From positions 1,932,570 through 1,996,569 of the forward strand of contig CAWEHV010000002.1 of NCBI GenBank assembly GCA_963809035.1: a stretch of 64,000 bases of DNA, written 5' to 3'. Shown here one piece after another: positions 1-64,000 of the stretch. Origin of the DNA: an uncultured Thermoplasmata archaeon (GTDB taxonomy: Archaea > Thermoplasmatota > Thermoplasmata > Lutacidiplasmatales > UBA184). The notes under the pieces were generated by a model, which worked only from the letters and a program-made list of their open reading frames with translations, had not been told where the DNA came from and made no database searches. The position numbers were made by a program, and so were the translations under genes. Within the stretch, counting starts at the first letter, position 1, and the number at the start of each line of letters is the position of its first letter.

Positions 1-35
1 GAGGAGCGTTCTGCCCCGCTTGTGGGGCCGAGGTA

Positions 36-699
36 ATGGGTTCGCCCCCTCCTCCTCTCGCTCCGTTCCTCCCCGCACCCCCGCCTCCCCCGGGAACCCG
101 AGACGATTTCGGACGGTCTCAGGGGTCCGACTCCACTGTCGTCCTCGTCGTGGTGATCTTGGTGGTGGTCTCCGCCACGGCCATCCTCGGAGCTTTTTGG
201 TACGGCTCTCAGATCAGCTTTTGCCCAGGCTGTCCTTAGTGAGAATAACCCGATCGGCGCTGCGCTCGAGGTGGGCAATCCGATCCTCGGAAGCTGCCCG
301 GCCGCCGACACCTTTGCGCTCAATGGCTGTCAAGGCTCCACCCACTACTACTACCGGATCAGCGTCATCGACTCCACGGTCATCTTTGGGGCGGCTTGGT
401 GCCTCGTTCGATCGCCCACGGGGGCGATCGACGTCGCTCCCGGTGGTCTTGGGTTCACGATCCTCGGCCAGAACGGCACCGTCTCCGCGCAGTACGCCGT
501 AACCGGCGGCACGATGTCCATGTCCTCCGGCTGGGCCTATGCGATTGGGGAGGGGGCCGGCACGCCACTTACCGAGCTGGACACCATCGTCGTCGACATG
601 GGGACGCAGAACCCAACGGGGCTCGCCCTGGAGTTCCTCGTGCAAGGCTCGGGCGGCTACGGCTATACGGGAACCACCGCTCCCGTCTCCCTTCCCTAG
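36..699 (+). CDS. Archaeal pilin/archaellin-like membrane-anchored protein, split by a 1-nt frameshift at about 236
   Basis: ORF 36-239 has a hydrophobic helix (VVLVVVILVVVSATAILGAFW). Removing one T in TGTCCTTAGT joins it in frame to SENNPIGAALEVGNP...TIVVDMGTQNPTG...VSLP, which resembles the pilin-like proteins of Thermoplasmata. Confidence 0.55.
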
Positions 700-855
700 T
701 CCATATACTGAGGTATTGAGGTGGGTTCGCCCTCCAATGTGAAACGAGACCGTTCGACTTGTAACAGAATCCGACCGCGATGGAGATTGCCGTTCGATGC
801 CCTCCCGCAGCCAAGGATAAGACCCCCGCCCGGCTGACCTCTGAGTCCCCGAGGC

Positions 856-3800
856 ATGAAGGGCATTCGAGTCCATTCCGTCGCCGTATGGGCCGTCGTC
901 CTCTTGGCCGTCTCTTCGGCGGCGATGGTCGGTTTGGCGACGCACGCGGCCAGTTCCCCGATCTCGCTGCGGGACGGGCTGAGAGCGGCCTCGACCCCCT
1001 CGGCCCGGGAATCGCCGGAGGCGCGCGGGGGAACGGCAATCCCCGCGTTGACCAGCCGCAGCGGCCTCGAGGCAACCGGTTCGAATCCCCTCGCTCCCCC
1101 TCTGGGTCGAGGGCCGGCATCGAGCGGATGGGCCGTCTCCAACACTCTGGTGATCTACAACAACACGCTGGTCTCGGGGAACTATGAGAACTACCTGAAT
1201 GGCGCGCAGTGGGAGGGCCTCGGGTTGGCCTTTGACAATCGGAGCGGAGAGGTCTTTGTGCTCTCCCAGGGCGACGTTATCAGCGTGATCTCGGACGCGA
1301 CCAATGAGGTCGTCAATTCCTTTGGCCCCCCGGCCCTGGGAACGCCCGCCGGGATCGTCTACGATTACAAGGACAACGAGATCTTCGTCCTGTACTACGT
1401 GTACGACGCATCGAGCTACGTCCAAGTCCTCTCCGCGACCACCACCGCGGTCCTTGCGACCGTGGCGGTGGGAAACAGCTCGTTTGGGATCGCGTACGAC
1501 AGCGGCCTCGGCGAGGTCTTCGTCTCGAACCCGGAGTCCGGGAACGTGAGCGTGATCTCCACCGCCACGAACACGGTGGTGGCCTCCGTCGACCTCCCCC
1601 TGGGTACCCCGAGCAACTGGTGTACGACTCCGGCCAGAACGAAGTGTTCGCGATCAATGACCAGTACGACGCGTACCATTCGAACCTGACCGTGATCTCG
1701 GACGCGACGAACACGGTGGTCGCGACCATCGCCGTCCCGTACGGTGCCATCTCCTTGGGGTACGACAGCAAGGAGGGAGAGGTGTTCGTCGGGTCCGACA
1801 CGTACTCCTTTGGGGGCACGTGCAATGTTACCGTCGTCAACGACTCCACCGATACGATCGTGACCACGATCGACGTCGGCATCGATCCGACGGGAATCGT
1901 CTACGTCCCGACGCTCAACGAACTCTACGTGACGAACCACGGTTCGGACAACGAGAGCGTGATCTCGGACGCAACGAACACGGTAGTCGCCACCGTGTCG
2001 CTCGTCTCCGACCCCAACGCTCCGCTCTACTCCGGCCCCAACTATCCGGTCTATGACCCCGGGCAGGCCGAGGTGTGGGACTTCGGAGGGTTCCCCGGTT
2101 ACGTCGCCGCGGTCTCGACGTCGACCCACACCATCGCTGCGACGGTGTGGCTGACCTTCGCCTCGCGGTACTTTGCGTATGACAGCGCCAACCAGGAGGA
2201 GTTCCTCGTGGACTCGCTGTCCGGCTATGTCGCCGTTGTCTCGGATATGACGGACCACGTCGTGGCGGAGATCCCGGTGGGGGAGGGTGCCTACCAGGTG
2301 GCGTACGACTCGGGAAAGGGGGAGGTGTGGATCACCAACAACGGGGGACCGGGCAACATCACCGTCATTAATGCCACCACCAACACCGTGGTCGATACAT
2401 TCAGCATCCCCGGTGTCGGTCCGACGGGAATTGCCTACGACCCCGCGCTGGGAGAGATGTTCGTGGGCAACGAGTACTGCCCACCCTGCAGCAACATCAC
2501 GGTCGTCAACGATACGACGTACGACGTGGTCGGACTGGTCGCGTACTCTGGCTTCGTTCCCTTCGATCTGGCCTATGACAGCGGGAAAGGGGAGATCTTC
2601 GCCTCCAACGCCGGAGGCAACGTGAGCGTGATCGATGCCGCCACCGACACCGTCGTGGCGTCGGTCGGCACCGGCGTCTACGGCGGCTGGGGGATGGCGT
2701 ACGATAGCGGGCTGGGAGAGATGTTCCTCACCAACGTGAACGCCAACAACGTCACCGTCATTTCGGATGCGACCAACACGGTGGTGGCCAACATTCCTGG
2801 GATTGCGGGTCCGTGGGGAGCCAGCTACGACCCGGGGACGGGCGACATTTTTATCGGCACCGACGACGGATCGGCCCTCTCGGTCATTTCGGACGCGACC
2901 AATACGGTGGTGGAGTCGATCCCCGACGGAGAAGCTCCGAGCTCGGTGGCGTACGATGCCGAGACCGGCAATCTCTACACCGCGGACCAGGACGCCGGAA
3001 CGTTGCAGGTCGTCTCCCCCACGGGAGGCACCGGCCCCACCCACTATCCGGTGACATTCATCGAAACGGGTCTGCCGGCGACGACCCCTTGGACCGTCAC
3101 CTTCAACGGAACCCTGGGCACCTCGAACACGAACACGATCGGCTACTCCGTCCTAGACGGAAGCTACACCTACACGGTCGGCGCGGTGGCCGGATACGTG
3201 GTCAACGTGACCGGCGGCCCGTTGACGGTGAACGGGGCGGCCGTGGACGTGTACCTCCAGTTCACCTCGAACGGCGTTCCTACCTACACGGTGACCTTCG
3301 ACGAAACCGGCCTCCCTTCCTCCTCCACCTCATGGAAGGTGACCCTCGAGGGCACCCCACTGAGCTCGACGACAACGACGATCCAGTTCGTGGAGACCGA
3401 CGGCATGTACTCCTTCACCGTCGGCGAGGTCACCGGATACACGGCGACCCCGGCCACCGGGACCATCACCGTAAACGGAGTGTCACAGACGAAGGACATC
3501 GTCTTCACCTCGGTCTCGACCTCGCCGCCCACCTATCCCATCACCTTCACCGAGACCGGACTCCTTTCCGGGACCAGCTGGTCGGTGACGCTCGCCGGCT
3601 CCCTGCTCCCCTCGAGCACTACGACCATCGCGACCACGGACCCGAACGGAAGCTATTCCTTCTCGGTCACTTCCGTGGCCGGGTACACCGCGACGCCGGT
3701 CTCCGGCACCGTGGTCATCACAGGGGCGGCCCAGACCGTATCGATCACATTCGCCGCCTCCTCGTCCGGCACGCCCCCGCCTTCGTCACCGTCCGGATTC

Positions 3801-4130
3801 CTGGGCTTGAGCGGCTCGGAGGGGTACATACTGCTGGGCCTCCTCCTCGCCGCGATCGTCATCGCGCTCCTCTTCCTACTCCTGGGGCGGCGGTCGACCT
3901 ACCCGGTCGTGTTCACGGAGACCGGCCTCTCGCCCGGCACGCGCTGGTCGGTCCGGCTGAAGAAGGACGCAGAGTTCTCGGACACAGAGACGATCCGGTT
4001 CACGCGACCGAGCGGCACCTACGAATTCGAGGTCGCCCCCCTGGCCGGCCGCGCTCCGACCCCGGCGACCGGCTACGTCGTCGTCGAACGCGAGCCGACC
4101 GTCGTCCCCATCCGGTTCGGCGAACCCTAG
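856..4130 (+). CDS. Cell-surface YVTN/YncE beta-propeller protein with thermopsin-type Ig-like repeats and a C-terminal TM anchor; frameshift in C-run 1596-1600
   Basis: Signal peptide, many (A/V)YDSGxGExF/VSVISDATNTVVA repeats, YxVTFxETGL repeats and a TM helix (ILLGLLLAAIVIALLFLLL). ORFs 856-1689 and 1620-4130 join with +1 C. Confidence 0.85.
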
Positions 4131-4176
4131 AGCGGGCCGTCGGCCGGACGAACTCCGGGTCGGACCCTAGCGCACC

Positions 4177-4935
4177 GGCTTTGAAACTTAACCTGCGGTT
4201 CAGGGGGGTTTTGTTTCAGGCGATGGGGTTCTGGTTCACGAGCGAACCCGCCCCTTTGCCGGCACTGGAACTGAACCCTTCAAACAAGTAGCAGTACGAA
4301 CCTAGCTCTAGCCAATGGTGAGAAGATGATGGCCATGGGGGTCGTGAGGAACGTCTCTCCAGCAGCTTGGTTCTCAACCATTCTTGGGGTTGCGACCGCC
4401 CACATTGGCCTCGTCGACCTGAACCTTCCACCTGCATGGGCCGCCTTGCACGGTGGAATTACTCACGGGCTGCCCTTCTCCACCGCACCCTCCCTAAGTC
4501 TTGGACAATTTGTAGTCGTCTTCACGTTCGCGACGGTCGCGGCGGAATCCTTGGTCGACGCCCGGGTCTGGCCCGTCCAACTAGGATGCGGACTGGGACT
4601 CACGATGATTGGCTTTGCCGCTTCGGGGTGGTTCCCCGGGGTGGCCTTCGGGGATTCCTATGGGAGTCTCTGGACCATCCTGGCTGGAGTGGTGCTGGTG
4701 CTCTCCGCGGTCCTGACTCGGTTGGCTGCTCTTCGCGCCCAGCCAAGTCTGCACCGTCCTGCAGGTCCGACCTCAGAAGTCCATCCTGCGGCGGCCAAGT
4801 AGATACGTCACAACTATCCCGATCCGGACACCTCCCGCCGTCCGACACTGCGGTGGGTGGTTCAGTTTCAGGAGCGAACTGGGTGGGGAGGTTCTGTTTC
4901 AAGACCGCGAAACACGTAGGTCAAGTTTCAAAGCC
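4177..4935. mobile_element. Non-autonomous transposable cassette (MITE/MIC-like) with a passenger gene
   Basis: TIRs GGCTTTGAAACTTAACCTGCG (4177-4197) and the reverse complement of 4915-4935, GGCTTTGAAACTTGACCTACG (19/21). Flanking direct repeat TAGCGCACC (4168-4176) / TACCGCACC (4936-4944). No transposase ORF; visibly lower GC. Confidence 0.8.
4326..4802 (+). CDS. Hypothetical membrane protein (about 4 TM), passenger of the cassette
   Basis: 158-aa hydrophobic ORF filling the cassette interior; no recognisable family. Confidence 0.55.
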   Translation: MMAMGVVRNVSPAAWFSTILGVATAHIGLVDLNLPPAWAALHGGITHGLPFSTAPSLSLGQFVVVFTFATVAAESLVDARVWPVQLGCGLGLTMIGFAASGWFPGVAFGDSYGSLWTILAGVVLVLSAVLTRLAALRAQPSLHRPAGPTSEVHPAAAK

Positions 4936-4991
4936 TACCGCACCCAAGCCGTGATATAGCGGGCTCCGGTGGTGCGCTGGTCCATCCCAAA

Positions 4992-6140
4992 ATGCCCGAT
5001 TTCTCGTTGTCCGCGGAGCAGGAAAGTCTGCGGGACCTCGCCCGGAAGTTCGCCCGGACCGAGATGGCGCCCCACGCCGCGGAGTGCGACCGGACCCCTC
5101 GTTTCCCGGAGGAGATCTATCGCAAGGCCTACGACCTCGGGCTCATGAATCTCAACGTTCCCGCGGAGTACGGGGGCAGCGGCCTAGGGGTCCTCGACCA
5201 GTGCCTGATCGTCGAGGAGCTGGCCCACGCTTGCGGCGGGATGACGACCTCCGTCATCGCGAACTGCCTCGCGCTCGAGCCGATCCTGCTCGGGGGGTCG
5301 CCCGAGCAGAAGGACCGCTTCCTGAAGCCGTTCTGCGCCGAATACCAACTCGCCTCCTTCTGCCTTACCGAACCGTCGGGCGGGAGCGACGCGGGGGGCC
5401 TACAGACCCGCGCCCGTCGAGAGGGGGACCACTACGTCCTCGACGGAGAGAAGTGCTTCATCACGAACGCCCCGCACGCCTCCCTCTACACGGTGTTCGC
5501 GACCGTCGACCCGAACCTCCGCACCAAGGGCATCACGGCCTTCGTGGTCCCGCGGGCCGCGGCGGGCCTGACGACGGGAAAGGACGAGGAAAAGATGGGC
5601 CACCGCGCCTCGTCCACGAGCACGGTTCGCTTCGAGGGAGTGAACGTACCGGTCGAGGACCGACTCGGCGAGGAGGGAGGAGGGTTCTCGATCGCCATGC
5701 GGACCCTCGACCAGACGCGGACCCCGATCGGGGCGCTCGCGACCGGGATCGCACAGGCCGCCCTGGACCACGCCGCCGCCTACTCCCTCAAGCGCCAAAC
5801 GTTCGGCAAGCCGATCTCCGAACACCAGGCGATCCAGATCAAGCTCGCCAACATGGCCCAGGCCGTCCATGCGGCGCGCCTCCTGACGTGGCACGCGGCC
5901 TGGACGATCGACCACGGGGCCAAGGGGACCCTCGAGTCGTCGATCGCGAAGTGCTTCGCCTCCGACGCGGCCCTGCACGTGGCCGACGAGGCGATCCAGA
6001 CGTTCGGCGGGTACGGGTACATGAAGGAGTACCCGGTCGAAAAACTGCTCCGGGACGCGAAGCTCACCCAGATCTACGAGGGAGCGAACGAGATCCAGCG
6101 GACGGTCATCGCCCGCGAGCTGCTCCGTCAGTACGCCTGA
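4992..6140 (+). CDS. Acyl-CoA dehydrogenase
   Basis: [37 protein letters not shown] motifs. Confidence 0.95.
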
Positions 6141-6154
6141 CCCCGGAGGGCGGC

Positions 6155-6933
6155 GTGGAGATCGTCGTCTGCATCAAGCCCGTCCCCGAGGCCGAGACCC
6201 GCTTGCGCGTAGCGCCCGGCGGCCAGACCCTCGACGCAGAGGGGGTGAAGTTCGTTCTCGCTGGGTATGACGAATCCGCGCTCGAACAGGCCCTCCTCCT
6301 GAAGGAATCGGTCCCGGGGTCGAAGGTCCACGCGGTCTCCTACGGTCCGGCGCCGCGGACCGAAGAGGTACTGAGGGCGGCCATCGCTCTCGGCGCCGAC
6401 CTGGCCACCTGGGTGGAGGCGACGGCCGGCTCGGCCTCCGACCCGATCCTCGCGGCGGTAGCACTGGCCGGCGCCATCGCGGCGGTCCCGCACGACCTCG
6501 TCCTGTGCGGGAAGCAGGCCGGGGACGACGAAGCGGGCCTCGTCCCCTCCGCGCTCGGCGAGTTGCTCTCCGTCCCGGACTTCGGCTCGGTAGCGGACCT
6601 CCGGTGGGATCCCGCCTCGTCTCGCTTCAAGTTCCTCCGTTCCACCGAAGCCGGGGGAGAACGCTGGGAAGCCCCCACCCCGTGCGTCATCGGCCTCCAG
6701 CAGGCGTGGAACGACCCGCGAACGGCGAAGCTCCCGAGCATCCTCAAGTCGCGTCGGGCACTGATCGCAAAGCGTCCGTTGGAGCCGGGGCCGGCGGCCC
6801 CCATAGCGAACCGGAGAAGTTCGAGCTCCCCCCGCCCCGAACGGGGGCGCGGATGATCGAGTACAAAACCCCGGAGGAGGCCGCCCAGAAGTTGGTCCGG
6901 ATCCTTCGAGAGGAGGCCAAGGTGTTCCCGTGA
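6155..6933 (+). CDS. etfB: Electron transfer flavoprotein beta subunit; frameshift in C-run 6798-6802
   Basis: VEIVVCIKPVP, ALEQALLLKE and LCGKQAGDD motifs; the C-terminal EEAAQKLVRILREEAKV lies in the shifted frame; upstream of etfA. Confidence 0.9.
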
Positions 6934-7916
6934 CCGGCCCCCTCCTGATCGTCGGCGAGCTCCAGAACGGCCACTTGAGCGGGCCCACGCTCGAGGCGAT
7001 CACGGTCGCGCAGACGCTCGGGGGAGGCTCTGCGGCTCTGGTCGGTTTTCTCGCCGGCAGTAAGGCCCGAGCCATCGGGGTCGAGTTTGGGCGATTCGGT
7101 GTCCCCCGGATCGCGGTAGCGACGGACCCCGCGCTCGACTCGACCCCGGTCGCGGCGGTGGCCTCCTCGGTGGCTGCCGCCGCCGAGCAGGCGGGAGCCG
7201 ACATGATCCTCGTCGGGGGGACTACGTTCGGTCGTGACCTCGTGGGGCGATTGGCCATCCGATGGAACGCCGCCGTCGCCACCGGGGTCACCGAGGCGCG
7301 ACGGGACGGGGCCGTGGTCCATGTTCGCCGCCCGATCTTCGGAGGACGCGCGACCGAGACCCGTCGCCTCGAGGGACCCCACTTCGCTCTCGCCCTCCGC
7401 CCGCACGCCTTCGCCGCGCCCTCCGAAGCGGCGGTCTCCCCGGCGGTCGCTGAGGTCCCCATGATCCCCATCCCGCCGGCGCTGCTCGCTCCTCGTCGGA
7501 CCGCGACCGAGACGACCGCCCAGGGGACCGGCCCTTCGCTCGGCGACGCCTCGATCGTCGTGTCAGGAGGGAGGGGCGTGCGGGCGGCCGAGAATTTCCA
7601 GATCGTCGAGGAGCTCGCGGCGGCCCTCGGGGCCGCGGTCGGCGCCTCCCGCGCCGTCACCGACGCCGGCTGGCGACCGTCGTCGTTCCAGGTGGGCCAG
7701 ACCGGGCGCTCCGTCTCCCCCCAACTCTACATCGCGGTCGGGATCTCCGGCGCGATCCAGCACCTGGTGGGCATGCTGAGCTCCCGGGTGATCGTCGCGA
7801 TCAACTCCGACGCGGGCGCGCCGATCTTCCGGGTGGCGGATTACGGGATCGTCGGCGACCTGTTCCAGATCGTCCCGGCCCTCACGGCCGAGACCCGCCG
7901 GGTGCGCGCCGCGTAG
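6930..7916 (+). CDS. etfA: Electron transfer flavoprotein alpha subunit
   Basis: [33 protein letters not shown] motifs. Confidence 0.95.
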
Positions 7917-8448
7917 GCCGACGGGCGGCGGGCCGGGCCCACGCCGGACGACGCAGCCACAGGCGCATCTCGGCCGTCGGTTCGAACCCGAGCCGCTCGT
8001 ACACGGCCCTTCCCTGGTCGGCCGCGTGCAGAGTCACTCGGGCCGCTCCTGAGTCCCGCGCCTTCCGCACGAGCTCGAGGACGATGGCCGACGCGATCCC
8101 CTGGCGCTGGTTCTCCGGGCGGGTGTACATCGACATGATGTACGGAATGTCGCCCCGCGGGATCCCCGGGCGAGGTTCCTGGGGCATGAACCAAAGGGTG
8201 CCGGACCCGACGACCTCCGGCCCAACGGTGGCGACGTAGGCCACCGCCTCCCCGGAGCGTAGACGGGGCCGAAGCCACCGCCGGTAGGGGGCCGCATGGG
8301 CCCGGAGCTCGCGGGTCGTGTGATGCCCGATCGCGCGCCACATCTCCACGCGATGGGCCGTGAGCTCCGACAGATCGTCGAGGGTGGCCCGTCGAAGGCG
8401 GAAGCGCGGGCGCCGCAGGGGAGGCTCCTTCCGTGGACGGCCCCTCAT
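7882..8448 (-). CDS. GNAT family N-acetyltransferase
   Basis: MYTRPENQRQGIAS acetyl-CoA motif; LHA...GRAVYERLGF. Confidence 0.85.
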   Translation of the reverse strand: MRGRPRKEPPLRRPRFRLRRATLDDLSELTAHRVEMWRAIGHHTTRELRAHAAPYRRWLRPRLRSGEAVAYVATVGPEVVGSGTLWFMPQEPRPGIPRGDIPYIMSMYTRPENQRQGIASAIVLELVRKARDSGAARVTLHAADQGRAVYERLGFEPTAEMRLWLRRPAWARPAARRPTRRAPGGSRP

Positions 8449-8453
8449 CTTCG

Positions 8454-9755
8454 TCAGAAGTCAAAGGCGACATCGGCCCCGTCCTTGAGGAGCGACATCG
8501 TCGATATCCCGGCCGCCTTTTGGGCCGCGCGCAGGATCTGGCGGATCGGCCGTTTGCGGGCTCCGGTCTCGGTCAACAGCGCGTGGAAGAGCTCGGTGGC
8601 AAAGCGCGGATAGGCGGAGTAGATGCGCGGGTTCCACTTCACCCGGTCCATCTTCTCAAAGTCGCGGAAGTCGGCGAGCACGCCGGTGGATTCGAGCCGC
8701 TGGTCGTACTGGGCGAGGCGGGCCGCAGAAGCGTCCCCGGTCTTCCTCGAGGTCAGCGCCGTTTCGGCGGCCTCGAGCCCGCTGCGAACGGCGTAGTTCA
8801 TTCCCTGGATCACGATCCCGTTCGAGAAGAGGAACCCCGCCGCATCTCCGGCGACCATCCATCCGTCGCCGTGGAACGCCGCGGGGCGGCTGGCCCATCC
8901 GGAGCCGATCAGCTTCGCCCCGTACTCGACGAGTTCGGCGTCCTTCAAGCGCGCCGCGATCGTGGGGTGGAGGCGGAACTGCTCGATGAGTTCCTGGGAG
9001 TAGACTCCCCGGCCGAAGAGCGATTGGATGTTGAGGATGAGTCCCACCGAGATCGTATCCGCGTTGGTGTAGAGGAACCCTCCGCCCATCACGCCCGGCG
9101 CGAACTGGCCGGCGACCCACTCCTCCGCATGGCCCTCCCCGGGTCCGAGCTGGAATCGCTCCTCGATCCGGCCGGCGTCGAGGCGATACACCTCCTTGAT
9201 CCCGAGCTCGGTCGCCTGCCCGCTCAACCGTGGGTTGGGTCGGATCGGGGTCCCCAGCGCGAGGCGCGAGTTCGCCCCGTCCGCCAGGATCGTCACGGGG
9301 GCGGTCATCGTTTCCCCGCCCTGGACGACCCCATGCACCCGCGGCCCCTCCCAGTTCAATCGCTCCACCGGAACGCTGGTCACGACCGTCGCCCCGGCCG
9401 CCTCTGCCTTCTGGGCGAGCCAAGCGTCGGTCCGCGCCCGGAGCACGGAATGGGCCACATACGGCTCCTTCCGCCAACTCGCGTCGTCGAAATCGAAGGA
9501 GACCGCGCTGTCGGAGGTGAGGAAGCCGAACCGCTTGCGAACGATATGGCGCTCGACCGGCATCTCGTGCGACCAGCCGGGGAGGATCCGGTCGAGGTCG
9601 TGGCCCCACAGGATACCTCCCGAGAGATTCTTGACTCCCACCTCGGTGCCTCGCTCCAGCAACAGAACATTCGCCCCCCCCTGGGCGAGGCGGATCGCGG
9701 CGGAGGAGCCCGCCATTCCGGCGCCGACGACGATCACATCGAAGTCGTCGGCCAT
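8454..9755 (-). CDS. fixC: FixC-like FAD-dependent ETF:quinone oxidoreductase
   Basis: VVGAGMAG, KNLSGG, ADGANS, GIKEVY, GGGFLYTN, AGDAAG. Confidence 0.85.
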   Translation of the reverse strand: MADDFDVIVVGAGMAGSSAAIRLAQGGANVLLLERGTEVGVKNLSGGILWGHDLDRILPGWSHEMPVERHIVRKRFGFLTSDSAVSFDFDDASWRKEPYVAHSVLRARTDAWLAQKAEAAGATVVTSVPVERLNWEGPRVHGVVQGGETMTAPVTILADGANSRLALGTPIRPNPRLSGQATELGIKEVYRLDAGRIEERFQLGPGEGHAEEWVAGQFAPGVMGGGFLYTNADTISVGLILNIQSLFGRGVYSQELIEQFRLHPTIAARLKDAELVEYGAKLIGSGWASRPAAFHGDGWMVAGDAAGFLFSNGIVIQGMNYAVRSGLEAAETALTSRKTGDASAARLAQYDQRLESTGVLADFRDFEKMDRVKWNPRIYSAYPRFATELFHALLTETGARKRPIRQILRAAQKAAGISTMSLLKDGADVAFDF

Positions 9756-9833
9756 CGCGAGTGGACGGAGACCCCCCGATTTAATGGTACGCGGAAGGGG
9801 CTCGGCCCCTCGGGTTAGGGTTCCCTTCGGCGC

Positions 9834-10520
9834 TTACCTTCCGATCCACGGGGTGGCACCATGGCCGAAGTTTCTCGCCACACCCTGAGTGGCGTCCTCG
9901 ATCATCTTCTGGAACCGGAACGGCTTCGGGATCCCTTTCCAGTCCTCGGACCCGATCGCGGCGTTCCCTTCGGAACTCACCCGCACGGTCCCGTAGCCGA
10001 GGATCCGCTGCCCGAAGGTCTGGTGGACATCCACTCCGCGCACCTGCGAGACCGGGATCTCGTGGAAGTCCTTGCTGAGGATCCCTTTCTGGATGATGAC
10101 CCGATTGGAAGTGACCGCGTACACGGTCCGGACCCACATGAGTCCGCGGATCGCGAACCACAGCACTCCGAACAGGAGAAGGAAGACGAGGAAGACCAAC
10201 GTGTAGTGGGGACCGGGAGCATCGGCGGACCCGAGGTGTTGGAGGACCGAATTCCAGAAGCTCCACTGCAACCCGGTCCAGCCATAGTTGTAGGCCGCCG
10301 TGAAGAAAGAGAGCAGACCGAAGATCACAATCCAGAGGATCGGTCCCGGGAAGAAGTATAGCCGGGTGGCCCGGGTCTCCTCGAGGAGAAACTCTTCGTC
10401 GGCGAGGTACGTCGCCTTGAGGAGCTTCGGCATGACCCGGGAGGACGAGACGGGAGGGGAGGGGACGGGCGCCGGGCCCGTGCGAGGCGGGGTGGCGGAT
10501 ACGGGTGCCTGCGCGGGCAT
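9834..10520 (-). CDS. Membrane protein with a bacterial PH (bPH_2) domain
   Basis: Two TM helices followed by YAVTSNRVIIQKGILS...QTFGQRILGYGTV. Confidence 0.8.
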   Translation of the reverse strand: MPAQAPVSATPPRTGPAPVPSPPVSSSRVMPKLLKATYLADEEFLLEETRATRLYFFPGPILWIVIFGLLSFFTAAYNYGWTGLQWSFWNSVLQHLGSADAPGPHYTLVFLVFLLLFGVLWFAIRGLMWVRTVYAVTSNRVIIQKGILSKDFHEIPVSQVRGVDVHQTFGQRILGYGTVRVSSEGNAAIGSEDWKGIPKPFRFQKMIEDATQGVARNFGHGATPWIGR

Positions 10521-10616
10521 ATCGCACGTGTGGAGGCCGCCCGGGACATAAGCCCTACCACATTCGACGAGCCGGCCGTCTCGAGGCTTATATTGGTGGA
10601 CCCGTCCGGGACCTCG

Positions 10617-11468
10617 ATGGGCGTCACCGACTGCCACGTGCACATCAACCCAATCTGGGAAATGCGGCCCGACGCGGCCGAGCTGCTCGGCTACGCGGCT
10701 TCCGCTCCGTCGCGGTACCTCACCGACCCGTCGGCCTTCCTTGCGTACCTCACGGCCTCGGGCGTCGAACGGGCCGTTCTTGTCAACTACGTCGCGCCCG
10801 AGGTCATCGGCTACACGGAGAAGGCGAACGATTTCGTGTCCGAGTACGTCCGTGCCGACCCGGAGCGGCTCATCGCCGTCGGCGGGCTGCGTCCGGACCA
10901 TCCGGACCCCGAGCGCGAGGTGGCCCGACTGGCGGACGATCTCCATCTTCGGGCGATCAAGCTCCATCCCCCGCACCAGGGATTCCGTCCGAACGCCTAC
11001 GCGGACGGGGACCTCCCCGGCCTCCGCTCGCTCTACGCGGCGTGCGTACGCTACGACCTCCCCGTGATCTTCCATACGGGCACGAGCGTCTTCCCCCGCG
11101 CTCGCAACCGGTTCGCCGACCCGATGATGATCGAGGACGTCGCGCTGGACTTCCCCGACCTCACGATCGTGCTCGCCCACGGAGGTCGGCCCCTCTGGAT
11201 GGAGACCGCGGTCTTCCTTACGCGGCGGTTCCCGAACGTCTGGCTGGAGGTCAGCGGGATCCCGCCGGCTCGCCTGCTCGACTATTTCCCGACGCTCGCC
11301 AAGCTGTCGGAGAAGGTCCTGTTCGGGACCGACTGGCCCGGACCCGGCGTCAAGGATATCCGGACGAACCTCGACGCCTTCCGGGCCCTCCCGATCCCGG
11401 CCGACGCCCAACGACGCATCCTCGAAGAGAATCCCCTGAAGGTCTTCCCTCGCCGGGGGCCGACCTGA
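10617..11468 (+). CDS. Amidohydrolase family 2 protein
   Basis: DCHVH, IKLHP, FHTG, LAHGG, LFGTDWP. Confidence 0.9.
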   Translation: MGVTDCHVHINPIWEMRPDAAELLGYAASAPSRYLTDPSAFLAYLTASGVERAVLVNYVAPEVIGYTEKANDFVSEYVRADPERLIAVGGLRPDHPDPEREVARLADDLHLRAIKLHPPHQGFRPNAYADGDLPGLRSLYAACVRYDLPVIFHTGTSVFPRARNRFADPMMIEDVALDFPDLTIVLAHGGRPLWMETAVFLTRRFPNVWLEVSGIPPARLLDYFPTLAKLSEKVLFGTDWPGPGVKDIRTNLDAFRALPIPADAQRRILEENPLKVFPRRGPT

Positions 11469-11493
11469 AATACTGCGCTCGGCTCGGCGGCCC

Positions 11494-11925
11494 GTGACGA
11501 GCGACGCGGGCCCGGCCGAGACGGACGGTACACCTCCCGCCCCCGAGGGGGAGGCGCCCGCCCCGGTCCTCGAGGTCGTGGAAGCCGGCGAGGACGTCGG
11601 TCGCCTACCGCTCCCTCGACGTACCCGTGGGGAGGTGTTCGGCATCGCGAACCAGTTGCTCGGCGCCGCGCGCATCCGTGTGATGTGCGAGGACAACGTC
11701 GCCCGCATGGGCCGGATCACCGGGAAGATGAAGAAGAAAATGTGGATCCGGGAGGGTGACCTCCTCATCCTCCGTCCGTGGGGCTTCCAGGAGGGGAAGG
11801 CGGACATCCTGTTCCGGTACAGCCGCACCCAGGCCCAGTACCTCGCCCGTCGCAACCTCTTGCCCTCCTCGGTGAACCTGTTCGGGTCGTCCGAGGCGAA
11901 GCCGGAGCCCGCCCCGACTACGTAG
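11494..11925 (+). CDS. eif1a: Translation initiation factor aIF-1A
   Basis: LLGAARIRVMCEDNVARMGRITGKMKKKMWIREGDL. Confidence 0.93.
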   Translation: MTSDAGPAETDGTPPAPEGEAPAPVLEVVEAGEDVGRLPLPRRTRGEVFGIANQLLGAARIRVMCEDNVARMGRITGKMKKKMWIREGDLLILRPWGFQEGKADILFRYSRTQAQYLARRNLLPSSVNLFGSSEAKPEPAPTT

Positions 11926-11932
11926 GAGGACC

Positions 11933-13429
11933 ATGGGGGTCCCCCTCGACCGTCCGGTCACGTCGGAAGAGATGGCCGTCGCCGAATCGAACGCGCAGGC
12001 GCTCGGCCTCTCCACGGACGTGCTGATGGAGAATGCCGGCCGAGTGGTGGCGGAGGAGGTCGTCCGCTCCCTGCCTACCCCGCAGTCCCGGGTCGCGGTC
12101 GTGGCCGGTCCCGGGAACAACGGGGGAGACGGAACGTGTGCGACCCACTACCTCCTCGAATGGGGCTACCGCCCCGAGGTCTGGATGGTCCAGCCGCCCT
12201 CCCAGATCCGTTCGAGCGCGGCCCGACGGTGCTTCGACCGGCTGGCGCGCCGAGGTCCGGTGCACACGGGCGTGCCGAGCGCCGGGGAGCTCGCGGCGTT
12301 CCCCCTCATCGTCGACGCGATCCTGGGCACCGGACAGACCGGACCCCTCCGCTCCCCCTTCCGAGAGGCCGTCCGTGCTATTCGGGAAAGCGGGGTGCCC
12401 ATCCTCGCGGTGGACGTGCCGACCGGGGCGACCGACCCGGACGGATTGCGGCCCCAGCGCACGGTCGCCCTGGCCGCTCCGAAGGCGGAGTTCGCCGCGG
12501 CCTCGCCGGGAGAGGTCACCGTCCGGGATATCGGGATCCCCGACGCGGCCTGGAAGGAGACGGGACCCGGCGATTTCCTCTTCCTTCGTCGCGCGCACGG
12601 GCCCGAGGGTCGGGGCCGCACGGGTCGTCTGATCGTGATCGGCGGCGGACCCTACGCTGGGGCACCCGCGCTCGCCGGCCTCGCTGCGCTCCGGTCTGGA
12701 GCGGAGCGCGCCACGATCTTGGCTCCCGGCGGCGCCGCGGACCGGATCCAGTCGTTCAGCCCGAACTTGATCGTCCGAGCCTTCGGCCGGGACCGATTCA
12801 CCCCCGCGGACGTCGGACCGATGCTGCGGTTCCTCGACCAGAGCCCGCCGCGCGCGGTCGTCATGGGGATGGGGGTCGGCACCGAATCCGAAACCCTCGA
12901 GGCGCTGCGGGGACTTACCCGCTCGATCGTGGGACGGTACCCGCTCGTGATCGACGCCGACGCGCTCGCGGTGCTCCCCGATATCGTCCGGGGCCGCACG
13001 CTAGCGCATCCGGTCCTCGCCACCCCGAACGGTGGGGAGTTCACCCGCGTCTTCCACGGACCGAAGGACGGGACTCCGGACGAGCGGCGAGCGGTGGCTC
13101 GGGCCGCGAGCCAGGAGCTCGGGATCACGATCGTCGCCAAGGGCGACCCGGACCTGATCACCGAAGGGACCGAGGTCTACGAGAACCGCCACCACGCCCT
13201 TTCGATGACGGTGGGCGGTTCGGGAGACGTCCTCGGCGGAGTCCTCGGCAGCCTCCTCGCGCAGGGGCTGGGCGCCACCGGCGCGGCGCTCCTGGGGACC
13301 TACTGGGTGGGAGAGGCGGGTCTCCGGGTCGCGGCGACCCGGGGCGACGGCCTGGTGGCCACCGACCTCATCGAGGAGCTACCGGCGGTGCTCGTGGCCG
13401 GCCTCGGCCGCGTTCGCCATTCGGCGTGA
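11933..13429 (+). CDS. nnr: Bifunctional NAD(P)H-hydrate epimerase/dehydratase
   Basis: LMENAG, GNNGGDG, VDVPTG (YjeF_N) plus VIDADAL, TPNGGEF, GGSGDVL. Confidence 0.93.
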   Translation: MGVPLDRPVTSEEMAVAESNAQALGLSTDVLMENAGRVVAEEVVRSLPTPQSRVAVVAGPGNNGGDGTCATHYLLEWGYRPEVWMVQPPSQIRSSAARRCFDRLARRGPVHTGVPSAGELAAFPLIVDAILGTGQTGPLRSPFREAVRAIRESGVPILAVDVPTGATDPDGLRPQRTVALAAPKAEFAAASPGEVTVRDIGIPDAAWKETGPGDFLFLRRAHGPEGRGRTGRLIVIGGGPYAGAPALAGLAALRSGAERATILAPGGAADRIQSFSPNLIVRAFGRDRFTPADVGPMLRFLDQSPPRAVVMGMGVGTESETLEALRGLTRSIVGRYPLVIDADALAVLPDIVRGRTLAHPVLATPNGGEFTRVFHGPKDGTPDERRAVARAASQELGITIVAKGDPDLITEGTEVYENRHHALSMTVGGSGDVLGGVLGSLLAQGLGATGAALLGTYWVGEAGLRVAATRGDGLVATDLIEELPAVLVAGLGRVRHSA

Positions 13430-13435
13430 TCGACC

Positions 13436-14086
13436 TCAGGAATACCGCATCCGGCCGCGGATCTCCTTCGCGCGCTGTCGAACGTTCTTCGCGCCCTCCG
13501 GATTTCCTTCCACGTACCCTTCGTGGAACGCCCGGAGGAGGGCCTCGGCCTTGGGGTGGAGGGCTTTCAGGTCGCCCTCCGCGAGGTGCAGGTCGATCCC
13601 GAGCTCCTCGACGCCCGGGCTGCGGCTGCCCATCGAGAGGTCGATGAACGCGGGGGCTCCCGCCGGACCGTCGGGAAAGAGTACGTTCGAGCTCGTGAGG
13701 TCCCCATGCGAGATGCCACCGGCGTGCAAGCGACCCAAGGCCCTCCCAAAGGAACGGACGGCTTGGCTGACGAGCTCGGCCTCCTGGTTCGGGTCCTCGA
13801 GGATCTCCTTCAGGGTCGGCCCGGGCAGCTCCTCGAGGATGAGCCGGTGGCGGGGAAGGTCGATGTCGTACAGGATCGGGGTCCGAACTCCCAGGCGGCG
13901 AGCGTCGACCAGGAGGCGCGCCTCCGTCCGGGTCCGTTCCCGTCGCAGGCGGTCGTCGAGCGCCTTGGGGCGATAGGACTTCGCGTCCCGCTCCTTGGCG
14001 AGGGCGGGGAACCCCCACCAGTCGACCCGGCGCAAGGCGGCCTCGGCCCCCCGGGCCGTGGGAGCCGCCTCGGAGCTCTCGGCCAT
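13436..14086 (-). CDS. bud32: KEOPS complex kinase Bud32 (stand-alone)
   Basis: RGAEA, KSYRPKALDDRLRRERTRTEARLL, HGDLTSSN, GIDLHL, IRGRMRY. Confidence 0.9.
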   Translation of the reverse strand: MAESSEAAPTARGAEAALRRVDWWGFPALAKERDAKSYRPKALDDRLRRERTRTEARLLVDARRLGVRTPILYDIDLPRHRLILEELPGPTLKEILEDPNQEAELVSQAVRSFGRALGRLHAGGISHGDLTSSNVLFPDGPAGAPAFIDLSMGSRSPGVEELGIDLHLAEGDLKALHPKAEALLRAFHEGYVEGNPEGAKNVRQRAKEIRGRMRYS

Positions 14087-14097
14087 CGGCTCGTCCC

Positions 14098-14973
14098 TCA
14101 GTGGGTGGAACGGCTGGCGGCGCGGCGGACGATCGCCTCGCGGGCGAGACGCGCGGCGAGGGCGCTGGTGTTGCCCGTATCGTAATGGGGGCTGACCTCC
14201 ATGATGTCCATCCCGACCAGTCGCGGGGCCGCTTGATCGATGACGAACTTGACGTCCCGTGGCGTCAGTCCGAAAGGCTCCGGCGTCCCGGTCCCGCCGG
14301 CGTAGGCGGGGTCGATCGCGTCGATGTCGAGCGAGATGTAGAGCCGGTCGGTGCGGAGCATGTTGAGCGCGCGCTGGACCGCCGACTCGATCCCCTCGCG
14401 GGCGATCTCGTGGGCGGTGACGAACGACATGCCGAGCTCCCGGTTGTCGTCCATCTCCTCCGCCGAGACCGAGCGAACTCCCATCACCACGATGTTCCGT
14501 GCCCCCACCTTCTCGAGGATCCGGCGAGAAGAGCACCCGTGGCTCCGTCGGTCCCCGAGGTAGCTCGACCGGAAGTCCATGTGGGCGTCCAGGTAGAGCA
14601 CTCCGAGGCTCGGGGCGCCGTCCGGGTACGCCTCGACCACCGGAGGCGAGCAGGCGTGGTCTCCCCCGAGCACGATCGGGACCTTGCCGGCGGCATACAG
14701 GGGCCGGATCTCCGCCCGGAGCGAATTGGCCATGTCTTCAGCCGAACCGAATTCCTCGGTGTTCCCGAGGTCGTGGATCGCGATGTCGGAAAGGTCGAGG
14801 CCGGTCTCGAGGTCGTACGACTCGAAATTCCAGGAGTGTTGGCGGATCGAGTCCGGTCCGAACCGGGCTCCAGGGCGGAACGAGGTCGTCCGGTCGAACG
14901 GAACGCCGACCACGACGTACTCCGACTCTTCGAGCGTCGCGGATGCGTCGGCGAAGGTCGTGGGGCGCTGCAC
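14098..14973 (-). CDS. speB: Agmatinase
   Basis: TTSFRPGARFGP, GGDH, DAHMD, SLDIDAIDP, GTGTPEPFG. Confidence 0.92.
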   Translation of the reverse strand: MQRPTTFADASATLEESEYVVVGVPFDRTTSFRPGARFGPDSIRQHSWNFESYDLETGLDLSDIAIHDLGNTEEFGSAEDMANSLRAEIRPLYAAGKVPIVLGGDHACSPPVVEAYPDGAPSLGVLYLDAHMDFRSSYLGDRRSHGCSSRRILEKVGARNIVVMGVRSVSAEEMDDNRELGMSFVTAHEIAREGIESAVQRALNMLRTDRLYISLDIDAIDPAYAGGTGTPEPFGLTPRDVKFVIDQAAPRLVGMDIMEVSPHYDTGNTSALAARLAREAIVRRAASRSTH

Positions 14974-15007
14974 GGACGACGGACGGCGGTGGGCTATATC
15001 ACGGTGG

Positions 15008-16213
15008 TCAGGACAAGGGGGGAGCGCCCGCCCCGACGAGCGGGACCTCGGGGGCGCGTCCCTGGAGGCGCGCGCGGATCCCGACCTCTCCGTACAGGAA
15101 CTCCATGACCGCGAGCGAGAGGATCGTGGTCGCGATCGCCATCCAGAACAGTCCCGCATAGCCCCAGAACTCGAGGAAGATCGCCCCGACCAGTGGCCCG
15201 GCGCTCCACATCGTGGAATTGATGAGCGAGAAGAAGCCCAAGTACTCCGCGCGATGGCCCTCGGGGGCGATCTCCGCGACATAGGCCTGCATGCCCGTGC
15301 CGACGAGCGAGAGGCCCGCGTTGCGCACGGCCTGGGCCGGTATCGTGTCGACCCACTCGGTCGAGAGCATGAACAGGCCATACGAGACCAGGGTGAGGAC
15401 TGTGCCATACCATACTCCCCGGATCGCGCCCCGGCGGTCGATCATCCGCCCGAGCGGGAGCGAGACCAGAGCACCCGTCAGGAGCCCGGCGATCGCGACG
15501 ATCCCCACCTCCAGGTCGTTCGCCCCGAGGCTGTAGGCCAGGTAGCCGTAGAACGTCGCGACCGCACCGCTGCCCAGCGCGCGGATGGAGACGGCGAACG
15601 AGAACGTGGCGACCGGTACCATCTCGCGGAGCGGGCGGCGTTTCGGCGTTGGCTTGACCCGGCTCTCGGGGACCACGAAGATGACCACCGAGAGCGTCCC
15701 CACCATCACGATGACGACGAACGGGAACAGGACCTGGAGACCGTACCAGTAGGTGAGGACCCCGGCGAGGATGAACCCGACGACGGCCCCGGCATTGGAC
15801 GTCGCGTTGAGCAGCCCATACCCCTCGCCGCGCTCGTGGGAACCGGTGACGTCCGCAACGTACGCGGTGTAAGCCGGTCCCCCGATCGCGAGCGCGAGCT
15901 CGGCCGCGATGAACAGGGTGCCGGCGAGCTGCCACCCCGGAGCGAATACGATCGCGAGGAACAGAGGGAACGCCGCCGCCTCACCGAGCAGGAGGAACGG
16001 GCGTCGGCGACCGACTCGATCCGAGAGGCGCCCGACCAACGGGCCGATGAGGCTCGCCGGGATGTACGCGAGGCTCAGGATGACCAGCGCGGCCGGGAGC
16101 GACGCGCCTTTGACCTGGACGAGGTAGAGCGGAAGGAAGACGATGAACAGCCCACCCCGGTTGCTCGCCAGCAGGGAGTAGAGGGAGAGCGAGAACAGCT
16201 CCCGGCGGACCAC
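15008..16213 (-). CDS. MFS transporter
   Basis: About 12 TM helices; motif A GRLSDRVGRR. Confidence 0.9.
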   Translation of the reverse strand: MVRRELFSLSLYSLLASNRGGLFIVFLPLYLVQVKGASLPAALVILSLAYIPASLIGPLVGRLSDRVGRRRPFLLLGEAAAFPLFLAIVFAPGWQLAGTLFIAAELALAIGGPAYTAYVADVTGSHERGEGYGLLNATSNAGAVVGFILAGVLTYWYGLQVLFPFVVIVMVGTLSVVIFVVPESRVKPTPKRRPLREMVPVATFSFAVSIRALGSGAVATFYGYLAYSLGANDLEVGIVAIAGLLTGALVSLPLGRMIDRRGAIRGVWYGTVLTLVSYGLFMLSTEWVDTIPAQAVRNAGLSLVGTGMQAYVAEIAPEGHRAEYLGFFSLINSTMWSAGPLVGAIFLEFWGYAGLFWMAIATTILSLAVMEFLYGEVGIRARLQGRAPEVPLVGAGAPPLS

Positions 16214-16331
16214 GCGGGCCGAACGGGACCCGTTACATAGGGTTCGCCCCGCCCCCGCGGCGGCCTCTCACGAGGGTCGGAGAGGATGCATTAAAAGCGG
16301 AGGGCGGCCTCGTGGGCTCGGAGGAGGGTCG

Positions 16332-17117
16332 ATGCCAGAGGGTGGGCTCGTCGAGCGGAAGAGCGAGGAGGACGGTGTCGAGGTCCTGATCCTGAAGAAC
16401 CCTCCCGTGAATGCCCTCAGCACCGCGCTGCTCGCGGAGCTCGACCGCCACCTTACGGAAATTGAAGCCGACGCCCGGGTTCGGGCGGTCATCCTCACGG
16501 GCGATGGCCAGTACTTCAGTGCCGGCGCCGACCTCAAGGAGATGGCCGGGCTCGACCTCGCGAGCGCGCCGGACGTCGTTCGACGAGGCCATGCCCTCTT
16601 CGCCCGCATCGCAGCCCTCCGACCGCCGGTGGTCGCGGCGATCAACGGTCTCGCGCTCGGAGGCGGCCTCGAGCTGGCTCTGTCGGCCGACCTGCGGGTC
16701 GCGGGGGACTCGGCGAAACTGGGGGCGCCCGAGGTCAACTACGGCCTCATGCCGGCGTACGGCGGAACGCAGCGGCTTCCCCGGACGATCGGTCTCTCCA
16801 AGGCCAAGGAACTCATCTTCACGGGCGCGATGATCTCCGCGCCCGAGGCGCTCCGGATCGGTCTGGTCAACAAGACCGTCCCGGCCGGCCAGGAACTGCG
16901 GGCCGCACGGGACCTGGCGCACTCGATCGCCCAAAAAGCGCCGAAAGCGGTACAAGCCGCGAAGAAGGCGATCAACGAAGGGATCGCGAAACCCCTCTCG
17001 GAGGGGATCGAGATCGAGACGGGCCTCTTCGCCTCCCAGGTGCTCCCCTCGTCCGACCTTGGGGAGGGCCTCCTCGCGTTCGTCGAGCGCCGCCCGCCCA
17101 AGTTCCAGGGAGCCTAG
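16332..17117 (+). CDS. Enoyl-CoA hydratase (crotonase)
   Basis: FSAGADL, GGGLELAL, PEVNYGLMPAYGGTQRL. Confidence 0.93.
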   Translation: MPEGGLVERKSEEDGVEVLILKNPPVNALSTALLAELDRHLTEIEADARVRAVILTGDGQYFSAGADLKEMAGLDLASAPDVVRRGHALFARIAALRPPVVAAINGLALGGGLELALSADLRVAGDSAKLGAPEVNYGLMPAYGGTQRLPRTIGLSKAKELIFTGAMISAPEALRIGLVNKTVPAGQELRAARDLAHSIAQKAPKAVQAAKKAINEGIAKPLSEGIEIETGLFASQVLPSSDLGEGLLAFVERRPPKFQGA

Positions 17118-17119
17118 CG

Positions 17120-18313
17120 ATGGCCATCGAGTTCTCGTTCACCCCCGACCAGGAGGCGTTCCGCGAGGCGGCCCGCGCGTTCCTCCAGAAGGAGGTCGCG
17201 CCGATCGTCGTGGAGATGGACGAGAAGGAGGAGTTCCCCGCGGCCTCCGTCCGACGGATGCAGGAGGAGGGCTACTTCGGCATCCCGATCCCCGAGGCGT
17301 ACGGGGGCCTCGGCCTCGGCAAGGTCGGCTACTGCCTCTTCCTCGAAGAGCTGGGGAAGGTCGACGCCTCGCATGGAGTGATCGTGGGGGCTCACACCTC
17401 GCTCGGCACGACCCCGCTCCTATACTATGGGACGGAGGAGCAGAAGCGGCGCTGGCTCATCCCCGCCGCCAAAGGAGAGCGACTCCTCGCGTTCAGCCTG
17501 ACGGAGCCGGGCTCGGGAAGCGATTCCGGGGCCCTTCGGACGGTCGCGGAGAAGAAGGGCGACCGTTGGGTCCTCACCGGCAACAAGATCTACGTTTCGA
17601 ACGGGCGCGAAGCCGGGACCGTCATCCTCCTGGCCGGGAACGACATCAAGCTCGGTCCCAACGGAGGGGTCACCGCCTTTCTGGTCGACACCGACGCCGC
17701 CGGGTTCAAGGTCGGACGGTGCGAGAAGAAGATGGGACTCCACGGCACCTCGACCGCCGAGTTCGTCCTGGACCACGTCGAGCTCGGCCCGGAGTGCGTG
17801 CTCGGCGAGGTCGGGAAGGGATTCGCCGTGGCGATGACGGCCCTCGACGTCGGGCGTGTGTCCCTCGGCGCCGCCTCCCTCGGCGGCATCGAGGCCGCCC
17901 TCGCCGGCGCGCTCCAGTTCTCGCAGAACCGAACGCAGTTCGGCCTGCCGATCAGCGAGTACCAGGCGATCCAGTTCAAGCTCGCCGACATGGCGATGCG
18001 CGCCCAGGCCCTCCGGCTGCTCGTCTACCACGCCGCGGCCCACCAGGACCGGATGGGCTCCGACCCGAAAGCCTGGGGTCGGCTCGAGCGGGCGGAGAAG
18101 ACCCGCGAATCGTCGATCGTGAAGTGCCTCGCCTCGGAATGGGCGAGCGAGGTCATCGACGAGGCGCTCCAGATCCACGGGGGACTCGGGTACATCCGCG
18201 GCACGCCCATCGAGCGAGCCTACCGGGACGCGCGGATCAGCGAGATCTTCGAAGGGACGAACGAGATCCAGCGGCTCGTGATCTCGCGGGACCTCATCGC
18301 ACGGGGCTGGTAG
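17120..18313 (+). CDS. Acyl-CoA dehydrogenase
   Basis: FSLTEPGSGSD, QIHGGLGY, IFEGTNEIQR. Confidence 0.95.
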   Translation: MAIEFSFTPDQEAFREAARAFLQKEVAPIVVEMDEKEEFPAASVRRMQEEGYFGIPIPEAYGGLGLGKVGYCLFLEELGKVDASHGVIVGAHTSLGTTPLLYYGTEEQKRRWLIPAAKGERLLAFSLTEPGSGSDSGALRTVAEKKGDRWVLTGNKIYVSNGREAGTVILLAGNDIKLGPNGGVTAFLVDTDAAGFKVGRCEKKMGLHGTSTAEFVLDHVELGPECVLGEVGKGFAVAMTALDVGRVSLGAASLGGIEAALAGALQFSQNRTQFGLPISEYQAIQFKLADMAMRAQALRLLVYHAAAHQDRMGSDPKAWGRLERAEKTRESSIVKCLASEWASEVIDEALQIHGGLGYIRGTPIERAYRDARISEIFEGTNEIQRLVISRDLIARGW

Positions 18314-20024
18314 GGGCTCCGGCCGGGGCGGCGCTCGTCGCCGCGATCGACTCCTCCTTCAGGACCCGCCGCAGCACCTTTTGGACCCCGCTCCGAGGCA
18401 GGCTCGTTCGGAACTCGATGGTGCGGGGCGCCTTGTAGTGGGCGATCCGTTCCCGGACGAACGCGATCAGCTCGGACTCGGTCGCCGGGATCCCGGGCTT
18501 GAGGACGACGAACGCCTTCACCACTTCGCCGTGTCCGGCGTCCGGGACGCCGATCGCGGCCGCCTCGGCGATCGCGGGGTGCTGGTAGAGCACCTCCTCG
18601 ACCTCGCGCGGGTAGAGCTTCATCCCTCCGACGTTGATCGTGTCCTTCTTCCGGTCGACGATGTACGCGAAGCCGTCCGCGTCGATGCGGGCGATGTCCC
18701 CGGTGCGGAACCAGCCGTCACGCAGCACCATCGCGGTCTCCGCCTCGTTGTGATAGTACCCCAGCATGACCTGGGGGCCGTAGACCGCGAGCTCGCCGAC
18801 CTCGCCCACCGCGAGCACCCGGGTCCCGGTCTCCGCGTCGACGATCCGCTGGTCCGTGTCCGGGACCGGGATCCCGATCGACCCGGCCCGACGTTCCCCC
18901 TCGGTGGGGTTCACGTGCGTCACCGGCGACGTCTCGCTGAGCCCGTACCCCTCGATCAGCGTTCCGCCGGTGAGTTCCTCGAACCGACGCGCAACCTCGA
19001 CCGGCAAGGGGGCCGAACCGCTCACACAGAACTTGATCGAGTGGATCTTGTGCTTCTCGATCCCCGGGGTCTGATTGAACGCCGTGTAGAGGGCGGGCAC
19101 TCCCGGGAACTGCGTGGGAGCGTACCGGTCCATGAGCTTGAGGAGCTCGGGCACGTCCGGTCGGGTCTGGATGACGATCGTGGCTCCGTCGGCGAGACCC
19201 GCGAGGAGCGCCACGGTCAGCGCGTAGATGTGAAAGAAGGGGATCGACGCGAGGAGTACCTCCTCGCCCGATTTTCGCCGGGTGTTCCAGGCGTTGATCT
19301 GGAGCAGGTTCGCGAATAGGTTCCGGTGCGTGAGCATCGCGGCCTTCGGGACACCGGTCGTGCCGCCCGTGTACTGGAGCACCGCCACCGAGGTCGCGGG
19401 GTCGCCGTGGAACTCGGGGAAGGAGCCGCGATAATGGACGGTCCACGTCCACGGACGTACCGTGGGGTCGTCCCGCGGGTAGGCGGTGGGGATCCCTCGT
19501 CGTTTGAGCACCATGTTGACGAACGGGCGCGTCCAGAACGGGTACAGCTCCCGGAGGCGGGCGACGTAGAGCACCGGCACCGCGAACTCGGGGCGAACCT
19601 TCGCGAGGTTCGGATAGAGGATCTCGAGGGTCACGAGGGCCTTGGGGGTGGAGTCCTTGAGCATACGGACCAGGTCTTGGCCGATATAGAGCGGGCTGAC
19701 CTGGACCACGACCGCCCCGAGCCGAAGGATCCCGAGCAGGGCGATCGGATAGGCGGGGCAGTTCGGAAGGTAGATCGCGACGCGATCCCCGGGCCCGACC
19801 CCATCGCGGGCGAGAGCGGCTGCAAAGTGTCCGCTCTCCTCCCATAGGCGGCGGTACGACCACTTCGCCCCATAGTAGATGAGGGCCGCTCGGTCGGGCC
19901 AGCGCTTCACGGCTTCCTCGATGACCTCGGGCAGCAGCTTCGGAGGGAGGTCGAGCGAGTGAGGGACTGAAGGCGGGTACCGGGTCAGCCAGACCCGGTC
20001 CCCCAAGGGGCGGGCGTCGGTCAA
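18294..20024 (-). CDS. fadD: Long-chain fatty acid-CoA ligase
   Basis: YTGGTTGVPK, EGYGLSE, RTGD, DRKKD; TTG start inferred. Confidence 0.9.
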   Translation of the reverse strand: MTDARPLGDRVWLTRYPPSVPHSLDLPPKLLPEVIEEAVKRWPDRAALIYYGAKWSYRRLWEESGHFAAALARDGVGPGDRVAIYLPNCPAYPIALLGILRLGAVVVQVSPLYIGQDLVRMLKDSTPKALVTLEILYPNLAKVRPEFAVPVLYVARLRELYPFWTRPFVNMVLKRRGIPTAYPRDDPTVRPWTWTVHYRGSFPEFHGDPATSVAVLQYTGGTTGVPKAAMLTHRNLFANLLQINAWNTRRKSGEEVLLASIPFFHIYALTVALLAGLADGATIVIQTRPDVPELLKLMDRYAPTQFPGVPALYTAFNQTPGIEKHKIHSIKFCVSGSAPLPVEVARRFEELTGGTLIEGYGLSETSPVTHVNPTEGERRAGSIGIPVPDTDQRIVDAETGTRVLAVGEVGELAVYGPQVMLGYYHNEAETAMVLRDGWFRTGDIARIDADGFAYIVDRKKDTINVGGMKLYPREVEEVLYQHPAIAEAAAIGVPDAGHGEVVKAFVVLKPGIPATESELIAFVRERIAHYKAPRTIEFRTSLPRSGVQKVLRRVLKEESIAATSAAPAGAPTSPVR

Positions 20025-20025
20025 T

Positions 20026-20448
20026 TCAAGCGACCTTCCCCGAGTCCCTTGCCTCGGCCTCCCGGGAGAACTGGACACCGGGCTTGTAGCTCGGTACGAA
20101 CCGGACGCGCTCCCCGATCGTGAGTCCTTCGACCGTGCGGACCGAGGGCATCCAACCGGTGATCCGACCGCCCCCGTCGAGCTCGACCACGACGTAGGCG
20201 TAGGGGGCGTCGTTGAGGAACTCGTCCCCGGGCACCGTGAGCACGGTGAACGCGACGACCTTGCCCGCCGAACCGAGCGCGTGCTCGAGCAGACCCACCT
20301 GGCCGCAGCGGGGGCAGGCGAGGTTCCAGGTAGCGGTGAGGAGGTCGCACTTCGGACAACGGAACCCCCGCAAGGGACCGCCCTGCTCGTACGAATGGAC
20401 CCACTCCTCGATCGTGTGGGGCGCCGCCGGCAGATTCTCAGACGACAT
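20026..20448 (-). CDS. DUF35-type Zn-ribbon/OB-fold protein (thiolase partner)
   Basis: CPKC...CPRC followed by OB fold (PYAYVVVELDGG); directly downstream of the thiolase. Confidence 0.88.
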   Translation of the reverse strand: MSSENLPAAPHTIEEWVHSYEQGGPLRGFRCPKCDLLTATWNLACPRCGQVGLLEHALGSAGKVVAFTVLTVPGDEFLNDAPYAYVVVELDGGGRITGWMPSVRTVEGLTIGERVRFVPSYKPGVQFSREAEARDSGKVA

Positions 20449-20459
20449 GTTCGGTCCTC

Positions 20460-21614
20460 TTACCTCCGCGAGAAGATGTGGACCGAGCACGAGCCGCCGG
20501 TCGCTCCGACGTTGTGCGTGAGCGCCGTCTGGGTGCGGGGCACCTCTCGTCCCTTCGCGAGCCCGTTGAACTGTTCGAAGACCTCGACCACCTGCGAAAC
20601 GCCGGTCGCGCTGACCGGGTGACCCTTCGCCTTGAGACCCCCCGACGAGTTCACCGGTAGCTTTCCGTCCCGCGTCGTCAGGCCGTCCAAGGCGGCCCGG
20701 GCTCCCCCGCCACGGGGGAAGAACCCGAGGTCCTCGAGGGCGAGGGCCTCGGCGATCGTGAAACAGTCGTGCACCTCCGCGAAATCGATGTCCTTCGGCT
20801 CCATGTGGGCCTGACGGAACGCCTTTGCGGCTGCGGTCCGGGTGGAGGGCAAGCCGAGGAGGTCCGTTCGGTCCTGCATCTCCGTGATCGCACCGGCCCG
20901 GGCCGAGGCCCTCACGACCAGAGGCTCGGACCGGGGGGTCTTCACGAACTCCTTGGCCGCTACGACGATCGCGGCCGCTCCGTCCGAGAACGGGCAGCAA
21001 TCGTAGAGGCGGAGGGGGGATGCGATGATGGGGGAATGGAGGTAGGTTTCCATCGAGATCTCCTTCTGGAAATGGGCGTGGGGGTTCCGGGCGGCGTTGG
21101 CATGATTCTTGACCGCGATCGCCCCGAACATCTCCGGGGTCGTCCGGTACGCTGCGATATAGGCGCTCGCGAGGGTCGCGTACAGGCCGGGGAACGTCGC
21201 GCCGTTCTTCGTCTCGAAGGAATAGTCCGCGGCGGTGGCGAAGTAGCTGGTGGCCGCCAGGGTATCCAGATGGGAGAGCTTCTCGGAGCCGACGACCAAG
21301 GCGGCGTCGACGAACCCCCCGGCGACATGGACGAACGCCTCGTGCAGCCCCGCGCTCGAGGACGAGCAGGCGGATTCGATCGTGCAGGACGGAACCTCGG
21401 GGATCCCGAGGCCGCCGTTGATGAGCGGTCCCACATGGGCCTGATGCTCGGCGATACCGAAGCAGTTCGAGACGAACGTGTACCCGATGTCCTTCGGCGC
21501 GAGACCGGCCGACTCGATCGCCGCCAGGGAGACCCGGGTGGCGGCCTCGCGGCCGGTCTCCTTCATCTTACCGAAGCGATTCGACGCCGCCCCGACGACC
21601 CAAGTTTCCCTCAT
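20460..21614 (-). CDS. Archaeal-type thiolase (acetyl-CoA acetyltransferase)
   Basis: IESACSS, VKNHANA, EVHDCFT, SGGLKAKGHPVSATG, HNVG. Confidence 0.92.
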   Translation of the reverse strand: MRETWVVGAASNRFGKMKETGREAATRVSLAAIESAGLAPKDIGYTFVSNCFGIAEHQAHVGPLINGGLGIPEVPSCTIESACSSSSAGLHEAFVHVAGGFVDAALVVGSEKLSHLDTLAATSYFATAADYSFETKNGATFPGLYATLASAYIAAYRTTPEMFGAIAVKNHANAARNPHAHFQKEISMETYLHSPIIASPLRLYDCCPFSDGAAAIVVAAKEFVKTPRSEPLVVRASARAGAITEMQDRTDLLGLPSTRTAAAKAFRQAHMEPKDIDFAEVHDCFTIAEALALEDLGFFPRGGGARAALDGLTTRDGKLPVNSSGGLKAKGHPVSATGVSQVVEVFEQFNGLAKGREVPRTQTALTHNVGATGGSCSVHIFSRR

Positions 21615-21669
21615 CGTTCCTCCGGAGCAATTGAAGGCGGAAAGGGCCCTTAACCTTGGGGAGGCAAGG

Positions 21670-21948
21670 TTACGGCCCGCCATCGCTCGCTCCCTCAATC
21701 ACTGGGAGCAGGCGGGCGAACGCCCGGTCGGCGGTCTTGGGGTCGGACGTCTTGAACAGGAGCCTCCCGTTCTGGCTGATGGTCACTTCGGGGTCGGAGC
21801 CCGCGATCAACATCACGCGAGCGTCCACCACTCGGAGGCCGTTCCGCTCGAGGGCGGCGCGCACTCGCCGAAGGTCCAGGCGGCGGGGTGGGTCGGGGAT
21901 GGCCTCGAAACCGCCGCCGCTGGAACAAAGACGAAGGGTGCGATACAT
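21670..21948 (-). CDS. Small hypothetical protein resembling the C-terminal domain of MoeB/ThiF
   Basis: LCS...LDL...EVTISQNGRLLFKTSDPKTADRAF pattern. Confidence 0.55.
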   Translation of the reverse strand: MYRTLRLCSSGGGFEAIPDPPRRLDLRRVRAALERNGLRVVDARVMLIAGSDPEVTISQNGRLLFKTSDPKTADRAFARLLPVIEGASDGGP

Positions 21949-22080
21949 CCGTCGATGGCCGGACGCAGGGAGAGATATCTGACCTCTTCTGCCCGGGGTC
22001 CGCGCGCGCGGGACCCCCTCAATTCGATTTCGAGAACGATTCGCCGAGGAAGGGGTTGGACCCAATCGGGTACGAGGGAT

Positions 22081-22722
22081 CTAGGGAGGCAGAGCGGCCC
22101 CGCACTTGGCGCAGAACTGGGCTCCCGCGGCGTTCGGGGCGCCGCACGACGCACACGCCTTGCCCATCGCCGGCGCGGCGGTCGGCTGTCCCCAGGTCGT
22201 GGGCGGAGGAGCTCCCCACTGCGCCTGCTGGGGGGGCGCACCCATCTGACCGGGCTGGCCCCACTGTCCCTGGCCGCCCTGGGCGCGGGACGCGTTGATC
22301 AGGGGGTCGAACTTGATGTAGGCGATGAGCAGCAGGATCCCGATGATGATACCCCCGAGGATGAACCCGAGGATCATCCAGATGAGCGTCTGGGCCTTCG
22401 CCTGCTGATACTGGCGGGCATTTACCATCGCCTCGAGGCTCTTCATCTTCAGGTAGATGATGATGTCCACCAGGCCGAAAATCACGATCAGAATCGCAGG
22501 GACAAGGATGAACCCGAGACTGCCCGCGTAGACCCCGACGCAGATGCTTCCGGCGACATTGCATGCGTTGTAGGCCGCTACGAGAATCCCGATGTAGGCC
22601 AGACCCGCGAGGAAAAGCAGAACCCCGAAGATGATCGCCAGGATTCGGACGATGTGGAACATCGATTTGATCGACTGCGCCTCAGGCGGCTCGTAATTGT
22701 ACCCTGCGTTCAATTTGTCCAC
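22081..22722 (-). CDS. Membrane protein with Q/P/G-rich linker and C-terminal zinc ribbon
   Basis: 3 TM helices; C-terminal CASC...CAKC. Confidence 0.8.
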   Translation of the reverse strand: MDKLNAGYNYEPPEAQSIKSMFHIVRILAIIFGVLLFLAGLAYIGILVAAYNACNVAGSICVGVYAGSLGFILVPAILIVIFGLVDIIIYLKMKSLEAMVNARQYQQAKAQTLIWMILGFILGGIIIGILLLIAYIKFDPLINASRAQGGQGQWGQPGQMGAPPQQAQWGAPPPTTWGQPTAAPAMGKACASCGAPNAAGAQFCAKCGAALPP

Positions 22723-22848
22723 CGTGCCGGAGTCACTCGCGGGAGTTGCCCTACGTGTACATGAACTTGCCTAGCCAGAGGGCGGTGGGTCCTGGCCGGC
22801 CCTCCCCCCTCTCGGAAGGCGCCTGACGGGGAGGAATACGACGCCGCG

Positions 22849-23475
22849 CTAGAGGATGACGGCCTTCCGGACGCAGTCGTCGATCATCTGCTCGACGTCG
22901 ATCCGCTCCTCCTCCTGGAGGATCTGGACGAGGTTCGAGCGGGTGGCCGGCTTGTTCGGGACGGCTTGGCAGCAAACTCCCGGGCGGGTCGATATCTCGT
23001 AGGTTCCGATCTCCTTCGCGACGAGCTCGATCTCGGACTTGTCGAAGCCGATCAGCGGTCGCACGATGGGAAGTGAGACCGAGGCGGTCGCGCTCCGCAT
23101 GTTCGAGAGCGTTTGCGAGGCGACCTGGCCCAACGCCTCGCCGGTCACGAGGAAGGTGGCCCCTTCGCGCTGGGCGATCCGTTCGGCCGAACGCCACATG
23201 AACCGGCGGCACAGGACGCACCCGACGTGCCGGTCGGTCTCCCGCATGAGGGTCACCTGGGTCGACCCGTGGGGGACGACGTACAGCGGGATGGCCTGGT
23301 GGTACCGGTCCCGGAGGACCGTCAGGTGGTCCACGACCTTGGAAAGAGGGGAATCGTCCGTGAAGGGGCGATTGTCCATGTGGACCGCCAGGAGCTCGTG
23401 GCCCTGACGTAGGAGGTAGTGCATCGCGACCGGGGAGTCAATACCCCCGCTCATGAGCATCACACCGCGCGACAT
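22849..23475 (-). CDS. thiI: ThiI-like tRNA sulfurtransferase, PP-loop domain only
   Basis: SGGIDSPVA, CVLCRRFM, TGEALGQVASQT, RPLIGFDK, AKEIGTYEIS. Confidence 0.8.
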   Translation of the reverse strand: MSRGVMLMSGGIDSPVAMHYLLRQGHELLAVHMDNRPFTDDSPLSKVVDHLTVLRDRYHQAIPLYVVPHGSTQVTLMRETDRHVGCVLCRRFMWRSAERIAQREGATFLVTGEALGQVASQTLSNMRSATASVSLPIVRPLIGFDKSEIELVAKEIGTYEISTRPGVCCQAVPNKPATRSNLVQILQEEERIDVEQMIDDCVRKAVIL

Positions 23476-23602
23476 ATCCGGCGGAAGAGCCGACCTCCCC
23501 TATTTATGGACCACCTCGCGGACCGAGCCATTCCCCCGGTGCGCGACCGGCCCCCATCGGGCCGACCACGGAATTAATAGGGGTGGAAGATTCGCCGGCC
23601 CG

Positions 23603-24418
23603 ATGGGCTCAGAGGCGGGACTACCGCTCGCGCTCTCGTACCGGGAAGAGGGGTCTGGACCCGCGATCATCCTCCTCCATGGTGTCGGAGGGGACCGTCT
23701 CCTATGGAATGCCGTGATCCCCGACCTGTCGGGGGAGTTTCGTCTCGTCGCCCCGAACCTGCGGGGGCACGGGGACATGCCGTTTCCTCCGGGTTCGACT
23801 TGCTCGTTCGACGAGCTCGAAGGCGACGTTCTCGCCCTTCTCGACCGGTTGGGACTCACGGCGGTCCACTGGGTCGGCTTCAGCGGCGGAGCCTTCCTCG
23901 CCCTGCAGCTCGCGCTCAACCACCCCGAGCGGTCCCGCAGCCTGACGCTGGTGAGCGGTGCGGCCTACTGCGACGCACACCAGAAGGCGGTGATGGAGCG
24001 TTGGTGGACGACGTACGACCAGGAAGGCCCGGACGCTTTCGCGCTTCGTTTGCTCAAGGATCTCTACTATCCGGACTGGATAGAAGCCCACCTCGAGGTC
24101 GCGGACGCCTTGCGAGAGGAGGTGGTGGGTCGAGATTTCACCGGCGCGCGGGCGTGGGGGAAGGCGATGACGACGTTTGACGAGAAGAACCGGATCGCCT
24201 CGCTCAAACTGCCAACGCTCATGGTCCAGGCGATGGACGACGCGGTGGTCGACGCCTCCCACGGCCGCATCCTTCGCCAGACGATCTCCGGCGCCCAGAT
24301 CCGGATCCTCGTGCAAACAGGGCACCTGATCCCCGCCGAACGCCCGAAGGAGCTGGTGGAGTCGATCCGGACGCTCGTCCAGAGGGCCGAGGGACCCACC
24401 GACCCTTCCGTGGTCTGA
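23603..24418 (+). CDS. Alpha/beta hydrolase
   Basis: LLHGVG, LRGHG, GFSGG nucleophile elbow, TGHLIP. Confidence 0.88.
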   Translation: MGSEAGLPLALSYREEGSGPAIILLHGVGGDRLLWNAVIPDLSGEFRLVAPNLRGHGDMPFPPGSTCSFDELEGDVLALLDRLGLTAVHWVGFSGGAFLALQLALNHPERSRSLTLVSGAAYCDAHQKAVMERWWTTYDQEGPDAFALRLLKDLYYPDWIEAHLEVADALREEVVGRDFTGARAWGKAMTTFDEKNRIASLKLPTLMVQAMDDAVVDASHGRILRQTISGAQIRILVQTGHLIPAERPKELVESIRTLVQRAEGPTDPSVV

Positions 24419-24477
24419 CCGGGGAGGCTCCCCGGCCAGCGTGTGAGGTTATCTGGGGTCTCGCGATTCGGAGTCTG

Positions 24478-24654
24478 ATGGCCGACCCCGACCCCGCGTT
24501 CAATGCTCGGATCGCCTCCCTGGAGGCGCAGGTTCGGGATCTGCTCGCGCGCATCGCCTCGCTCGAGGCCATCGTGAAGAATTCCCCCCGGAGCGACCAT
24601 CCGCTCGACCGGGATACCGTACGCGAGAAGGTCTCCTACGACTGGCAGAAGTGA
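24478..24654 (+). CDS. 58-aa coiled-coil small protein (absent from the ORF track)
   Basis: MADPDPAFNARIASLEAQVRDLLARIASLEAIVK...SYDWQK; its TGA overlaps the GTG start of the Nudix gene (GTGA). Confidence 0.7.
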   Translation: MADPDPAFNARIASLEAQVRDLLARIASLEAIVKNSPRSDHPLDRDTVREKVSYDWQK

Positions 24655-25277
24655 CGGTCCCTCCCGCGCCCCCGGCCCGCTCGCTCGACCAACTGCTGGC
24701 AGGATACCCGATCCAGCGACCGCCGGTAAATTCTGCCGGCGCAGCGGTCACGATCGTGCTGCGGGAGGGCCTCTCGGACCTCGAGCTCCTCTTGATCGAG
24801 CGAGCCTCCGACCCCGACGATCCGGCGTCCGGCCAGGTCGCGCTCCCGGGGGGCCACGTCTCGGAGGGCGACGGCAACCTGGCGCAGACCGCGCTCCGGG
24901 AGCTGGAAGAAGAGGTCGGGCTCGCGCAGCAGGACCTCGACAGCGAGCTCCACTATGTCTCCACGGTGCCCGCCCGGCGCTTCGAACTCGACGTCGGGGT
25001 GTTCGCCGCTCGGCTGAGCTTGGCAGGTAGGACCCCCGCCCCCCGGAGCCCCCAGGAGGTCGCCCACGTGTTCTGGCTCCCTCTCTCGTCCCTCGAGACC
25101 ACGCAGCGAGTCGTGCGAGATACCTCGGTCGGGATCATCCCGGTGAACGCGACGGTCCATGAGGGGCACGTCCTATGGGGGTTCACCCGGCGGATCCTCC
25201 GGGCGTTCCTTGACCTCCCGGTCGAGGACGAGACGTTCGGCCCAGTCTACGTTCCGCATTCTCCGGCGCCCCCCTAA
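24651..25277 (+). CDS. Nudix hydrolase, CoA pyrophosphatase type
   Basis: SGQVALPGG...TALRELEEEVG, LWGFTRRIL. Confidence 0.9.
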   Translation: MTVPPAPPARSLDQLLAGYPIQRPPVNSAGAAVTIVLREGLSDLELLLIERASDPDDPASGQVALPGGHVSEGDGNLAQTALRELEEEVGLAQQDLDSELHYVSTVPARRFELDVGVFAARLSLAGRTPAPRSPQEVAHVFWLPLSSLETTQRVVRDTSVGIIPVNATVHEGHVLWGFTRRILRAFLDLPVEDETFGPVYVPHSPAPP

Positions 25278-25320
25278 CGCCGCGACCGACCCGTTATCTT
25301 TCAACTATCTTCGGCGACCC

Positions 25321-25515
25321 ATGTCGCTCCCCTGGAAACGCCACCAGAAGTGCCCGAAATGCGGCGGCGAATTCGACTACGAGTACATCCCCGGAGTCTC
25401 CTTCACCACGATTCGGCTCTGGAACCGGCGCTACATGGCCTGCCCGCTCTGCCACCGGTGGTCCTTGTTCCCGGTCTCCCGTGTCACCGGTCCGGATGCC
25501 GGGAAGCCCCCGTAG
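25321..25515 (+). CDS. Small zinc-finger protein
   Basis: CPKC...CPLCH in 64 aa. Confidence 0.7.
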   Translation: MSLPWKRHQKCPKCGGEFDYEYIPGVSFTTIRLWNRRYMACPLCHRWSLFPVSRVTGPDAGKPP

Positions 25516-25606
25516 ACTCCCATCGTCCCGACGATCGACCCGAGACCCTCGACGGGGGGGTACGTGGTGTCCCGGGCCCGCCGGGTAAGAACCGCTAAAA
25601 ATGTGG

Positions 25607-25613
25607 TTATATA
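25607..25613 (+). promoter_or_regulatory. TATA box of the tbp operon
   Basis: TTATATA in a GC-rich background, preceded by an A-rich stretch, about 33-39 nt before the TTG start. Confidence 0.6.
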
Positions 25614-25645
25614 GTCCTTAAATGGTCCCGCGGCCGGGGATTTCG

Positions 25646-26194
25646 TTGGTCAAGATACGGATTGAGAACGTCGTTGCGTCGACCTCCCTCGGAGACGTAC
25701 TCGACCTCCAATCGATCGCGCTTGGCCTCGACGGCGCGGAGTATGAGCCCGAACAGTTCCCGGGTCTCATCTACCGTCTCAAGCAGCCCAAGACCGCGAT
25801 CCTGCTGTTCCGATCGGGCAAAGTCGTCTGCACTGGAGCGAAGAGCATGCACGAAGTGGAGGAGTCGATCCACTCCGTCGCCGCTCAGATCAAGAAGGGC
25901 GGCCAGAAGATCAACATGCACCCGAAGATCGAGGTGCAGAACATCGTCGCGAGCTCCGACCTCGAGAGCGAGATCAACCTCAACGCCATCGCGGTCACGC
26001 TCGGGCTCGACCGGGTCGAATACGAGCCCGAGCAGTTCCCGGGCCTCGTCTGCCGCATCGACGTCCCGAAGGTGGTCGTGCTGCTGTTTGGCAGCGGCAA
26101 GCTGGTCTGCACCGGCGCCCGAAAACCCTCGGACGTCGAGGTCGCGGTCAAGAAGATCACGAAGGAACTCCAAGGCGCCGGCCTCCTGCGCTAG
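25646..26194 (+). CDS. tbp: TATA-box binding protein
   Basis: Duplicated NVVAS/NIVAS, EYEPEQFPGL and SGKxVCTGA repeats. Confidence 0.97.
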   Translation: MVKIRIENVVASTSLGDVLDLQSIALGLDGAEYEPEQFPGLIYRLKQPKTAILLFRSGKVVCTGAKSMHEVEESIHSVAAQIKKGGQKINMHPKIEVQNIVASSDLESEINLNAIAVTLGLDRVEYEPEQFPGLVCRIDVPKVVVLLFGSGKLVCTGARKPSDVEVAVKKITKELQGAGLLR

Positions 26195-26218
26195 GCCCGC
26201 TCCCCGGAGGTCGGCCCG

Positions 26219-27091
26219 GTGCCGCTCCCGAGCGATCTGCCCGTTGTCGACCATCACTGCCACCTCAGTCCGAGCGGCGAGGGAGTCGCCGCGGCCCGAC
26301 GGTTCGCCGCCGCCGGCGGGACGCATCTCCTTCTCGCGACCCAGAACTACGCCGGCACGGTCCCCCGCGCGATCGAGGATTATCGCGATCAGTTCGACAC
26401 CACGTTCCGACTGGCCCAGTCCATCCGCACGGAGACGGGGGTCGACGTGCGGTGCGTGGTCGCCCCTTACCCGATCGACCTCGTCCATGCAGCCCCGCTC
26501 CTCGGTCTCGGGCCGGCGCTGGCGCTCCAGCGAGACGCGGTCGACCTCGCGGGACGATTCGTGCGGGAAGGACTGGCGGTCGCCCTCGGGGAGGTCGGCT
26601 TGCCCCACTTCCCGGTAGAGGAACCCCTCCGGCGCGCCTGCGAGAGCGCGCTCGACCATGCCTTTGCGGTGGCGCGTGACGTGGACTGCCCCGCCGTCGT
26701 ACACTCCGCGGACCTGGACGCGGACGGATACCGCGCACTCGCGACCCAGGCGACGCGCGCCGGCCTCCCACCGGCTCGGGTCGTGAAGCACTACGCGCGC
26801 TCGCTCCTCCCCCGCGCCGAGCGCAGCGGCATCGCGCCCTCCTATCTCGCCCGAAGGGAGCTGGTGAACGAGGTCCTCGGGGAAGAGGGACCCTGGTTCC
26901 TCGAGACCGATTTCCTCGACGACCCGGCCCGTCCGGGTGCGGTCCTCGACCTCGCCACCGTGCCGCGCCGCGCCACCGCGATCGCGGATCGCGGTCCCGA
27001 GGCCGTCGAGCGCCTCTGGATCCCGTTCGTCCGATCGTTCGAGACGGTGTACGGCTGGCGTCCCGAGATCCCGGGGACGGTGACCCGATGA
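26219..27091 (+). CDS. TatD-related TIM-barrel metallohydrolase
   Basis: DHHCH, GEVGLPH, VVHS, VKHY, ETDFLDDP..PGAVL. Confidence 0.85.
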   Translation: MPLPSDLPVVDHHCHLSPSGEGVAAARRFAAAGGTHLLLATQNYAGTVPRAIEDYRDQFDTTFRLAQSIRTETGVDVRCVVAPYPIDLVHAAPLLGLGPALALQRDAVDLAGRFVREGLAVALGEVGLPHFPVEEPLRRACESALDHAFAVARDVDCPAVVHSADLDADGYRALATQATRAGLPPARVVKHYARSLLPRAERSGIAPSYLARRELVNEVLGEEGPWFLETDFLDDPARPGAVLDLATVPRRATAIADRGPEAVERLWIPFVRSFETVYGWRPEIPGTVTR

Positions 27092-27729
27092 GCGCCCGCC
27101 GGCGCGGGGTGCTGCTTGCCCTCGAAGGAATCGACGGCGCGGGCAAGTCCACCCTCGCCCGGGCGCTCGCCACGGCCCTGCGTCGCCGCGGCATGAAGGT
27201 CCTCCTACGGCGAGAGCCGTCCGACCCGGCGCTCGGACGCCTGGCCCAGCAGGCGGGCGCCCGGGACCCCTGGGCCGGGGCGGTTTACTTCACCCTCGAC
27301 CGGTTCCTCGCCCGTCCAGGGCTCGAGCGCGACCTTCGCCACTCGGACCTGGTCGTGACGGACCGTTCGCTCTACTCGACCCTGGCCTACCAGGGCAGCG
27401 CGCTCGGCACGCCCGCGGTCCGACGCCTCGAGGAGCTCGGCCCCCGCGCGACGATCCTTCCGGACCGGGTCATCCTGCTCGACCTCTCCCCCGCCGAGGC
27501 CCTGCGACGGCTGGGCCGGCGCTCCCGCGTCCGGGGCCCGCTGGAACGACGACGAACGCTCGCTCGAGTGGCGAGGCGGTATCGGCGCCTGGCCCACGAG
27601 GGAGAGTGGCGGGTCCTGGACGCCCGAAGGCCGACCGCCGAGCTGGTCGCTTCGGTCCTCCAAGAGCTGCTCGAGGGACGGACCGATACGAAGCGGCGTC
27701 CCCGGGCTGCCCGCGGACAGCGAACCTGA
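27088..27729 (+). CDS. tmk: Thymidylate kinase
   Basis: EGIDGAGKST, REP, DRSLYSTLAYQG. Confidence 0.93.
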   Translation: MSARRRGVLLALEGIDGAGKSTLARALATALRRRGMKVLLRREPSDPALGRLAQQAGARDPWAGAVYFTLDRFLARPGLERDLRHSDLVVTDRSLYSTLAYQGSALGTPAVRRLEELGPRATILPDRVILLDLSPAEALRRLGRRSRVRGPLERRRTLARVARRYRRLAHEGEWRVLDARRPTAELVASVLQELLEGRTDTKRRPRAARGQRT

Positions 27730-27755
27730 TATCGGGGACTCTTGTCCCGGGCATC

Positions 27756-28913
27756 GTGCCGAGCCCGCTCCGGATCCTGGTCAAAGAGGAAACCCTCGAC
27801 CCGGCCTACCTGCCGCCCCGGTTGGTGCGTCGTGAGAAGGAACTCGAGGTCCTGACGAAGCGATACCGCGAGGCGCTCTCGAAGGGGCTCGCCTACCACC
27901 TCCTGCTCACCGGCGGGGTCGGAAGTGGCAAGACCGCGCTCGCGCGCCGGCTCGCCAGCGACCTCGAACGCACCGGGCGGGGGAATTTGCTCCCGGTCCG
28001 GTCCGCCTACATCAACTGCTGGCGGCGGGCGAGCGACCGCACGGTCATGCTCGACCTCCTCCGGTCGGTCGATGTCTCGCTGCCGGACCGCGGATACAGC
28101 CTTTCGGAAATGATCGACGTCTTCGAGCAGGGACTGCGACGGCGGCCTCAGCACCTGGTCGTCATCCTCGACGAGGCCGGCGCACTCGTCAAGCAAGAGA
28201 CCAAGCTGGTCTACCTCCTCTCCCGCTCTCACGAGGTCGCGCTCGGATCGATCTCGCTGCTCCTGGTCGCCGCGGAGGACCTCCTCCCGTACCTCGATGC
28301 GCCGAGCCGCTCGAGCTTCGGCGTGACGCATCGACTCGCGCTGGCCCCGTACGGTCGGGAGGACCTCGTGGAGATCCTCTCCACGCGGGCGGAGCTCGCC
28401 CTCCGTCCGGGAAGCGTCGACCGGGAGGTGCTCGACCAGATCGCCCGCATCGCCGTTCCGAACGGGGATGCCCGGTTCGCCCTCGAGCTCCTCTCGGGCG
28501 CTGCCCACGTCGCCGAGGACTCCGGGTCCGACACGATCCTCGCGGAGCACGTCCGACGAACGAAGGGCTCGCTGCTCCCGACGCTCTCCGAATCGCAGCT
28601 CGAGGATCTCTCGACGAACGAGCTCGGCGTGCTGCTGGCCCTCTCCCGTTCGCTGCGGAGCCGCGGCGCGGCCGTCGCGAGCCAGAAGCTCCGAGCCGCG
28701 CACACGGCCCTCCTCGAAGAGCTCGGTGGCTCTCCGATGAGTCGTACGACGTTCTGGCGGACGCTCAAGGAGCTCGAACGGGACGGGCTGGTCACGCTCG
28801 AGACCGGCGGGACGGGGGAGTCAAGCCGGGTCGCGATGGACGACCTTCCCGCGAGCTACCTCGCGACGCTGGTCGAGGAGCGCCTGGGCCGAGGTCGCCC
28901 GCGCAAAGCCTAA
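27756..28913 (+). CDS. cdc6: Cdc6/Orc1 family AAA+ ATPase
   Basis: LDPAYLPPRLVRRE, GGVGSGKT, YINC, ILDE, GDARFAL and a C-terminal winged helix. Confidence 0.88.
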   Translation: MPSPLRILVKEETLDPAYLPPRLVRREKELEVLTKRYREALSKGLAYHLLLTGGVGSGKTALARRLASDLERTGRGNLLPVRSAYINCWRRASDRTVMLDLLRSVDVSLPDRGYSLSEMIDVFEQGLRRRPQHLVVILDEAGALVKQETKLVYLLSRSHEVALGSISLLLVAAEDLLPYLDAPSRSSFGVTHRLALAPYGREDLVEILSTRAELALRPGSVDREVLDQIARIAVPNGDARFALELLSGAAHVAEDSGSDTILAEHVRRTKGSLLPTLSESQLEDLSTNELGVLLALSRSLRSRGAAVASQKLRAAHTALLEELGGSPMSRTTFWRTLKELERDGLVTLETGGTGESSRVAMDDLPASYLATLVEERLGRGRPRKA

Positions 28914-28915
28914 AG

Positions 28916-29926
28916 GTGCCCACGGGTCGGACCGGCGTGGAGACTGCCGAGGCCATGGCCGGTCCCATGCCGGGACCCGGGCGACTCCCGGAGTGGATCC
29001 GCATTCGACCTCCGAAAGGTCCGCTCTACCCGGAGGTCCGGGGAGTGCTGGAGGGCCTCCAACTCGAGACCGTCTGCCGCGAGGCGAAGTGCCCCAACCT
29101 CCCCGAGTGCTGGTCGGCCGGGACCGCGACCCTGATGCTCCTCGGGACCGACTGCACGCGGCGGTGTGGGTTCTGCGCCGTCACGACCCGCTGGCCCCGG
29201 GGCGTCGTCGACCGGACCGAGCCCGAGCGCGTCGCGACCGCGGTCGAAAAATGGGGGCTTCGATACGTCGTCCTGACCCAGGTCTGCCGCGACGACCTCC
29301 CGGACGGGGGCGCCGCGATCCTCCGGGAGACGGTCGAACGGATCCGTGCCGCGGCTCCCGCGACCAAGGTCGAGCTCCTGGCCGGCGACCTCGGCGGCTC
29401 GGAAGCGGCCCTCCGGGACGTTCTCGTCCACCCGCCCGAGGTGTTCGCTCACAACCTCGAAACCGTACGCTCGCTCTCTTCCCAGGTCCGTGACCCGCGG
29501 GCCGGGTACGAACGCTCGCTCGAGGTCTTGCGCCGGGCCCGCTCGATCGGGGGGGACCCTCTGGTGACCAAATCCTCGATCATGCTCGGATTGGGGGAGA
29601 CGGACGCCGAGGTCGAGACGGCCCTGCACGACCTCCGCGACGCGGAGGTCGACCTCGTGACGTTCGGCCAGTACCTCTCCCCGGGCGCGAGTCACCGGCC
29701 CGTCGTCCGGTACGTTCCCCCCGGCGAGTTTGACGGGTGGAAACGGCGAGCCCTCGACCGAGGCTTCGCCGCCGTGGAGTCCGGCCCCCTCGTCCGCAGT
29801 TCCTACCATGCGGAGGAGCTGTTCGAGCGAGCCGCGGCCGCGCGGGGGGCTAGCGATGGCAAAAAAGGCCCGGAAGAAGATGGAGGAGGACGCGATCCCC
29901 GCGTTCGAATTCCCCCAATTCGATGA
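28916..29926 (+). CDS. lipA: Lipoyl synthase (true stop probably 29853 if the G-run at 29844-29849 is one base short)
   Basis: CREAKCPNLPEC, CTRRCGFC, FAHNLETV, GPLVRSSYHA. Confidence 0.93.
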   Translation: MPTGRTGVETAEAMAGPMPGPGRLPEWIRIRPPKGPLYPEVRGVLEGLQLETVCREAKCPNLPECWSAGTATLMLLGTDCTRRCGFCAVTTRWPRGVVDRTEPERVATAVEKWGLRYVVLTQVCRDDLPDGGAAILRETVERIRAAAPATKVELLAGDLGGSEAALRDVLVHPPEVFAHNLETVRSLSSQVRDPRAGYERSLEVLRRARSIGGDPLVTKSSIMLGLGETDAEVETALHDLRDAEVDLVTFGQYLSPGASHRPVVRYVPPGEFDGWKRRALDRGFAAVESGPLVRSSYHAEELFERAAAARGASDGKKGPEEDGGGRDPRVRIPPIR

Positions 29927-30221
29927 TTCCGGGTTCGTTTGGAAGGAGTACGAGCTCGCGACCGCCACCGCCCTCGCGGGGGTCTTCGCCCTGGTGCTTG
30001 GGCTGGTGGCCTGGATCCTCTCGGCGACCGGTCTCAACGGGTACATCCCGTTCGGCCTCGGGCTCGCGGGCATCGTCGGGAGCGTCTTCCTGATCCAGCG
30101 GATTCGATCGAACTCGAGGTACTACACCAAGGGAGATTGGGCGGGCCTCATCGCGCTCGAGTTCTTCGGGTGGCTCGCGATCTGGTTCCTCTTGTTGAAC
30201 ATTTCCCCGACCGGGCTCTAG
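29856..30221 (+). CDS. Conserved small membrane protein (3 TM)
   Basis: Charged N-terminus FEFPQFD followed by three hydrophobic helices. Confidence 0.7.
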   Translation: MAKKARKKMEEDAIPAFEFPQFDDSGFVWKEYELATATALAGVFALVLGLVAWILSATGLNGYIPFGLGLAGIVGSVFLIQRIRSNSRYYTKGDWAGLIALEFFGWLAIWFLLLNISPTGL

Positions 30222-30222
30222 T

Positions 30223-31635
30223 TCATCGAGGTTCCAGCCAGGGCAACCGGCGCTCGACGAGCTCGCGAAGCGCCTCCGACAGTGCGGGGCTGTCCGATTC
30301 GGCCGAGAGGGGACGCACGGTGACCCGACTGGCGTCCTTCGGGGTCAGGTCGCGCCCGAGGGACAGGCGGGGGAGCATGGAGCGGATCACGGGTTCGACC
30401 TCGCGGTCCGTGCGCCGCGAGTCCACCCCCAGGCTGCCGTCGACCCGGACGTACGGGCCTTGGAGGACGGGAGCGTCTGGCGCCGTCCACTTGTCGAGGA
30501 ACTGCCCGACCCGGTCGAGCCCGGCCGGCGGTCCGTCCTGCGCTCGAACCGCGGGACGGTGGGGGTGACCGACCTCGATGGCGATCACGACGCGGGCCGC
30601 CTCCACGGCGGAGGCGGACCCGACCACCTCGAACCCGGAACGTCCGACCTCCTCGGCGATCGCCCGTTCGGCCTTGCGGACCTGTGGGTAGAGGGTATCG
30701 TCGACGAGGTCAGGTCGGGGGAGGGAAACGACCGTGACGTGCGTCCCCCGTTCGTGCACTCGGGCGATCGCCGCTTCGCGGGGAAACGGCCGCGGAGCGC
30801 GCACCTCGAACCAGGGCTCGGCCGGGTGGTCGAGGTACGCGCCGGCGGCGAGGATCAGGAGGGCCAGGTTCCGTCGGGACAGTGCGCTCGCGACGTTCCG
30901 GTGCGGGTCGACCGGATCGGCGAGGATGAGAGCGACCTCCGCCGGGAGTCGCGGTGGGTCGCGCCCGGCATCCTCGAGGCGTACGGGAATGCGCCAGGAT
31001 CGGGCGGCTCCGAGGAGTCCCTGGAGCGAGCCGAACCGGAGCACCAGGAGCTCGACGAGGTACCCCGAAAAACCTTCGGTCCGGGATTCCGACCCGTAGA
31101 CCCCGAGCGAGCGGAAGAACTGCTTCGAGAGGCGGACCTGCGCGACAAGCTCCGGGGTCTCCCGCGCGGAGAGGTACTGCTGGTGGAACGGGGTCCGGTC
31201 GACCGGAGAGAGCGGTCGTGACGGGTCGGTGATCGCGAACCCGGGGACGGCATCGACGTTGAACCCCTCGAACCGACCGCGCAGGTAGGGATGTTCGGCG
31301 TACCGGGTCTCCGGGTCGGAAAGGACCGCACGACCCAGGGCGAGCCCCTCCTCTCGGAGCCGGTCGCGGGAAAGCTCCGGTGGGAAGAGGAGGAAGAGGT
31401 CGATGTCGAGCCGGTCGGACAGGTAGGTCCCGCGGGCCGCGCTTCCCGCTACCAGGGCGCGCACGAGGGGGCTCGAGCGTTCCTCGGCGGCAGAACGAAC
31501 CCGGTCGACGAGCTCAGTGCGGACCCGCGCCACGCGCTCCTGCATCTCGGGCGTCGGCGAGACCCGCTCGGAGACCTGGAGCTCGAGCCGGTCGGCCTCG
31601 GGATTCGGCCCAGCGGGCCGACGCGCACCCTGCAC
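30223..31635 (-). CDS. cca: Archaeal CCA-adding enzyme
   Basis: GSAARGTYL...DIDLF, YAEHPY, VDRTPFH, GFSGYLVELL, DPVDPHRNVA. Confidence 0.93.
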   Translation of the reverse strand: MQGARRPAGPNPEADRLELQVSERVSPTPEMQERVARVRTELVDRVRSAAEERSSPLVRALVAGSAARGTYLSDRLDIDLFLLFPPELSRDRLREEGLALGRAVLSDPETRYAEHPYLRGRFEGFNVDAVPGFAITDPSRPLSPVDRTPFHQQYLSARETPELVAQVRLSKQFFRSLGVYGSESRTEGFSGYLVELLVLRFGSLQGLLGAARSWRIPVRLEDAGRDPPRLPAEVALILADPVDPHRNVASALSRRNLALLILAAGAYLDHPAEPWFEVRAPRPFPREAAIARVHERGTHVTVVSLPRPDLVDDTLYPQVRKAERAIAEEVGRSGFEVVGSASAVEAARVVIAIEVGHPHRPAVRAQDGPPAGLDRVGQFLDKWTAPDAPVLQGPYVRVDGSLGVDSRRTDREVEPVIRSMLPRLSLGRDLTPKDASRVTVRPLSAESDSPALSEALRELVERRLPWLEPR

Positions 31636-31744
31636 ACGCGCCCGACCCCACCGCGGGGGATGAACCTTCGGCTCGAGGTCGGGTGGACTTTACGGCAGGG
31701 TTAATGCGCGTCTCGCCCTTAGAATGGGGGAAGGTGAACGCGCG

Positions 31745-32800
31745 ATGGCACACCCCGCCCTCCTCTACAAGCCGATGGCCGGCGGCAAGGTTCAGTGCAC
31801 CGCCTGCGCGCGGTACTGCACCATCCCGTCCGGATCCCATGGGTTCTGCTTCGTTCGCAAGAACGTGGAGGGGAAGCTGGAGTTGCTCTCGTACGGCAAG
31901 GCGGCCGCGACCCAGGTCGACCCGGTCGAGAAGAAGCCGCTCTCGCACTTCCATCCGGGAACGCGGGTCTTTTCGATTGGCACGGTGGGGTGTAATTGGC
32001 GCTGCCTCTACTGCCAGAACGCTGAGATCTCCCAGGAGCAGGAGATCCTCGGCCGTCCCCTGTCCCCCGCCGACGCCGTCGCCGCGGCCCTCCGGTACGG
32101 TTGCGCCGGCGTGACGTTCACCTACAACGAACCGACGATCTTCATCGAGTACGCCCTCGACATCATGAAGGAGGCGCGCGCGGCGGGCCTCTTTGCGAAC
32201 TTCGTGACGAACGGCTACATGACCCCCGAGGCGACCGAACTGCTCGGGCCCCACCTCGACGCGATCAGTGTCGATTTCAAAGGGAGTGGCGAAGCCGGGT
32301 TCCTGCGCAAGTACGTCGCCGCCAAGGGACCGGAACCGATCTGGGCGACGATGGCCGATCTACACCGGCGCGGGGTGCACGTCGAAGTGACCGACCTGAT
32401 CGTCCCGGAGGTGGGGGAGTCGGTCGAGGCGACGCGCGAGCTCGCGCGACGGGTGCGGGACGACCTCGGGCCCTCGACCCCCTTCCATCTGCTCCGGTTC
32501 CACCCCGACTTCAAGATGATGGAGTTCCCCGAGACTCCCGTCCGGACCCTCGAGAAACTGCACGCCGTCGTGAAGGCCGAGGGACTCGAGTACGTCTACC
32601 TCGGCAACGTCTGGGGCCACCCGCTCGAGCACACCTACTGCCCGGCGTGCGGTGCGATCGCGGTGCGTCGCTACGGATTCACGATCCAGTCCTGGAACCT
32701 CGACGCGCAGAACCGGTGCCGCGCCTGTGGCCACGCGATCCCGATCGTCGGACGCCTGTCGCGGGAGTACGTCCCGACCTTCGCGACTCCCGTGACCTGA
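31745..32800 (+). CDS. AmmeMemoRadiSam system radical SAM enzyme
   Basis: CTACARYC, DPVEKKPLSHF, GCNWRCLYCQN, TYNEP, YVYLGNV, C-terminal CPAC/CRAC. Confidence 0.9.
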   Translation: MAHPALLYKPMAGGKVQCTACARYCTIPSGSHGFCFVRKNVEGKLELLSYGKAAATQVDPVEKKPLSHFHPGTRVFSIGTVGCNWRCLYCQNAEISQEQEILGRPLSPADAVAAALRYGCAGVTFTYNEPTIFIEYALDIMKEARAAGLFANFVTNGYMTPEATELLGPHLDAISVDFKGSGEAGFLRKYVAAKGPEPIWATMADLHRRGVHVEVTDLIVPEVGESVEATRELARRVRDDLGPSTPFHLLRFHPDFKMMEFPETPVRTLEKLHAVVKAEGLEYVYLGNVWGHPLEHTYCPACGAIAVRRYGFTIQSWNLDAQNRCRACGHAIPIVGRLSREYVPTFATPVT

Positions 32801-33596
32801 GCGCTCCCGCCCGACGCCTCCGTCCCGCCCATCCGGGAACGGGCACCGCCTCCACCACGAGATGGAGCGGGATCTCCACCAGGAACGGGGCCTGAGGGCT
32901 CTTCCGGATCGCCTCGGGTTCGGGGGACGGCTCCTCCATGCGCACCACGGCCAATCCCGCTGCGCGAAGGTACCGGAGGTAGGTGGGCAGCGGCCGATGG
33001 TAGGAGAGCGTGTAGGCGGTCTCCTTCTCCGAGATCTTCCACGGAACCCGGACCACCTTCTCTTCTCGGTACCCGCTCACCTTGCGAAAGACGGTGATCT
33101 CCAACCGATCACCTTCGACGACCCACATCGACTGAAGATCGATGTCGAAACAGGGATGGTTGATGGAGAAGACGAATCGTCCCCGGTCGGCGAGCACGCG
33201 GCCGACCTCCCTCACCGTCCCCTTCGCGTCCTCGATGTCCATGAGCGACATGTGGGCGACGACGAGATCGAACGAGCCGTCCCCGAACGCCTTGAGGCGG
33301 GCCGCGTCCTGACCTACGAATCGTGCTCCCGATGGCCGTCGCATCTCCCGCCTCCGGGCGAAGCGCAGATTCGCGTCCGAGAGGTCCACCCCGACGGATT
33401 CGACCGCTCCCTCGCGGGCCCAGCGGCGCGTCAGATATCCGTTCCCGCAGCCGAGGTCGAGGACGCGGAGGCCCCGCACCCGCCCCACTACGGCGAGAAG
33501 GGTCGGGTCGATGATGGCACGGTGCCAGAGATCCCCGTGCTCGCCCATCCGGTAATCCCGCCAGGCGGCGAGGTCATCCCACCCCTCCTTCGCCAT
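32679..33596 (-). CDS. Class I SAM-dependent methyltransferase
   Basis: VLDLGCGNG, FDLVVAHMSLMD, FSINHPCF. Confidence 0.88.
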   Translation of the reverse strand: MAKEGWDDLAAWRDYRMGEHGDLWHRAIIDPTLLAVVGRVRGLRVLDLGCGNGYLTRRWAREGAVESVGVDLSDANLRFARRREMRRPSGARFVGQDAARLKAFGDGSFDLVVAHMSLMDIEDAKGTVREVGRVLADRGRFVFSINHPCFDIDLQSMWVVEGDRLEITVFRKVSGYREEKVVRVPWKISEKETAYTLSYHRPLPTYLRYLRAAGLAVVRMEEPSPEPEAIRKSPQAPFLVEIPLHLVVEAVPVPGWAGRRRRAGALRSRESRRSGRTPATGVRRSGSRGHRRGTGSARRGSRTGS

Positions 33597-33756
33597 CGGT
33601 CCCTCCAGCAGGTGCCCGGCGGGAATACTTATTCGCGCGGTGCGCGAGTCCCGCGTCCCTCCGGCCCGCCCGGAATGCGACCACGTCCCCGGCCACGGCC
33701 AAGCCCCCCTCGTCCCGACGCACTCCCAAATACCCCTCCTTGCACTCCCCCTCCCG

Positions 33757-34506
33757 GTGGCGTCGGCAAGCGGAATCAGGGGGGGCGCGCGGCCGTCCAC
33801 CGTCGACGGATGGTCGGACCCGCGCCGTCTCTACTGGTTGGTGGTTGGAGGGATCCTCCTCTACATGGTCCTCGACGTCGTGGCCCAGCTCCTTCCGCCG
33901 CACTACAGCCCCATCACGCAGGCGGAGAGCGACCTCGCGGTCGGACCGTTCGGGTTCGTGATGACGCTCAATTTCATCAATCGCGGGGTGCTCTCTCTGG
34001 TGTTTCTCTACGCCCTGGTCCGAACGGTCCGCCTCGAAGAACGTGGGTCGGCTCCGCTCCGGAGCGGGGTCGTTTTCTTTACGATCTGGTCGGTCGGCGC
34101 GTTGATCCTGGCGGCGTTCCCCACGGACGTCCCCAATCTTCCCCTCTCCTGGCATGGCGCGGTCCACCTCGTCGTCGCCCTGGTCGCGTTCTTCGGCGGT
34201 GCGGTCGGCGCCTTTGCCCTCGCCGACCATTTTGGCGAGAGTTCGTCGCTTCGGGCGGCGAAACGGTTCGCGTTCCCTTTCGCGATCCTCGTGGTCCTCC
34301 TCTTCGTGGTCGAGATCACAGCGGGGTTCGCCGTCCCACGGATTGCGACTCACTACGGGGGGCTGACCGAGCGGCTATTCCTCGGATCCCTGCTCGCCTG
34401 GATGTTCGTCGTTTCCGTCCACCTGGCCCGTCGCCCGGGTCCGGCGCCGGTGACCGTCCGGAACGAGAGCTCCGTCGTAGAGCCCCCTCCGCATCGAGTG
34501 GCCTGA
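33757..34506 (+). CDS. DUF998-like membrane protein
   Basis: HYSPITQAESDLAVGPFG, AFPTD, GLTERLF; about 5 TM; start approximate. Confidence 0.75.
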   Translation: MASASGIRGGARPSTVDGWSDPRRLYWLVVGGILLYMVLDVVAQLLPPHYSPITQAESDLAVGPFGFVMTLNFINRGVLSLVFLYALVRTVRLEERGSAPLRSGVVFFTIWSVGALILAAFPTDVPNLPLSWHGAVHLVVALVAFFGGAVGAFALADHFGESSSLRAAKRFAFPFAILVVLLFVVEITAGFAVPRIATHYGGLTERLFLGSLLAWMFVVSVHLARRPGPAPVTVRNESSVVEPPPHRVA

Positions 34507-34562
34507 CCTGCCGAGCGGAGCCTCGGACCTTCGGGGGCCCGGGCCAGGGCGTGGGGCCGGTC

Positions 34563-35378
34563 TCAGGGCGGGGGCAGCCCAAAAAGTCCGGCGGCATTTC
34601 CGTAGAAGATCGCCCCGAGCTCGGACTCGGTGAAGCCGAGCGAGACGACCGCCTCGACCGCCGTCCTCGGTTCGTCGAGGGGGTAGTCGCTGCCGAAGAG
34701 GAGCCGGTCCGTGCCCACTTTCCGGCACACCCAGGCGAACTGCTCTGCGAAGGGGCCGCCCGCCAGCAGGCTCGCGGTGGCCGAAAGGTCGACCCAAACG
34801 TTCCGCTTCCACCAGGGGTACCTCGCCAGAATCTCGTAGACAAGCAGGTCGGAGAACCGGTTCCCGTGAGCGTGGGCAAGGATGATGCGGGCCTCCGGAA
34901 CCTGCATGGCGAGCAGGACAAACTTGCCGGCCTGGTCCGCGTCGAACGGAGAATAGGCGTCGAACAGCACTGGCAACTTCCGCTCCGCGGCCCGTTGGAC
35001 CACCGCCGTGATGGCCGGATCCGCGACGTCGAACTTCTGGGTGTTCGGGTGGAGCTTGAGTCCTCGCGCGCCCGCCGTCGCGACGCGATCTACCTCGGAC
35101 AGCGCCTCGGCGCCGTCAGCGGGATGGACCGAGCACATAGAAAAGAATCGTCCGGCCGACTCCTTCGCTAACGCAAGCACCTTGTCGTTGAGAGCCCGGG
35201 TCCGGGGAAGGTCCGCCGGGGGGGCTATCACCAGGGCCCCCGCGAACCGGAAGTCCATCCCTTCGACCTTCCGCCAGTACTCCTCCGAAGGGTGCGGGAG
35301 GGCCACTATCGGCGCCTCACCGGGGAGCATCGGATGCGAGTGGACATCCACAATCGGGCCGCGGTAGGATCCCGGCAT
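34563..35378 (-). CDS. Amidohydrolase family 2 protein
   Basis: DVHSH, GLKLHP, LAHAHG, LFGSDYP. Confidence 0.88.
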   Translation of the reverse strand: MPGSYRGPIVDVHSHPMLPGEAPIVALPHPSEEYWRKVEGMDFRFAGALVIAPPADLPRTRALNDKVLALAKESAGRFFSMCSVHPADGAEALSEVDRVATAGARGLKLHPNTQKFDVADPAITAVVQRAAERKLPVLFDAYSPFDADQAGKFVLLAMQVPEARIILAHAHGNRFSDLLVYEILARYPWWKRNVWVDLSATASLLAGGPFAEQFAWVCRKVGTDRLLFGSDYPLDEPRTAVEAVVSLGFTESELGAIFYGNAAGLFGLPPP

Positions 35379-35679
35379 GGGGTTTGACCGTGCGATACCC
35401 GGGCCGGCTCTGCCGATATAGCTGACTCACGCCGTGAAAGCGGAACCAGCGCCTCTTCGAGAACGCCGTCCGCGCGTAGGGTCGAACCGCTCCCCGCGGG
35501 GTGATCGAGGGGTCTCGACGGCCAGGCAGCCGGGTTCTTCTTTATCCCCGACGCGTCTTGGGTGCCCCGGAGGACCTGGATCGAGTTCGCGAGGGTGGCA
35601 CGGCGTCGCGCGAGGCCGGCCCGAGCCTCGCCCCCCTAGGCGCTCTTCCGATCCTTCTGCACGGGTCCGACCGACAACC

Positions 35680-37696
35680 ATGACCGACCTGGATACGACG
35701 TGCGTCAACACCCTACGGTTCCTTGCGGTCGACTCGGTGGAGAAGGCCAGGTCGGGCCACCCGGGGCTTCCGCTCGGCGCCGCGCCGATGGCCTACGTCC
35801 TGTGGGATCGGTTCCTTCGGCATAATCCGGCCGACCCCCAATGGCCGAACCGGGACCGGTTCATCCTCTCGGCCGGCCACGGGTCGGCCCTCCTCTATGC
35901 CCTCCTCCACGTCACGGGGTACGACCTGCCCCTCGAAGAACTTCAGCGGTTCCGACAGTGGGGGAGCCGCACTCCGGGCCACCCGGAACACGGACTCACG
36001 CCCGGTGTCGAGGCGACCACGGGCCCGTTGGGCCAGGGATTTGCGATGGGCGTCGGGATGGCGATCGCGGAACGCCACCTCGCAGCCACGTTCAACCGGG
36101 AAGAGCTCCCGATCGTTGACCACTATACCTACGGGATCGTCTCCGACGGGGATCTCATGGAAGGGATCTCCTCCGAGGCGGCCTCCCTAGCGGGAACGCT
36201 CGGTTTGGGAAAGCTGGTCTATCTCTACGACGACAACCACGTCTCCCTCGAAGGCCCCACCGTATGGGCGTTCACCGAGAGCGTGCCCGAACGCTTCGAG
36301 GCCTACGGCTGGCAAACTCTTCGCGTACCGGATGGGAACGACCTCGGGGCGATCGAGGCCGCGCTGAACGCGGCTCGCGCCGAAGCCGGACGCCCCTCCC
36401 TCATCTGCGTTCGGACCCACCTCGGGTACGGGAGCCCGGTCCAGGACACGCGGGAAGCTCATGGGGAACCGCTCGGGCCGGCGAACTTGAAGGCGACGAA
36501 GGAGACGCTCGGCTGGCCGCTCGAGCCGATGTTCCTCGTTCCCGAAGAGGCCCGCGCCCACTTCCTCGCGGCCCGCGGCCGGGGTTCTCGGTGGCAGACG
36601 GAGTGGGAGACACGGCGCGATCAGTACCCGGTCGAGGTACTCCGCCGACGCCAAGACCTGGGAGGACCAATCGGCCGGTCGGCTCCCGGCGGGATGGGAC
36701 TCGACCATTCCCGTCTTTGCTCCCAGCACCGGCCCCATGGCGACCCGGGACGCGTCGCAGAAATTCCTGGACACCGTGGGCCCGAGGTTGCCGGCCCTTC
36801 TCGGAGGGGCGGCCGACCTTTCGCCGTCGACCAAGACCCTTCTGTCCGGGTCGTCGGACTACTCCGCCCAGGACGGGGCCGGTCGCAATTTCCACTTCGG
36901 GGTCCGCGAGCACGCGATGGTGGCGATCCTGAACGGGATGGCCCTTCATGGGGGACTCATCCCGTACGGCGGCACGTTCCTGACCTTCTCCGATTACGCA
37001 CGGGGGAGTCTCCGCCTCGCAGCGCTCCAAGAAACCCATATCGTGCTCGTGTTCACTCACGATAGCATCGGTATGGGCGAGGATGGACCGACCCACCAAC
37101 CGGTCGAGCAGCTCGTGAGCCTGCGGGCGCTCCCCCACCTGAGAGTGATCCGACCGGCGGATGCCAACGAGACCGCGGCCGCCTGGCGGGTCGCCCTCGA
37201 ACGCCCAGGCCCGACCGCCCTCGTGTTCAGCCGACAGAAATTGCCGGTCCTCGACCCCGCGACGTACCCGATCGCTTCCGGCGTCCCTCGGGGAGGGTAC
37301 GTGCTGGCAGAGGCGAGCGACGGATCGCCGCAAGTGATCCTTATCGCGACCGGATCCGAGGTGTCGCTCGCGCTCGCTGCGCAGGAGCACCTCCAGAAGA
37401 CCGGCGTGCCCACCCGGGTCGTCTCCCTGCCGTCATGGGAGCTCTTCGAAGAGCAACCCTCGCCCTATCGAGAGTCGGTCCTACCGGCCGCGACCTCGAA
37501 GGTCTCGGTCGAAGCCGGGGTCACTCTCGGATGGGCGCGGTACGTCGGAGCGGACGGGGCATCGATCGGCGTGGACCGGTTCGGCGCCTCCGCCCCGGGC
37601 CCGGTCGTGCAGCGGGAGTTGGGTTTCACCGTCGAGCACATCGTCGAAGTGGTCCAACGGGTCCTCGCGACCCGAGCGAGAGGGACCTCACCATGA
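35680..37696 (+). CDS. tkt: Transketolase, bacterial single-chain type; frameshift at 36627-36629
   Basis: [59 protein letters not shown]. Confidence 0.93.
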
Positions 37697-40447
37697 CCCG
37701 ATTGGCCGAACTCCTGGCGGCGGGACAATCCCCCTGGCTCGATTACATCCGACGGAGCCTCTTGACGAGTGGCGAACTCCGTCGAATGGTGGAGGTCGAC
37801 GGGATCACCGGAGTTACGATCAATCCCACCATCTTCGACAAGGCGATCGCAGGGAGCCAGGATTACGATGAGGCGCTCAAGGCGCTGCTCGCTCGGGAAC
37901 CCGCCCTCTCCGCGGCCGAGCTGTACGAACGCCTGGCCGTGGAGGACGTCACCCGCGCGGCCGACGTCCTTCGCTCCGTCTTCGACCGCACGGATGGGAG
38001 GGACGGCTTCGTCAGCCTCGAGGTCTCGCCGCGCCTGGCCCACGACACCGCGGGGACCTTGGTGGAGGCGCGGCGCCTCTGGGCCGCCGTCAACCGACCC
38101 AACCTACTGATCAAAGTGCCGGCGACCCCGGAGGGGATCCCCGCCATCGAGGACTTGCTCGGGTCGGGGATCAACGTCAACATCACGCTGATGTTCTCGA
38201 TTGCGCACTACGAAGCGGTCGCCCAAGCGTATCTCCGCGGACTCGCCCGTGCTCCCGACCCGACTCGTCTCGCTTCGGTGGCGTCCATCTTTGTGAGCCG
38301 GATCGACACCGCGGTCGACAAGCTCCTTGACGCGACCGGCGCCGGAGGCGAAGGATCTGAGAGGTCAGATCGGGATCGCCAACTGCCGCGTCGTCTACGC
38401 CCGTTTCCTCGAGATATTCCATGGCCTCGAGTTCACCTCCTGGGCGGGAAAGGGAGCGCGGCCCCAGCGGGTGCTCTGGGCGAGCACGAGCGCCAAGGAC
38501 CCGGCCTACCGGGATACGATGTACGTCGAGGAGCTCGTCGGGCCCGAGACGATCAACACGATCCCGCCGGCCACGCTCACCGCCTTCGAGGACCATGGCG
38601 TGGTCCGGCCCGATGCGGTCGCGCATGGCCTCCCCGAGGCCCGCGACCGGCTCGCTCGGCTCGCGCGGATCGGAATCGACCTCGCAAAGGTGAACGACGA
38701 CCTCCAGGTGGAAGGGGTCGCGCTGTTCAGCGCCTCCTACGAACATCTGCTGAGTTCGCTCGACGCGAAGAAGACCGCGCTCCTCGCGAGCGCCCTCGAC
38801 CCTCAGACGTGGAGCGTCGGAGCCGACTCCCCTCGGATCGCCGCGCGGCTGGACACTTGGCAAGGAGCGCACGTGGGGGAGCGCGTATGGCAGTGCGACC
38901 CGAGCCTGTGGCCCGCGGCGCCCCCGCGGGACGTCACTCAGCGGATGGGGTGGCTCCATCTGCCCGAGACGATGCATCACGAGCTCGACGAGCTCAACGC
39001 GTTCGCGGTAGAGGTACGCGCGGAGGGGATTCGGCATATCGTCGTCCTGGGGATGGGGGGTTCGAGCCTCGCTCCCGACGTCTTCGCTCGGATGTTCGGC
39101 CACCGGGCCGGCTACCCCGAGCTCCTAGTACTGGACAGCACGCATCCCGATTCCGTGACCGCGATCCACCGGCGGATCGACCCGCTCCACACCCTGTTCG
39201 CGGTGTCGAGCAAATCCGGAACTACGACCGAACCGCTGTCCTTCTTCCACTACTTCTGGGATGTACTTCGGACCCTAGGTGTTCCACCGGGTCGTCACTT
39301 CATCGCCATCACCGACCCAGGAACGCCCCTGGAGCAGCTGGCCAAGGACCGACACTTTCGCGAGACGTTCCTCGCAGTCCCGACCGTGGGAGGTCGGTAC
39401 TCCGCGCTCACGCACTTCGGACTGGTCCCCGCCGCGCTCGCCGGGGTCGACGTTCGGACGCTCCTCGACCGGGCGCGCAGTATGACCGAGACATGCGCGG
39501 CTTCGGTACCGGTCCCGCAGAACCCGGGTCTCCGCCTGGGGGCGGTCCTCGGCGAGCTGGGCAGCCACGGGCGAGACAAGCTCACGTTCTACGCCTCCCA
39601 CGGTTTTGCGCCGTTCCCCGACTGGGTGGAGCAACTGGTCGCGGAGAGCACGGGGAAGATGGGTCGCGGGATCGTGCCGGTGGTGGGCGAGCCCTGTCTC
39701 CCGCCGGAGAACTACGGCACCGACCGAGTCTTCGTGACGATCGAGGAAGGCGACCAACCCGACCCCGTGCTGACCGCGCACGTGGCGCGACTCGAGGCCG
39801 CGGGCCACCCGATCGTGCGCCTCCGTGTCCCCGACAATTCGGACCTGGGCCAGGAGTTCTTCCGCTGGGAGTTTGGCGTGGCCGCTGCGGGAATGATCCT
39901 CGGTATCGACCCGTACGACCAGCCTGATGTGGAGTTCGCCAAGGAGCTCGCGCGCAAGGCGATGGCCCAGCCGGCCGGCGCGGGATCGGCTGCGGCGGTA
40001 CCCACGACCATCGCATCCGACGTGCCGGAACTTCATCGGGCGGTACAGGAGTGGACCTCCGTGGGCCGCCCGGGCGACTACGTGGGCATCCAGGCCTACC
40101 TGGCCCCCACCGCGGAGACGCGGGGGGCCCTCGAGGCGCTCCGCCGCCGCGTCCTCGAGCGGCAGCACGTCGCCACCACGCTCGGGTTCGGGCCCCGGTT
40201 CCTCCACTCGACCGGACAGCTCCACAAGGGAGGACCTCCTTCCGGCCGGTTCCTGCAGATCGTCGACGCGCCCAAGCACGACCTCGCGGTCCCCGACACC
40301 GACTACACGTTCGGCCAGCTCATCCGGGCCCAGGCTCTCGGGGACTACCAGGCCCTCCGCCAGAAGGACCGTCGTGTCCTGCGGGTCGACCTCGGAGCGG
40401 ACGTTCCGGGAGGGCTTGCGCGACTGACCGAGGCCCTCGATGGCTAA
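37693..40447 (+). CDS. Bifunctional transaldolase/glucose-6-phosphate isomerase; frameshift at about 38331-38345
   Basis: GQSPWLD, NPTIF, IKVPAT, NITLMFS, WASTS (Tal) plus [36 protein letters not shown] (Pgi). Confidence 0.9.
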
Positions 40448-41054
40448 GGTCTCGCTGCTCCTGTGGGATGTCGGTGGGGTGCTCTTGTCCAACGGATGGG
40501 ATCGGGCCGGGCGCGTTGCTGCCGCGGAGCATTTCCACCTCGACGCGGACGGCCTCGAGCGTCGGCACGAGCTCGTGGCCGAGGCGTTCGAGACCGGACA
40601 GCTCGGCCTGGACCAGTACCTTGCGACCACCGTGTTCGAAGTGCCTCGTCCGTTCACCTCCGCGGAGTTCCGCGCGTTCATGTGGGCGCGCTCGCACCCG
40701 AACGACCCCGCGATCGCCTGCGCCCGATCGCTCCGGAAGGGAGGACACTACGTGATGGTCGCGCTCAACAATGAGTCGAAGGAGTTGAACGAGTACCGGA
40801 TCGCCGCCTTTCACCTTCGCGACGTCTTCCACGCGTTCTTGAGTTCGTGCTATACCGGCCGACGCAAGCCGGAACCCGAGGCGTACCAGTACGCCCTCCA
40901 GGTCACCCAACATGAATCCGACGAGGCCCTCCTCCTCGACGATCGACGCGAGAACGTCGACGCGGCTGCTCGGCTCGGCCTCCGCACGCTGTGGGTGCGG
41001 AACTCCGGGCAGGTCCGGGAAGAGCTCGCCTCGGAAGGGATCGTCGCGGAGTGA
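40440..41054 (+). CDS. HAD-family phosphatase
   Basis: WDVGGVL, RKP, LDDRRENV. Confidence 0.88.
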   Translation: MAKVSLLLWDVGGVLLSNGWDRAGRVAAAEHFHLDADGLERRHELVAEAFETGQLGLDQYLATTVFEVPRPFTSAEFRAFMWARSHPNDPAIACARSLRKGGHYVMVALNNESKELNEYRIAAFHLRDVFHAFLSSCYTGRRKPEPEAYQYALQVTQHESDEALLLDDRRENVDAAARLGLRTLWVRNSGQVREELASEGIVAE

Positions 41055-41065
41055 GGAGGAGACCG

Positions 41066-41974
41066 ATGGAGCTGGGAATCGTGGGCCTCGGGAAGATGGG
41101 CGGGAACATGACGGTGCGACTCGTCCAGGGCGGCCACAAGGTGGTGGGGTACGCCCGCACGCCCGCGGTGGTCGACGCGGTCGTGCAACAGGGCGCGACC
41201 GGGGCGAACTCGCTGGCCGACCTCGTCCGACAGCTGTCCGCCCCGCGTGTCGTGTGGCTCATGATCCCTTCCGGCGACCCGGTCGACCAGACCCTGGCCC
41301 AGCTCCACCCGTTGCTCTCCGCCGGCGACCTCATCGTGGACGGGGGAAACTCGTACTACCGCGACAGCCTGCGACGCTCCTCCCTCGTCACGAGCTGGGG
41401 ATTCCATTTCGTGGACGTCGGTACGAGCGGGGGGATCTGGGGTCTCAAGGAGGGGTACTCCATGATGGTCGGCGGGACGGCGGCCGACGTCGAGCGGATC
41501 CGTCCGATCCTCGAAACGCTCGCCCCCGGACCGAAGAAGGGTTGGGGTCACGTGGGGCCTGTCGGGTCCGGTCACTTCGTCAAGATGGTCCACAACGGGA
41601 TCGAGTACGGCCTCATGCAGGCGTATGCGGAGGGGTTCGCCGTGTTGCAGGCGAAGAGCGATTTCGCGCTCGACCTGCACCAGGTCGCTCAAGTGTGGCG
41701 GTACGGCAGCGTCGTCCGCTCCTGGTTGCTCGAGCTGACCGAGGACGCCCTGGCGGAGAACCCGACCCTGAAGGGGATCGGACCCTGGGTCGCGGACTCG
41801 GGGGAGGGTCGGTGGACGGTGACGGAGGCGATGGATCTCAACATCCCGGCGCCCATCATCACGCTCGCGCTCCAACAGCGCCTGCGCTCCCGCGAGACCG
41901 ACCCGTTCACAGAACGCCTCCTGGCGATGATGCGCAACAAGTTCGGCGGCCACGTAGTGAAGACGGAGCCCTAG
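41066..41974 (+). CDS. gnd: Decarboxylating 6-phosphogluconate dehydrogenase (short form)
   Basis: GLGKMG, DGGNS, DVGTSGG, GHFVKMVHNGIEYG, DSGEGRWT, MRNKFGGH; RBS GAGGAG. Confidence 0.95.
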   Translation: MELGIVGLGKMGGNMTVRLVQGGHKVVGYARTPAVVDAVVQQGATGANSLADLVRQLSAPRVVWLMIPSGDPVDQTLAQLHPLLSAGDLIVDGGNSYYRDSLRRSSLVTSWGFHFVDVGTSGGIWGLKEGYSMMVGGTAADVERIRPILETLAPGPKKGWGHVGPVGSGHFVKMVHNGIEYGLMQAYAEGFAVLQAKSDFALDLHQVAQVWRYGSVVRSWLLELTEDALAENPTLKGIGPWVADSGEGRWTVTEAMDLNIPAPIITLALQQRLRSRETDPFTERLLAMMRNKFGGHVVKTEP

Positions 41975-41976
41975 GC

Positions 41977-43434
41977 ATGGCCGGCCCCGCCGCCCAACCG
42001 CACGTATTCGTGGTCTTCGGCGCGACGGGGGACCTGATGCAGCGTAAGCTCCTCCCGGCGCTCTACCGCCTCCACGCGCAGGGTCGGCTCCCGGCCGGCA
42101 GCCTCATCCTCGGCGTGGCCCGGCACCCGCTGGACGACGGGACGTTCCGCGAAGCCTGCGCCAAGTCCCTGGCGGCCGAAACGGTAGGCCCTGAGACGGA
42201 AGTCCGCCCCTTCTGCGCGTCCTCCCTATTCTACTTCCGCCTGAGCGGAGAGGGCCCCACGGGCTACCCGGGCCTCCGGGCCCGGGTCGAACAGCTCGAA
42301 AAGGAGCACGGCCTCCCGGGGAACCGGATCTTCTACCTCGCCCTGCCCCTCGAAGCGTTCGCCACCGCCTTGCAGGGGTTGGGGGAGGCCGGGTTGAACC
42401 AAGCTCCGGGCTGGACCCGGGTCGTGATCGAAAAACCGTTCGGCCGGGACCTCCCCTCCGCGAAGGCCCTCAACGCCCTCGCGCACCGGTACTTCGGCGA
42501 GAAACAGATCTTCCGCATCGACCACTACCTGGGGAAGGAGACCGTCCAGAACCTGCTCGTCTTCCGACTCGCGAACGCCTTCGTGGAGTCCGACTGGAAC
42601 CGCGACCGAGTGGAGCAGGTCGAGATCACCGTCGCCGAGAGCCTCGGGGTCGAGGGGCGGGCCGGCTACTACGAATCCGCCGGCGCCCTCCGGGACATGG
42701 TCCAGAACCATGTCACGCAGATCTTCACGCTGATCGCGATGGAACCTCCCGCCCGTCGGAACGAGGATGACATCCGCGACGAGAAGGTGAAGGTGCTCCG
42801 CAGCACCCTGCCTATCCGGCCCGAGGACGTAGTTCGGGGGCAGTACCAGCGGGGGACGCTCGACGGAGCGGCCGTGCCCGGCTACCGGGAAGAACCGGGG
42901 GTCTCGCCCACCTCCACGACCGAGACCTACCTCGCCCTCCGTCTGCGGGTCGCTAATTGGCGCTGGGAGAACGTTCCGTTCTTCGTTCGAACGGGCAAGC
43001 GCCTCCCCGTGAAATCGAGCCGCGTGGTCGTGACGTTCAAGGCCCCGCCGGTGTCGTTCTTCCAGTCCGAGTCGGAGTACCACATGAACCCGGACCGGAT
43101 CACCATCCAGCTCCAGCCCGAGGAGGGTTTCGAGATCGCGTTCGAGATCAAGGTCCCCGGGCGGGAGATGCGCGTTCAGACCCACCGGATGGAGTTCCAC
43201 TACGCGGACGTCTTCGGCAAGCTGCCCGACGGCTACGATACGCTCGTCGAGGATGTGATGCTCGGGGACGCGAGCCTGTTCGTTCGGGCGGATGAGGTCG
43301 AGGAGTCCTGGCGCCTCTACGGACCGATCCTTTCCGCCCCCCCGCCGGTGGTCTTCTATCCCGCCGGCTCGGAGGGGCCGGACGAGGCCAAACGGCTCGC
43401 CGAGTCGTGGGGACACCGTTGGAGCACCGACTAG
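41977..43434 (+). CDS. zwf: Glucose-6-phosphate 1-dehydrogenase (bacterial/eukaryotic type)
   Basis: GATGDL, EKPFG, RIDHYLGKE, RDMVQNH, RWENVPFFVRTGK. Confidence 0.96.
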   Translation: MAGPAAQPHVFVVFGATGDLMQRKLLPALYRLHAQGRLPAGSLILGVARHPLDDGTFREACAKSLAAETVGPETEVRPFCASSLFYFRLSGEGPTGYPGLRARVEQLEKEHGLPGNRIFYLALPLEAFATALQGLGEAGLNQAPGWTRVVIEKPFGRDLPSAKALNALAHRYFGEKQIFRIDHYLGKETVQNLLVFRLANAFVESDWNRDRVEQVEITVAESLGVEGRAGYYESAGALRDMVQNHVTQIFTLIAMEPPARRNEDDIRDEKVKVLRSTLPIRPEDVVRGQYQRGTLDGAAVPGYREEPGVSPTSTTETYLALRLRVANWRWENVPFFVRTGKRLPVKSSRVVVTFKAPPVSFFQSESEYHMNPDRITIQLQPEEGFEIAFEIKVPGREMRVQTHRMEFHYADVFGKLPDGYDTLVEDVMLGDASLFVRADEVEESWRLYGPILSAPPPVVFYPAGSEGPDEAKRLAESWGHRWSTD

Positions 43435-44200
43435 CCCCGGAACTCCGGATCTACCCCAGCCTCTCCCGGGTGACATCCGCCGCCGCTCGCCACCTGCGCG
43501 CTCGGGCCGCCGAGTCCGTGCGCGCCCGGGGCCGATTCCTCTGGGTCCTCGCCGGCGGTCACACGCCCGAGAAGCTCTACCGCCGGCTCGCCGGACCGTC
43601 CGGGCATCGCTTCCCGTGGGATCGGACCGAGGTGTTCTTCGGGGACGAACGGTGCGTCTCCCCCGGAACCCCGAGAGCAACTATGCGATGGCACGGGAGT
43701 CGCTGCTCCGCCACGTGCCCATCGCCCCGCGTCGGGTCCACCGTCTGCGCGGGGAGCTCCGGCCCCCGTCGCGCGGCGCGACGGAGTACGCACGTCTTCT
43801 CGGTCCCCTCGCCGCCCATCGGGACTGGGACGACGCCTGGTTTGACGTGGTGCTGCTCGGGATCGGACCCGACGGACACACGGCCTCCCTGTTCCCCGGG
43901 GCCCCGACCCTCCGTGAACGCCGACGCACGGTCGTGGCGGTCCGCCGATCCGGACAACCTCCCTTCGTGCCTCGGCTGACCTTCACCCTCCCGGCGCTCG
44001 CCTCGTCGCGCGAGGTCGTTTTCCTCGCGTCGGGGGTGGAGAAGGCGGCCGCGGTGGCCGGCGTCTTCCGGTCGCTCCCATCGGGAAGTCCGAAGTGGCC
44101 CGCGAGCCTGGTTCGCTCGGCGGGCACTACGGTCTGGTTCCTCGACCGAGGCGCCGCGTCGGAGCTCCCGGAACCCCTTCGGGATGGCGCGGGAAGCTAG
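43419..44200 (+). CDS. pgl: 6-phosphogluconolactonase; frameshift in C-run 43660-43664
   Basis: LAGGHTP, GDERCV, ESNYAMA, LGIGPDGHTASLFP. Confidence 0.9.
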
Positions 44201-44976
44201 CGCGAGGCGCGGGACCTCGGCCGCCGGCGGGCCGTCGCCCTCCGGTGGGACGCGGGTTGGAAGACCTCGGGACCGGTCGCGGGGAACCCCGGCCAACCGG
44301 TCCCTCCCCAGAGCCGCACTCCGCCCACGATGGCCTCGCGATTGTCCCCCCGTCGGACTCCCGGCAGCATCCGGTCGAGCTTGCGGACGTTCCCTCCCCC
44401 CATCACCACTTCGTCCGGCAAGAGCGCTGCCTCCAGGAGATCGACCACCCGGTGGACCTCCTTCTGCCACTTCTTCCGACCGAGGCGCTGGAGGCTGGCC
44501 TCGCCCACGTACTCCTCGAACGTGTGGCCCTTCTTATACGGAAGGTGGGCGAGTTGCAGGGGCTGGAGCCGGCCCTCGACCATCATGGCAGAGCCGAGAC
44601 CGGTACCGAGTCCCAGGAAGAGCATGTGGCCGCCACGGTAGCTGCCCAACGCCTGCATCGCCGCATCGTTGACGATGCGGACGGGGCACCCGAACGCCGC
44701 CTCGAAATCGAATCCGACCCACCCCTCGCCGAGGTTGTGTGGTTCCTGCGCGATGCGGCCATGCACCACCACCCCGGGATAGCCCATGGCCACCGCGTCG
44801 TACCGCTCGCCCCGGAGAAGCTGGGAGAGCCCCCGGACCATTCGTCCGGGTGTCAAGCGCGGACCGGAGGGGATCCGACGCTCGCGGGCACTATCCGAAA
44901 ACGCCGCCTTGACGTGGCTCCCGCCGATGTCCAAGACCAGGACCCGTGAGGGGAACTCGTGTACGAGCGGAGCCAT
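44197..44976 (-). CDS. ROK-family (polyphosphate) glucokinase-like protein
   Basis: DIGGSHVK, NDAAMQALG, GLGTGLG, GGGN. Confidence 0.85.
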   Translation of the reverse strand: MAPLVHEFPSRVLVLDIGGSHVKAAFSDSARERRIPSGPRLTPGRMVRGLSQLLRGERYDAVAMGYPGVVVHGRIAQEPHNLGEGWVGFDFEAAFGCPVRIVNDAAMQALGSYRGGHMLFLGLGTGLGSAMMVEGRLQPLQLAHLPYKKGHTFEEYVGEASLQRLGRKKWQKEVHRVVDLLEAALLPDEVVMGGGNVRKLDRMLPGVRRGDNREAIVGGVRLWGGTGWPGFPATGPEVFQPASHRRATARRRPRSRASR

Positions 44977-45377
44977 GGTAGGACCCAATGCACGCACCGC
45001 GAGATTAAGCGTCGCGGCGACCGGCCGGGCGACGAAGGGCCGCCGGAGCCCCGTTCGGGCTCTGCGGGGACAACGCTCGAAAGTGCGTCACCCGCCTCAT
45101 CTGTAGCAGGAGGAACGAGCGGGCAGCGGAGCGCCGGCGAAGGAGGCGACCTCGATCCGGACCGCTCCAGCCTCCTCGAGCTCGGGAACCGCTGCCATCG
45201 GTGAAGGTCGAAGTTGCGGGGGTCCCTCCGACCGTGCCGCCCAGCTTGACGTACCCGCGAAGAGACAGAACGAACCCCGCATGATCCGGATAGGCCCGCA
45301 GTTCAAGAGGTAGGACCTCATTCTCCGAACTCTTCTTCAGGGAGGTTATAGGCGCCCGGAGCCGTGGGCGGGGCACC

Positions 45378-45965
45378 ATGACGGACCCGAGCGAAGGCGC
45401 GAAGGACGGACCGTTCCTACTCGACATCAAAGAGATCCGACGACGGGCCCGCGAGCACATCGAACGGGGGGCGGTCACCCCCGAGTATCGGTCCAATCGA
45501 ACCGAGGTGGTCCGTATCCTCAACGAGGCGCTGGCCACCGAGATCGTCTGCGTGCTCCGCTACAAACGCCATCAGTACATGGCCGCGGGGATCAACGCGA
45601 TATCGGTCGCGAATGAGTTCGCCCAACACGCCGCCGAGGAACAGGGTCACGCCGACCTGATCGCTGCCCGGATCACGCAGCTCGACGGGGAGCCCAATTT
45701 CAACCCCGAGGGGCTGGCCACCCGCGCCCACTCCGAGTACAAGGAAGGGAAGACGCTCGTCGACATGATCGAGGAAGACCTCATCGCCGAACGCATCGCG
45801 ATCGACACGTACTCCGAGATCATCCGCTATCTCGCCAATAACGACTCGACGACCCGGGTGATGATGGAGAAGATCCTCTCGATGGAAGAAGAACACGCCG
45901 AGGACATGAAGACGCTTCTCGGGAAGGTCGGGAAGGACGTGCGGCTCGCGGGCAAGCGCAATTAG
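45378..45965 (+). CDS. Ferritin-like protein (bacterioferritin/DPSL type)
   Basis: LNEALATEIVCVLRY, EEQGHA, AERIAI, EEEHA diiron ligands. Confidence 0.88.
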   Translation: MTDPSEGAKDGPFLLDIKEIRRRAREHIERGAVTPEYRSNRTEVVRILNEALATEIVCVLRYKRHQYMAAGINAISVANEFAQHAAEEQGHADLIAARITQLDGEPNFNPEGLATRAHSEYKEGKTLVDMIEEDLIAERIAIDTYSEIIRYLANNDSTTRVMMEKILSMEEEHAEDMKTLLGKVGKDVRLAGKRN

Positions 45966-45986
45966 TTCACCGCGTCGCGTTCCTTC

Positions 45987-46934
45987 CTAGTTGGGAGAGG
46001 CGGCCCGCCGGGAGGGGCCCGACCGGACCCCAAACGCGAACCGGAGGAACAGCAGGCTGCCTCCCCGCCGTACCCCGACGAGCGAGCCCCAAAGCGGGTG
46101 CTCGGGCGCGAACGTCCGGCCGGCGACCAGTCCAGGACGCGATCGACGGTTACGCCCGGCAATCTGAGGCGCCAATGTCAGAAACAGCTCGTCAAGACGT
46201 TTTTCCGCGAAGAACGACCCGATGAGGTGAGGGCCTCCTTCGACGAGCACCACGTCATAACGACCATGGGTTCGGACCGCGTTGAGAACCTCGGCCGCGC
46301 GCAGCCGGCCCGAGGCCCGGACGGCCACCACCTTTACGGAGGGGAGATCCGCGGCGGAGGCGAGGCGTCGGGATCCGACGGTCGTGGTCACGATCAAGAC
46401 CGGGACTTCCCCCCGGGAGAAAGTCGGTAGTCGCAGGTCGAGGCGACCGGTCGCCGTCACGACGACGGTCAATGGCGCCTTGGGCTTCCCCAACCGGTGA
46501 CGGAGGGCCCCGAATTCGGCCGCCATCGGCGGAAACACGTGCTCCGCGGTCCAGATATGGCGACGGACCGCGCGAAGTGTTCCGGCACCGATGATGACGG
46601 CGTCGGTGACCGCACGAAGGATCCCCATCAGCAGCCGGTCGTGGGGGTTGAATCCGGTGATCTCTGCGCCGGTCGACGCTCCCGGCGCGCTGAGAGATAC
46701 CACCCCGTCCAGGGTGGTGGCGAAGTTTCCGAGAACGTGGGCACGGGGCGATCCAGACGAAAGTCGCAGCGGCCCATACAGGTGCGACAGTGCGGGCGGT
46801 AACGGGAGAATCCGGCCCTTGGAACGGTCCAGCAGGAGTTCGAGCGCCGGAAGCGACCCGGGCACTCCCCTGCGCCTCGAACCCGGAGGTTGGGGGGCGG
46901 AAGTGCTTCCCACCTGCCCCACCCGCGCCATCAC
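45987..46934 (-). CDS. RibD C-terminal/DHFR-like reductase
   Basis: NFATTLDG, DAVIIGAGTLR, LVEGGP, DELFLTLAP. Confidence 0.85.
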   Translation of the reverse strand: MMARVGQVGSTSAPQPPGSRRRGVPGSLPALELLLDRSKGRILPLPPALSHLYGPLRLSSGSPRAHVLGNFATTLDGVVSLSAPGASTGAEITGFNPHDRLLMGILRAVTDAVIIGAGTLRAVRRHIWTAEHVFPPMAAEFGALRHRLGKPKAPLTVVVTATGRLDLRLPTFSRGEVPVLIVTTTVGSRRLASAADLPSVKVVAVRASGRLRAAEVLNAVRTHGRYDVVLVEGGPHLIGSFFAEKRLDELFLTLAPQIAGRNRRSRPGLVAGRTFAPEHPLWGSLVGVRRGGSLLFLRFAFGVRSGPSRRAASPN

Positions 46935-46983
46935 GAACTCCGGAGGAGACCGCTTCCCGTTGATTCGATCGATAACCGCGCCG

Positions 46984-47331
46984 TTAGAGCTCAGCTTGCG
47001 AGTGCGGGAACCGGGTGGGGGAGAACGAGATGGCTCCCTTCGGAACCATCCAGGTGAAGATCCGGAGCGCCAGGCGCCCGGCCCGCACCGCGGGGTCCTT
47101 CGCGAGCAAGGCGCGAACCTCCTCGGAGGGAAGGCGGCGGAGGCACAGCCCTCGGAACGACATCCCTGGCGGACTCACGAAAGGTCCTGCGGCCTCGAGA
47201 TCGCCCGCCTCATGGAGCGTCGCCAGGTAGGCCATGTGAGCGTCTTGCAGGGCATCGGCCACCGTCTCGTCGAGCTCCGGCGCGTCCGGTCGGGTCTCGA
47301 GCAGGGTCACCGTAAACGTGTCGAACTCCAT
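46984..47331 (-). CDS. YciI family protein
   Basis: AHMAYL...AAGP...DPAVRAG. Confidence 0.8.
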   Translation of the reverse strand: MEFDTFTVTLLETRPDAPELDETVADALQDAHMAYLATLHEAGDLEAAGPFVSPPGMSFRGLCLRRLPSEEVRALLAKDPAVRAGRLALRIFTWMVPKGAISFSPTRFPHSQAEL

Positions 47332-47464
47332 GCACCCCGTCAGCGAACCCCCAATTTCAGCTCGACGCTCCCGACCCTAGTCTTGCCACGGGACTGCTTT
47401 CCTAGGGCGGAAACCCTACGCTCTCCGGGTCGGATCCTGAACTCGCCGCCGGGTCGGATCGAGC

Positions 47465-47547
47465 TGCCGGGGCCAGGATTTGAACCTGGGTACTCCTGCG
47501 AGAGCAGATCTTGAGTCTGCCGCCTTTGGCCACTCGGCTACCCCGGC
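47465..47547 (-). tRNA. tRNA-Leu(CAA), no intron
   Basis: GCCGGGG/CCCCGGC acceptor, GCAGA-CTCAAGA-TCTGC anticodon arm, long variable arm, GGTTCAAATCC; TATA-like CATAAAG about 25 nt upstream. Confidence 0.96.
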
Positions 47548-47573
47548 GCACCGTTCCGAGGAGCGCCCCGCCT

Positions 47574-47984
47574 TTATGCGTCTTCCGAGCCGTCCTCTTC
47601 CGCGGGCCCTTCTTCCTCGTCGCTCACCGGACCCACCAAGGCCTCCTCTTCCCGGGGAGTCGACGACTCGAATCCTCCGGGGGGCGGGTCGCTGGTCCGA
47701 CCCGTCGTGATCGGAGTCCGCCGGGTCCGGCCGCAGGAGAGACAGGTCCTCACCCTCCGGGCTCCGCGGAGCCGAGTGCGCACCGTGCGACCTTCCACCC
47801 AGTACGCGGAACATCCCCGGCAATAGAGTTCCCGGTACTCTGCCGGCAGCCGAATGTTGTACCGGGTTCCAACCCGACGGGCGAGCTGGACGTACCGGTT
47901 CGCGAGCTTCGAGTCGAGGCGGGTCGCCTCCCGCTCCGCCAGGGCGAACAGGTCGGCGATCCGCTCGCGGGCGATCCGGACCAT
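47574..47984 (-). CDS. rnp4: RNase P protein Rpp21 (component 4)
   Basis: IARERIADLF, RYVQLARR, CRGC...CLSC; start may lie further upstream. Confidence 0.88.
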   Translation of the reverse strand: MVRIARERIADLFALAEREATRLDSKLANRYVQLARRVGTRYNIRLPAEYRELYCRGCSAYWVEGRTVRTRLRGARRVRTCLSCGRTRRTPITTGRTSDPPPGGFESSTPREEEALVGPVSDEEEGPAEEDGSEDA

Positions 47985-48019
47985 GGCCGAGGTCCGGCGC
48001 CCGCGCCGTCCCCCGCGTT

Positions 48020-48394
48020 TCAGGGACCCTGCGGTTGCTGGCATACGGGACAGTAGACCGCCGGTCGGGAGATCAGGGTCCCGCAACGGATGCAGTACTT
48101 TCCGTTGGGGGGAGCGGGAATGCGGGTCAGGTACATGCCCGGCACTCCCGGCGGGACCGTCGGAGGAGGCATGGGAATCGCATTCGGGGGAACGGAACTC
48201 TGCGGGGGAGGGCTGTATTGGGTGAGGGGAGGCGAGGCCGGAGGGGACGCGGGGGCGGTGCCGGAAAAGGGAGGGCTCGCTCGCGGAATCGCCGGGCTGG
48301 GATTCGCCTCCCCTTGGGGCAGGGTGAATCCGCACTTGGGGCAGAAGAGGGCTCCTTCGGGCGCGAGTTGACCGCAGTGGAGACAGACCGGCAC
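48020..48394 (-). CDS. Double zinc-ribbon protein with Pro-rich linker
   Basis: CLHC..CPKC and CIRC..CPVC separated by a P/S-rich linker. Confidence 0.75.
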   Translation of the reverse strand: MPVCLHCGQLAPEGALFCPKCGFTLPQGEANPSPAIPRASPPFSGTAPASPPASPPLTQYSPPPQSSVPPNAIPMPPPTVPPGVPGMYLTRIPAPPNGKYCIRCGTLISRPAVYCPVCQQPQGP

Positions 48395-48439
48395 GCCGGC
48401 AGCAAGGTATATGCGATATTTGACCGTCAGGGCTCTCCG

Positions 48440-49243
48440 TTGAGACCTCGGTCGGTAGCGCTCGTTACCCAGGACCCGGCTCTCTACGGGGAGCTCGCGG
48501 GTCTTCTGCGGGAGCGACGCTGGCCCGCCGTAAGCCTTCTCCCCGGGCAGCGGATTCCCGAGAGCGTCGCCGTCGTCCTCACGTCGCCCTCGGAAGCGGA
48601 GTTCATCCGCCACGACCGCGTCCTGACGGTCGCGCCGGACGGAGACCATCGGGCGCTCGGCGCCGCGGTCGAGCACGCCCTGGAATCCGGCGACCAGGAA
48701 ACCGAGGTCATCGTGGGGATCGACCCCGGCCCCCAGCCCGGGTACGCGGTCTGGGTCGGGTCCTCCTGCATCGGTGAGGGCAACCTAGAGTCCCCCGAGT
48801 CCGTGGCGCTGTTCGCGAGCCAGATCCACCACCGGTTCCCTTCTCGGCACGTCCTGTTCCGGGTCGGTGCCGGCGACCCCCCGGATCGGAATCGGATCGT
48901 CAACAAGTTGCTCGCTCACCACCGTTCAATCGAGGTGGTGGACGAGCACCGCACGACGCCCCGCGGGCACCGAAGGCCCCGAGACGCGGCGGCCGCCCGC
49001 TCGATCGCCCAGATCCGCGGGGACGCGATTTGGGAACGGATACCGCTCACCTTCACCCCGGGGGAGATCTCCAATCTCCAGCGGCTCAGCCGGGAGCATA
49101 GCGGAGGACGATTCACCATTTCCCGCTCCTCCGCCGCGCGCGTGCTGCGGGGCGAGGTCTCCCTCACCGAGGCGGTCGATGCAGCCGCACGTCCGTGCGA
49201 TGGCACTTCGCAGGGAGCCGAACGCGCGCCGGAACCCCTTTAA
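48440..49243 (+). CDS. Conserved archaeal protein with an RNase H-like GIDPG motif
   Basis: VIVGIDPGPQPGYAV, VDEHRTT, DAAAARSIA, IQ/LQRLSRExSGG. Confidence 0.7.
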   Translation: MRPRSVALVTQDPALYGELAGLLRERRWPAVSLLPGQRIPESVAVVLTSPSEAEFIRHDRVLTVAPDGDHRALGAAVEHALESGDQETEVIVGIDPGPQPGYAVWVGSSCIGEGNLESPESVALFASQIHHRFPSRHVLFRVGAGDPPDRNRIVNKLLAHHRSIEVVDEHRTTPRGHRRPRDAAAARSIAQIRGDAIWERIPLTFTPGEISNLQRLSREHSGGRFTISRSSAARVLRGEVSLTEAVDAAARPCDGTSQGAERAPEPL

Positions 49244-49266
49244 TCCCGTCGCCGCTCCTCGGGCCT

Positions 49267-50997
49267 GTGACGCTGGCCCCCGAGGTCCGGACCCGCGCCA
49301 TGCGGCTGGCGTTGGAGAACGCGGTCGCTCACTCCGGAGCCGCGCGGGTCGACCCGATCGTCGGGCGGCTCCTTGCGACCGACCCGGCTCTCCGCCCGCA
49401 CGCGGCGGAAGTCCGCGACGTAGTGTCGGAGGTCGTCGCCGAGGTCGTCGCGATCCCGGGCCCGGAGCTGGTCGACCGCCTCGCCGGTCTGGGGGGCGCG
49501 GAGACCGCTCGCGCGCGCGAGGCGCCCAGCACGGGCGGCGACTTTCCCGACCTCATCGGCGCCGTGCCGGGAAAGGTCGTCCTCCGGCTCGCGCCCTTTC
49601 CCAGCGGCGCGCTTCACATCGGCCACGGTCGGATGCTCTTCATCAACCAGTACTACCGCGAGAAGTATGGAGGAAAGATCCTCCTCGTCTTTGACGACAC
49701 GATCGGCTCGGAGGAGAAGCGGGTCGAGACCGAGTTCTTCGGCCTCATCGAGCAGGACCTCCAGGCGGCTGGCGTGCGGCCGGACGCCGTCTACTACAAG
49801 TCCGACCGGATCCCGAACTTCTATCCGTGGGCCCGACGAGTCATCGACCAGGGGGGCGCCTACGTTTGCACCTGCCCGGCAGAGCTGCTCCGCGAGAACC
49901 GGGCGCGGGGACTCGCGTGCGCTCACCGGACCCAGACCCACGACGAGACCGTGGAGGAGTGGGAGCGCATGCTCGCGAACGCCTACGGGCCGGGCGAGGC
50001 GGTCCTACGCCTCCGGACCGACCTCGCCGACCCGGACCCGGCGTTCCGGGACCGGGTGCTCCTTCGCATCAGCGACATCGACCACCCGCGCGTGGGAACC
50101 AAGTACCGCGTCTGGCCCATGCTCGAGTTCTCTTGGGCGGTCGACGACATCGAGCTCGGCATCACGCACGTCCTCCGTGGAAAAGACCTCGTCATCGAGG
50201 ACCGGATGCAACGGTACATCTGGGACCTGCTCGGGATCACCGGACCGCCGTTCCTCCACTGGGGGATCCTGCGGGTCCGCGAGGCCAAGGTCGCGAAGAG
50301 CAAGGCCTACCGCGAGGTCAAGTCGGGCCTGTACGACGGGTGGGCCGACCCTCGAACCTGGTCCCTCCGCTCCCTCGACCGCCGGGGGATCTCGATGGAC
50401 GCGATTCGAGCGTTCATCCTCTCCTTCGGCATGTCGCTCTCCGACATCGAGGTCCCGGCGGAGACGCTGTACGCCGAGAATCGGAAACGGATCGACGCGA
50501 CGACCGTGCGTCGCGCCTTCGTGGCCGACCCCGTCCGGCTGGTCGTCGACGAGTTTCCCGACGGATTGAGCTCGGTGGTGCTCTCCAACCATCCGGACCG
50601 ACCGGAGCTCGGCACGCGGACCGTTCCGACGGGACCCTCCTTCTTCCTGGCCCGGAAGGACCTCGTGGAACGGGCGGGGACCGAGGTCCGACTGAAGGAC
50701 CTCATCAACGTCGAGCTTCCCTTGGAGCCTCCGACGCCCGGCGGGACGATGCGCGCCCGGTTCACGAGCCGCGAGAACAAGCGGATCCCTCGCCTCCAGT
50801 GGGTGGGGGCCGAGGGAGCTCGACCGGTCGACCTCCTTGGCATCGAGGGGGAGCATTCCGCCGGGCTCGGCGAGTCGACCCTCGCCGACGCCCACCCCGG
50901 CGATATCCTCCAGTTCGAACGGGTAGGCTTCGTCCGGGTCGAGCGGGACTGGACCCCCGGAGCGAGCCCCCTGCGAGTGGTCTTCGGCCACCCGTGA
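49267..50997 (+). CDS. gltX: Glutamate-tRNA ligase (archaeal type)
   Basis: RLAPFPSGALHIGH, AYVCTC, THVLRGKD, GWADPRTW, QFERVGF. Confidence 0.95.
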   Translation: MTLAPEVRTRAMRLALENAVAHSGAARVDPIVGRLLATDPALRPHAAEVRDVVSEVVAEVVAIPGPELVDRLAGLGGAETARAREAPSTGGDFPDLIGAVPGKVVLRLAPFPSGALHIGHGRMLFINQYYREKYGGKILLVFDDTIGSEEKRVETEFFGLIEQDLQAAGVRPDAVYYKSDRIPNFYPWARRVIDQGGAYVCTCPAELLRENRARGLACAHRTQTHDETVEEWERMLANAYGPGEAVLRLRTDLADPDPAFRDRVLLRISDIDHPRVGTKYRVWPMLEFSWAVDDIELGITHVLRGKDLVIEDRMQRYIWDLLGITGPPFLHWGILRVREAKVAKSKAYREVKSGLYDGWADPRTWSLRSLDRRGISMDAIRAFILSFGMSLSDIEVPAETLYAENRKRIDATTVRRAFVADPVRLVVDEFPDGLSSVVLSNHPDRPELGTRTVPTGPSFFLARKDLVERAGTEVRLKDLINVELPLEPPTPGGTMRARFTSRENKRIPRLQWVGAEGARPVDLLGIEGEHSAGLGESTLADAHPGDILQFERVGFVRVERDWTPGASPLRVVFGHP

Positions 50998-51046
50998 ACC
51001 CGAAGCGAACCTTTAGGTGCGAGGGGTCGAATCCCGGTCCACTGCG

Positions 51047-51436
51047 ATGAAGCTCCTCCACACTTCGATCACGGTCCGCTCGATGGACGACAGCCTCCGG
51101 TTCTACACCGAGGTCCTGGGACTCCAGTTCGAGCGACGCCGGACGATCCCCGAGAACAAGGCCGAGATCGCCTTCGTCAAGGACCCGGTGTCCGGGGGAC
51201 GGATCGAGCTCACGCATTGGGATGGGAAGGACACGTTCGAGGCGGGAGAACAGCTCGACCATCTCGCATTTGAGGTCGAGGACTTGGACCGCTTCCTGAT
51301 GCGTGCCCGGACGAAAGGCATTCAGGTCGCGAAGGAACCGTACTCGATCTCCGGTGGCTCGTCCCGACTCGCCTTCATCCTCGACCCCAACGACGTCTGG
51401 ATCGAATTGATCGAACGGGCCAAGGCCCCCGGCTGA
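51047..51436 (+). CDS. VOC/glyoxalase I family protein
   Basis: LLHTSITV, FYTEVLG, IELTH, DHLAF, DPNDVWIELI. Confidence 0.9.
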   Translation: MKLLHTSITVRSMDDSLRFYTEVLGLQFERRRTIPENKAEIAFVKDPVSGGRIELTHWDGKDTFEAGEQLDHLAFEVEDLDRFLMRARTKGIQVAKEPYSISGGSSRLAFILDPNDVWIELIERAKAPG

Positions 51437-51446
51437 GCCCGAGGCC

Positions 51447-52697
51447 GTGCTCCCACCAACGGCCCCAGCCACTCCCCCCGAGAGCCGGCGTCCGCTGCTC
51501 GCCGTGCTGTTGGCGACGTTCTTCGTTCGCTTCGGGTTCGGCCTCACCCTCGCCGTGTTCGCGAGCTACATCATCGGCCGGTCGAGCGGCCTCGCCGGGA
51601 GCGACGTCGGCGTCGCCGGCCTCATCAGCGCCATGGCCCCGGTGGGAGAGTTCTCGACCGTCCTGATCTCCGGGGCGATCGCCGACCGGTACGGCCGCTG
51701 GCCGGTGCTCTTCGCCGGAATGGCGACCGCGGCCGTCCTCTTCTCCATCGCGGCGACGACCCGGGACCGGTACGCGCTCGGCGCGATCAACCTCGCCTTC
51801 GGCGTCGCGAGCGGCGCGATCCTCGCCGCAAGCCTGGCCGTGGTCGGCGACCGGGCCGACGAGTCGCATCGGGGGTATGAGATGGGTCGGTTCGACGCCG
51901 TGAACCTCTTCGGTTGGGTCGGGGGGTTCGCCGTCGGCTTCGGGCTGCTCGGGGTCTTGCCGAACGGCCGGTTGGACCTCGTGTTCGCGGGAGGCGCGGT
52001 CGCGTTGGCGGCCGGCCTCGGAGGGGCGGCATGGCTTCGCCGCGGCGCCGCGACGTATCATGGGACCCAAGCCTACGACTTCGGGAACGTGCTCCGGAAC
52101 GTGTTTCGCCGCAGCGTTCTGCTCGTCACGCTTCCCTGGCTCGTGATCTACATGCTCATCGGGACCGCGCTGGTCTTCCTCGCGACCGCCGCGGAGGGCA
52201 TCGGAATCTCGACGACCTACCTCGCCCTCGCGATCGGGGGCGGGGGAGCGATCCTCGTGGTCACGCAGCCCTACTACGGCGGACTCGCGGACCGGTTCGG
52301 CCGCAACCGGTTCCTGACCATCGGAGCCGGCGGGTTTGTGGGCGCGATGGTCTTCGCATCGCTTCTCCTCGCTTACGGGGTCACGGACCCACTTCTCGCC
52401 GGTCTCGGAGTGAGCGTCGTCCTCGCGCTCGCGTACGGTCCGGCCGCGCTGGCCGCCCTGACCGACCTGACCCTCGAGATGAGCCGGGCCACCACCATGG
52501 CGATCTATTCGCTGACCATCTCGCTCGGGATGCTGGTGGGGTTGATCGCGTCGACCAGCCTGTATTCCCGCTACGGTAACCCGGGAATCTACGTCTTCTT
52601 CGGACTCGTTTCAGCGGGCCTCATCGGGCTCACGGTGGCCCGCCTCCGGGAGAACGTGGCCGTCGGTTCGGTCTCGCCTACGACTCCGGCTCGATGA
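51447..52697 (+). CDS. MFS transporter
   Basis: About 12 TM helices; GAIADRYGR and GLADRFGR. Confidence 0.88.
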   Translation: MLPPTAPATPPESRRPLLAVLLATFFVRFGFGLTLAVFASYIIGRSSGLAGSDVGVAGLISAMAPVGEFSTVLISGAIADRYGRWPVLFAGMATAAVLFSIAATTRDRYALGAINLAFGVASGAILAASLAVVGDRADESHRGYEMGRFDAVNLFGWVGGFAVGFGLLGVLPNGRLDLVFAGGAVALAAGLGGAAWLRRGAATYHGTQAYDFGNVLRNVFRRSVLLVTLPWLVIYMLIGTALVFLATAAEGIGISTTYLALAIGGGGAILVVTQPYYGGLADRFGRNRFLTIGAGGFVGAMVFASLLLAYGVTDPLLAGLGVSVVLALAYGPAALAALTDLTLEMSRATTMAIYSLTISLGMLVGLIASTSLYSRYGNPGIYVFFGLVSAGLIGLTVARLRENVAVGSVSPTTPAR

Positions 52698-53563
52698 CCA
52701 CGTGGTGCACGCTGGGTCGGGCCTGACGGATGGCGGCCGTCACCTGGTCGATCGTCTGCTCGATCTGGTCGGTCGTCAGGCCGTCCTGGAAGTTGATGCG
52801 GAGCGCGAGGAGGGCGTCTTCGGGGCCGAGGAGCATCGAGTGGACGTCCCGGACCTTCGAGACCCGTGGGTCTCGCTCCACGATCGAGAGGATCGCCCGC
52901 GTGTCGGCCGGCTGGAGGGCCCGGCCGACGAGGGTACTCGCGGCTTTCCGCGCTCAAGACCACGCCCGCGGCGACCAGGATCATCCCCTCGACCACCGCG
53001 GTGAGGCCGTCCACGACGTCGTCGCCGGTCCGGTAGACGATGAGGAGCCCGATGAACGCGGCGATGGCGCCCACGATCGCGACCAGGTCCTGGTAGAAGA
53101 TCGACTTCAACCCCTGGTTGGCCGAAGCCAGCAGCGAGGCGAGCGTCTCGCGAGAGTGGCGGAGCTCGCGGAGCGTCACGTAGATCCCGGCGATACTGGC
53201 GAGGACCGTCCCGCCGACGACGATGAGACCGTAGCCGATGTGGGTGATCTTTTCGGGGGTCACGATCTGCTCGAAGCCGACGGTCAGGGCGAGGAGGCCC
53301 GCGACGGTAAAGGTCACGACGATCGATACGAACGCCCAGAAGAAGCGCTCGCGTCCATGCCCGAACGGACGGTCGTAGTCGGCCGCCCGGCGGGAGAGGT
53401 AGAGGCCCCATAGCAGGAAGGCGCTCCCCACGAGGTCGGTGACCGTGTAGATCGCCTGGGAAAGGACGGCACGGCTCCCCGAGAGGAGCGCGACGACCAG
53501 GTTGATGGAGAAGAGCGACGCGTTCAGCAGGAGGGTGGCGACGATAACGACCTGAGGACGCAT
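52678..53563 (-). CDS. Cation diffusion facilitator transporter; frameshift at 52932-52934
   Basis: SGSRAVLS, RPFGHGRERFFW, six TM helices; cytosolic dimerisation domain in ORF 52678-52881. Confidence 0.85.
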
Positions 53564-53706
53564 CCGGTGCCCGGGTTCTCCTCCGGGGACGTACCTACCG
53601 TGGGTCGGCGGTTAATCCTTCCGGAACCCGCCGTTCGGTCGCGCCGTGACCCTCGGGGGTGAAGCATTAAATCGCGCGGTCCGGTGCCGGCCACCGAGAA
53701 CGGAAA

Positions 53707-54687
53707 ATGAGCGAGCCGACGGTACGGACTCCCGCGAGCAGCCCCGGCGTCGGGACCCTTCCCTCCTCCGCGAAGAACCCGCGCTACCGCCGGGTTCCGC
53801 TCTCCAAGCTCGGCCTGGCCCCGGGCAAGCGCACCCGATTGAAGCGTCTCCTCTATGACTACGGACCCGGCGGTGGGACGCTCCTCGTGCTCCCCATCGA
53901 CCAGGGACTCGAGCACGGTCCCGTCGACTTCTTCGCCAACCCGGCGGCCCTCGACCCGACCTACCAGTACGAGCTCGCGAAGGAGGGACGCTTCAGCGCG
54001 ATCGCCCTCCACATCGGTCTGGCCGAAAAGTACCTTCACGAGTACGCGGGCGAGGTCCCCCTCATCCTCAAGCTGAACGGCAAGACGAGCATCCCCTCGG
54101 ACGCCCAGTCGTTCAGTTCGCTGACGGGGACCGTCGAGGACGCCGTACGCCTCGGGGCCGACGCGGTCGGCTACACGATCTACGTGGGCTCGCCGGCCCA
54201 GGACCGGGATTTCCTCCAGTTCACCCAGGTCCGGGAAGCGGCCGACCGGTACGGAATGCCGGTGATCGTTTGGGCGTACCCGCGGGGCGAGGCGGTAGCG
54301 AAAAAGGGCGGGAAGGAAAGCCTGTATGCGATCGACTACGCTGCGCGCGTGGCGCTCGAGCTCGGTGCGGACGTCGTCAAGATCAATTACCCGGTCCCCT
54401 CGGAGAAGGACAAGGAAAGTCCGCCGCCCTACAACTCGCTCCAGCTCTCCCACTTCGAGATGTTCCGCAAGGTCGTTGAAAGCGCCGGCCGCAGCCTCGT
54501 TCTCGTCTCCGGTGGGGAAAAGGTCGGCGATGGGGAGCTCTTGGAGAAGGTGCGTTCCTCCATGGACGCCGGGGCGACCGGCATCATCTTCGGCCGGAAC
54601 CTCTGGCAGCGGCCGAAGGCCGACGCCCTTCGCTTGACCCGAGAACTGCATGCGATCTTCCGAGAATACGCCGAGCCCCTCGCTTAG
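53707..54687 (+). CDS. Class I fructose-bisphosphate aldolase (DhnA/FbaB type)
   Basis: LPIDQGLEHGP, KLNGK, WAYPRG, ELGADVVK, SGG, GRNLWQ. Confidence 0.92.
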   Translation: MSEPTVRTPASSPGVGTLPSSAKNPRYRRVPLSKLGLAPGKRTRLKRLLYDYGPGGGTLLVLPIDQGLEHGPVDFFANPAALDPTYQYELAKEGRFSAIALHIGLAEKYLHEYAGEVPLILKLNGKTSIPSDAQSFSSLTGTVEDAVRLGADAVGYTIYVGSPAQDRDFLQFTQVREAADRYGMPVIVWAYPRGEAVAKKGGKESLYAIDYAARVALELGADVVKINYPVPSEKDKESPPPYNSLQLSHFEMFRKVVESAGRSLVLVSGGEKVGDGELLEKVRSSMDAGATGIIFGRNLWQRPKADALRLTRELHAIFREYAEPLA

Positions 54688-55219
54688 ACCTGCGATTCCG
54701 CTCCTGCTCCTCCTCGCCGGGGAGGATCACCCCAAGGCCTGCACGGGACGCCGGCTGCTCCACCGTGGCCTCGCGCGTCCGGTCCGACGTATCGCGAGCC
54801 TTCGCCCGCCACCGATCGTTTTGGATCCCCATGCCGCCGACCCGTTGTCCATGGCCGACCGCTCGCTCGCTCGGCGCGGAGGCGTCCTGGCCGTCGACTG
54901 CTCTTGGAACCGCCTCGCCCGTCGCGGGAGTCTCCCCGGACTCGCCAGCGACGACGGCGGGATCCACCGACGCCTGCCGATCCTTGTGGCGGGGAATCCT
55001 CAGCACTTCGGCCGGATCGCCGAGCTGAACACGGTGGAGGCGCTGAGCGCGGCCTTGTACGTCCTCGGCCGGCGCGCGGACGCGGCCCACCTTCTCGAGG
55101 GGTTCCGCGGCGGCGATGGGTTCCTCACGATCAACCGCGAGCGGCTCGACTTTTACGCTAGCCGTAGAACGGCCGATGCGGTCCGGGTCGCCGAACGAAC
55201 GTTGTACGGCGGAGCGTAG
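54650..55219 (+). CDS. tsr3: 16S rRNA aminocarboxypropyltransferase Tsr3 (DUF367)
   Basis: DHPKACTGRRL, DCSW, RRLPILVAGNP, LNTVEALSAAL; start uncertain. Confidence 0.88.
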   Translation: MRSSENTPSPSLRPAIPLLLLLAGEDHPKACTGRRLLHRGLARPVRRIASLRPPPIVLDPHAADPLSMADRSLARRGGVLAVDCSWNRLARRGSLPGLASDDGGIHRRLPILVAGNPQHFGRIAELNTVEALSAALYVLGRRADAAHLLEGFRGGDGFLTINRERLDFYASRRTADAVRVAERTLYGGA

Positions 55220-55257
55220 TCTCTCCCAAGGGCGAAGACGCCCGCGGAGGGCGAGTC

Positions 55258-56157
55258 CTACTCGACGGGCTTGAACTTCTTCCCTTCGGTGGAGAGATGC
55301 TCGATGAGCGTGTCGCGGATGGATTCGACCGGGCGGCCGAGCGGAAACCGTAGGGTGATCACTCCTCCGAACCGCTCGAAGACGCGGGTCGTATGAAGTG
55401 TCAGGCAGTGACCGTCGAACAGGGGTCGCCCGGTCAGGTCGGCGTCGTGGCCCCGTAAGAAGACGCGAACCCCGGACGCACGGAAGAGACGCTCGAGGTC
55501 CCTCCCGCCCCAGCTGGGGACTCCCGCTCGCCGGTTGCGGGACGCATCACACACCCCCCACACGACTTCGGAGAGACGGTCGTCGCTTACCTGGTCGAAC
55601 GCGTGGACCCATTCTTCCTCGGAGCCGACGAGGGGGAACCCGGCATGGGCGAGATAGACCCTTTCGGGAAGCACTGCCGCGAGCGGTCCACGCTCGAGCA
55701 GCGCCTCGATCCGGGTACATCGGGTCGCGTCCGGACCCCACATCGCATCTACCTCCTCCGGGAGGTCGTGCGGGAGCACGGGGATGCGGCGCGTGGTCTC
55801 GTGGTTTCCCTGGATCAAGAATACCCGGTCGGGGGCGGACGCCGCGAGCGAGAGCAGGTGGAGCGCGTTGGCGACCGATCCAGCACCGCAGTCGGGCGGA
55901 GCGCGGTCGACGTAATCTCCCAATCCGATCAGCAGTCGACGGACCCCTCCCGCGGAAAAACGACGCTCGACCTCCTCCACCGAACGCCAGTCCCCATGGG
56001 TGTCACCGAAAACGATGGCCTCCCGGAGCGATGCGCTGGGTATCCGAACGAAGGGTGGGTGCACCGGAACGGTGCGCTCGAGCCGGTCGAGCAGGGCGTC
56101 TGCTCCGTGCTCGTCCAGCCGAAGGATCTCCTCCGGTGCCGGCACCTCTGTCGACAT
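55258..56157 (-). CDS. PPP-family Ser/Thr phosphatase-like metallophosphoesterase
   Basis: GDTHG, GDYVDR, GNHE, HAG, RGH. Confidence 0.85.
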   Translation of the reverse strand: MSTEVPAPEEILRLDEHGADALLDRLERTVPVHPPFVRIPSASLREAIVFGDTHGDWRSVEEVERRFSAGGVRRLLIGLGDYVDRAPPDCGAGSVANALHLLSLAASAPDRVFLIQGNHETTRRIPVLPHDLPEEVDAMWGPDATRCTRIEALLERGPLAAVLPERVYLAHAGFPLVGSEEEWVHAFDQVSDDRLSEVVWGVCDASRNRRAGVPSWGGRDLERLFRASGVRVFLRGHDADLTGRPLFDGHCLTLHTTRVFERFGGVITLRFPLGRPVESIRDTLIEHLSTEGKKFKPVE

Positions 56158-56196
56158 CCCCGTGGATCCTCCGAACCACTATCCGGACCGGGTAAA

Positions 56197-56344
56197 TGCG
56201 GGGGGCCGGAGTTCCCGGCCGCCGGTCGGAGCGACCGGGCGGCCCTTTGAACCGGCGTATGCCCTAGGCAACAGGGTCCTAAGCCCTGCCTCGGTAGCCC
56301 CACCGGCGAGCGCCGGCGGTTTGGCCGAGCTGGAGCACCCCCGC
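56197..56344 (-). tRNA. tRNA-Leu(TAG) with two non-canonical introns: 27 nt at 21/22 (56294-56320) and 35 nt at 59/60 (56211-56245)
   Basis: The spliced product GCGGGGGTGCTCCAGCTCGGCCAACGAGGCAGGGCTTAGGACCCTGTTGCCTAGGGCATACGCCGGTTCAAATCCGGCCCCCCGCA (86 nt) folds as a cloverleaf; BHB-type motifs at both junctions. Confidence 0.9.
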
Positions 56345-56371
56345 ATCGGAAGGAAGGAAGGACCCGCGGAG

Positions 56372-56478
56372 TAGCCCCGGCAGGAGTTCCGGACCGCGGG
56401 CTCGCGGACCCCCGCGGCTTTCGAACCTGCGTCGCGAGATCCAGAGTCTCGCATGATTGGCCACTACACTACGGGGCT
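56372..56478 (-). tRNA. tRNA-Gln(CTG) with a 34-nt T-loop intron at 59/60 (56386-56419)
   Basis: AGCCCCG/CGGGGCT acceptor, CGAGA-CTCTGGA-TCTCG anticodon arm; BHB TTCG-AAA...CGGA-ACT; 73 nt after splicing. Confidence 0.92.
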
Positions 56479-56501
56479 ACAGGCGAGCCAGCGGGGGGCC
56501 G

Positions 56502-56509
56502 TTGATAAA
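56502..56509 (-). promoter_or_regulatory. TATA-like box of the tRNA-Gln/tRNA-Leu pair
   Basis: TTTATCAA on the minus strand, about 24-31 nt upstream of the tRNA-Gln 5' end. Confidence 0.55.
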
Positions 56510-56532
56510 CCATTCCCTCGCAACCCCGGCAC

Positions 56533-56838
56533 CTAGGCTTTTGGGGGAGGGTTTCCCGTCCGCGCTTCGCTCGCGGTGCGACGGAGCCGGTCGGCGGCCT
56601 CGAGGTCCGTCATTCCGTCGACTGCGATTACCTTGGCCCGTGAAGAGCCGGCCTTCTCCCATCGAACCGCCGTGAGAGGTACCCGCAACCAGCGGGCCAT
56701 CAGCCGTGCGACCGCGCGGTTAGCCTCCCCCTCCGTGGGGGCGGCCCGACAGGCCACCGCCCATCGCCTTCTCCAAGGATCCCACGCGAGTCCGTCGGCC
56801 TTTGCCGCGGGCTTCACCCAGAGGGAAATTCGGGCCAT
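56533..56838 (-). CDS. DUF167 (UPF0235/YggU) family protein
   Basis: WVKPAA, AAPTEGEANRA, GSSRAK. Confidence 0.8.
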   Translation of the reverse strand: MARISLWVKPAAKADGLAWDPWRRRWAVACRAAPTEGEANRAVARLMARWLRVPLTAVRWEKAGSSRAKVIAVDGMTDLEAADRLRRTASEARTGNPPPKA

Positions 56839-56972
56839 TGCGGTCTCTCCAGCCTCAGGGACGATTCACGGATTCCCGGAGGGATCGCAAGGGTCGCCTC
56901 TGGTTTCCCGCGCGGAGGGTGGCCAACGCTCCAACTACGCCGAGGGATGCAGCGGTCGGATTCCCGGCGGGA

Positions 56973-57695
56973 TCACTCTCGGCGGGGGCGTCGCTTCGGC
57001 CGCTCGTCCCCATCGCCGTCGTCGGAGCTCTCGCGGCGACGGAACCCGGCCCCGGGAGGGCGGCCGTAGGGTCGAGATCCCCCCCGACCACCGAACTTTC
57101 CCCGGGGAGGTCCTCGCTCGAACCGACGCGCACCTCCACCTCCGCCGCGGCCTCCGTCGAACTCACGTCGTGGCGGCAGTGTGAAGCGGTTGCCGCAGGA
57201 ACCACACTCCCCGGAGATCGTGCCGTCCGGGGCGGTGGAGAATCGAAGAGGGCCTCCGCACTCGCGGCACGGTCGAGCGTTCGACGATCGGAAGCCGGGG
57301 CCCGATTCGTCCGAACGTTCGTCGCGTGGCGCAGCCCGTCGCGGGAACTCTCGGGGGGCCATGCCGGCGGGCACGTACGAGGAGATCGCGCCGCATCCCG
57401 TACAGGAGGCCTCGATCCCAGGCCCGCCCGTGGAACGGAACGTCAGGGCCGCGCCGCACGCCTGGCAGGGGGGACCGGACACGGCTGGCGAGGCGGTCTT
57501 CCAGGACCGAGGGCTCTCCGAGCCGCTGTCGCCCGTCGCCTCCGGCGCGGAGGCGGCACCGTCGGGCCCAGGAGCACCTCCCGCTTGGAGGACCGTCAGC
57601 TGGTGTCCACAGCCACCACAGGTCCCCGTAAGGACCGTGGTCGTTCGGGCGTCATATTCCATCGCCGTTCCGCAGTCTGGACAGGTGCGCGCCAT
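56973..57695 (-). CDS. Hypothetical protein with three zinc ribbons and an RG/RGG-rich tail
   Basis: CPDC..CGGC, CQAC..CTGC, CREC..CGSC followed by GGRGGGGGARRFERGPPRGKFGGRGG. Confidence 0.75.
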   Translation of the reverse strand: MARTCPDCGTAMEYDARTTTVLTGTCGGCGHQLTVLQAGGAPGPDGAASAPEATGDSGSESPRSWKTASPAVSGPPCQACGAALTFRSTGGPGIEASCTGCGAISSYVPAGMAPREFPRRAAPRDERSDESGPGFRSSNARPCRECGGPLRFSTAPDGTISGECGSCGNRFTLPPRREFDGGRGGGGGARRFERGPPRGKFGGRGGSRPYGRPPGAGFRRRESSDDGDGDERPKRRPRRE

Positions 57696-57716
57696 GTTTG
57701 TGAGGAATTGTACGGG

Positions 57717-57824
57717 CGTCGACCCCTCATTACTCCGGCCCCCGCCCCCCGGAGGGGCGGCGACGGCGTCCTGCAACCTGGGGTCGACGGTTTCGCCGCC
57801 TCCGTTCCATGCTCGGAGTAGAGG
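57717..57824 (-). ncRNA. Candidate pseudoknotted leader RNA
   Basis: Three nested stems plus a 9-10-bp loop-tail pairing, directly upstream of the ATG at 57695; strand inferred. Confidence 0.35.
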
Positions 57825-57967
57825 CCGTCGCTCGGGAGCGAGTGCAACCCAATGTCACAAATAGCCACGGTTCGTCCGCGACACATCCATGTCCGGGAGG
57901 ACGCATGGAGCTCGACACTTCGGTTCGCTCGGTGCAGGGGGAGAAACGCCGGGCCAGCGAACCGCGG

Positions 57968-59728
57968 GTGACCGGGCGACTTGGTTCCACGGCTGAAGTC
58001 CCCGCCGCGACCTCCCCGTGGGGTCAGGGGAGTCAGCGCTCGGCCCTGCTCTACCTCCTCATACCGATCGTGGCCGGCGGGGTGGCGGCGACGACCCTCG
58101 GCCTTTCGCTGGGCGACGTCACCCGATACCTTCCGACCGCGTCCGTCGATCTCCTGTACTCCTTCCTGCGGATGTGCGCGGCGTACGCCGCCTCGCTCGG
58201 GTTCGCCCTCGCGTACGGGTACTACGCCGCGACCCGTCGCCAAGGCGAACGCGTCATGATCCCTGTTCTCGACATCCTCCAATCGGTCCCGATCCTCGGG
58301 TTCTTTCCGGTGGCGATCGTTGTGCTCGCCGGCCTCACGCCCAACAGCTGGGTAGGACCGAACCTCGCGTCCGTCTTCCTCATCTTCACCTCGATGTCCT
58401 GGAACATGGTCTTCGGGGTCTACGAGTCGGTCAAGACGCTCCCGGTGGACCTCCGGGAAGCGACCGACTCCTTCGGTGTACGGGGGATCCAACGTTTCCG
58501 GCAGGTCCTGTTCCCGGCGATGATCAATCGTTTGGTCTACAACTCCGTCCTTTCCTGGACGGCGGGCTGGTTCTTCCTCGTCGAGGCCGAGATCTTCACG
58601 ACCAACAAAGGGGGTGCGCTTCCCGGGATCGGGAGCTACCTCTCGTTCGCGGCCGGCAATCACAACGGAACGGCCTTCCTCACGGGCCTCGTTCTCTTGG
58701 TCATCCTCATCGCGCTGCTCGACTTTGGCGTCTGGCGGCCCCTCGGCCATTTTGCGGAACGGTTCCGCTACGACCAGTCCCCCTCCGGAGAGGGGGAGGT
58801 GGTCGGAATGGGAGCGACGAGCACCCGGTTCCGACGCGCAGCCGCCTACATCTCGCGGGGGGTCCGCTCGGGAGTCACCCGGGTCAGCACTCCGTTGGTG
58901 CAGCTCGCGGCCATCCCGTTCCGCTCCAGCTCCGGTCGCCGACGGACGGACGGGCGCCATCCCGCGCTCTACTACGGGATCCTGGGTGGCATTCTCGTCG
59001 CCGTCTGGCTCCTCCTCATCGAGATCAGCGTCGCCATCTTCGACGTGTTCTCGGCCCCGATCATCTCGTCAGTCCGAGGGCAGATCCTCGAGGTCCCGAT
59101 CGCGTTGGGCCTTTCGCTCGTTCGGGTGGTCGTGGCGTTCGCGTTCTGCCTCTCCATCGCCCTCCCGCTCGCCGTGGTCCTCTCGCGGAGACCGCGCGCG
59201 GCTCGCGTCGGTCTTCCGATCGTGGAAGTGGTCGCCTCGTTCCCGGCGACCGCCCTCTTCCCGGTCATCATCTTTGAGCTGCTTCCGTACATCAGCGGAG
59301 AGGGAGCGGCGATCCTCATGCTCATGACCGGAATGCTCTGGTATCTCTTCTTCAACCTCCTCTCGGGAGTTCGGTCACTCCCGCCCGACCTGGAGGAGGC
59401 GTCGCGCTCGTTCGGGGTCAAGGGCCGGGGCTTCTTCACCAAGGTCCTCCTTCCCGGTATTTTCCCGGCGCTGATCACCGGCTCGATCACTGCGTTCGGC
59501 GGTGGTTGGAACACGTTGATCGTCGCCGAGTACCTCAACGTCGGCACCTCCCAGAAGTTCCAGCTCCTCGGGATCGGTTCCGCGATCGATGTTGGCTACG
59601 CGGAGCCGAACGGCCTACCGCTCATGGTCGCTGCCCTGCTCACGCTCGTGTTCGCGGTGATCGCCATCAACGAACTCATATGGAAGCCACTCTACCGCCG
59701 GGCGGTCGAGAAGTACCGGTACGACTGA
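57968..59728 (+). CDS. NitT/TauT-family ABC transporter permease (duplicated TM domain)
   Basis: LDILQSVPILGFF, WNMVF, LVYNSVLSW, GGGWNTLIVAE, GIGS; start approximate. Confidence 0.9.
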   Translation: MTGRLGSTAEVPAATSPWGQGSQRSALLYLLIPIVAGGVAATTLGLSLGDVTRYLPTASVDLLYSFLRMCAAYAASLGFALAYGYYAATRRQGERVMIPVLDILQSVPILGFFPVAIVVLAGLTPNSWVGPNLASVFLIFTSMSWNMVFGVYESVKTLPVDLREATDSFGVRGIQRFRQVLFPAMINRLVYNSVLSWTAGWFFLVEAEIFTTNKGGALPGIGSYLSFAAGNHNGTAFLTGLVLLVILIALLDFGVWRPLGHFAERFRYDQSPSGEGEVVGMGATSTRFRRAAAYISRGVRSGVTRVSTPLVQLAAIPFRSSSGRRRTDGRHPALYYGILGGILVAVWLLLIEISVAIFDVFSAPIISSVRGQILEVPIALGLSLVRVVVAFAFCLSIALPLAVVLSRRPRAARVGLPIVEVVASFPATALFPVIIFELLPYISGEGAAILMLMTGMLWYLFFNLLSGVRSLPPDLEEASRSFGVKGRGFFTKVLLPGIFPALITGSITAFGGGWNTLIVAEYLNVGTSQKFQLLGIGSAIDVGYAEPNGLPLMVAALLTLVFAVIAINELIWKPLYRRAVEKYRYD

Positions 59729-59770
59729 CGCGGGCAGGGACCGGGACGGAGGATCGCGGGAGGAGAGCCG

Positions 59771-60589
59771 GTGGCACTAATCCGTCTGGACCAGGTGAGC
59801 AAGAGCTTCGCGTCCCGCCACGGCTCCATGCTGATCATGGAAGGGATCTCGTTCGACGTCAAGGACGCGGACTTCCTCGCGATCGTCGGTCCCTCGGGCT
59901 GCGGCAAGTCGACGCTCCTCCGACTGATCCAAGGACTGGACCATCCCACCTCCGGGCAGATCTACTTCCGGGACAAGCCTGTCTCTCAGGTCTGCCACGA
60001 GATGGCGATGGTCTTCCAGAACTTCGCACTCCTTCCCTGGCTGACCGTCTCCCAGAACGTCACGTTCGGACTGGAAGCGCTCGGTTGGGCTCCGGACCGG
60101 ATCCACGCGCAGTCGGAACGATACATCTCTGTCACCGGTCTCGAAGGGTTCGAGGAGGCCTACCCGCGGGAGCTTTCGGGCGGGATGCGCCAACGGGTCG
60201 GGCTCGCCCGCGCCCTGGCCGTGGAGCCGGCCGTCCTTCTCATGGACGAACCGTTCAGCGCGTTGGACCCATTGACGGCCGAGAGTCTTCGTGAGGAGGT
60301 CCTCCAGCTCTGGAGGGACCCCCAGCTCCCGCCGGAGGCCGTCGTGCTCGTGACGCACAACATCGAGGAGGCCATCCAGCTCGCGGACCGGATCATCGTC
60401 ATGGCCCGCCGCCCGTCGCACCTCCTGGAGCAGGTCAACGTCGACCTGCCCCGACCTCGCGACCGGAAGTCCCCCGCGTTCTACGACCTCACCGACCGGG
60501 TCTACTCCCTCATCACGGAGAGCGGGGTTCCTCGCCCCCCCGCGGGAGCAGCTCCCACGCTCGCCCCTTCGTCCTCACAACCCTTATAG
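59771..60589 (+). CDS. NitT/TauT-family ABC transporter ATP-binding protein
   Basis: GPSGCGKST, LSGGMRQR, LLMDEPF, VTHNIEEA. Confidence 0.95.
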   Translation: MALIRLDQVSKSFASRHGSMLIMEGISFDVKDADFLAIVGPSGCGKSTLLRLIQGLDHPTSGQIYFRDKPVSQVCHEMAMVFQNFALLPWLTVSQNVTFGLEALGWAPDRIHAQSERYISVTGLEGFEEAYPRELSGGMRQRVGLARALAVEPAVLLMDEPFSALDPLTAESLREEVLQLWRDPQLPPEAVVLVTHNIEEAIQLADRIIVMARRPSHLLEQVNVDLPRPRDRKSPAFYDLTDRVYSLITESGVPRPPAGAAPTLAPSSSQPL

Positions 60590-60627
60590 GGCACTTCCTC
60601 GGTCGGTTTCCCCTCCAAGGAGTACCG

Positions 60628-61242
60628 TTGGCAACGAGCTACCCGAAGTGCAGCCCGACCGAGATGATGGGGCTGCTCGTCCTGTTGAACTCCCACAAGG
60701 GGTCGGAGGACATCGCTCGCCTCGCCGACGACCTTGACCTCGAGATCGACGAGATCCTCCCGGCGGTCGACTACGCCGAAGTGCTCCAGCTCGTCAAAGT
60801 CTCCGACGGGCGGGCGACCCTCACCGACCTCGGGAAGAAATTCCTCGCGTCCACCATCCGGGACCGGAAGCTGATCCTCCGGGAGCAGCTCCTCCGGACC
60901 ACCCTCTTCCGGACCCTCTTGCGCGCTCTCGACAGGGCGCCGGAACGTCAGCTTACCGACGAGGAACTCGGCTCGATCGTCTCGCTCGCCCAGGCACCGC
61001 TCGAAGACGCGGTCCAGAACATCGTCAACTGGGGCCGGTATGCCGAGCTGTTTCGCTACGACTCGGACGAGCATCGCCTGACCCAGCTCCGGCACCCTCC
61101 CGTGAGGACCGGGGGCGGAACCCGACCACCTCCTCCCTCCTCGCCGTCCGAATCGAAAGGGCGCAGCCCCCCACCGCGGGCCGGGCGACCCCCCTCGGAG
61201 ACGGAGACGCGCTCCGCCCCCTTGGCTTCCCTGGCGGCCTAG
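60628..61242 (+). CDS. AAA-associated (NitT/TauT ATPase C-terminal) domain protein
   Basis: GSEDIARLADDLDLEIDEILP...NWGRYAELFRYD. Confidence 0.8.
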   Translation: MATSYPKCSPTEMMGLLVLLNSHKGSEDIARLADDLDLEIDEILPAVDYAEVLQLVKVSDGRATLTDLGKKFLASTIRDRKLILREQLLRTTLFRTLLRALDRAPERQLTDEELGSIVSLAQAPLEDAVQNIVNWGRYAELFRYDSDEHRLTQLRHPPVRTGGGTRPPPPSSPSESKGRSPPPRAGRPPSETETRSAPLASLAA

Positions 61243-61327
61243 ATCTCACTCGTACCAGTTCATGGCGTCGCGGTTCGTCGGGTCTTTAAGCCCCGCAGAA
61301 CCCGTACCTCCCCCGAGGTAGTCGGTC

Positions 61328-61888
61328 ATGGCCTTGTTGCAGGTCGCCGGGATCCCTTCGAGCCTTCGGAAGCACGCGTACAGTACCGGACTTCTGCGCG
61401 CCGCGCAGGAAGTGGCCCCGGCCGATATGAGAATAGAAATCCTCGACATCTCGGAATTCCCGCTCTTCAACCAGGACGACGAGGCCGATCCTCCCGGGTC
61501 GGTCCAGGTCTTCAAGGAGAAAGTGAGGAAGGCCGATGCCGTCCTCTTTGCCCTCAACGAGCACGACTTCTCGGTCTCTGCGGCGCTCAAGAACGCCCTC
61601 GACTGGGGCGCCCGGCCCGACCCAGACAACGTGTGGAAAGGCAAACCCGCCGGGATCATGAGCTCCTCGATCGGCCGGATCGGTGGGGCGCGGGCCCAGT
61701 ACCATCTGCGTCAGATGTTCGTCTGGCTCAACGTCTTCCCGATCAACCAGCCCGAGGTGAGCGTCCCGTTCGCCCCGAAGGGGTTCGACGAGACGGGGAA
61801 GCTCATAGACGAGCAGAGCCGGAAGTTCATGACCGGCCACTTGACCGAGCTCGCCCGGTTCACCCGACAACTTCAGGCGAAGGTCTGA
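61328..61888 (+). CDS. NADPH-dependent FMN reductase (ChrR/YieF-like)
   Basis: SLRKHAYS, FPLFNQD, LKNALDW, GGARAQYHLRQ. Confidence 0.9.
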   Translation: MALLQVAGIPSSLRKHAYSTGLLRAAQEVAPADMRIEILDISEFPLFNQDDEADPPGSVQVFKEKVRKADAVLFALNEHDFSVSAALKNALDWGARPDPDNVWKGKPAGIMSSSIGRIGGARAQYHLRQMFVWLNVFPINQPEVSVPFAPKGFDETGKLIDEQSRKFMTGHLTELARFTRQLQAKV

Positions 61889-61963
61889 GGCCGGGCCCGA
61901 CCTTCCCCCGCCGACCCGCGGCCCAGAAGCCCTTAAACTGGGTCGGCCCTCCCCCGCGCGGCT

Positions 61964-62035
61964 GGGCACGTAGATCAGCGGAAGATCGCTGCTTTCGCAA
62001 AGCAGAGGTCGGGGGTTCAAATCCCCCCGTGTCCA
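61964..62035 (+). tRNA. tRNA-Ala(CGC)
   Basis: GGGCACG/CGTGTCC acceptor with G3:U70, CTGCT-TTCGCAA-AGCAG, GGTTCAAATCC; CTTAAA box about 27-32 nt upstream. Confidence 0.96.
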
Positions 62036-62240
62036 TGATCCCACTTCGGCCAAGGGCTGCCTCGATGGGGGCCCTCCGGCTCGCCCGGAAGTTGCGGGGG
62101 GTCCTAGACCCACCCTGTTGGGGGTCCGCGAGGGAAAAGAAAGCTGGGGGAAAGGGTTCGACTGCGGGGATCAGGGGGGTCGCGGAGAGACTCTCGGGTT
62201 CCCCCTTAGCTCATTCCATCTTCGCTCCGAATTCTCCCCT

Positions 62241-63254
62241 CTAGGAGTACTCGTAGACCTTGGCTACGAACGCCCCGGTCACGTAGACTCGGTCGTTCGC
62301 GTCGTCGTACGCGATCCCGTTAAAGTGGGCTCCGGACGGGCCGTGGATCGTGTAGACCACGGAGAGCCCCCGGACCTCGGAGACGGTGTTGGACCCGATG
62401 TTGGTCACGTACACGCTGAGCTTCGACTGGTCCCAGACAGCCCAGGTCGGACTCGTCCCGACGGTTACGGTCCCAACGACCGTGCCCACACCGTTGATCA
62501 CCGAGAGGGTGTCCGAGATCAGGTTGGCGACGTAGACGTCAGAATCCACCGGGTCGTACGCGATCCCGTTGGGGCCACTGCCGACCGCGATGTTGATGTT
62601 CAAGCTCTCGTCCATGGGGAGAGCCGCGTCCAACGAAGTGACGTTGGCGCTCAGCCGGTTGGTGACGAGGAGGCGGCTACCGGTGGGGTCGTACACCATC
62701 ATGAACGGTCCGGAGCCTACGGTCGTCGTCCCGACGACCGCCGTTCCCCGGAGGAACGTGACCGTGTTCGAGTTCCGGTTCGTGACGGCCATGAGACCGG
62801 CGGCGGGATCAAACGCGATCCCCCACGGGTGGGCGAAGGTCGCGCTCGTGATCGTTTTGACGATCGTGCCCGTGCCCGAGAGGACGTAAATCTGGCCCAG
62901 CACACCGTCCGCGACCCAGACCCGGTTGGTCTGCGGGTCGAACCCGGATCCCCAGGTTTGTGCCCCAGCGGGGAAGGTCACCGTCGCAATGACCTTGCAT
63001 CCCGAGATGATCGAGAGATTGGCCGTCCCCTGGTTCGGGACGAAGAGGTCGTGATTCACGGGGTCGTACGTAGCAAACTGTGGGATTCCCCCGACGTTGA
63101 TCGCGCACTTAGCATGCGTCAGTGGCGGTGGCGGGGTCGCGCTCGATGCTGCCCAGTTGGTCGCGCTCACGGCCGGGATCGCCAGTAGCAGCACGCCCGT
63201 GAGCAGCACGATCGTTCCCAATCCCCATCGGTATCGTCGATTTTCTCCTCTCAT
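62241..63254 (-). CDS. Secreted YVTN/YncE beta-propeller protein
   Basis: Signal peptide and seven GIAYDP/VYVTN-like blades. Confidence 0.85.
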   Translation of the reverse strand: MRGENRRYRWGLGTIVLLTGVLLLAIPAVSATNWAASSATPPPPLTHAKCAINVGGIPQFATYDPVNHDLFVPNQGTANLSIISGCKVIATVTFPAGAQTWGSGFDPQTNRVWVADGVLGQIYVLSGTGTIVKTITSATFAHPWGIAFDPAAGLMAVTNRNSNTVTFLRGTAVVGTTTVGSGPFMMVYDPTGSRLLVTNRLSANVTSLDAALPMDESLNINIAVGSGPNGIAYDPVDSDVYVANLISDTLSVINGVGTVVGTVTVGTSPTWAVWDQSKLSVYVTNIGSNTVSEVRGLSVVYTIHGPSGAHFNGIAYDDANDRVYVTGAFVAKVYEYS

Positions 63255-63402
63255 AGTTCATTTTCCGGGGGTTCTCCCCGAGCCCCGGAGTTCCTCCATG
63301 GCCATAGTTCGGCTGCGAACCCATGTTTCCATTTCGGACCGATTTTGTGACATTCCATCGGGTTATCAGATGGCTCCTTGCATCAATTTGAGAGAGGCGA
63401 CC

Positions 63403-63588
63403 ATGAGCGGCGCCGCACCGACCAACCTCGATCGCCTCGCGGGAAAAATCCGCTGGCATGCCTCGAAGGTCCTCCAAGCTGCGGCTCGGGATGCCGTCAC
63501 CCTGACGAAGATCACCTACCAGGAAACGAGTAGGGCCGTCAAAGAGGTCGTCGACCAATCCAGGCGGGATCCGCGTAAGCCGGCCTAG
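63403..63588 (+). CDS. Small hypothetical protein (61 aa)
   Basis: GAGAGG RBS before the ATG; amphipathic helical composition. Confidence 0.45.
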   Translation: MSGAAPTNLDRLAGKIRWHASKVLQAAARDAVTLTKITYQETSRAVKEVVDQSRRDPRKPA

Positions 63589-64000
63589 CTCGACCGGGGG
63601 TGGGGCCCAACCCATTCCCCAGTTCCGAGTGCGGCATGAGGCCGATGGCAACGGCTCGGGCCCCCCTTCCCAAATCGCATCCTACCTGCCAAGAAGGGTG
63701 AGTCCCGCCGGTTTTCCTTGGTTGCGTGGGGTACGGGCTCGCGTCGACTCAGAAGAAGGACCGTTCCGCGACCTTCCCGAACGGGTAGGCTCTCCGACCC
63801 CGTTCGACCCCTCGTGGCCGGGTGGGTCGGTGGGGTCTACCGCATCGGGCCGGAGTACTGGGTGTAGGTGAAGGGCTCCTTATCCTGGAGGTCGATCGGC
63901 GGGATGGGATCGAGGACCGAACGGCGGAGGCAATCCTCGCCAGTCTTCGAATGGCCTACCCGACAAGAGGGGAGCCTGGGTAGACCCGGGCGAGGAGAAG

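Follow-up and report, generated by a model that had tools for sequence, protein, structure and literature searches.

Upstream of an acyl-CoA dehydrogenase gene in an uncultured Thermoplasmata archaeon of soil lies a 759-bp segment that is bounded by inverted repeats and encodes a membrane protein but no transposase. The locus raises the question of what this segment is, by what means it could have moved and why it is found at this particular place. The window, that is the whole stretch of DNA analysed, comprises 64,000 nucleotides of a genome (G000) that is 90% complete in 2 contigs; all genomes compared here are metagenome assemblies. The segment, at positions 4177-4935, is very probably a mobile insertion cassette (MIC), here a non-autonomous element that carries a gene and derives from an IS5-like insertion-sequence family. 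This family is common in uncultured Thermoplasmata of soil and peat.

Anatomy of the cassette and its passenger gene

The cassette and its immediate flanks have the following features.

4168-4176, no strand: left copy of the 9-bp target-site duplication, TAGCGCACC, matching 4936-4944 at 8/9 positions
4177-4935, minus strand: element B, the 759-bp non-autonomous cassette, oriented from its IRL-type end (4935) to its IRR-type end (4177)
4177-4197, plus strand: left terminal inverted repeat, 21 nt, beta (IRR-type) end
4182-4193, plus strand: terminal copy of a 12-nt motif, TGAAACTTAACC, a putative transposase-binding site
4207-4238, plus strand: two subterminal motif copies, 4207-4218 (GGTTTTGTTTCA) and 4227-4238 (GGTTCTGGTTCA), both oriented opposite to the terminal copy
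4326-4802, plus strand: passenger gene for a 158-aa membrane protein with four predicted helices (from the ORF list and homologue alignment)
4859-4901, plus strand: two subterminal motif copies, 4859-4870 and 4890-4901, in the orientation of the terminal copy
4915-4935, minus strand: right terminal inverted repeat, alpha (IRL-type) end, with a terminal motif copy at 4919-4930
4936-4944, no strand: right copy of the target-site duplication, TACCGCACC, whose final GCACC equals that of the empty sites of relatives

The two arms, 4177-4197 and 4915-4935, are complementary at 19 of 21 positions (90%) and are the top inverted pair within positions 3900-5200. In the real 1.3-kb stretch, an inverted pair that reaches at least 19/21 and is flanked by 9-mers agreeing in at least 8/9 positions occurs once, and 20 mononucleotide shuffles of it contained no inverted pair that reached 19/21. 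The flanking 9-mers form a target-site duplication of the length typical of the family, though an imperfect one (8/9). The G+C content is 0.596 in the cassette, compared with 0.664 in the contig as a whole, and along the sequence it dips to 0.58-0.62 inside the cassette and lies at 0.64-0.70 outside. The preliminary description of this DNA, in which a 759-bp segment of lowered G+C was reported with 21-bp inverted repeats (19/21) and flanking 9-mers (8/9), is thus borne out.

The 12-nt motif, GGTTNNGTTTCA, is present in five or six copies in and beside the cassette ends and had escaped the preliminary description. One copy is situated at positions 6-17 in every end examined, and the copies occupy the same positions across the 12 ends examined. 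In beta-type ends (6 ends from different genomes) the subterminal copies are situated 31/32 and 51/52 from the tip, while the alpha-type arrangement at the right end of the cassette is that of the transposase-proximal end of a 4190-bp element in genome G192. The transposase would recognise this motif by binding the three copies at each end, one at positions 6-17 and two subterminal ones whose orientation would tell the ends apart.

The cassette has several overlapping open frames, among which the 158-aa ORF was taken as its gene. The others are 4367-4954 (195 aa, exiting through the right end), 4600-4902 (100 aa), 4216-4437 (73 aa) and 4581-4754 (57 aa). A GGTGA is found 4 nt 5' of the ATG of the 158-aa ORF. 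A 158-aa membrane protein had been proposed earlier as the passenger, and the conservation of this ORF with three homologues (49-54% identity, 51 invariant columns) marks it as a real gene. The ORF has no match in Pfam or NCBIfam. It is not the orphan it had been taken for, because related genes travel in a sister element: homologues with 52-53% identity are found in G139 and G009, the latter inside a 6903-bp element of a sister subfamily, which is low in G+C and has the duplication GCGTAGCAT. An exhaustive search with the passenger protein matched only 2 representative clusters among 1.84 billion, and the sole match in a word-indexed protein search was a 98% copy. The predicted structure of the protein is unusable (mean pLDDT 49), and the Protein Atlas gave no result above the bar, the best feature score being 0.86 (DUF4383-like clusters) with a TM of at most 0.54. 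The viral contigs searched contain no relative of the passenger protein or of the family transposase, and an Rfam scan of 3900-5200 gave just one sub-threshold chance match.

Transposase-bearing relatives of the cassette

The ends of the cassette occur elsewhere with different cargo, as had been suggested for a check: in the 4190-bp element of G192, in a 5493-bp element of G142, in G167 and in metagenome contigs. The first 16 nt of the cassette end are identical in five sister genomes, G139, G140, G142, G167 and G192 (six matches). A search with the end pattern gave 13 matches in 11 of 179 relatives, compared with 8 for a reversed-pattern control. In the G192 and G142 elements, cassette-like ends are combined with perfect 9-bp duplications. 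Identity of the cassette to these transposase-bearing elements is about 78% over the outer 45-65 nt at either end. The ends common to both kinds of element support the earlier reading of the segment as an archaeal cargo-carrying mini-transposon.

Two ORFs in the elements of G192 and G142, 509 and 512 aa long, match DDE_Tnp_1 (PF01609; 1.1e-27) and SWIM (3.4e-9). The transposase of the family, about 410 aa as called in databases and 509 aa in its longest open frame, has an N-terminal SWIM zinc finger followed by the DDE_Tnp_1 catalytic domain. The Y-2-R-3-E-6-K motif, read as YHRRSNVESVFSALK, is intact in the autonomous partner. The best NCBIfam model is that of the IS5 family (NF033579), with a score of 128.3 bits that lies below the cut-off of 140. 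GGC(TTTG) termini together with a 9-bp duplication, both observed here, are features of the IS903 group of IS5, to which the family may belong. The family would resemble that group in its GGCTTTG termini, 9-bp duplication and DDE_Tnp_1-type transposase, and would differ from it in the N-terminal SWIM zinc finger, the called protein of about 410 aa, the sub-cut-off NCBIfam IS5 score, the three asymmetric copies of the 12-nt motif per end, the frequent cargo and the marked hotspots.

The transposase is present in 89 of 179 family genomes, and 1617 database proteins match it at E<=1e-20 among the 8000 candidates scored. All 15 distinct complete related elements, ranging from 67 bp to 6.9 kb, have 9-bp duplications, of which 13 are perfect, and insertion would have occurred via a 9-bp staggered cut, presumably by cut-and-paste chemistry. 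Many members of the family that lack a transposase, 67-1944 bp in length, have perfect duplications, suggesting that short derivatives are mobilised. The relatives include MITE-like elements of 67, 87 and 106 bp (in G170, G190 and G168) and a one-ended element in G140. Transposase-bearing relatives also carry extra genes; the family is therefore modular.

The terms MIC and 'transporter IS' are defined in PMC3129680. The terminal inverted repeats of the cassette are like those of a transposase-bearing insertion sequence, its 158-aa membrane protein is unrelated to transposition, and there is no transposase inside it, as judged by a scan of the 158-aa ORF and by tblastn over the genome. A MITE is short and non-coding, whereas the cassette has a conserved ORF. 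It retains both complete ends together with one passenger gene that also travels in the sister element.

The cassette is present in a single copy in G000. The autonomous partner that had been predicted was found in other genomes, in the form of the DDE_Tnp_1 and SWIM transposases, but not in G000, where tblastn with the family transposase gave 0 matches in the assembly at E<=1. The only other DDE element in G000 has different ends. The cassette is therefore stranded with respect to this assembly, and could move only after the arrival of a transposase in trans. The missing transposase may, however, reflect the unassembled part of a 90%-complete genome.

Recurrent insertion at the putative dehydrogenase promoter

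The region into which the cassette is inserted has the following features.

4945-4959, plus strand: conserved stretch CAAGCC GTG ATATAG, a putative core promoter (conserved in the 16 relatives in which it was located)
4992-6140, plus strand: acyl-CoA dehydrogenase gene (Pfam)
6161-6856 and 6930-7916, plus strand: etfB and then etfA, downstream of the acyl-CoA dehydrogenase gene (Pfam)

Measured from the ATG at 4992, the putative promoter stretch begins 47 nt upstream and its ATATAG box 38 nt upstream. The insertion hotspot adjoins the 5' edge of this stretch: the cassette duplication lies directly before CAAGCCGTGATATAG, in agreement with the earlier claim of an insertion just upstream of the dehydrogenase/etf promoter. 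The duplicated 9-mers are TAGCGCACC/TACCGCACC in G000, two copies of GAGACGACC in G192, two of CTCCCGACC in G142, two of ATCCCGACC in G167, and GGCGCGACC in the metagenome contig L172, each situated directly 5' of CAAGCCGTGATATAG. At least four independent insertions, in both orientations, have thus taken place at exactly one nucleotide position, which is a hotspot. In the tree of the dehydrogenase gene the occupied genomes are interleaved with empty ones. The 9-bp target that received the cassette thus borders, on the upstream side, the putative BRE/TATA-like core promoter of the dehydrogenase/etf operon. This promoter is intact, and the operon is therefore probably still expressed.

The empty site that had been proposed as a check was found in part. 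None of the 16 relatives with a located promoter shows an intact element end there, but no empty-site allele of G000's own lineage was found, its closest genomes, G024 and G014, carrying a different gene at this place. An old decayed end beside a larB-like gene is common to G000, G024 and G014, indicating that old insertions persist at the locus. A 15-nt relic motif in G015 was dropped from consideration, as it does not adjoin the larB-like gene.

The same cassette junctions are found in contigs of three runs from three studies (X3, X4 and X8) and in contig L190. Contigs of one peat run, X10, contain the same cassette inverted in place, with 12 differences in 673 nt (1.8%), while their flanks are more divergent, with 25 differences in 269 nt and 18 in 398 nt (4.5-9%); these counts cover positions more than about 33 nt from the ends of the pieces. 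A metagenome scan with a 17-nt end pattern yielded at least 118 stretches, of which loci L117-L196 were read with a subterminal motif required beside the match. L140/L145, L172, L187, L190 and L194 are real ends by this filter, which L165 passed too. The remaining matches were set aside as chance.

These observations bear on whether the cassette arrived as a unit. It might instead have formed in place, by internal deletion of a transposase-bearing element, and never have moved as a 759-bp unit. Its single copy in G000 agrees with this, as do the large relatives with cargo and transposase that hold the same site in other species and the decay seen locally, for instance in relic ends and in the one-ended G140 element. 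The inverted unit of X10, being less divergent than its flanks, fits a unit that moves or flips, and the abundance of transposase-less elements with perfect duplications likewise speaks against formation in place, which is unlikely. The recurrence at one site could also be explained by a single ancient insertion that was inherited vertically and remodelled by cargo swaps, inversions and losses. The occupied genomes do fall into three small clades of the gene tree, the sister pairs G142/G167 and G192/G140 could each descend from one event, and the decayed end near the larB-like gene is common to three genomes. Nevertheless, each of G192, G142 and G167 has a duplication whose two copies agree fully, while 1-5 of the 9 positions differ between genomes, so that under vertical descent both copies would have had to change in parallel. 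With orientations that vary between cases, unrelated cargo, and the empty G024 placed between occupied genomes (clade support 98/95), such an inheritance is improbable.

The occurrence of both orientations in nature at the same junctions might suggest an invertible switch, in which a site-specific recombinase flips the segment and alters expression of the passenger gene or the operon. However, each run shows one orientation (forward in X3, X4 and X8, inverted in X10), although contigs can hide minorities; a Pfam scan of eight ORFs in positions 1-9800 of the window detected no recombinase domain; and the repeats are transposon ends, of a family that produces 9-bp duplications. We regard a switch as very improbable. 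That the inverted repeats arose by chance, or are paired transcription-factor sites serving a divergent region, with no mobile element involved, is scarcely credible: the shuffled sequences lack a comparable pair and the same ends bound transposase-bearing elements elsewhere. A near-palindrome in G014 that contains TTTCAAAG in the same register upstream of the promoter might be cited in favour of such sites, but a decayed end is the better reading of it. A mobile insertion cassette of the IS5-like family is the reading retained below.

Target choice and comparison with known systems

The family elements are often arranged in tandem, with one duplication common to neighbours, and their end-to-end junctions are 9 bp apart in 21 of 33 cases. 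New copies might target the ends of resident copies, but no resident end exists at the dehydrogenase promoter site, and for this reason a single site that is defined by a motif and used repeatedly is the preferred explanation. A TATA-like hexamer starting 19 nt outside the element end is found in 6 of 37 distinct flanks and in 0 of 21 controls. It is plausible, albeit unproven and in our estimate slightly short of an even chance, that this archaeal SWIM-DDE family picks its targets by reading core promoters. The 9-bp duplication may then end at the upstream edge of the BRE, some 9 nt 5' of a TATA-like box, and the signal that is read could be either the CAAG-N5-TATA sequence itself or a bent promoter bound by TBP and TFB. 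Repeated hits on one promoter would push earlier arrivals outward, building tandem arrays with one common duplication that would grow into small gene islands. The interval between the larB-like and dehydrogenase genes, 5.2 kb in G000 compared with about 97 bp in G022, would be an example of such growth, which offers a concrete mechanism for the expansion of intergenic regions into islands.

Searches of the literature on archaeal mobile insertion cassettes, on SWIM with IS5 and on archaeal insertion sequences at the TATA box found neither the family nor such targeting, with subscription journals mostly outside their scope. The yeast retrotransposon Ty3 targets RNA polymerase III start sites through TFIIIB, and by analogy an integration fixed relative to a complex of TATA-binding protein and a TFIIB-like factor would explain the register seen here. 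Ty3, however, is a retroelement with an integrase, and at the present locus direct recognition of the DNA sequence is equally possible. Should the family be guided by the basal transcription machinery, or by the DNA signal that this machinery uses, it would be an archaeal counterpart of the promoter-targeted integration of eukaryotic retroelements. Such a system could become a means of targeted insertion in archaea. Among DDE insertion sequences it is unusual that one site bordering a core promoter is used again and again, with nucleotide precision and in either orientation.

Elements of the IS1202 family likewise keep a constant distance to a conserved signal in the host DNA: according to PMC10132070, they insert next to dif/pdif sites, at 5 bp from the XerC side. 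The signal here is the promoter-like CAAG-N5-TATA and not a recombination site, and both orientations are used here. The mobile insertion cassettes MIC231 of Bacillus cereus, which go with IS231, are the subject of references cited by PMC2266710. The present cassette resembles them in its cognate-IS ends, the lack of a transposase, at least one passenger gene and a flanking duplication. It differs in its archaeal host, in a cognate transposase that is IS5-like, bears a SWIM finger and does not belong to the IS4 family, in the absence of that transposase from the assembly, and in an insertion site that is nucleotide-precise and recurrent. Its duplication is 9 bp long, whereas PMC2266710 lists 10-12 bp for the IS231 group.

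In archaea of soil and peat, for which metagenomes are the only source, a very abundant insertion-sequence family moves ordinary genes; among their products are proteases, membrane proteins and probably also surface proteins. The transposase-less cassettes left behind are called hypothetical genes by annotation pipelines. The window probably contains the trace of an older one, cassette Z, which is associated with a zinc-ribbon membrane-protein gene:

740-801, minus strand: probable decayed beta-type end of cassette Z, with its tip at 801

The motif copies of this relic, at 760-771 and 740-751, are placed as they are in intact ends, namely at 31-42 and 51-62 counted from the tip. The 2.3-Mb contig contains only 4 motif pairs of this kind, among them those of element B and of the cassette Z relic.

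The cassette and the transposon family sharing its ends

The cassette belongs, as a mobile insertion cassette, to an IS5-like archaeal family whose transposase bears a SWIM domain. The preliminary description, which proposed an archaeal cargo-carrying mini-transposon, was right in substance. The ends are common to transposase-bearing elements of relatives. To this reading are added a hotspot, used repeatedly and precise to the nucleotide, that borders a core promoter, the natural occurrence of the cassette in both orientations and, as we infer, its place as the youngest layer of an island that such insertions built. Literature searches found nothing on this transposon family or on such promoter-edge targeting. 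Below, G denotes genomes of the taxonomic family (G000 being that of the window, on contig C2), L fetched loci or metagenome contigs and X sequencing runs.

Features of the cassette (window coordinates)
4168-4176: left 9-mer, TAGCGCACC, immediately outside the cassette
4177: beta end, the type far from the transposase gene; two inverted subterminal motif copies at end positions 31/32-43 and 51/52-63
4177-4197: left inverted repeat, GGCTTTGAAACTTAACCTGCG, 21 nt, pairing with its complement at 4915-4935 (19/21)
4326-4802: frame taken as the passenger gene, 158 aa
4935: alpha end, the type that precedes the transposase gene in G192 and G142; two same-orientation subterminal motif copies at about 35-46 and 56-77
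4936-4944: right 9-mer, TACCGCACC, immediately outside the cassette, 8/9 identical to the left 9-mer

The 759-bp segment, its 21-bp inverted repeats (19/21) and the flanking 9-mers (8/9) were all re-found. The real 1.3 kb contains a single inverted pair that reaches 19/21 and has such flanking 9-mers; in 20 shuffles of it no inverted pair reached 19/21. The lower G+C content reported earlier is borne out (0.596 for the cassette, 0.664 for the contig), in agreement with the sliding profile. G000 has one copy of the cassette, and the locus is carried by soil and peat metagenome runs.

Every end examined has the 12-nt motif TGAAACNNAACC at positions 6-17. Six ends from different genomes share the beta layout, position for position, and the outer 45-65 nt of the cassette ends are about 78% identical to the matching ends in G192. 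The motif copies are putative transposase-binding sites.

When the end consensus was searched for in 180 genomes of the taxonomic family, with up to three mismatches allowed, 13 matches were obtained in 11 relatives, compared with 8 for the reversed-pattern control; six of the 13 keep the first 16 nt exactly. In G192 two inverted ends lie 4190 bp apart with GAGACGACC flanking both sides, and in G142 they lie 5493 bp apart with one 9-mer on both sides. The long open reading frames of these elements (509 and 512 aa) are 83% mutually identical and match DDE_Tnp_1 (1.1e-27) and SWIM (3.4e-9); a Y-2-R-3-E-6-K motif is readable in the translation. The best NCBIfam model is that of the IS5 family, at 128 bits, under its cut-off of 140. 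Copies in databases are mostly 406-425 aa long and named only "transposase", 1617 proteins among 8000 candidates scored having E<=1e-20. The G192 protein matches 89 of 179 family genomes by tblastn (E<=1e-10); this tally, like those of the 33 junctions and the 15-nt core below, includes the unpublished genomes G018, G178 and G179, on which no specific claim depends.

Copies of the ends with different cargo were thus found: the G192 element carries a ClpP-like SDH-type protease and the G142 element a trypsin-like peptidase and a DnaJ-type zinc-finger membrane protein. These elements and their ends define a family of transposase-bearing cargo carriers and transposase-less derivatives. There are also MITE-like members, scarcely more than two ends with perfect 9-bp duplications: 67 bp in G170 (L237 1124-1190), 87 bp in G190 (L250 3967-4053) and 106 bp in G168 (L245 111-216).

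The autonomous partner that had been suggested exists in relatives (G192, G142); in G000, a genome 90% complete in two contigs, tblastn (E<=1) found no G192-type transposase. The cassette is therefore stranded unless a transposase comes from outside. A Pfam DDE_Tnp_1 search of G000 identified four places. Three are copies, 99.9% identical, of a 1.84-kb insertion sequence whose ends begin GAGACTGTGTG / GAGACTGTGTGAAAAGT and whose open frame has 507 aa. It seems to be of the IS1182 kind and is a different element, unrelated to the cassette. The fourth (C2:1755747-1755962, 20.2 bits) is below cut-off.

The 1.84-kb insertion sequence in G000
C2:943468-945308: copy
about C2:1306300: copy
C2:2018900-2020700 (approximate): copy

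Elsewhere on this contig a repeat of about 45 nt, inverted and 2.27 kb apart (C2:1771589-1771601 and 1773849-1773861), may mark another mobile element. Three GGGGTTNNGTGAC-like motif copies at about 20-nt spacing (C2:34731-34800) are unlike the family's ends.

Insertion at the edge of the dehydrogenase promoter

The larB-like gene (AIR carboxylase fold) and the acyl-CoA dehydrogenase gene are divergent neighbours in most relatives, with about 97 bp between them in G022. CCAAGCCGTGATATAGCG is conserved before the dehydrogenase gene in 16 of 19 relatives (those in which it was located). In each case listed below the 9-bp duplication ends immediately before CAAGCC.

Duplicated 9-mers at the dehydrogenase promoter
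G000: TAGCGCACC / TACCGCACC
G192: GAGACGACC, both sides
G142: CTCCCGACC, both sides
G167 (two contigs): ATCCCGACC, both sides
L172 (metagenome contig): GGCGCGACC

One-ended cases in G139, G140 and metagenome contig L194 abut the larB-like side at the equivalent place. One genome per species from all prokaryotes was scanned for an end heptamer, a gap of 5-13 nt and the promoter stretch; three loci were found, every gap being 9, and their junction sequences are those of G142, G192 and G167. Within a genome the paired 9-mers are identical (8/9 in G000); between genomes they differ. The simplest interpretation is that one nucleotide was hit independently at least four times. The end next to the dehydrogenase gene is alpha in G000, G142 and L172 and, judging from beta ends on the larB-like side, probably also in G167 and G139; it is beta in G192 and, by similar reasoning, probably in L194. 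A tree built on 909 nt of the dehydrogenase gene places G000 together with the occupied L172 and two empty genomes, G024 and G014 (the latter carrying a decayed end), with support of 98/95, and G192/G140 and G142/G167 form separate pairs.

The remnant in G140 (L078 6038-6790) is one-ended, with the larB-side end intact and the second end absent; a minus-strand gene, which by eye resembles the GrpB family, occupies the gap up to the promoter. In G192 the dehydrogenase gene beside the 4.2-kb element (L076 6283-7430) lies in two overlapping frames, 240 and 312 aa, and is either broken or mis-assembled.

A second hotspot lies between the genes for a TrmB-like regulator and a TFB. It is empty in G000 (C2:842071-842079, ATGCTATAC) and holds one or several family elements in G009, G139, G168, G190, G077, G010, G022 and contig L187. 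Facing right and left end heptamers, 0-24 nt apart, occur at 33 places in the 180 genomes, with a gap of exactly 9 at 21 of them; one of the other junctions is from an unpublished genome. In the arrays fetched as examples (G077, G095, G168, G190, G170, L187) successive elements share one 9-mer, and many arrays are located between the TrmB-like and TFB genes. Repeated insertion at one fixed target would produce such tandem arrays, and recognition of resident ends would not be needed.

A promoter-like signal outside the ends was sought by comparing 37 distinct real-end flanks with 21 control flanks. Twenty-five real flanks were hand-picked after inspection, one per site and side, and 12 follow an objective rule (exact 11-nt end plus at least one subterminal motif copy); controls are the same 11-mer matches without subterminal motifs. 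Thirty-three of 56 rows were fetched, leaving out junction rows, duplicates, rows already represented and one at a contig start. The hexamer W-W-A-T-A-not-A starts at +19 outside the element in 6/37 real flanks and 0/21 controls; at any other position it starts in at most one real flank. Windows with at least five A or T in six peak at +17 (12/37 real flanks; no position exceeds 2 in the controls), and an earlier count on a smaller sample showed the same tendency. CAAG or a near match adjoins the 9-mer at the dehydrogenase promoter, at the G111/G168 site (CAAA in G168), in G170 and in G041. Several points count against such a signal: at the TrmB/TFB site this register is occupied by GTGTAG, a hexamer not rich in A+T; the box is 3 nt closer in two flanks; a gene start is tied to the box only at the dehydrogenase promoter; and part of the flank sample was chosen after inspection.

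Orientation of the cassette and older layers at the locus

Contigs from runs X3, X4 and X8 (three studies) have the cassette oriented as in the window, as does metagenome contig L190 (99.8% identity over 4319 nt). Two contigs from X10 join position 4177 to 4936 and position 4922 (plus 13 shared letters) to 4189, on opposite strands, showing that the 759-bp unit is inverted between the same flanks. Relative to the window, 12/673 letters differ in the unit, 25/269 in the left flank and 18/398 in the right flank. Such a pattern would be expected if the unit had recently arrived or flipped in a strain that has diverged, and either fresh insertion or in-place inversion could account for it.

Older features at the locus
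C2:1931588-1932265: larB-like gene of G000
C2:1932324-1932350: decayed alpha-type end adjoining the larB-like gene, 246 nt before window position 1
window 3-239 and 271-699: zinc-ribbon/transmembrane gene in two frames, 78 aa then 142 aa
window 740-801: probable decayed beta-type end, tip at 801; motif copies at end positions 31-42 and 51-62

About 23 of 27 positions of the decayed alpha end agree with the G192 end (manual count), and the decayed end is common to G024 and G014 at the same junction. Its 15-nt core is exact in G000, G014, G024 and G192, and also occurs in G015 at an unrelated place. Motif-copy pairs such as that of the decayed beta end number only four in the 2.3-Mb contig. The zinc-ribbon membrane-protein gene sits between the two ends; neither of its parts has a Pfam match, and it is either frameshifted or an assembly error. 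The ends that bracket it probably mark an earlier cassette, about 1047 bp long, at this hotspot.

With these decayed ends and the cassette, the 5.2 kb between the larB-like and dehydrogenase genes appears to consist of three layers. The first would be the old cassette of about 1047 bp. The second would be a 3.4-kb block of surface-protein genes, whose ends were looked for and not found. The third and youngest would be the 759-bp cassette, still intact and closest to the promoter. The block has a collinear counterpart in G024 and G014, 79-83% identical, and there a more divergent zinc-ribbon gene (66-67%) lies inverted beside the promoter, with a decayed end in G014.

The passenger gene

The cassette has further frames of 195, 100, 73 and 57 aa, and the 158-aa frame has no Pfam or NCBIfam match. 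The gene had been called an orphan, which does not hold: homologues with 52-53% identity (E about 1e-39) are present in G139 and G009, and only there among the 180 genomes, the remaining 21 rows listed having E>=0.009. The G009 homologue sits within a 6903-bp low-G+C element with ends beginning GGCTTTGGGAC and a perfect GCGTAGCAT duplication; the element also occurs in G139, there at a contig end. The transposase gene of this element in G009 (L112 4722-5994) is interrupted: SWIM lies on a 99-aa piece and DDE on a 349-aa piece, each in its own frame. Either the gene is a pseudogene or frameshifting allows it to be read.

Searched exhaustively, 1.84 billion representatives yielded two clusters that match the passenger protein. 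The alignment has 51 invariant columns, including DAR and a GD motif, and the AlphaFold2 model has four long helices with a mean pLDDT of 49. The passenger is a real gene, which this transposon family carries recurrently as cargo. In X3 and X4 contigs the flanks are identical to the window and five differences fall within 4239-4449, all inside the cassette; four affect the passenger gene, within its first third, and three of these are common to X10.

Follow-up and report, generated by a model that had tools for sequence, protein, structure and literature searches.

In published accounts, the position and motif of archaeal tRNA introns are linked to the type of EndA that removes them. The passages of PMC3239211 that deal with EndA types hold that the alpha4 and alpha2 enzymes need a strict 3-4-3 motif and state the same for alpha'2, the part of PMC5829648 concerned with cleavage attributes efficient cutting of non-canonical introns to loop-bearing EndA only, and Table 1 of PMC6379350 rates the alpha'2 EndA of Thermoplasma as narrow. 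In the experiments on A. fulgidus EndA within PMC3241643, the CSL was grafted into the enzyme at EKGDL 174-178; the wild-type enzyme 'hardly cleaved' a D-loop BHB intron, and a BHL was left uncut. Among organisms with introns in the T-loop, the relevant section of PMC3239211 describes Ca. Micrarchaeum acidiphilum ARMAN-2, in which pre-tRNA-Cys(GCA) has a 59/60 intron of the relaxed hBH form and pre-tRNA-Pro(GGG) has introns at 53/54 and 59/60. While reviews tie non-canonical introns to loop-bearing EndA, genus g1 of the Thermoplasmata, known from soil and peat, has many such introns with only a loop-less alpha'2 enzyme.

The locus analysed here lies on the minus strand of a 64,000-nucleotide stretch of DNA, all of which we call the window. 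The pre-tRNA-Gln(CTG) gene (107 nt, 56372..56478) comprises a 5' exon of 59 nt (56478-56420), a T-loop intron of 34 nt at 59/60 (56386..56419) with a strict hBHBh'-like motif, and a 3' exon of 14 nt (56385-56372), so that excising 56419-56386 leaves a mature form of 73 nt. It is followed, after an intergenic spacer of 27 nt (56345..56371) that is poorly conserved in alignment A1 (see below), by pre-tRNA-Leu(TAG) (148 nt, 56197..56344), which has a class II mature form of 86 nt with a 4-bp variable arm. This second gene is interrupted twice: exon 1 (56344-56321) is separated from exon 2 (56293-56246) by a D-loop intron of 27 nt at ~21/22 (56294..56320) with a strict hBHBh' motif, and exon 2 from exon 3 (56210-56197) by a T-loop intron of 35 nt at 59/60 (56211..56245) in which the BHB has an A57.G central mismatch. 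A minus-strand reading of 56150-56520 reproduced the start, end and spacing given in a preliminary description of this DNA, and neither of the two genes has a 37/38 intron, also as described there.

Each intron was scored for an outer helix, a 4-bp central helix, 3-nt bulges and an inner helix. The Gln T-loop intron has an outer helix of 5 bp, a central helix with all 4 pairs formed (TTCG/CGGA), bulges AAA and ACT, and an inner helix of 8 bp with a 1-nt offset. The Leu D-loop intron has 3 bp outside, a central helix of 4/4 that includes one G-U pair, bulges AAA and ACC, and 8 bp inside. The Leu T-loop intron has 5 bp outside, bulges AAG and ACT, and 7 bp inside; its central helix forms only 3 of 4 pairs, A57.G being mismatched, and since this mismatch is conserved in 28 of 29 genomes the intron is a relaxed BHB form, just as the preliminary description had it, with a single A.G mismatch. 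Thermodynamic folding captured these motifs in part. The RNAfold minimum free energy structure of the Gln T-arm mini-helix shows the 3-4-3 motif, but among the 13 T-arm mini-helices of the genome the exact motif was predicted for Gln(CTG) and Arg(TCG) alone; in the other 11 the weak, U-rich central helix was left open.

When the introns were excised, ARAGORN recovered complete cloverleafs of 73 nt for tRNA-Gln and 86 nt for tRNA-Leu, both with a 7-bp acceptor stem and a 5-bp T stem, and with T-loops TTCGAAT (Gln) and TTCAAAT (Leu). The spliced tRNA-Leu model also has U33, the anticodon UAG, G37 and the 4-bp variable arm. Removal of just one of the two Leu introns, either one, yielded no tRNA (2/2 controls). 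CCA is not encoded in either gene. A TATA-like box, TTTATC (56504..56509, minus strand), lies 26-31 nt upstream of tRNA-Gln, and TTTA[TA] occurs between -45 and -15 upstream of this gene in 26 of 29 orthologous loci; the 27-nt spacer between the genes is without such a box. Given a TATA-like box upstream of Gln and none in the spacer, a dicistronic precursor is likely, and the box is probably its promoter.

Standard scans of the unspliced DNA do poorly at this locus. ARAGORN called a mispaired 73-nt 'Gln' at 56406-56478 that extends into the intron and left Leu(TAG) uncalled. In a permissive Rfam scan a piece of Gln scored 25.2 bits against a cut-off of 29, its acceptor and T stems being mispaired, and tRNA-Leu(TAG) had no match; at the gathering threshold Rfam reported only two intact tRNAs in the window, Leu(CAA) at 47465-47547 and Ala(CGC) at 61964-62035. 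Over the whole genome there were 39 Rfam tRNA matches at E <= 1, 30 of them over the cut-off, against the 44 genes that we found. The expectation that many tRNAs of this lineage escape standard annotation thus holds as far as ARAGORN and Rfam are concerned, which missed or misfolded many of the tRNA genes here. Annotation by these programs under-counts tRNAs in the lineage, and MAG quality statistics that count tRNAs are distorted accordingly.

A BHB shape by itself is no better than chance, and BHB-like candidates number 351,870 in the 2.33-Mb genome. The significance of the introns comes instead from the restored cloverleafs and from conservation with covariation in 29 genomes. Only a handful of single candidates give a high-scoring tRNA across the junction, and when 1,419,440 pairs of candidates were tested genome-wide Leu(TAG) was the sole clean double. 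The other rows of the pair scan were flank artefacts of tRNA genes that were already complete, and were set aside.

A DNA search of 60 relatives showed that the whole Gln-Leu unit is present in genus g1. Alignment A1 comprises the window and 28 of the 36 g1 genomes (29 sequences); outside it are the unpublished G018, three for which no locus was obtained (G005, G031 and G036), two with contig-end or partial matches (G004 and G013), and two without a match that are 67% and 66% complete (G008 and G034, respectively). All three introns are kept in all 28 aligned genomes. Exon sequence hardly differs among the 29 sequences, in contrast to the spacer and the interiors of the introns, which vary. 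The outer 5 bp and central 4/4 of the Gln intron are found in 29/29 genomes, as are the outer 3 bp and central 4/4 of the Leu D-loop intron. For the Leu T-loop intron the outer 5 bp are likewise found in 29/29, with a central helix of 3/4 in 28 and 4/4 in one (G010).

Pair counting over A1 gave 100% of cells paired in the outer and central helices of the BHB motifs and 96.9% overall. The inner helix of the Leu D-loop intron has both-sided, compensatory changes in 7 of its 8 pairs, and in both T-loop introns the intron side of the central helix varies only between G and A, opposite the fixed U54 and U55. The covariation score of A1 was reached by 0 of 500 shuffles, a comparison in which related sequences may beat shuffles without any structure. 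The slid controls (33-60% paired) and the many pair types argue against kinship alone explaining the covariation. Restored cloverleafs, conservation and covariation therefore uphold the reading of the preliminary description that these are three BHB-type introns at non-canonical positions. That description had named intron-less copies of the same isoacceptors as evidence that would count against it; searches of the assembly, which is 90% complete, turned up no intron-less copy of either Leu(TAG) or Gln(CTG).

These two genes are part of a larger set. The genome (2 contigs, 2.33 Mb, 66% G+C, 90% complete) yielded 44 tRNA genes by a combination of BHB scans, ARAGORN and targeted searches. Of these, 24 are intact and four have a 37/38 intron only (Leu(TAA), Met(CAT), Trp(CCA) and Tyr(GTA)). 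Eleven have only a T-loop intron at 59/60, namely Arg(TCG), Ser(GGA), Ala(GGC), Asp(GTC), Gln(CTG), Glu(CTC), Ser(GCT), Ser(CGA), Arg(TCT), His(GTG) and Gly(TCC), and three have only a D-loop intron, at ~17/17a in Pro(TGG) and Arg(GCG) and at ~20a/21 in the initiator; Leu(TAG) and Lys(TTT) have both kinds. This makes 18 non-canonical introns in 16 genes, or about a third of the tRNA genes. Of these introns 13 interrupt a T-loop and 5 a D-loop, and between them they occupy three sites only (59/60, ~20a-22 and ~17/17a). Neither tRNA-Asn(GTT) nor a third CAT tRNA was found by BHB scans or by searches for orphan T-arms or anticodon arms; both may be encoded in the unassembled 10%, or have a split structure that our models do not cover.

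The 13 T-loop introns are 26-38 nt long, and in every one the 5-bp T stem forms the outer helix. Their central helix has 4/4 pairs in seven, 3/4 in five (always with A57.G) and 2/4 in Ser(CGA). In the D-loop introns of the initiator, Lys(TTT), Pro(TGG) and Arg(GCG), a good central helix and a 5' bulge form without a contiguous outer helix, which makes these introns HBh'-like. The initiator gene is single-copy in the assembly, and its D-loop intron is kept in 29/29 loci (G018 excluded) with compensatory changes in the inner helix. When the T-loop introns were compared pairwise for signs of common descent, only Asp(GTC) against His(GTG) rose above shuffled sequences (similarity 0.60 against a shuffled maximum of 0.28 +/- 0.06; 0/200 shuffles), the other 76 pairs being unremarkable. 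The similar inner parts lie at C2:1829658-1829690 in tRNA-Asp(GTC) and C2:888725-888756 in tRNA-His(GTG) of this genome (G000). This hints, weakly, that an intron may have been copied from one of the two genes to the other, the test being a weak one, since shuffling single nucleotides leaves hairpin symmetry uncontrolled. Elsewhere in the genome, outside the window, a 3' part-copy of tRNA-Ile(GAT) of ~48 nt runs from the anticodon stem to the 3' end (G000:C2:1497157-1497205), with the intact, intron-less gene ~39 kb upstream (C2:1458373-1458447); this is the pattern that an integrated element with tRNA-derived att sites would leave.

To follow the T-loop introns across relatives, we built a covariance model, R1, from alignment A3 of 31 T-arms in register; a MAFFT alignment of all T-arms (A2), in which the 3' stems were out of register, was dropped. 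On the present genome R1 found 12 sites at 33 bits or above and then nothing above 19.7 bits. It recovered 12 of the 13 known T-loop introns, Ser(GCT) being the one missed, and scored the Leu intron at 35.4 bits though this was outside the training set. All 36 g1 genomes (35 published and the unpublished G018) have between 5 and 12 sites each. Families f6, f14, f16 and f18 have 1-4 sites per genome; of nine such hits outside g1, five gave clean tRNAs after 59/60 excision (Arg(CCG) twice, Arg(TCT), Leu(TAA) and Ala(TGC)). No sites were found by R1 in families f2 (0/4) and f3 (0/2), a count to be read with the model's bias in mind, since R1 was trained on g1 and favours GC-rich inserts of ~30 nt, and so under-counts outside that genus.

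The f3 genomes G038 and G040, which are AT-rich and R1-negative, have 59/60 introns in both genes, of 13 and 10 nt, respectively, in Leu(TAG) and of 14 and 13 nt in Gln(CTG), and their Gln(CTG) has an additional 37/38 intron. The Gln and Leu 59/60 introns are common to families f1 and f3 and absent from the f2 genomes examined, and the Leu D-loop intron, which G038 and G040 lack, occurs among the genomes examined in g1 only. In this survey we accepted models with no excision or a single clean excision only, and checked the f3 loci separately; the multi-intron models that a permissive survey produced, many of them spurious and in AT-rich loci, were rejected. Leu(TAG) is intron-less in G037, G039 and G041 (f2), G043 (f4), G044 (f5) and G048 (f9), and Gln(CTG) in G043, G049, G052 and G053. 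Counts of solid Rfam tRNA hits, which are a rough proxy, come to 20-28 per genome for g1 genomes at least 90% complete (G018 included), against 23-31 elsewhere in the order and, for the most part, 34-41 in other families.

Two other arrangements of tRNA-Gln were seen in the survey. In family f2 (loci L113-L115, from G037, G039 and G041) the tRNA-Gln(CTG) of G037 has an insert of ~190 nt after the anticodon, both ends of which were seen, with the T-loop intact, and in G039 and G041 the insert extends beyond the end of the fetched locus; it contains repeated hairpin-like units with a common short motif. In G050 (L122, family f11) there are two tandem 5' parts of tRNA-Gln, the first of which reads through the T-loop into unrelated sequence and then a T run; it may represent a decayed or split gene, or one with a long intron in the T-loop.

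Orthologues of the genome's EndA at 60-89% identity all come from soil or peat MAGs titled 'Thermoplasmata archaeon', apart from one titled only 'bacterium', and orthologues from Methanomassiliicoccales are at 37-51%. Among the closest records are AcS1-67 and SubAcS13-64, which Table 1 of PMC9287336 lists as Lutacidiplasmatales. By EndA similarity, then, the host is a Lutacidiplasmatales-like member of the Thermoplasmata, the class to which it had been assigned in advance. Our literature search found no description of non-canonical tRNA introns in Thermoplasmata, Lutacidiplasmatales or Methanomassiliicoccales; the word 'intron' does not occur in PMC9287336, and Figure 7 and the supplements of PMC5829648, on tRNA disruption in 46 archaea, might bear on the question. 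BHB introns in the D-loop and at 59/60 are a kind of element already known from other archaea; the host lineage here is one for which no description of them was found.

The preliminary description had suggested that this lineage may have an atypical EndA. In the sense of an (alpha-beta)2 or epsilon2 architecture this was not borne out. The genome has two matches to the EndA catalytic domain, both within one gene, which encodes the 354-aa protein P0001 (G000:C2:1550780-1551844, minus strand). PF01974 and PF02778 each match it twice, and because two N-terminal and catalytic repeats are thus joined in one polypeptide P0001 is of the alpha'2 type, which we defined as two tandem EndA repeats in a single chain of about 290-350 aa. 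NCBIfam models of the PRK09300 type match it end to end with scores under their cut-offs. The closest solved relative is A. fulgidus EndA (1R0V/2GJW; 1R0V at E = 5e-30 over residues 34-336), and the catalytic triad Y292, H300 and K331 in the C-terminal repeat aligns with that of the A. fulgidus enzyme and is invariant in 27/27 aligned sequences.

The site of the specificity loop in P0001 reads RVGDR (residues 212-216), the same length as A. fulgidus EKGDL 174-178. Alignment with the AFU-CSL chimera 3P1Y forced gaps and mismatches at this site and scored lower, and none of the 27 aligned EndA orthologues has an insertion at the CSL/ASL loop site. Residues 187-354 align to 4-171 of M. jannaschii 1A79, 168 residues against 168, and as judged by length P0001 has no L3-type C-terminal insertion. 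The same single-gene architecture was found in all 80 orthologous loci kept, 26 orthologues aligned with no lineage-specific indel, and the enzymes of the Methanomassiliicoccales relatives are equal in architecture and length. At the loop-equivalent site the clade has a basic pair, [R/K]-x-G-x-R, where A. fulgidus has E-K-G-D-L, and the second arginine is absent from the aligned orthologues of Methanomassiliicoccaceae and Methanomethylophilaceae. By architecture the enzyme is thus an ordinary 'narrow' EndA, specificity as such being unreadable from sequence. A match to the RtcB ligase (G000:C2:801049-802352) changes reading frame at about 801930, which may reflect an indel in the assembly or a genuine frameshift.

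Taken together, these data make it very probable that the locus consists of two functional tRNA genes, probably co-transcribed, with three BHB introns that are spliced by EndA and RtcB. We infer the following course. Transcription from the TATA-box promoter upstream of tRNA-Gln would give one Gln-Leu precursor, in which each intron-exon junction would fold into two bulges separated by a 4-bp helix. For the T-loop introns, nucleotides 54-57 of the T-loop would pair with the 3' end of the intron, with the T stem outside and the intron hairpin inside. The single alpha'2 EndA, P0001, would cut in both bulges, and RtcB ligase would join the exons to give tRNA-Gln(CUG) and tRNA-Leu(UAG). CCA, not being encoded, would be added after splicing.

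As to RNA, part of the stretch is represented in 20 sequencing runs, of which six are RNA libraries where its share is low. Contigs of four metatranscriptome runs contained unspliced Gln/Leu sequence of close relatives (window 56246-56518) or tRNA-Gln of other organisms, and one RNA-library contig spans the spacer and the Leu D-loop intron; this unspliced material may derive from precursor transcripts or from contaminating DNA. The contigs of the four runs contained no spliced joint, and contigs cannot show its absence. The lack of spliced RNA in these contigs would fit with interrupted genes that are decaying pseudogenes or scars of mobile-element integration, and the genome does hold a tRNA-derived fragment, the tRNA-Ile(GAT) part-copy. 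That reading is very improbable, however, given that the exons are nearly invariant in 29 genomes while the spacer and intron loops vary freely, that compensatory changes maintain the pairing of the intron helices, and that these are the sole genes for both anticodons, as is the D-loop-interrupted gene for the initiator tRNA. The same lack of direct evidence for removal in the RNA-library contigs would equally suit hairpins that persist after maturation as expansion segments in the T-loop or D-loop. All elongator tRNAs need the elbow formed by the D-loop and T-loop, and a hairpin of ~30 nt in either loop would disrupt it. Moreover, the inserts sit exactly at 3-4-3 BHB sites, and the intron side of the central helix co-varies with fixed T-loop bases, so that we give retention as little credence as decay.

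Excision of the introns by some means other than the alpha'2 EndA alone, involving a second subunit, a cofactor, or prior modification or folding of the tRNA, is improbable too, if less remote. The poor cleavage of non-standard substrates by wild-type A. fulgidus alpha'2 EndA (in the experiments of PMC3241643) speaks for it, as do the lack of an insertion at the specificity-loop site of P0001 and the four D-loop introns without a contiguous outer helix; and a second endonuclease subunit might have escaped detection in an assembly that is 90% complete. On the other hand, both catalytic-domain matches fall in a single gene, every EndA orthologue fetched is likewise encoded by one gene with no lineage-specific indel in those aligned, and in the systems studied, as the relevant part of PMC3241643 puts it, archaeal BHB cleavage requires no further factor. 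Splicing by P0001 and RtcB is therefore the reading that we prefer, with the proviso that cleavage by a loop-less alpha'2 enzyme is not a given in the light of the biochemistry in the cited parts of PMC3239211 and PMC3241643.

The strict Gln T-loop and Leu D-loop introns might be within reach of a narrow alpha'2 EndA. The A.G-mismatched T-loop introns and the HBh'-like D-loop introns, one of which is in the sole initiator gene, are harder to reconcile with such an enzyme, and because several introns have relaxed motifs the lineage does not fit the link that published work draws between intron position and the type of EndA. It is conceivable, though we hold this with more doubt than conviction, that a loop-less alpha'2 EndA gained broad specificity, extending to non-standard positions, HBh' D-loop introns and A.G central helices, by a route other than L1, L2 or L3, and that this allowed T-loop and D-loop introns to spread lineage-wide into about a third of the tRNA genes, the initiator included. 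A possible lead to such a route is the basic pair R212 and R216 of the RVGDR segment, which corresponds to EKGDL in A. fulgidus. The lineage offers a direct biochemical test of the determinants of EndA specificity.

The present genes share features with several known systems and differ from each. The multiple-intron tRNA genes of Thermoproteales were reportedly described by Sugahara et al. in 2008. As in that order, a high share of the tRNA genes here have non-canonical BHB introns, in some cases two per gene; in Thermoproteales, however, EndA is an (alpha-beta)2 enzyme with the Crenarchaea-specific loop and the intron positions are far more varied, whereas only three sites are used here. With ARMAN-2, as described in the relevant section of PMC3239211, the lineage shares insertion at 59/60, the use of T-loop nucleotides as the exon half of the BHB, and genes with multiple non-canonical introns. 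The ARMAN-2 EndA, though, is a three-unit epsilon2 enzyme with a specificity loop where ours is a loop-less alpha'2, and the T-loop introns here are GC-rich hairpins of 26-38 nt found in 13 genes per genome.

The D-loop HBh' intron of Methanopyrus kandleri pre-tRNA-Glu(UUC), in the account given within PMC5829648, provides a parallel of another kind, being a relaxed D-loop motif in a euryarchaeon whose EndA has no specificity loop. That EndA is nevertheless (alpha-beta)2, and relaxed introns are few in M. kandleri; here the D-loop intron of Leu(TAG) is a strict hBHBh', and the relaxed ones are those of the initiator, Lys(TTT), Pro(TGG) and Arg(GCG). For the strict motif the nearest counterpart is pre-tRNA-Thr2 of Aeropyrum pernix, which also has a canonical BHB motif in the D-loop. 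In the experiments of PMC3241643 the A. pernix intron was cut by a loop-bearing (alpha-beta)2 EndA and hardly at all by the alpha'2 EndA of A. fulgidus, and it is this result that makes the present lineage notable.
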